Below, in pieces: positions 1 through 15,905 of a stretch of DNA of 15,905 bases; positions within the stretch are counted from its first letter, which is position 1, and each line of letters starts with the position of its first letter. The notes beneath the pieces are model-generated. The model saw only the letters and a list, made by a program, of their open reading frames with translations, was not told the origin of the DNA and searched no databases. The stretch lies in IMG/VR virus record IMGVR_UViG_3300005663_001601. One strand, written 5' to 3'. The stretch comes from a virus. The position numbers were made by a program, and so were the translations under genes.

Positions 1-77
1 TTCACACTAAGAAACTCAATAATGGCCTTTTTTAAATCATAACCAGCATGATCACAAGCAATTCCAATATGTCTCAT
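1..77 (-). CDS. rpiB: Ribose-5-phosphate isomerase B / galactose-6-phosphate isomerase (RpiB/LacAB family), N-terminal fragment; the gene runs past the window start
   Basis: Reverse complement of 1..77 reads ATG then MRHIGIACDHAGYDLKKAIIEFLSV with no stop. This matches the RpiB N-terminus (E. coli MKKIAFGCDHVGFILK..). Its ATG overlaps the TGA of the upstream lipoprotein gene as ATGA. Confidence 0.6.
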   Translation of the reverse strand, partial: MRHIGIACDHAGYDLKKAIIEFLSV

Positions 78-274
78 TTGTTTATCATCTCTTTCACTTT
101 GTCCGTGCAGGGAACATGCGCTAGCTGGTGGCTTCCGGAGTTGGCAAAGCATAATTCTGTTTGTGGATCCATGGAATAGTAACGGTCGTTGCTATTGCGA
201 CCATCTTCATCTTTGTGATAACAAGCTGCTAGAAGAACTAACAACGCAAAACTAACCACTACTGCTTTCTTCAT
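74..274 (-). CDS. Small lipoprotein, 66 aa
   Basis: N-terminus MKKAVVVSFALLVLLAAC has a signal peptide and an L-A-A-C lipobox. Part of an ATGA-coupled gene chain. Confidence 0.55.
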   Translation of the reverse strand: MKKAVVVSFALLVLLAACYHKDEDGRNSNDRYYSMDPQTELCFANSGSHQLAHVPCTDKVKEMINK

Positions 275-467
275 TGTTTTTTCCTTTCAGTGTCTTTGAT
301 AAATTTAAGATGCTTGCGGCAAAAATAGCTAGAAAAAAGTTTACAACGAAGAACAGAACAAAGGAAGGCCCCCAAGCACTAACCACTAAGTTATAAACAA
401 AAAATCCAGCGTTGCCGATAAATATAATAGCCCATAGGCCAATTAAAAATCTTACAAAAATTCTCAT
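252..467 (-). CDS. Small membrane protein, 71 aa, two predicted TM helices
   Basis: Hydrophobic ORF with a 4-nt overlap to the upstream gene and about 23 nt to the downstream gene. No recognisable family. Confidence 0.4.
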   Translation of the reverse strand: MRIFVRFLIGLWAIIFIGNAGFFVYNLVVSAWGPSFVLFFVVNFFLAIFAASILNLSKTLKGKNNEESSSG

Positions 468-661
468 TCTTCTTTTCCTTTAATGAAGCGTGTTATTCTA
501 CCGCTTGTAATAACTATAATCGCGCCGAATATTGCTAAAAATGCGCTACTGTATCCTATCCAACTAAGGTTGATTGGGGAGAAATTAAAAGCAAACACAA
601 ATGTACCGATACAAAAAAATATTGAACCAACTGTATCGAGTTTCATTTGTAAATTTTTCAT
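464..661 (-). CDS. Small membrane protein, 65 aa, two TM helices
   Basis: Hydrophobic ORF. Its start ATG (659-661) overlaps the TGA (658-660) of the unlisted small ORF upstream. Confidence 0.4.
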   Translation of the reverse strand: MKNLQMKLDTVGSIFFCIGTFVFAFNFSPINLSWIGYSSAFLAIFGAIIVITSGRITRFIKGKEE

Positions 662-813
662 TTTTGAGTCTCAAATCGTCTGTAATCACGAACAGAATAT
701 ATTACTAGTGCTAAAACCGGTACAATTATTCCAAACCCAATTAAAAATAGAACACTACTAATGGCAATAACTGATCCATTAAGTGTATCAATTTTAGAAA
801 GTAGGTTTTTCAT
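658..813 (-). CDS. Small membrane protein, 51 aa, below the 60-aa cut-off of the ORF track
   Basis: Hand translation gives MKNLLSKIDTLNGSVIAISSVLFLIGFGIIVPVLALVIYSVRDYRRFETQK. GGAGAGG lies about 9 nt upstream of the ATG, and TTGACA-N17-ATAAAG lies upstream. Its TGA overlaps the next start. Confidence 0.35.
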   Translation of the reverse strand: MKNLLSKIDTLNGSVIAISSVLFLIGFGIIVPVLALVIYSVRDYRRFETQK

Positions 814-846
814 CTTTATTGACCTCTCCAGAAAGCTGTCAAAGAA

Positions 847-920
847 TGGTACCCGGTGAGGGAATCAAACCCCCATAAGAACGTTATGAGCGTCCGGTTC
901 TATCATTGAACTAACCGGGC
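847..920 (-). tRNA. tRNA-Met (anticodon CAU; elongator or possibly Ile2/lysidine type), encoded CCA
   Basis: Reverse complement GCCCGGTTAGTTCAATGATAGAACCGGACGCTCATAACGTTCTTATGGGGGTTTGATTCCCTCACCGGGTACCA folds as a cloverleaf. The acceptor stem is 7 bp with a G1.U72 wobble, the D stem is GTTC/GAAC, and the anticodon loop is CUCAUAA. The T arm is GGGGG-TTTGATT-CCCTC, with U where C56 normally sits. Discriminator A plus CCA. Confidence 0.85.
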
Positions 921-1030
921 TTTATCTCTTACCCTTCACTAGCTTCTTCACAAATCGAAACGTCGCTGTAACTGGCTCAAAATACATCTTAACAGACCAA
1001 ATAGCTTCTTCTTTTGCTATCTCCATAAAT

Positions 1031-1279
1031 TTATTCATCATTTTCACACACCGATGGATCTTTCAATGCCTCGGGCTTAACCATCTCACAGACAGCAAGC
1101 TTTACGTCATCACCATAAGCAAGCTCCCAATTAACCCAACGCTTAAGATGCCATCCACCATATCCTAACAGGATAACGAAAACAATCAACATAATAATCG
1201 AAATAATTGGATGCTTGGTTGTGCCATCGAGCATCTTAATCATAAAGTTTCCAAACCAATCTTTAGTCCTATCCTTCAT
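1031..1279 (-). CDS. Small membrane protein, 82 aa, one TM helix
   Basis: ORF with a central hydrophobic helix. No family recognised. Confidence 0.4.
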   Translation of the reverse strand: MKDRTKDWFGNFMIKMLDGTTKHPIISIIMLIVFVILLGYGGWHLKRWVNWELAYGDDVKLAVCEMVKPEALKDPSVCENDE

Positions 1280-1511
1280 CCTTATCTATCTCCTCTATTT
1301 TAATTAGGAGTATCTTAAAACCAAAAAATACTCCAAGCATCCACCCAATCACGACACTTAAACATGTAGCAAACTCAATCCAGTTATTGCTTAACACACC
1401 TATAACCATCACAAAGAGGATCACCAGAACACTTACTGTAACCGATGGCAAGGACATAATAAAGTCAACATCAACACCAGTCTCTTTTATCTTGTCAAGC
1501 ATATTTGACAT
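1269..1511 (-). CDS. Small membrane protein, 80 aa, two TM helices
   Basis: Hydrophobic ORF whose stop abuts the ALDH start region. Confidence 0.4.
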   Translation of the reverse strand: MSNMLDKIKETGVDVDFIMSLPSVTVSVLVILFVMVIGVLSNNWIEFATCLSVVIGWMLGVFFGFKILLIKIEEIDKDEG

Positions 1512-1512
1512 A

Positions 1513-3036
1513 TCAATCTCCTACATCAAATTTAATACCTTGGGCCAATGGCAACTCTGTAGAATAGTTTATCGTGTTAGTAGCACGACGCATGTAGCTC
1601 TTCCAAGCATCGCTTCCGCTTTCGCGACCACCACCTGTTTCTTTTTCTCCACCAAACGCGCCTCCTATTTCTGCGCCACTTGGTCCGATGTTTACATTAG
1701 CAAGTCCACAGTCACTTGTCGATAGGAATTTTTCTGTCTCTCTAATATCGGTGCTAAAAATACAAGAACTTAATCCTTGTGGGACATCATTGTGCATTTC
1801 TAGAGCATCATCAAAATCACTGTATTTCATTACATAAAGAATAGGAGCAAATGTCTCACGTTTGACAATAGCTGACTGTTCTGGCATTTCAACAATTGCC
1901 GGCTTTACATAGTATCCATACGAAGAAAATTTATCTTCTAATACGCGCTCACCGCCAAACACAGTTCCGCCTTCATTGGCAGCTACGGATAACGAAAGCT
2001 CCATATCACCAAACGCAGATCCATCAATCAATGGACCAACTAGATTTTTTTCATCAAGCGGATTTCCGATAGAGATTGTATTGTATGCCTTCTTAAGTTT
2101 TCGCACAAGATCATCATGAATATCTTCGTGAACAATAACACGCCTTAATGTAGTGCAACGTTGTCCAGCAGTTCCAACAGCACTAAAGACGATAGCTTTA
2201 AGTGCCATATCCAAATCTGCAGATGGTGTGACTATCATACCATTATTGCCACCCAGCTCCAGAAGATAACGTCCCAGACGACTTGCAACATAGGGAGCAA
2301 TAAACTGACCCATCTGTGTGCTGCCTGTAGCACTCACGAGCTTAATTTTATCGCTTTCAGCAAGTGCGGCGCCAGCTTGCGAGCCACCGAAAACCACTTG
2401 TGACAGATTTTCAGGAACGTCATCAAACTTTTCATCAAAATTGTCCACAGCATTCAAGAATAGTTGCTGACAAGCTAACGCTGTGAGAGGAGTTTTTTCA
2501 CTTGGCTTCCAGATAACACTGTCCCCACAAACTATTGCCAACGCAAAGTTCCAAGACCAAACAGCAACAGGAAAGTTGAAAGCAGTGATAACAGCGACAG
2601 GACCTAGTGGGTGCCATGTTTCCATTAGTTTATGTCCAGGACGCTCAGAAGCAATTGTTAGACCATATAGTTGACGCGACAGTCCTACAGCAAAATCACA
2701 GATATCAATCATCTCCTGAACTTCGCCGAGTCCTTCTTGAAGAATTTTACCGTTCTCAATTGTGACAAGCTCTCCAAGTGGCTGTTTATATATACGAAGC
2801 TGTTCAGCGAAAAGTCTTATTAACTCACCACGTTGTGGACCTGGAACATTTTTCCACTCATTAAATGCTTCTGTTGACTGTTTAATAGTCGGCAACATCT
2901 CTTTTACAGAAGAGATAGTGTCTTGAACTGAACCGATCTCCGTGCCATTAATCGGAGTGTAAACGAGCCGGTTTCCTTCAAACGAAGATGGAACAACGCC
3001 CATGCTTTTTAAAAGATAATCTACTTTTTCTTTCAT
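1513..3036 (-). CDS. Aldehyde dehydrogenase of the ALDH7 (antiquitin; alpha-aminoadipic / piperideine-6-carboxylate semialdehyde dehydrogenase) type, 507 aa
   Basis: Catalytic motifs ELGGNN (general base Glu) and GQRCTT (nucleophile Cys) are present. Long stretches resemble human ALDH7A1 as I recall it: GKILQEGLGEVQEMIDICDFAVGLSR versus [26 protein letters not shown], and a C-terminus ..GAEIGGAFGGEKETGGGRESGSDAWKSYMRRATNTINYS.. that is nearly identical. Confidence 0.93.
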   Translation of the reverse strand: MKEKVDYLLKSMGVVPSSFEGNRLVYTPINGTEIGSVQDTISSVKEMLPTIKQSTEAFNEWKNVPGPQRGELIRLFAEQLRIYKQPLGELVTIENGKILQEGLGEVQEMIDICDFAVGLSRQLYGLTIASERPGHKLMETWHPLGPVAVITAFNFPVAVWSWNFALAIVCGDSVIWKPSEKTPLTALACQQLFLNAVDNFDEKFDDVPENLSQVVFGGSQAGAALAESDKIKLVSATGSTQMGQFIAPYVASRLGRYLLELGGNNGMIVTPSADLDMALKAIVFSAVGTAGQRCTTLRRVIVHEDIHDDLVRKLKKAYNTISIGNPLDEKNLVGPLIDGSAFGDMELSLSVAANEGGTVFGGERVLEDKFSSYGYYVKPAIVEMPEQSAIVKRETFAPILYVMKYSDFDDALEMHNDVPQGLSSCIFSTDIRETEKFLSTSDCGLANVNIGPSGAEIGGAFGGEKETGGGRESGSDAWKSYMRRATNTINYSTELPLAQGIKFDVGD

Positions 3037-3037
3037 A

Positions 3038-3535
3038 TTAGCTCATCCTTTTTCTGATCATCCACCAAACTGCTAATGCGCCTACCATCTTAACCAGTGT
3101 CATTATTATAACACCCTGTATAGAGAAAAATCCAATCATATATAGAAACAATGCGCTATCAATTGGGGTTGCAAGTACGCTCGATAACAATACACGTTGC
3201 GGAAATGGACGTCCCGTAAACGAATAAACACCCCAATCTGCAAACTCACTAACAAGAAATGCCGTAACGCTTGCGATAGCAATAGTTGGATCTGCTAAGA
3301 CATAGCTTAATGCACCAGCCAGCAACATTGCTAAGATAACATAATGCCCAACTTCCCTCTGAGCAAAATCGCGAAACACAAAAATCAAGCCAACTAAAAA
3401 TGTTGCACTTGGAATAACGATACCTTCTCCAAGTGGCAATATCGGCAAAACACTAAACGCATAGTTTACTATTACAATTGACGCGACATAAATTAATGTC
3501 CACCAAATTTTTAAATCTTTAAGCGTCATCTTCAT
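3038..3535 (-). CDS. Polytopic membrane protein, 165 aa, probably YhhQ/DUF165 (Vut; queuosine-precursor transporter) family
   Basis: About 5 TM segments. Motifs IFVFRDFAQREVG, ADWGVYSF.GR and SSVLATPIDSALFLYMIGFF match my recollection of E. coli YhhQ (IFLATDLTVRIFG, LDVHVFNRLR, STLFGNVSDTLAFFFIAF). Shorter than the roughly 220-aa typical member. Confidence 0.5.
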   Translation of the reverse strand: MKMTLKDLKIWWTLIYVASIVIVNYAFSVLPILPLGEGIVIPSATFLVGLIFVFRDFAQREVGHYVILAMLLAGALSYVLADPTIAIASVTAFLVSEFADWGVYSFTGRPFPQRVLLSSVLATPIDSALFLYMIGFFSIQGVIIMTLVKMVGALAVWWMIRKRMS

Positions 3536-3821
3536 TCCATACTGGATTTATTATTTCATAGTCTTCGAACGAAGATAGGTCTGCAAAACCGCAAATTGAA
3601 TAACCAAGATCCATATTCAGTTTCATATAGTCGTCTTTATCAAACTTACCGTTCTGGTAATCAATACATAGTTGATTTAAATCAAGTCTGCCCACATTAA
3701 AAAGATAATCGAGCACGGTGTTAGTAGGAAATCTTTGAACTCCATGCTCGTCGATGTAAGTTTCGTATGACTGTCCGTTTATTAAGATCGTAATTTTGTC
3801 TCCGGATTTATAGTTTTTCAT
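3519..3821 (-). CDS. Hypothetical protein, 100 aa, acidic
   Basis: ORF in the operon chain, with a 17-nt overlap to the downstream gene. No recognisable motifs. Confidence 0.45.
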   Translation of the reverse strand: MKNYKSGDKITILINGQSYETYIDEHGVQRFPTNTVLDYLFNVGRLDLNQLCIDYQNGKFDKDDYMKLNMDLGYSICGFADLSSFEDYEIINPVWNEDDA

Positions 3822-3831
3822 ATTTTCCTTT

Positions 3832-4140
3832 TCAACATTCTATTTGTTCGAATAGAAGTTTACCCTCATTTTTTCGTGCTTGATATTTTCTTTTCTTCCA
3901 AAGTCGTTGTTCATTTTGAAACCATTCTTTTGCTAGTTCTTGGGCTTGATCTAGTGGAGAAAGAGTTTCATGGCCATCAGAAACATAAAGATGCGGTTCT
4001 CCGCACTGTACACAGATACCGCCAGTTAGCCAATATTCAAGCTGATTAAAAATATGACCCCATTGTCTTCGCGCATGAACGTCATGATGTCCATGCTTAC
4101 ATTTCCATTCTTGTAACTCAGAAGCAACCTGATCAAACAT
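3832..4140 (-). CDS. Hypothetical Cys/His-rich protein, 102 aa, possible metal binding
   Basis: KCKHGHHDVH and ICVQCG clusters. Basic C-terminal tail KKRKYQARK. Confidence 0.45.
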   Translation of the reverse strand: MFDQVASELQEWKCKHGHHDVHARRQWGHIFNQLEYWLTGGICVQCGEPHLYVSDGHETLSPLDQAQELAKEWFQNEQRLWKKRKYQARKNEGKLLFEQIEC

Positions 4141-4157
4141 ATCAGCCTCCTTATAAG

Positions 4158-4451
4158 TTATTCGAGCCAGCCCATTTCTTTTAGAAAATCACATTCCGTA
4201 CACAGTTTTGGAACAGCACATGTAAAACTTTCAGGCAATACAATTGCCCCATCGCATATTTTACAATAAAAATACATAGGCGAACCAGCATAAAGAGAAC
4301 TATTATCAATCTTCTCTGGCGGATTTGCTTGGCGCTCTTGTAAGGCGATCAGTGCTTTCTCCTTTTCGGACATCGGCACGGCGACGATTTTCTGTCTCTC
4401 TTCTGAAGCGACTAATGCTTTTCCTTTTTTTGTTAAGCTAGATTTACTCAT
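4158..4451 (-). CDS. Hypothetical protein with a C-terminal zinc ribbon, 97 aa
   Basis: C-terminus YCKICDG..(14)..CAVPKLCTECDF has a CxxC...C..CxxC arrangement. The N-terminus is charged and coiled-coil-like. Confidence 0.45.
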   Translation of the reverse strand: MSKSSLTKKGKALVASEERQKIVAVPMSEKEKALIALQERQANPPEKIDNSSLYAGSPMYFYCKICDGAIVLPESFTCAVPKLCTECDFLKEMGWLE

Positions 4452-4452
4452 T

Positions 4453-4692
4453 TTACCACTCCCAAAATGCTTTGCCTAGTTTGTTAACTTTTTTACTAAA
4501 AGCATTTTCTTGTAATAATGTAAACATAACAGTTATCATAGCGACTAGATAAAAAATCAACCAAGCTGCGGCGCCACTTGAACCAACCATAATGTAAATA
4601 GAGCCCGCGGGCCAAAATGCTAAAGAAACCATAGCAAATAATAACGTCACTTTCACAATAGCCTTGATCATATTTTTAAACAATGTAAACAC
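4453..4692 (-). CDS. Small membrane protein, 79 aa
   Basis: Two hydrophobic helices. Its stop is 1 nt from the upstream start. Confidence 0.4.
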   Translation of the reverse strand: MFTLFKNMIKAIVKVTLLFAMVSLAFWPAGSIYIMVGSSGAAAWLIFYLVAMITVMFTLLQENAFSKKVNKLGKAFWEW

Positions 4693-4701
4693 TTCTTTCT
4701 C

Positions 4702-5535
4702 CTACTTTTCAAAAGCAGCTACGTATTCGCCTCTAGTTTGACCACAAGCTGCACCAGTATTAGCTCCATCAGACGCATGATATTCAACAGTATAACCATC
4801 TTTCGTCAAAATGTCAACGAACTCCTGTATCCTATTGCTACCAGTAAATGTCACACCAGAAACCAGATTGAATCGACCAAACTTAAGATACCAGCTTGTA
4901 TCCAAGTATTTCTTGATCAGTTCCAGATCCTCATCGCGGTCATTAATCCCATCCATAAGAGCAAAATTAAGCTCAATGGATCTGTTGGGTTGATTCTTTC
5001 TATAAGTTTCCATTGCAGCGATAACTTCTTCAATTGGACTAGCTAATGGCATTAACTCTTTCCTTATCACTGAATCTAAGCTATGCATCGACACTTGTAG
5101 CTTGAAAGGAACATCAAACTCTTCCCTGGAAAGGTCAACAATTCTTTTTGGTGCTGCGCCCGATGTTGACAGTGCCAATCGACAGTTAGGATAATATGAC
5201 GGAAGCAACTGCATTGCTGTGACAACGTTGCTATAGTTTAGTAGAGGTTCGCCTTCGCCCATAAAAGAGAACAAGATAACCTTGCCTTCTACAAGATTAT
5301 CTTCCAACATTTCGTGACACTGGTGTAGCATCTCTCCATACGTTAGGTTCACTGTTTTCTCTGGTCCTGGACTGGCGCAGAAAGTACATCCTACAGCACA
5401 GCTTAATTGTGTTGAAAAGCATACCACTTGTTTTTCGGGTCGGTTAAAATAGATAGCTTCGGCGTGTTTGTCTCCTAAATCAACCAGTACCTTTTGTACT
5501 CGCGCTTGCCCCATTGGTATAAGTTGTTCTGTCAT
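4702..5535 (-). CDS. Radical-SAM RNA methyltransferase of the RlmN/Cfr family, compact form of 277 aa lacking the N-terminal domain
   Basis: CAVGCTFC (CxxxCxxC) is preceded by VVCFSTQ (cf. RlmN LCVSSQ with Cys118). FMGEGEPLLN matches RlmN MGMGEPLLN. LALSTSG matches VTLSTSG. The C-terminal GAACGQT matches RlmN/Cfr DIDAACGQL, which carries the second mechanistic Cys. Collinear similarity runs through the whole core. Confidence 0.85.
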   Translation of the reverse strand: MTEQLIPMGQARVQKVLVDLGDKHAEAIYFNRPEKQVVCFSTQLSCAVGCTFCASPGPEKTVNLTYGEMLHQCHEMLEDNLVEGKVILFSFMGEGEPLLNYSNVVTAMQLLPSYYPNCRLALSTSGAAPKRIVDLSREEFDVPFKLQVSMHSLDSVIRKELMPLASPIEEVIAAMETYRKNQPNRSIELNFALMDGINDRDEDLELIKKYLDTSWYLKFGRFNLVSGVTFTGSNRIQEFVDILTKDGYTVEYHASDGANTGAACGQTRGEYVAAFEK

Positions 5536-5698
5536 TTTTTTGCTCCTCGTATATAAACTTTTTGCTACAATAAAAACAAATGCTATAATTTCTACCTGTG
5601 TCGGGTATCAAGTAGTAAACGATTGGGTGATCGTGTGGCGCGTCAGGTCCAGTACATACTACATATTTTGAATGGACAATAACGATCTCTTTCTCCAC
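5480..5698 (-). CDS. zf-CHCC zinc-finger protein (NDUFS6 C-terminal-domain-like), 72 aa
   Basis: VVCTGPDAPHDHPIVYYLIPDTGRNYSICFYCSKKF fits the C-x8-HP-VY..L...C-x-YC..F pattern of the NDUFS6 zinc-finger domain (cf. [35 protein letters not shown]). Its 3' end overlaps the RlmN-like start by about 56 nt in another frame. Confidence 0.6.
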   Translation of the reverse strand: MEKEIVIVHSKYVVCTGPDAPHDHPIVYYLIPDTGRNYSICFYCSKKFIYEEQKNDRTTYTNGASASTKGTG

Positions 5699-5728
5699 TA
5701 TTTTTTTATCCTAATATTACATTTCATC

Positions 5729-5742
5729 CCATTGACCAATGG
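5729..5742. promoter_or_regulatory. 14-bp perfect palindrome CCATTGACCAATGG between tRNA-Leu and the zf-CHCC gene; possible operator or -35-containing promoter element
   Basis: CCATTG-AC-CAATGG read directly from the sequence. On the minus strand, TTGGTCA followed about 16-17 nt later by TATTAG resembles sigma70 -35/-10 elements upstream of the zf-CHCC ATG. Confidence 0.25.
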
Positions 5743-5783
5743 AAATAATGTTGTAAATCTGTCATATTTTTGCTCCTTATATT

Positions 5784-5867
5784 TGGTGCCCGTAGAGGGA
5801 GTCGAACCCCCACTCCCGAAGGAACTGGATCTTGAATCCAGCGTGGCTACCGTTTCACCATACGGGC
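5784..5867 (-). tRNA. tRNA-Leu (anticodon CAA), type II with a long variable arm, encoded CCA
   Basis: Reverse complement GCCCGTATGGTGAAACGGTAGCCACGCTGGATTCAAGATCCAGTTCCTTCGGGAGTGGGGGTTCGACTCCCTCTACGGGCACCA. Perfect 7-bp acceptor stem and a 3-bp D stem. Anticodon stem CTGGA/TCCAG with loop UUCAAGA. Variable arm TCC-TTCG-GGA and T arm GGGGG-TTCGACT-CCCTC. The 5' end is 1 nt from the histidine-kinase stop codon. Confidence 0.9.
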
Positions 5868-5868
5868 T

Positions 5869-6630
5869 TTATTTTGCTTTCGGCAACGTTAGAGTAACAG
5901 TCGTTCCAACTCCTAATTCGCTTACGACATCAATATTGCCGCCCATAAGTTCTGCTAGCTCTACAGATAACGGCAATCCTAAACCTGTGCCCTCATATTG
6001 TCGACCCAATCCAGCACCTACTTGCCCGAATTTTAACAGAGCAGACTTCACTCCGTCTTCGTCCATGCCTATTCCATCATCTTCAATGACAATAATTACA
6101 TTATCACCAACAAGGCATTTGATATCAATGTTGCCATTCACATCAGTAAACTTAACAGAATTCGACAGTAAATTCAATATAATTTGTTTTAACCGAATCG
6201 GATCAGCATATACATATAGATCATCACAACTTGTCTTAACTTCAACATTGATTGACTTTTCTTGTGCTCTTTCAGCGATAAGTGTGATACAGTCTTTAAA
6301 GACCGAACACATACTAATTTTTTCTGGATGGATTTCAGTCTTACCAGCCTCAATTTTTGAGAGATCAAGAATATCGTTGATTAACTTGAGCAAGTGATGA
6401 CCACTTTCAAAAATGTCATTGGCATATGCTTTATGTTTATCGGACAATTCTCCGCCTATTCCGCTCGTCATAATTTCAGAGAAGCCAATGATAGCATTTA
6501 ACGGCGTTCTAAGCTCATGACTCATATTGGCTAGGAATTCAGATTTGGACTTATTCTCGGCCACTGCAATATTTTTAGTCTCTTCGTGTTCGCTAACCAA
6601 GGTCATTAGTTCTTCAATTGTGCGATCCAT
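5869..6630 (-). CDS. Histidine kinase with HisKA and HATPase_c domains only (no sensor, no receiver), 253 aa
   Basis: H-box MSHELRTPLN, N-box LLSNSVKFT, G1 IEDDGIGM, G2 GTGLGLPLS. Only about 35 residues precede the H-box. Confidence 0.85.
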   Translation of the reverse strand: MDRTIEELMTLVSEHEETKNIAVAENKSKSEFLANMSHELRTPLNAIIGFSEIMTSGIGGELSDKHKAYANDIFESGHHLLKLINDILDLSKIEAGKTEIHPEKISMCSVFKDCITLIAERAQEKSINVEVKTSCDDLYVYADPIRLKQIILNLLSNSVKFTDVNGNIDIKCLVGDNVIIVIEDDGIGMDEDGVKSALLKFGQVGAGLGRQYEGTGLGLPLSVELAELMGGNIDVVSELGVGTTVTLTLPKAK

Positions 6631-6697
6631 GTTTGGTCTCCCTCATTCTGATATGTCTCAACACAATAATAGCATGGATCGGGTATATGTCAAGCAT

Positions 6698-15905: not shown

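Follow-up and report, generated by a model that had tools for sequence, protein, structure and literature searches.

The window analysed here is the whole 15,905-nucleotide stretch of IMG/VR virus record IMGVR_UViG_3300005663_001601. It encodes an RlmN-like protein of 277 aa, and the gene and its surroundings comprise the following features:

5784..5867, minus strand: tRNA-Leu(CAA) with encoded CCA, found with ARAGORN (context)
5543..5548, minus strand: Shine-Dalgarno sequence GAGGAG, read from the sequence, with a 7-nt spacer to the ATG at 5535
5480..5698, minus strand: zf-CHCC open reading frame of 72 aa (Pfam PF10276, 29.8 bits at a cut-off of 27; context)
4702..5535, minus strand: coding sequence of the RlmN-like class A radical-SAM methylase, 277 aa, without N-terminal HhH2 domain (ORF list, profile and structure matches)
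5415..5499, minus strand: beta-sheet extension, residues 13-40, joining the radical-SAM core and carrying K15, E26 and Cys39 (AF2 model)
5377..5400, minus strand: [4Fe-4S] motif C46-x3-C50-x2-C53 (CAVGCTFC), aligned with E. coli C125/C129/C132
4738..4752, minus strand: C-terminal AACGQ motif with the methyl-carrier Cys264 (codon 4744-4746), the counterpart of C355 in E. coli and of C338 in Cfr by alignment

The methylase frame opens with an ATG and is closed by a stop 25 codons further 5', with no ATG, GTG or TTG in between. The start is overlapped for 56 nt by the tail (15 aa) of the zf-CHCC ORF, which is read in a different frame. A preliminary description of the sequence had stated that there is no room upstream for an N-terminal domain, and both the closed frame and the overlap agree with this. 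A promoter and terminator scan gave nothing exceeding shuffled background. In the comparison with the syntenic locus L001 the methylase gene showed a dN/dS of 0.08 at a dS of 1.36, and it is under purifying selection. A reading as a decaying pseudogene was rejected because of this low ratio and because the catalytic residues are invariant. The gene exists and is intact.

The family assignment was based on profiles, solved structures and a predicted model. Among Pfam families only Radical_SAM was matched (1e-10), and the top NCBIfam model was TIGR00048 RlmN (5e-41, 140.8 bits). However, the protein stays below the RlmN equivalog cut-offs, with 140.8 against 290 bits for TIGR00048 and 101.3 against 633 bits for PRK11194, and the Cfr models (TIGR04432, NF000424 and PRK14453) reached 81-82 bits against cut-offs of 468-550. 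Sequence matches to solved structures were 6fz6 (9e-30), E. coli RlmN (5e-25; 26% identity) and Cfr (9e-18). The AF2 model (pLDDT 93.6, pTM 0.90) has the RlmN-type fold, consisting of a three-strand beta-extension (residues 13-19, 23-31 and 36-40), a partial TIM-barrel core and the C-terminal segment with its cysteine. In a Foldseek search against the PDB the top ten matches were all RlmN (TMq 0.73-0.81; 0.78-0.81 for 6fz6, 5hr7 and 3rfa), and the next family followed at about 0.5. 3RFA and 5HR7 are structures of E. coli RlmN (YfgB), and 6FZ6 is that of the Sphaerobacter thermophilus enzyme. The proposed RlmN/Cfr-type methyltransferase is therefore borne out by sequence, profiles, structure prediction and the phylogeny given below, and the best homology lies with RlmN and not with another radical-SAM subfamily. 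The PADLOC defence and anti-defence families gave no match to the methylase, and the PHROGs search returned just a weak generic Fe-S family.

The catalytic apparatus is complete. The three cluster cysteines are invariant across all 147 sequences compared, and Cys264 and the resolving Cys39 (VVCFSTQ; codon 5419-5421), which aligns with E. coli C118 and Cfr C105, are invariant in every group compared, as are K15 (E. coli K94) and E26 (E. coli E105) of the beta-extension. GxGEP, STSG, SxH and R158 are also present. In 43 family members the invariant residues common to canonical RlmN and Cfr are K15, E26, C39, C46/50/53, F52, GxGEP, N100, S123-T124, S149, H151, R158, N198 and C264-G-Q. The alignment to E. 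coli RlmN and Cfr thus upholds the conservation of both mechanistic cysteines and the CxxxCxxC cluster that had been read from the sequence. By analogy to the established RlmN/Cfr mechanism and from these conserved residues, a first SAM would methylate Cys264, and a second SAM, bound at the [4Fe-4S] cluster held by C46/C50/C53, would be cleaved to a 5'-deoxyadenosyl radical that would abstract a hydrogen from the Cys264-bound methyl. The radical so formed would attack an adenine of the RNA at one of its carbons, giving a protein-RNA crosslink which Cys39 would resolve, leaving a C-methyl adenine.

What the protein lacks is the N-terminal domain. It falls 107 aa short of the 384 aa of E. coli RlmN, and about 79 of the missing residues are N-terminal, as K15 aligns with E. 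coli K94. PF21016 (RlmN_N) was matched neither in the 277-aa protein nor in any of the 31 ORFs of the window (E<=0.1; E<=0.01 for 18 of the 31), whereas the positive control E. coli RlmN was hit with 4e-32 at residues 18-77. This fits the absence of an N-terminal RNA-binding domain and the deficit of about 100 aa noted at first sight. A split domain encoded elsewhere was rejected, because the ORFs of the window gave no PF21016 match and because a tblastn search of the window and its relatives with 39 N-terminal regions of canonical proteins did not rise above noise (best E 0.078). In the structures of RlmN and Cfr with bound RNA the N-terminal domain helps to grip an L-shaped RNA, and in a published superposition the rRNA junction clamped by the domain in Cfr coincides with the acceptor/D-arm corner of the tRNA in RlmN (PMC5130265, PMC13001441). 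In Cfr the domain clamps the H90-92 junction, anchoring on H91 (PMC13001441), and it is described as crucial for rRNA binding; R25A and Q28A lower resistance (PMC13001441, PMC2836569).

The truncation had been regarded as a feature of this element. It instead defines a whole lineage, as more than 100 short forms were found among the family representatives at 50% identity. In the trees, all of them neighbour-joining only and unrooted, the short-form family was monophyletic with 99% bootstrap, and a second tree of the same kind gave 100% for the phage subclade and 95% for the phage subclade together with its sister short forms. Cfr and Cfr(D) grouped with canonical RlmN, away from the short forms. 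The family is also set apart by bit score (at least 153 for its members against at most 108 for canonical RlmN) and by its traits, namely a stretch of about 45-60 residues ahead of the cluster motif, the absence of PF21016 and the invariant residues K35, L88, S90, K145, Q147, K218 and E251. The 277-aa protein has all of these. A second, separate group of short RlmN-like proteins is common in jumbo phages, cultured ones included. Since there is both a short-form clade and this second group, the loss of the domain is an uncharacterised lineage trait rather than a single truncation.

The sister subclade consists of short forms of Parcubacteria-type bacteria (Patescibacteria/CPR; e.g., P0040 and MAG GCA_021843285.1). 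Like the phage proteins they have no N-terminal domain (258-296 aa) and share the seven invariant residues named above. However, they are only 36-40% identical to the 277-aa protein, are neutral to basic (pI 7.5-9.1) and carry H/Y, Y and N at the positions of R32, H253 and D256 of the phage clade. The genes of L004 and L172 lie in the context mraZ-rsmH-ftsI-murE...gyrB and that of L171 in the context adk...map, and the L004 GyrB is 82-87% identical to GyrB of Paceibacterota, Jorgensenbacteria and Parcubacteria. These contexts therefore suggest a working housekeeping enzyme without N-terminal domain; other genes of the sister subclade have unclear or island-like contexts. In a scan of species-representative genomes, only full-length RlmN with at most 35% identity was found among the matches listed. 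The 277-aa protein is a member of an unstudied lineage common to large phages and Parcubacteria-type bacteria.

The element that carries the methylase gene is a large uncultured phage. Syntenic contigs reach up to 142 kb and encode Phage_30_3, NUMOD3, tRNAs and gene arrays on one strand, relatives of the methylase were found on IMG/VR contigs, and a major-vault-like and an aldehyde dehydrogenase gene are shared with the huge phages LR7565xx. A mobile or phage-borne origin, as first proposed, is well founded on these contigs and relatives. A megablast search of the phage collection for a cultured relative, with the entire window as query, gave no match. The zf-CHCC gene is not a fixed partner of the methylase: in L001 a homolog (57 aa, 65% identity by alignment) lies downstream of the methylase gene, and tblastn against 88 viral loci detected none in the more distant family loci. 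The same search with all 31 window proteins revealed no conserved partner gene, as homologs were confined to L001, L169 and L170, which are close relatives.

The neighbouring tRNA gene had been taken as a hint to the function. tRNA-Leu(CAA) is kept at the same place in L001. Its anticodon loop UUCAAGA has a G at position 37, and across 63 viral loci there was no enrichment of tRNA genes near methylase genes, the density being flat from 0 to 8 kb. The argument from adjacency therefore fails. Large phages make new tRNAs during infection, and in the relative L002 the methylase gene lies within a cluster of 22 tRNA genes, most of which have A37.

The RNA-contact pocket was compared at 23 Cfr RNA-contact positions (PMC13001441). 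The 277-aa protein has the Cfr or the E. coli RlmN residue at just 3 of them, yet ten of the 23 are invariant across 36 phage-subclade sequences (R32, K35, L88, S90, K145, Q147, K218, E251, H253 and D256). Few matches together with many invariant positions therefore point to a remodelled RNA-binding mode. Mutagenesis has shown that Y97, W101, S103, S151, Q329 and F330 of Cfr are needed for resistance or C8 methylation (PMC12887959), and the 277-aa protein has R32, K35, V37, L88, S255 and D256 at these places. At the position of Q329, which is tied to C8 specificity (PMC12887959), the members of the family have Thr or Ser and thus resemble RlmN. S90 is shared with Cfr (S153), whereas canonical RlmN has an invariant Val, and K145 and Q147 replace Cfr N208 and T210, which read the 3' neighbour base. 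Relative to E. coli RlmN the exchanges are R114K, T116V, N172L, V174S, R206C, A231Q, T276E, N307K, R344H and R347D. Because the HhH2 domain is missing and most loop-contacting side chains are replaced, the enzyme probably grips only the loop or U-turn and the adjoining stem. The protein is in addition acidic (pI 5.0, net charge -11), and the median pI is 5.3 in the phage clade against 8.9 in canonical RlmN.

RlmN is a dual-specificity radical-SAM methylase that forms m2A2503 in 23S rRNA and m2A37 in tRNA. Cfr and Cfr(D) are plasmid-borne methylases for m8A2503 in 23S rRNA which confer PhLOPSA resistance (structure PDB 9P0P). The 277-aa protein shares with RlmN the closest sequence, profile and fold match, identical SAM-binding motifs and the Thr or Ser in place of the Cfr Gln, and differs from it in the missing HhH2 domain, the acidic pI and its phage origin. 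With Cfr it has in common the class A type, the fold and a mobile setting.

These features are most likely those of an active adenine C-methylase whose substrate is tRNA or rRNA. To go further, we consider it fairly probable that the protein is an active methylase of the class A radical-SAM type, from the RlmN/Cfr lineage and with changed RNA recognition, and our committed guess is C2-methylation of tRNA A37. What we infer are the activity itself, the RNA that is targeted and the carbon that is modified. In tRNAs of the phage and/or the host that are made during infection, the enzyme would modify the anticodon-loop adenosine at position 37; A2503 of 23S rRNA is our second choice. C2 is favoured over C8 because the equivalent of Cfr Q329 is Ser/Thr as in RlmN, although the pocket differs from those of RlmN and Cfr alike, so that the choice between the two carbons is not readable from the sequence. 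Naked 23S rRNA is the form on which RlmN and Cfr work (PMC13001441). Isolated anticodon stem-loops are not methylated by E. coli RlmN (PMC5130265). An enzyme without the N-terminal domain might therefore need a partner or another substrate. tRNA is nevertheless favoured over rRNA, because the known enzymes act on the naked rRNA, because large phages make new tRNAs and because of the tRNA cluster in L002. The acidic pI of the phage proteins is not what one would expect of an RNA binder that works alone and counts against this best explanation, as do the lack of a gene neighbour conserved outside the close relatives, the flat tRNA density and the G37 of the adjacent tRNA-Leu.

The phage copy could alternatively supplement or replace the host enzyme in the dual job of a housekeeping RlmN, with m2A2503 on 23S rRNA and m2A37 on classical tRNAs. 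The whole catalytic apparatus is conserved, sister genes lie amid translation and cell-division genes on Parcubacteria-type contigs, P0040, a short form from cells, shares 39-42% identity with canonical RlmN, and JGI and one phage record already label such proteins RlmN. We nevertheless hold this to be rather doubtful, as the canonical contacts to the target nucleotide and to the one on its 3' side (E. coli T116, N172, T209, A231, T276, N307, R344 and R347) are replaced, the canonical stem-binding Arg (E. coli R206/Cfr R184) is lost, the score is half of the RlmN equivalog cut-off, and rRNA made in a lytic infection is a doubtful target. A Cfr-like formation of m8A2503, shielding translation from peptidyl-transferase-centre antibiotics during infection, seems very improbable. 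The superfamily and the mechanistic cysteines are the same and S90 matches Cfr S153, but the Cfr profiles give 81 bits where RlmN gives 141, Cfr falls into another clade, its signature residues are exchanged and the N-terminal domain that anchors it on the rRNA is absent. The Cfr-like role raised in the preliminary description thus found no specific support.

The loss of the shape-reading domain and the replacement of loop contacts by family-invariant residues, K145 and Q147 included, would also suit a new target, perhaps bound together with a partner: an adenine in another tRNA or rRNA loop, tmRNA, a phage RNA or a site whose methylation blocks host nucleases that cleave tRNA or rRNA in defence. 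The acidic surface and the persistence of two separate short groups in many large phages agree with this. It is unlikely all the same, since nothing positive speaks for any particular alternative target, no conserved partner gene and no match to defence or anti-defence families were found, and the housekeeping placement in Parcubacteria-type genomes suits a universal target better. In our view more doubtful than probable by a good deal is the proposal that the short-form clade is functionally a type of its own among the class A radical-SAM RNA methylases, the third after RlmN and Cfr. It would read a different RNA site or sequence context via its rebuilt, family-invariant pocket, and phages would use it in infection to retune or shield translation, e.g., tRNA anticodon loops against host anticodon nucleases. 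A DNA-modifying role was judged unlikely because each methyl group would come at a high chemical cost and because of the housekeeping context in which the sister genes stand.

To our knowledge no class A radical-SAM methylase other than RlmN and Cfr has been characterised. A natural lineage without the N-terminal domain and with a rebuilt pocket offers a minimal scaffold to ask what sets the specificity for the RNA and for the carbon (C2 or C8). Huge phages are already known for many translation genes, and this lineage may add an unrecognised RNA modification activity to them. It may also hint at the way in which translation RNAs are modified in ultra-small bacteria of the Parcubacteria type. 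Should the enzyme write m8A2503, it would represent a phage-borne reservoir of a multidrug-resistance mechanism, but the evidence argues against m8A2503.

Other uncharacterised short RlmN-like proteins of phages were compared as well:

A0A6J5RTK8 (UniProt): uncultured Caudovirales, 284 aa, 'COG0820'
B3FJU2: Pseudomonas jumbo phage 201phi2-1, 302 aa
'RlmN' of Stenotrophomonas phage ANB28: 319 aa
gp133c of Salmonella phage Arash: 309 aa
Protein of huge phage LR756500

Like the 277-aa protein, they have about 45-60 residues before the cluster motif, keep both mechanistic cysteines and are all found in large phages, sometimes inside tRNA clusters. PF21016 was not matched in the ANB28 and Arash proteins, and from their lengths we infer its absence in A0A6J5RTK8 and B3FJU2. 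However, most of them belong to a separate group with 18-30% identity. This group was split from the short-form family and canonical RlmN with 100% bootstrap (neighbour-joining, unrooted) and has a different pocket, e.g., Y/R/V/Q/M/G/T/R/F/A at the contact positions. Q147, N190 and V37 of the 277-aa protein are shared with the larger IMG/VR group of short viral RlmN-like proteins. Fusions of the short core followed no consistent pattern and were rare, HD/HD_assoc and a pentapeptide repeat occurring once each as the fused part.

The methylase gene was called in the window as follows:

4702-5535, minus strand, coding sequence of a 277-aa methylase with an ATG start

The product is a class A radical-SAM methylase from the RlmN lineage without the N-terminal domain; its gene is phage-borne, intact and under selection. 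In the sequence, GAGGAG lies 5' of the ATG with a 7-nt spacer. Pfam assigns the product only the generic Radical_SAM domain, and the top NCBIfam model is TIGR00048 RlmN (5e-41, 140.8 bits), followed by the Cfr models at about 81 bits, with all RlmN and Cfr scores far under the equivalog cut-offs. Among solved structures RlmN gives the best matches (6fz6, 9e-30; E. coli RlmN, 5e-25) and Cfr is found at 9e-18. The alignment to E. coli RlmN covers residues 17-272 of the window protein; on the E. coli side it begins at residue 96 by the numbering of the His-tagged PDB entry (about 76 in the native protein). The counterparts of Cys39 in VVCFSTQ are C118 in E. coli RlmN and C105 in Cfr, those of Cys264 in AACGQ are C355 and C338, respectively, and the cluster motif is formed by C46/C50/C53. 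An AlphaFold2 model, calculated from an alignment of 43 relatives with 33-87% identity, reached a pLDDT of 93.6 and a pTM of 0.90 and consists of a three-strand beta-extension (13-19, 23-31, 36-40), the radical-SAM core and a C-terminal segment. In Foldseek searches against the PDB the ten best matches were all RlmN (TMq 0.73-0.81), the next family being NifB at about 0.5.

The N-terminal RNA-binding domain (PF21016) was detected in E. coli RlmN, used as positive control (residues 18-77, 4e-32), whereas Pfam scans gave no match to it in the window protein or in any of the 31 window ORFs. The methylase frame is closed by a stop 25 codons 5' of the ATG, the stretch from this stop to the ATG contains no start codon, and the tail of the upstream 72-aa ORF, a zf-CHCC protein according to Pfam, shares 56 nt with the beginning of the methylase gene. 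The preliminary description had proposed an RlmN/Cfr-type radical-SAM core with both mechanistic cysteines and the CxxxCxxC cluster, a missing RNA-binding domain and no upstream room for it. This observation is confirmed in every respect, also by the structure prediction it had suggested as a check, and its core interpretation is correct. Our analysis adds a broad uncharacterised short-form lineage and an RNA-contact surface remodelled relative to RlmN and Cfr, and voids the clue drawn from the neighbouring tRNA gene.

Among the 43 relatives E26, K35, C39, C46, G49, C50, F52 and C53 are invariant, as are MGxGEP, N100, S123-T124, K145-L-Q147, S149, H151 and R158, and AACGQ is nearly invariant. 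Comparison with the homolog on the syntenic metagenomic contig L001 (82% amino acid identity) gave a dN/dS of 0.08 at a dS of 1.36.

Searching a set of 5.8 billion proteins returned 44 clusters without PF21016 (239-301 aa, one 177-aa partial) at 153-623 bits, separated by a score gap from canonical RlmN of 340-400 aa, which reached at most 108 bits. When 1.84 billion representatives were searched with a profile, short forms likewise accounted for the majority of the 150 top-ranking clusters (50% identity). Neighbour-joining trees with 100 bootstraps support the family at 99%. The 36 phage sequences form a subclade within it (100%), which joins 63 short proteins, the sister set, at 95%. Canonical RlmN groups with Cfr (90-98%), away from this family, in this phylogeny, a check likewise suggested beforehand. 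The genomic context was examined for five members of the sister set, three of which are plainly chromosomal:

L004, mraZ-rsmH-ftsL-ftsI-murE ... rlmN-short-gyrB-secE-nusG-L11
L172, the first part of the L004 order, as far as gyrB
L171, adk-peptidase-rlmN-short-map

GyrB encoded on L004 shares 82-87% identity with its counterparts in Candidatus Paceibacterota, Jorgensenbacteria and Parcubacteria. Of the remaining two contexts neither is clearly chromosomal, and one adjoins an integrase. The truncation is a trait of a broad short-form lineage common to large phages and Parcubacteria-type bacteria. Among the papers searched, none deals with domain-less RlmN homologs or phage RlmN.

On the sister-set contig L174 a 713-aa protein with radical-SAM and His_Phos_1 domains (3850-5991) is encoded directly upstream of the short RlmN-like gene, and because of the integrase beside it the setting looks like a mobile island. 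Rare apparent fusions join the short core to an HD/HD_assoc (dGTPase-like) region (P0437, 759 aa) or to a pentapeptide repeat (P0428, 398 aa).

Most IMG/VR RlmN-like genes have only 45-60 residues ahead of the cluster motif. They form a second, distinct group of short viral proteins, which splits from the rest with 100% in the neighbour-joining tree. Equally short phage proteins are:

Stenotrophomonas phage ANB28, 319 aa, annotated as RlmN, within a tRNA cluster
Salmonella phage Arash gp133c, 309 aa
Pseudomonas jumbo phage 201phi2-1, 302 aa
Uncultured Caudovirales phage, 284 aa, "COG0820" protein

Both phage groups share Q147, N190 and V37, yet lie apart in the tree.

In a cryo-EM preprint the HhH2 N-terminal domain of Cfr anchors on the H90-H92 junction and the H91 backbone, and the bound 87-mer mimics the tRNA L-shape, with H91 corresponding to the acceptor stem and H92 to the D-arm of RlmN-bound tRNA; RlmN and Cfr act on naked rRNA (PMC13001441). 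The mutations R25A and Q28A in this domain reduce Cfr-mediated resistance (PMC2836569), and E. coli RlmN needs U38 and is inactive on an anticodon stem-loop alone (PMC5130265). Given this role of the domain, the phage enzyme is without the element that reads RNA shape. When the 23 RNA-contact residues of Cfr (PMC13001441) were placed on the alignment, only 3 of these positions held the same residue in the window protein as in Cfr or E. coli RlmN, against an overall identity of 26%. Ten contact positions are invariant in all 36 phage-subclade sequences (R32, K35, L88, S90, K145, Q147, K218, E251, H253, D256). Residues fixed in the canonical enzymes are replaced in the window protein, among them two contacts of the target nucleotide, R344 and N307, and a stem contact, R206; Cfr N208 and T210, which read the base 3' of the target, are exchanged for K145 and Q147. 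Such a pattern is to be expected of an RNA-binding mode that is distinct yet conserved, and not of decay. Only Cfr Q329 has been tied by experiment to C8 specificity (PMC12887959); at this position the family has Thr/Ser, as in RlmN, a weak pointer to C2. The phage proteins are acidic: the window protein has a computed pI of 5.0 and a net charge of -11. Median pI values are 5.3 for the phage clade, 5.8 for the second short viral group, 7.8 for the Parcubacteria-type forms and 8.9 for canonical RlmN; as E. coli RlmN (6.6) and Cfr (7.0) illustrate, a basic pI is not required.

The tRNA-Leu(CAA) gene 250 nt upstream of the methylase gene had been taken as a hint to the target. Its anticodon loop, UUCAAGA, places a G at position 37. 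In the second window tRNA, Met(CAU), A37-A38 follows U36, a setting in which t6A is normally found. Of 63 non-redundant viral loci, 20 have a tRNA within 10 kb and 5 within 1 kb of the RlmN-like gene, and tRNA density stays flat at 0.08-0.10 per kb over distances of 0-8 kb. The flat density and the G37 make the adjacency uninformative on substrate, and the clue is void. Adjacency is limited to one phage lineage, comprising the window, L001 and probably the closely related contigs L169 and L170. On the latter two a public 63-aa ORF call (L169 9628-9819, L170 6570-6761), probably spurious, covers the position equivalent to tRNA-Leu(CAA). Relatives inside large tRNA clusters (the loci L002 and L037, and phage ANB28) are compatible with a tRNA role but are no evidence for it.

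The enzyme would C-methylate an RNA adenine by the two-SAM, two-cysteine mechanism, mainly recognising a loop or U-turn, and its pocket is family-specific. We favour carbon 2 of tRNA position 37 as target, since tRNAs, including those of the phage, are made during infection while RlmN-type enzymes need naked rRNA, and since the Q329-equivalent residue is RlmN-like. The conserved catalytic residues would also suit an unchanged dual RlmN function including A2503, which we consider unlikely given the replaced contacts. Those same replacements would suit another, new target RNA or a role that depends on a partner, to which we give slightly less credence still. A Cfr-like resistance function through m8A2503 would use the same cysteines; with Thr/Ser in place of Q329 and Cfr ranking behind RlmN in the profile and structure comparisons, it is very improbable.

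The carrier is a large uncultured phage. All window genes lie on one strand, two tRNA genes among them. Phage_30_3 and NUMOD3 domains occur on the syntenic metagenomic contigs L001 (40 kb) and L169 (142 kb), together with small ORFs in long arrays. Family members that are more distant were found on IMG/VR viral contigs (57-115 kb) and on one 289-kb contig, where the RlmN-like gene is surrounded by aminoacyl-tRNA synthetase genes and 22 tRNAs. A DNA-level search of the phage collection with the window found no close cultured phage. The window further encodes:

9846-12422, minus strand, major-vault-like protein of 858 aa with Vault_3 and MVP_shoulder domains

These domains make it similar to the major vault protein. 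Within the phage collection it is related only to full-length proteins (39-40% identity) of the 462-735-kb huge phages LR756500/01/03, and it had no PHROG or PADLOC match. The window aldehyde dehydrogenase is 55% identical to its LR756504 counterpart. The set of cellular-type genes is unusual:

1513-3036, minus strand, aldehyde dehydrogenase of 507 aa
5869-6630, minus strand, sensor-less histidine kinase (HisKA and HATPase_c) of 253 aa
6772-7209, minus strand, Hsp20
7811-8539, minus strand, DHO_dh-like protein
14448-15347, minus strand, ABC ATPase matching the PADLOC mad3/mad8 models

Located 1.2 kb downstream of the methylase gene is:

3038-3535, minus strand, membrane protein of 165 aa with a weak Vut_1 match (24 bits, under the 27.2 cut-off)

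Vut_1 is the YhhQ-type queuosine-precursor transporter family, and this protein may provide another function related to nucleoside modification. The near-identical relatives L169 and L170 carry an insert absent from the window and L001:

L169 4865-6638 and L170 1807-3580, genes for glutaredoxin and for SufBD of Fe-S cluster assembly, located upstream of the methylase gene at a distance of 3-5 kb

The insert site corresponds in the window to the gap between 8819 and 8747-9133, and the phage could in this way supply an Fe-S assembly factor serving its radical-SAM enzyme. The zf-CHCC ORF (5480-5698, minus strand) covers the methylase start with a 15-aa tail, over 56 nt, in the window, L169 and L170. 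Its L001 homolog (11322-11495, 57 aa) is tail-less and lies downstream of the methylase gene, which indicates that this small gene has moved within the locus.

Follow-up and report, generated by a model that had tools for sequence, protein, structure and literature searches.

The window analysed here—the whole 15,905-nucleotide stretch of IMG/VR virus record IMGVR_UViG_3300005663_001601—carries on its minus strand (5869..6630) the gene for a 253-residue histidine kinase that lacks a sensor and is held by purifying selection in one phage lineage. HMM E-values, synteny, and dN/dS ratios of 0.07–0.18 place this feature far above chance. The sensor-less protein is most likely a derivative of a PAS-bearing kinase from which the PAS domain has been deleted, with selection still acting upon it. 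We assign a probability of about one half to the reading that the gene is a moron of a marine-sediment jumbo phage, encoding a minimal, soluble class-I histidine kinase that is blind to signals and acts on a regulator encoded elsewhere.

The kinase core and its known counterparts

The coding sequence (253 codons plus stop, from the ORF list, translation, and Pfam) specifies a HisKA/DHp helical hairpin and a HATPase_c catalytic/ATP-binding domain, with no further domain recognised by Pfam. The hairpin covers residues 28–96 (6343..6549, minus strand; PF00512, E 7.6e-23) and the ATP-binding domain residues 143–252 (5875..6204, minus strand; PF02518, E 6.6e-25). The phospho-acceptor His38, read from the sequence and its translation, is encoded by a CAT codon at 6517..6519 (minus strand) and lies within the H box SH38ELRTPLNA, in which Thr42 completes an H-E-x-x-T motif. 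The N box (N153..N157..K160F161T162), G1 box (D184-x-G186-x-G188), F box (F201-G-Q203), and G2 box (G214-T-G216-L-G218-L) follow, and all five motifs are unchanged across 21 aligned relatives (family alignment A2). A histidine within a DHp hairpin and a Bergerat-fold ATP domain with N, G1, F, and G2 boxes place the protein in class I (HisKA type). An earlier note on this DNA had described a 253-residue kinase with intact H, N, G1, and G2 boxes; Pfam and the 21-relative alignment bear this out and add the F box.

A PDB sequence search with the kinase returned histidine kinase cores at E-values of 2e-42 to 5e-40, in which His38 aligns with His260 of HK853. The AlphaFold2 model (mean pLDDT 80.8) consists of a helix at residues 2–56, a loop, a second helix at 64–94, and an alpha/beta domain; pLDDT falls below 50 over three or more consecutive residues only in the ATP lid (203–210). 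The best Foldseek matches of this model cover the whole HK853 cytoplasmic core (E 3e-20, approximately 232 aligned columns). HK853 of Thermotoga maritima (PDB 2C2A, 3DGE, and related entries) is co-linear with phage residues 14–251 at 32%–34% identity, and its cytoplasmic core shares the same H, N, G1, F, and G2 motifs and the same fold. Native HK853 carries a membrane-anchored sensor, and co-crystal structures show it with its partner, RR468; the phage kinase has no sensor and is essentially a natural counterpart of the engineered HK853 'cp' construct. Isolated DHp–CA cores autophosphorylate and transfer phosphate, as established by HK853cp and EnvZc biochemistry. Motif integrity and purifying selection speak for an active phage enzyme, which would autophosphorylate on histidine and pass the phosphate to a receiver aspartate. 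The E/D-x-x-T/N motif beside the histidine was reportedly identified by Willett and Kirby in 2012 as the HisKA phosphatase motif.

The best cellular matches are alphaproteobacterial-type PAS-HisKA-HATPase proteins and short orphan kinases with 45%–53% identity in the core, among them P0078 (from a Rhodospirillaceae MAG), P0112 (Paramagnetospirillum), and P0027. Their alpha-1 sequence, KSEFLANMSHELRTPLNAIIGFSE, is nearly identical to that of the phage kinase, and their PAS-bearing architecture is that of a 410-residue phage variant described below. The nearest of these homologues are likewise orphans with no adjacent regulator. They are, however, chromosomal and lie in DNA of 51%–60% GC (0.51–0.60 at the bacterial loci, against 0.38–0.40 at all loci of the phage lineage), and their DHp loop has one additional residue and an F-G-P sequence where the phage family has G-G-E/D.

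Family labels narrower than the core were rejected. JGI auto-annotation labels homologues PleC/DivJ/PdhS, but the score falls well short of the cut-off for every NCBIfam equivalog: the phage kinase reaches 171.9 bits for DivJ (NF050805; cut-off 1000) and 151.4 for PdhS (NF041593; cut-off 2000), the TorS, BarA, and LuxQ cores score equally or higher on the same protein, and the cellular homologues reach neither the DivJ nor the PdhS cut-off themselves. The resemblance does not extend beyond the generic core. Identity with PhoR was dismissed on the same grounds (TIGR02966, 131.5 bits against a cut-off of 334.2), as was a role as a defence-system component, since a PADLOC search with the kinase gave only a marginal match (PDC-M43B, E 4.9e-4, 17 bits).

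Phages interfere with host signalling, and phage histidine kinases were already known, so the novelty of the present one is modest. Catalogued examples fall into PHROG families phrog_20458, phrog_857, and phrog_10912, the profiles of which are 468–970 positions long; the window protein covers only a kinase-core stretch of approximately 235 positions, and typical members of these families are therefore longer, with additional regions. Existing reports amount to annotation tables and a proposal that a phage 'phoR' steers the host Pho regulon. In soil phages, auxiliary phoR genes with intact ATP-binding motifs and dN/dS below 1 have been proposed to give the phage control of host phosphate uptake via PhoB (PMC10987575), and two-component genes occur in phages of ammonia oxidisers (bioRxiv 10.64898/2026.05.02.722434). 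The literature searched contained no report of the biochemical characterisation of any phage histidine kinase.

Sensor variants, selection, and viral setting

The earlier note's reading that the kinase has essentially no sensor domain is upheld by both the protein and the DNA. No Pfam domain lies N-terminal to residue 28; residues 2–27, ahead of the HisKA match, extend helix alpha-1, with which the AlphaFold2 model begins straight away at residue 2. The stop-to-stop frame opens at 6642, following an in-frame TGA at 6645..6643, which leaves at most four extra upstream codons and makes a hidden N-terminal domain impossible. With no input domain before the DHp, the 253-residue protein does not qualify as a sensor histidine kinase.

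Thirteen relatives of 71%–95% identity, all from one phage lineage, occupy a fixed slot directly after hsp20 and display four N-terminal forms: a PAS domain (410 residues), a membrane sensor (443 residues), a PAS remnant (288–301 residues), and nothing (253–257 residues). The 410-residue orthologue P0008 carries its PAS domain at the same locus (L008), and relative to that locus the window lacks approximately 476 nt, with the -35 hexamer and the RBS–ATG arrangement common to both. The membrane sensor is joined to the kinase core in P0012; P0010, P0011, and P0013 apparently keep only the last PAS strand, and a PAS domain is present in the outgroup P0014 (57% identity). Because this kinase is joined to a PAS domain or membrane sensor in relatives with the same genomic position, the sensor-less state is best read as a derived deletion and not as an isolated oddity. 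A neighbour-joining tree of the core is weakly supported throughout save for one clade (91% bootstrap), which itself mixes architectures, uniting two forms of 290–301 residues with one of 253. With the core so poorly resolved, the case for sensor loss over gain depends on the remnants and the one outgroup, and an order of losses taken from this tree was rejected for low support.

The dN/dS range given above holds across all orthologue pairs and includes two sensor-less copies separated by a dS of approximately 1.1. Promoter, RBS, and reading frame are undamaged in every copy compared, and the 253-residue form is found in many samples. The lineage thus constitutes a natural experiment, in which one core at one locus and behind one promoter exists in PAS, membrane-sensor, and sensor-less forms, all under purifying selection.

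The window itself has 39% GC and a single coding strand, with dozens of tiny ORFans on that strand and tRNAs interspersed. The upstream neighbour of the kinase encodes a small heat-shock protein, Hsp20 (6772..7209, minus strand; Pfam HSP20, phrog_432), and hsp20 also precedes the kinase in loci L001–L003, L005, L006, L008, L010, and L011. IMG/VR viral contigs with a relative of the neighbouring MVP-like gene number at least 117 (5 to 501 kb for the 80 listed), and phage genomes of 462–735 kb encode proteins with 40% identity to its product. The closest IMG/VR relative among the matches listed is L108, a viral contig of 359 kb with 60% identity in the MVP-like protein. Approximately 14 kb are syntenic with this contig, hsp20 being the last gene of the block and followed in L108 by unrelated genes. 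The 585-residue ORFs of L014 and L108 were considered as the far edge of an inserted island, but they are unrelated (BLASTP E 0.75), and synteny therefore just stops after hsp20. Further PHROG matches in the region, besides Hsp20, are phrog_4899, Phage_30_3/phrog_652, and TelA. These features are consistent with the accessory region of a jumbo phage from marine sediment rather than with an ordinary chromosome, and agree with the phage or mobile-element context that the earlier note had considered. One kinase orthologue sits on a 142-kb contig, and the full phage genome is probably much larger than the approximately 42 kb examined and may exceed 300 kb.

Among 50,697 phage records, none matched the window in a megablast search, and an IMG/VR search with the kinase returned no family member and none of these contigs. 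A scan of 185,579 species genomes yielded no prophage or host link and only kinase relatives of at most 43% identity (in Halioglobus, Haliea, Shewanella, Alteromonas, and others), these low values being due in part to the generic G1-box pattern used; none of those genomes, then, carries this kinase gene. The best 'phage' protein match, MW462191.1 (44.6% identity), is apparently a bacterial contig filed as phage, and its gene content (PleC, aminopeptidase N, GlnE, HtrA) led to its exclusion as viral evidence. Many other tblastn phage matches resemble the same kind of bacterial contamination.

The receiver search and competing explanations

The earlier note had found no response regulator encoded in the window, and profile searches agree: Pfam detected neither a receiver nor an HPt domain in any of the 30 plausible ORFs, and a custom REC profile, which detected its positive controls at E 2e-21 and 4.5e-22, found no match in the six-frame translation. 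The kinase has no fused receiver or HPt either, as its C terminus lies one residue past the HATPase_c match and the REC profile is negative. The same profile was negative on six-frame translations of L001–L003, L005–L008, L010–L015, L017, L018, and L104–L107. A search of the remaining contig had been put forward as a check, and it was carried over approximately 42 kb of the same phage, from approximately 14 kb before to approximately 28 kb after the kinase, and over the flanks of four orthologous loci; no receiver was found in either. The 42 kb comprise positions 4455–39728 of a 45.7-kb JGI contig and approximately 6.7 kb from three further contigs—reached through a SpoU methylase gene and equally devoid of receivers—and the 142-kb orthologue scaffold (ZHAO22-1 scaffold_169) was examined from 61 to 82 kb. 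Within the stretches scanned, the locus is thus not a canonical paired kinase–regulator operon. A second proposed check, comparison of DHp specificity residues, could be made for alpha-1 but did not discriminate a partner, since more than 100 cellular homologues share T42, N45, A46, G49, and F50 with the phage family; prediction of a partner from these positions was accordingly rejected as uninformative. Positions in alpha-2 and the loop do differ between the phage family and its cellular homologues, a difference that would gain meaning only beside a panel of host regulators.

Two readings would make the gene either not viral or not functional, and both are very improbable. An ordinary bacterial or plasmid region, with an orphan cytoplasmic kinase beside a tRNA gene by chance, would fit the lack of any capsid, terminase, or tail gene in the 42 kb, the empty IMG/VR search with the kinase, the many cellular-looking genes of the region (an ABC importer, aldehyde dehydrogenase, RpiB, Flp/RcpC, ClpS), and the occurrence of short orphan kinases of this subfamily on bacterial chromosomes (P0027). 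Such a region would not be expected to share an MVP-like gene and 14 kb of synteny with large viral contigs, to give PHROG matches, or to consist of tiny one-strand ORFans with tRNAs, and the species genomes held no close kinase match. The sensor-less gene might instead be a decaying, functionless passenger left over from a captured PAS kinase: its origin lies in the loss of a functional domain, its N-terminal region is unstable among relatives, and it sits at a synteny breakpoint amid variable accessory genes. This reading is largely refuted by the selection analysis, however, which includes the two diverged sensor-less copies, and is further opposed by the invariance of all catalytic residues, the intact expression signals, and the presence of the 253-residue form in many samples.

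Of greater weight is the possibility, still distinctly less probable than not, that a cognate response regulator, or an HPt/receiver relay, lies elsewhere in the same large phage genome and that the phage encodes a complete two-component pathway. The size of the genome relative to the 42 kb examined, together with stand-alone receiver genes in two related loci, makes such a partner possible: 1.58 Mb of related jumbo-phage loci yielded two canonical genes of this kind, one in L126 and one in L131 (E 3e-16 to 3e-17 for Pfam Response_reg), so that a stretch of 350 kb would be expected to contain approximately 0.4. A hybrid histidine kinase is moreover encoded by the 735-kb huge phage LR756501 (stop-to-stop frame 36007..38277, approximately 757 codons) located approximately 17 kb from a homologous MVP-like gene. 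With 34% identity in the core and its own receiver (REC profile E 4.5e-22), this protein is self-contained and not orthologous to the window kinase. Against a phage-encoded partner stand the receiver-free flanks here and at the orthologous loci, the orphan status of the closest cellular homologues, and the observation that a kinase adjoins a receiver in 0 of the 80 related loci listed. A less probable alternative, and an unlikely one, is that the protein targets host histidine kinases and silences a sensor kinase through mixed DHp dimers or kinase–kinase complexes of the RetS–GacS type, or else that it is purely a phosphatase or phosphate sink. The RetS kinase region of Pseudomonas aeruginosa (PDB 6DK7, 6DK8, 7N0E) and a RetS–GacS DHp co-complex are among the top sequence and structure matches, which provides a precedent for a kinase core that acts by binding the DHp of another kinase; the bare DHp–CA core with its long, exposed alpha-1 helix in the AlphaFold2 model would suit such binding, and the retained H-E-x-x-T motif would suit a phosphatase. 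The phage kinase nevertheless keeps all canonical catalytic residues, unlike RetS, a large hybrid sensor whose catalysis is atypical, and invariant ATP-binding boxes under strong purifying selection would be needless for a pure binder or a pure phosphatase.

Proposed action and transcript signals

In the preferred reading of a signal-blind kinase acting on a regulator elsewhere, the ancestor would have been a PAS-HisKA-HATPase kinase of a type common among orphan kinases of Alphaproteobacteria, and an in-frame deletion would have removed the sensor, leaving the product blind to signals while sparing promoter, RBS, and start codon. The kinase would dimerise via its DHp, autophosphorylate on His38, and phosphorylate a response regulator whose gene lies elsewhere, most likely in the host; retention of the H-E-x-x-T phosphatase motif means that it could instead remove phosphate from that regulator. 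Either activity would lock a host pathway in one state during infection, although loss of the PAS domain may leave the core kinase-on, phosphatase-on, or off. The earlier note had suggested that such a kinase could cross-phosphorylate host response regulators, an idea that stays an inference, whereas the factual points of that note are borne out. A fuller history is more tentative: a PAS kinase may have been captured by a jumbo-phage lineage and its input module removed or swapped, possibly repeatedly, with the commonest form now constitutively driving or draining a host regulator from a kinase–tRNA transcript trimmed to its 3′ end by RNase P.

If true, this fuller history would describe a virus that hot-wires a host two-component pathway, and naturally occurring alleles with and without a sensor could be compared. 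A bare core that phosphorylates a host regulator would give large phages a direct route to locking a host pathway, and would offer specificity studies a small, soluble kinase that is minimal by nature; a phage-encoded regulator would instead mean that a virus carries a two-component pathway of its own. Both outcomes would be modest rather than field-changing.

Expression is predicted to depend on host RNA polymerase, which would read the kinase from its own putative sigma-70-like promoter with an extended -10 (6666..6693, minus strand; TTGACA, 16 nt, TG-n-TATTAT). With 11 of 12 consensus positions matched, this is the top site of a 2-kb region in a consensus scan, and in five orthologous loci—the PAS-bearing one included—the -35 hexamer does not vary and the -10 is kept. 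A Shine–Dalgarno sequence, GGGAG, read from the sequence at 6638..6642 (minus strand), lies 7 nt ahead of the ATG; in L008, the same arrangement opens an ORF that runs on into the PAS domain. Between hsp20 and the kinase promoter, RNA folding places a strong hairpin at 6692..6735 (minus strand), the fold of 6690..6775 having a free energy of -29.1 kcal/mol (z = -7.5 relative to shuffles), and changes between L011 and the window preserve its pairing in an alignment judged by eye. This hairpin is probably the hsp20 terminator, on which the terminator scan was silent because the T tract is short.

Downstream, the kinase stop codon (5871..5869) is followed by a class II tRNA-Leu(CAA) with an encoded CCA (5784..5867, minus strand; ARAGORN; Rfam RF00005, 53.9 bits), and since the Rfam match (5787..5867) places model position 1 at 5867, the gap is exactly one base, 5868..5868 on the minus strand. 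Sequence, ARAGORN, and Rfam thus concur with the earlier note, which had set the stop codon 1 nt from the 5′ end of the tRNA. The window, L005, L008, L010, and L011 share the identical junction AAAGCA(A/G)AATAA-A-GCCCGTATGG, and the 1-nt gap recurs in L001, L002, L003, L006, and L007. Compensatory changes in the anticodon stem of the tRNA in L011 and L008 retain the anticodon. The terminator scan found no terminator-like site between kinase and tRNA, and the RBS of the next ORF lies approximately 8 nt after the tRNA. Kinase and tRNA-Leu(CAA) would then share one transcript, and RNase P, cutting at the 5′ end of the tRNA, would generate a kinase mRNA that ends 1 nt past its stop codon; promoter function and co-transcription are both predictions at the level of consensus. 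Antisense to the kinase gene and the tRNA runs a 241-residue plus-strand ORF (5672..6397), which is probably a shadow ORF.

Architecture and family of the kinase

The histidine kinase ORF (5869..6630, minus strand) translates to 253 aa, in which Pfam recognises HisKA (residues 28–96, E 7.6e-23) and HATPase_c (residues 143–252, E 6.6e-25). The H box (SH38ELRTPLNA), N box (N153, N157, K160, F161, T162), G1 box (D184-x-G186-x-G188), F box (F201), and G2 box (G214-T-G216-L-G218-L) are all invariant among 21 aligned relatives, bearing out the earlier note, which had described the H, N, G1, and G2 boxes as intact. Its further claim that a sensor domain is missing also holds: the Pfam scan of the protein found no domain N-terminal to HisKA, and the stop-to-stop frame starts at 6642, after a TGA at 6645..6643, which leaves room for at most four further codons 5′ of the ATG; therefore, no sensor domain is hidden upstream. 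The AlphaFold2 model (mean pLDDT 80.8) opens with a helix (residues 2–56), followed by a short loop, a second helix (64–94), and an alpha/beta domain, with disorder limited to the ATP lid (203–210). Nearly the full length aligns with the cytoplasmic core of the Thermotoga maritima kinase HK853 and with other kinase cores (Foldseek, phmmer), and this alignment, taken with the model, makes the protein exactly a dimerisation/phosphotransfer hairpin (DHp) plus a catalytic ATP-binding (CA) domain. Its sequence marks it as a genuine core of a class-I histidine kinase, in which the defining features are present. The label 'sensor' kinase is rejected because no input domain precedes the DHp, and the label hybrid kinase because the 253-aa protein has no receiver.

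A protein search returned 13 close relatives at 71%–95% identity, the next matches dropping to 57% or less, and hsp20 precedes the kinase gene in every locus with flanks. The N terminus varies: the 253-aa form comprises the window protein and nine database relatives, one relative has 257 aa, and P0010, P0011, and P0013 (288–301 aa) apparently keep just the last PAS strand and linker. P0008 (410 aa) has a complete PAS domain, and P0012 (443 aa) has two stretches that are hydrophobic and presumably span the membrane, plus a faint Pfam hit to a PilJ-like domain. The 443-aa membrane-sensor variant, with 71% core identity, is encoded at locus L017. In a DNA alignment, the intergenic DNA, including the −35 TTGACA, is kept in all kinase forms; the short form lacks the approximately 476 nt that encode PAS in locus L008, with which it shares its RBS–ATG arrangement. 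The outgroup P0014 (57% identity), whose phage-like locus (38% GC) is made up of small ORFs, has PAS, and this, together with the PAS remnants in relatives, points to a sensor that was lost rather than gained. The neighbour-joining core tree is poorly resolved, with architectures interleaved—one 253-aa form clusters with two of 290–301 aa at 91% bootstrap—and either repeated sensor losses or recombinational swapping of an N-terminal module would account for this. Over the 236-residue core, dN/dS (Nei–Gojobori) is 0.07–0.18 in every pair: it is 0.089 between the window and the PAS form in L008, while the window and L011, both sensor-less, differ by dN 0.12 and dS 1.13.

Phage-borne kinases, as an idea and as a kind, are already known. 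PHROGs holds several kinase families with profiles 468–970 positions long, whereas the match of the window kinase to them is confined to the roughly 235 positions of the kinase core. Thirteen phage 'phoR' genes are reported to have intact motifs and dN/dS <1 (2024, PMC10987575); phages were proposed to regulate the host phosphate-uptake machinery through them, with biochemical validation left undone by the authors (PMC10987575). A 2026 preprint (bioRxiv 10.64898/2026.05.02.722434) lists two-component genes carried by ammonia-oxidiser phages, kinases are absent from the main text of the huge-phage paper, and no paper in the literature searched uses exact phrases such as 'phage-encoded histidine kinase'. 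The new element is a clearly delimited kinase family of jumbo phages: at one fixed locus its sensor has been removed or exchanged, with the core remaining under selection.

Putative promoter and tRNA junction

The best sigma-70-like site of the 2-kb region lies 35 nt 5′ of the kinase ATG and reads TTGACA, 16 nt, and TATTAT after TG (11/12 matches); across five orthologous loci the −35 hexamer does not vary. Two hairpins (6692..6775, minus strand; −29.1 kcal/mol, z = −7.5) separate hsp20 from this putative promoter, and the second stem, by eye in the alignment, is still paired in L011 despite changes on both sides. The second hairpin is probably the hsp20 terminator, a regulatory RNA being an alternative.

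Position 1 of tRNA-Leu(CAA) (5784..5867, minus strand) falls at 5867 by both ARAGORN and Rfam and the kinase stop codon ends at 5869, which confirms the 1-nt gap reported previously. No terminator-like site occurs between the two genes, and the junction, ...GCA AAA TAA-A-GCCCGTATGG, is invariant across loci with synonymous divergence of about 1. The anticodon stem shows compensatory changes across loci with the CAA anticodon kept, a covariation by which the tRNA is judged functional. The RBS of the next ORF lies approximately 8 nt past the CCA end. A single transcript would thus run from the promoter through the kinase and tRNA into the downstream genes, and RNase P would free the 5′ end of the tRNA and leave the kinase mRNA nearly devoid of a 3′ UTR. 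The 241-aa ORF opposite the kinase gene and tRNA-Leu (5672..6397, plus strand) is presumably a shadow ORF.

Other tRNAs accompany more distant kinases. In L017, tRNA-Arg(CCT) (1876..1951) lies 6 nt past the stop of the membrane-sensor kinase, with tRNA-Asp (311..388) upstream of the kinase; a GreA-like gene follows. In phage-like L018, a CTA-anticodon (suppressor-type) tRNA, labelled 'Pyl' by ARAGORN (1500..1577, plus strand), lies 45 nt past the PAS-kinase orthologue P0014 and may reflect stop-codon recoding in that relative. Since different tRNAs stand straight after these kinases, the kinase gene lives in a tRNA-rich part of the genome; the adjacency itself would reflect tight packing and co-transcription, and nothing further is read into it. 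Relatives carry a 63-aa ORF (MTDLQQF...) immediately after tRNA-Leu (for example, L005 10848..11055). At about 5700..5783 (minus strand) the window keeps the RBS and ATG, with the frame ending, by eye, after 13 codons; BLAST alignments with relatives break at 5749..5752, and the truncation looks like a small local deletion.

Probable viral setting

The window is gene-dense, with all ORFs that have a family match on the minus strand, as is tRNA-Met (847..920). It matches JGI contig Ga0073583_1177702 (45.7 kb) at 99.8% identity, nearly identical pieces were recovered from marine-sediment assemblies, and a 95%-identical kinase orthologue sits on a 142-kb scaffold. Phage matches in the region include Hsp20 (phrog_432), a YhhQ/Vut_1-like protein (phrog_4899), Phage_30_3 (phrog_652), and TelA; an ABC importer, a radical-SAM enzyme, an aldehyde dehydrogenase, RpiB, Flp/RcpC, ClpS, and numerous tiny ORFans are also present. 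Such a gene set resembles a phage accessory region; no virion gene was seen in the region read, from about 14 kb before to about 28 kb after the kinase gene.

The neighbouring 858-aa MVP-like protein (9846..12422, minus strand) combines a major-vault-protein shoulder domain with Vault_3 repeats and shares approximately 40% identity with proteins from huge phages of 462 kb and 735 kb. In an alignment-based scan, at least 117 relatives turned up on viral contigs of IMG/VR; the contigs of the 80 that were listed are 5 to 501 kb long. No PHROG family matches it and a jumbo-phage review does not mention it; it is apparently conserved widely among jumbo phages. The best relative among those listed (60% identity), on the 359-kb viral contig L108, lies in a block syntenic with the window's contig that starts at the VWA/OmpA/ABC genes, takes in the MVP-like gene and DUF1508, and ends with hsp20, after which L108 diverges and has neither kinase nor tRNA-Leu; this places the kinase at the border of a variable region specific to its lineage. 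GC is 38%–40% in all loci of the lineage versus 51%–60% at loci of the closest bacterial homologues. A viral context, probably a jumbo phage, is strongly supported, though not beyond doubt.

Several neighbouring genes merit description. On L012, a piece of the JGI contig, 1850..10900 holds an apparently complete ABC importer (NMT1-type binding protein, BPD_transp_1 permease, and ATPase, the last at window 14448..15347, minus strand), with TelA, a VWA protein, and an OmpA-domain protein close by; L108 shares the segment that runs from the VWA gene up to and including the ATPase gene. Just past the window's left end, L014 (10768..12156) carries Flp/Fap pilin and RcpC (Tad pilus assembly) genes, followed by genes for ClpS, a methylase of the SpoU type, and a large S8 peptidase (about 1,670 aa) that contains He_PIG/cadherin-like repeats. 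The radical-SAM enzyme (4702..5535), the Vut_1/YhhQ-like membrane protein of the queuosine-precursor transporter family (3038..3535), and a zf-CHCC protein (5480..5698), all on the minus strand, may form a 7-deazaguanine or other nucleoside-modification module.

Partner search and proposed function

None of the 30 plausible window ORFs contains a Response_reg or Hpt domain by Pfam. A receiver profile that combined CheY and Spo0F with eight receivers from the N termini of hybrid homologues was applied to six-frame translations; as controls, it recovered the regulator on bacterial locus L004 (E 2e-21) and the hybrid-kinase receiver in phage LR756501 (E 4.5e-22). It found no match in the window, in 35 kb of the JGI contig (L012 and L014), in about 6.7 kb more from three SpoU-gene-linked contigs (L104–L106), or in the 13–21 kb loci around orthologues L005, L010, and L011. 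The earlier note had called the kinase an orphan and proposed looking beyond the window; with no receiver from about 14 kb before to about 28 kb after the gene, that description stands.

On their own, DHp–CA cores (HK853cp and EnvZc, for example) autophosphorylate and pass the phosphate on, and HisKA kinases need an E/D-x-x-T/N motif beside the histidine for phosphatase activity; here it reads H38-E-L-R-T42. A core without an input domain should be blind to signals. The preferred reading, at about even odds (0.5), is a constitutive kinase and/or phosphatase acting on a regulator encoded elsewhere, most probably by the host, whose pathway would be held fixed during infection; that the stripped kinase deliberately 'hot-wires' a host regulator is suggested only tentatively. 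The nearest cellular relatives (45%–53% identity) are alphaproteobacterial-type PAS or short kinases, themselves orphans. A comparison of specificity residues among homologues found the DHp alpha-1 positions to be the same in the kinase and all of these relatives, and no NCBIfam equivalog, including DivJ, PdhS, TorS, BarA, and PhoR, comes near its cut-off. The 'PleC' labels given by JGI to homologues are thus no evidence of a DivK-type target, and membership in any named equivalog is rejected.

A regulator encoded elsewhere in the phage genome, which is probably >300 kb, is rather unlikely, although canonical receivers that stand alone are encoded at two related jumbo-phage loci (L126 13274..13726 and L131 13807..14214, both minus strand; Pfam Response_reg E about 1e-16). 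The receivers of L126, L131, and L187 (17720..18202, plus strand) lie a few kb from the MVP-like gene, and one of the three is cREC-type; none of the 80 MVP-like-gene loci has a kinase near a receiver. RetS-like action on host kinases, or a purely phosphatase role, has a small chance of being correct. That the gene is a non-functional, decaying remnant is very unlikely because core dN/dS is so low and every catalytic residue is invariant, and a non-viral context is just as improbable.

Locus L004 (GenBank MW462191.1) is a 103-kb record filed as 'Bacteriophage sp.'; the region inspected encodes PleC, aminopeptidase N, GlnE, HtrA, and a ParS/CprR two-component pair, and the record is rejected as a phage because this gene content looks like that of a bacterial contig. 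Several other 'phage' records matching the kinase look like bacterial contamination of a phage collection.
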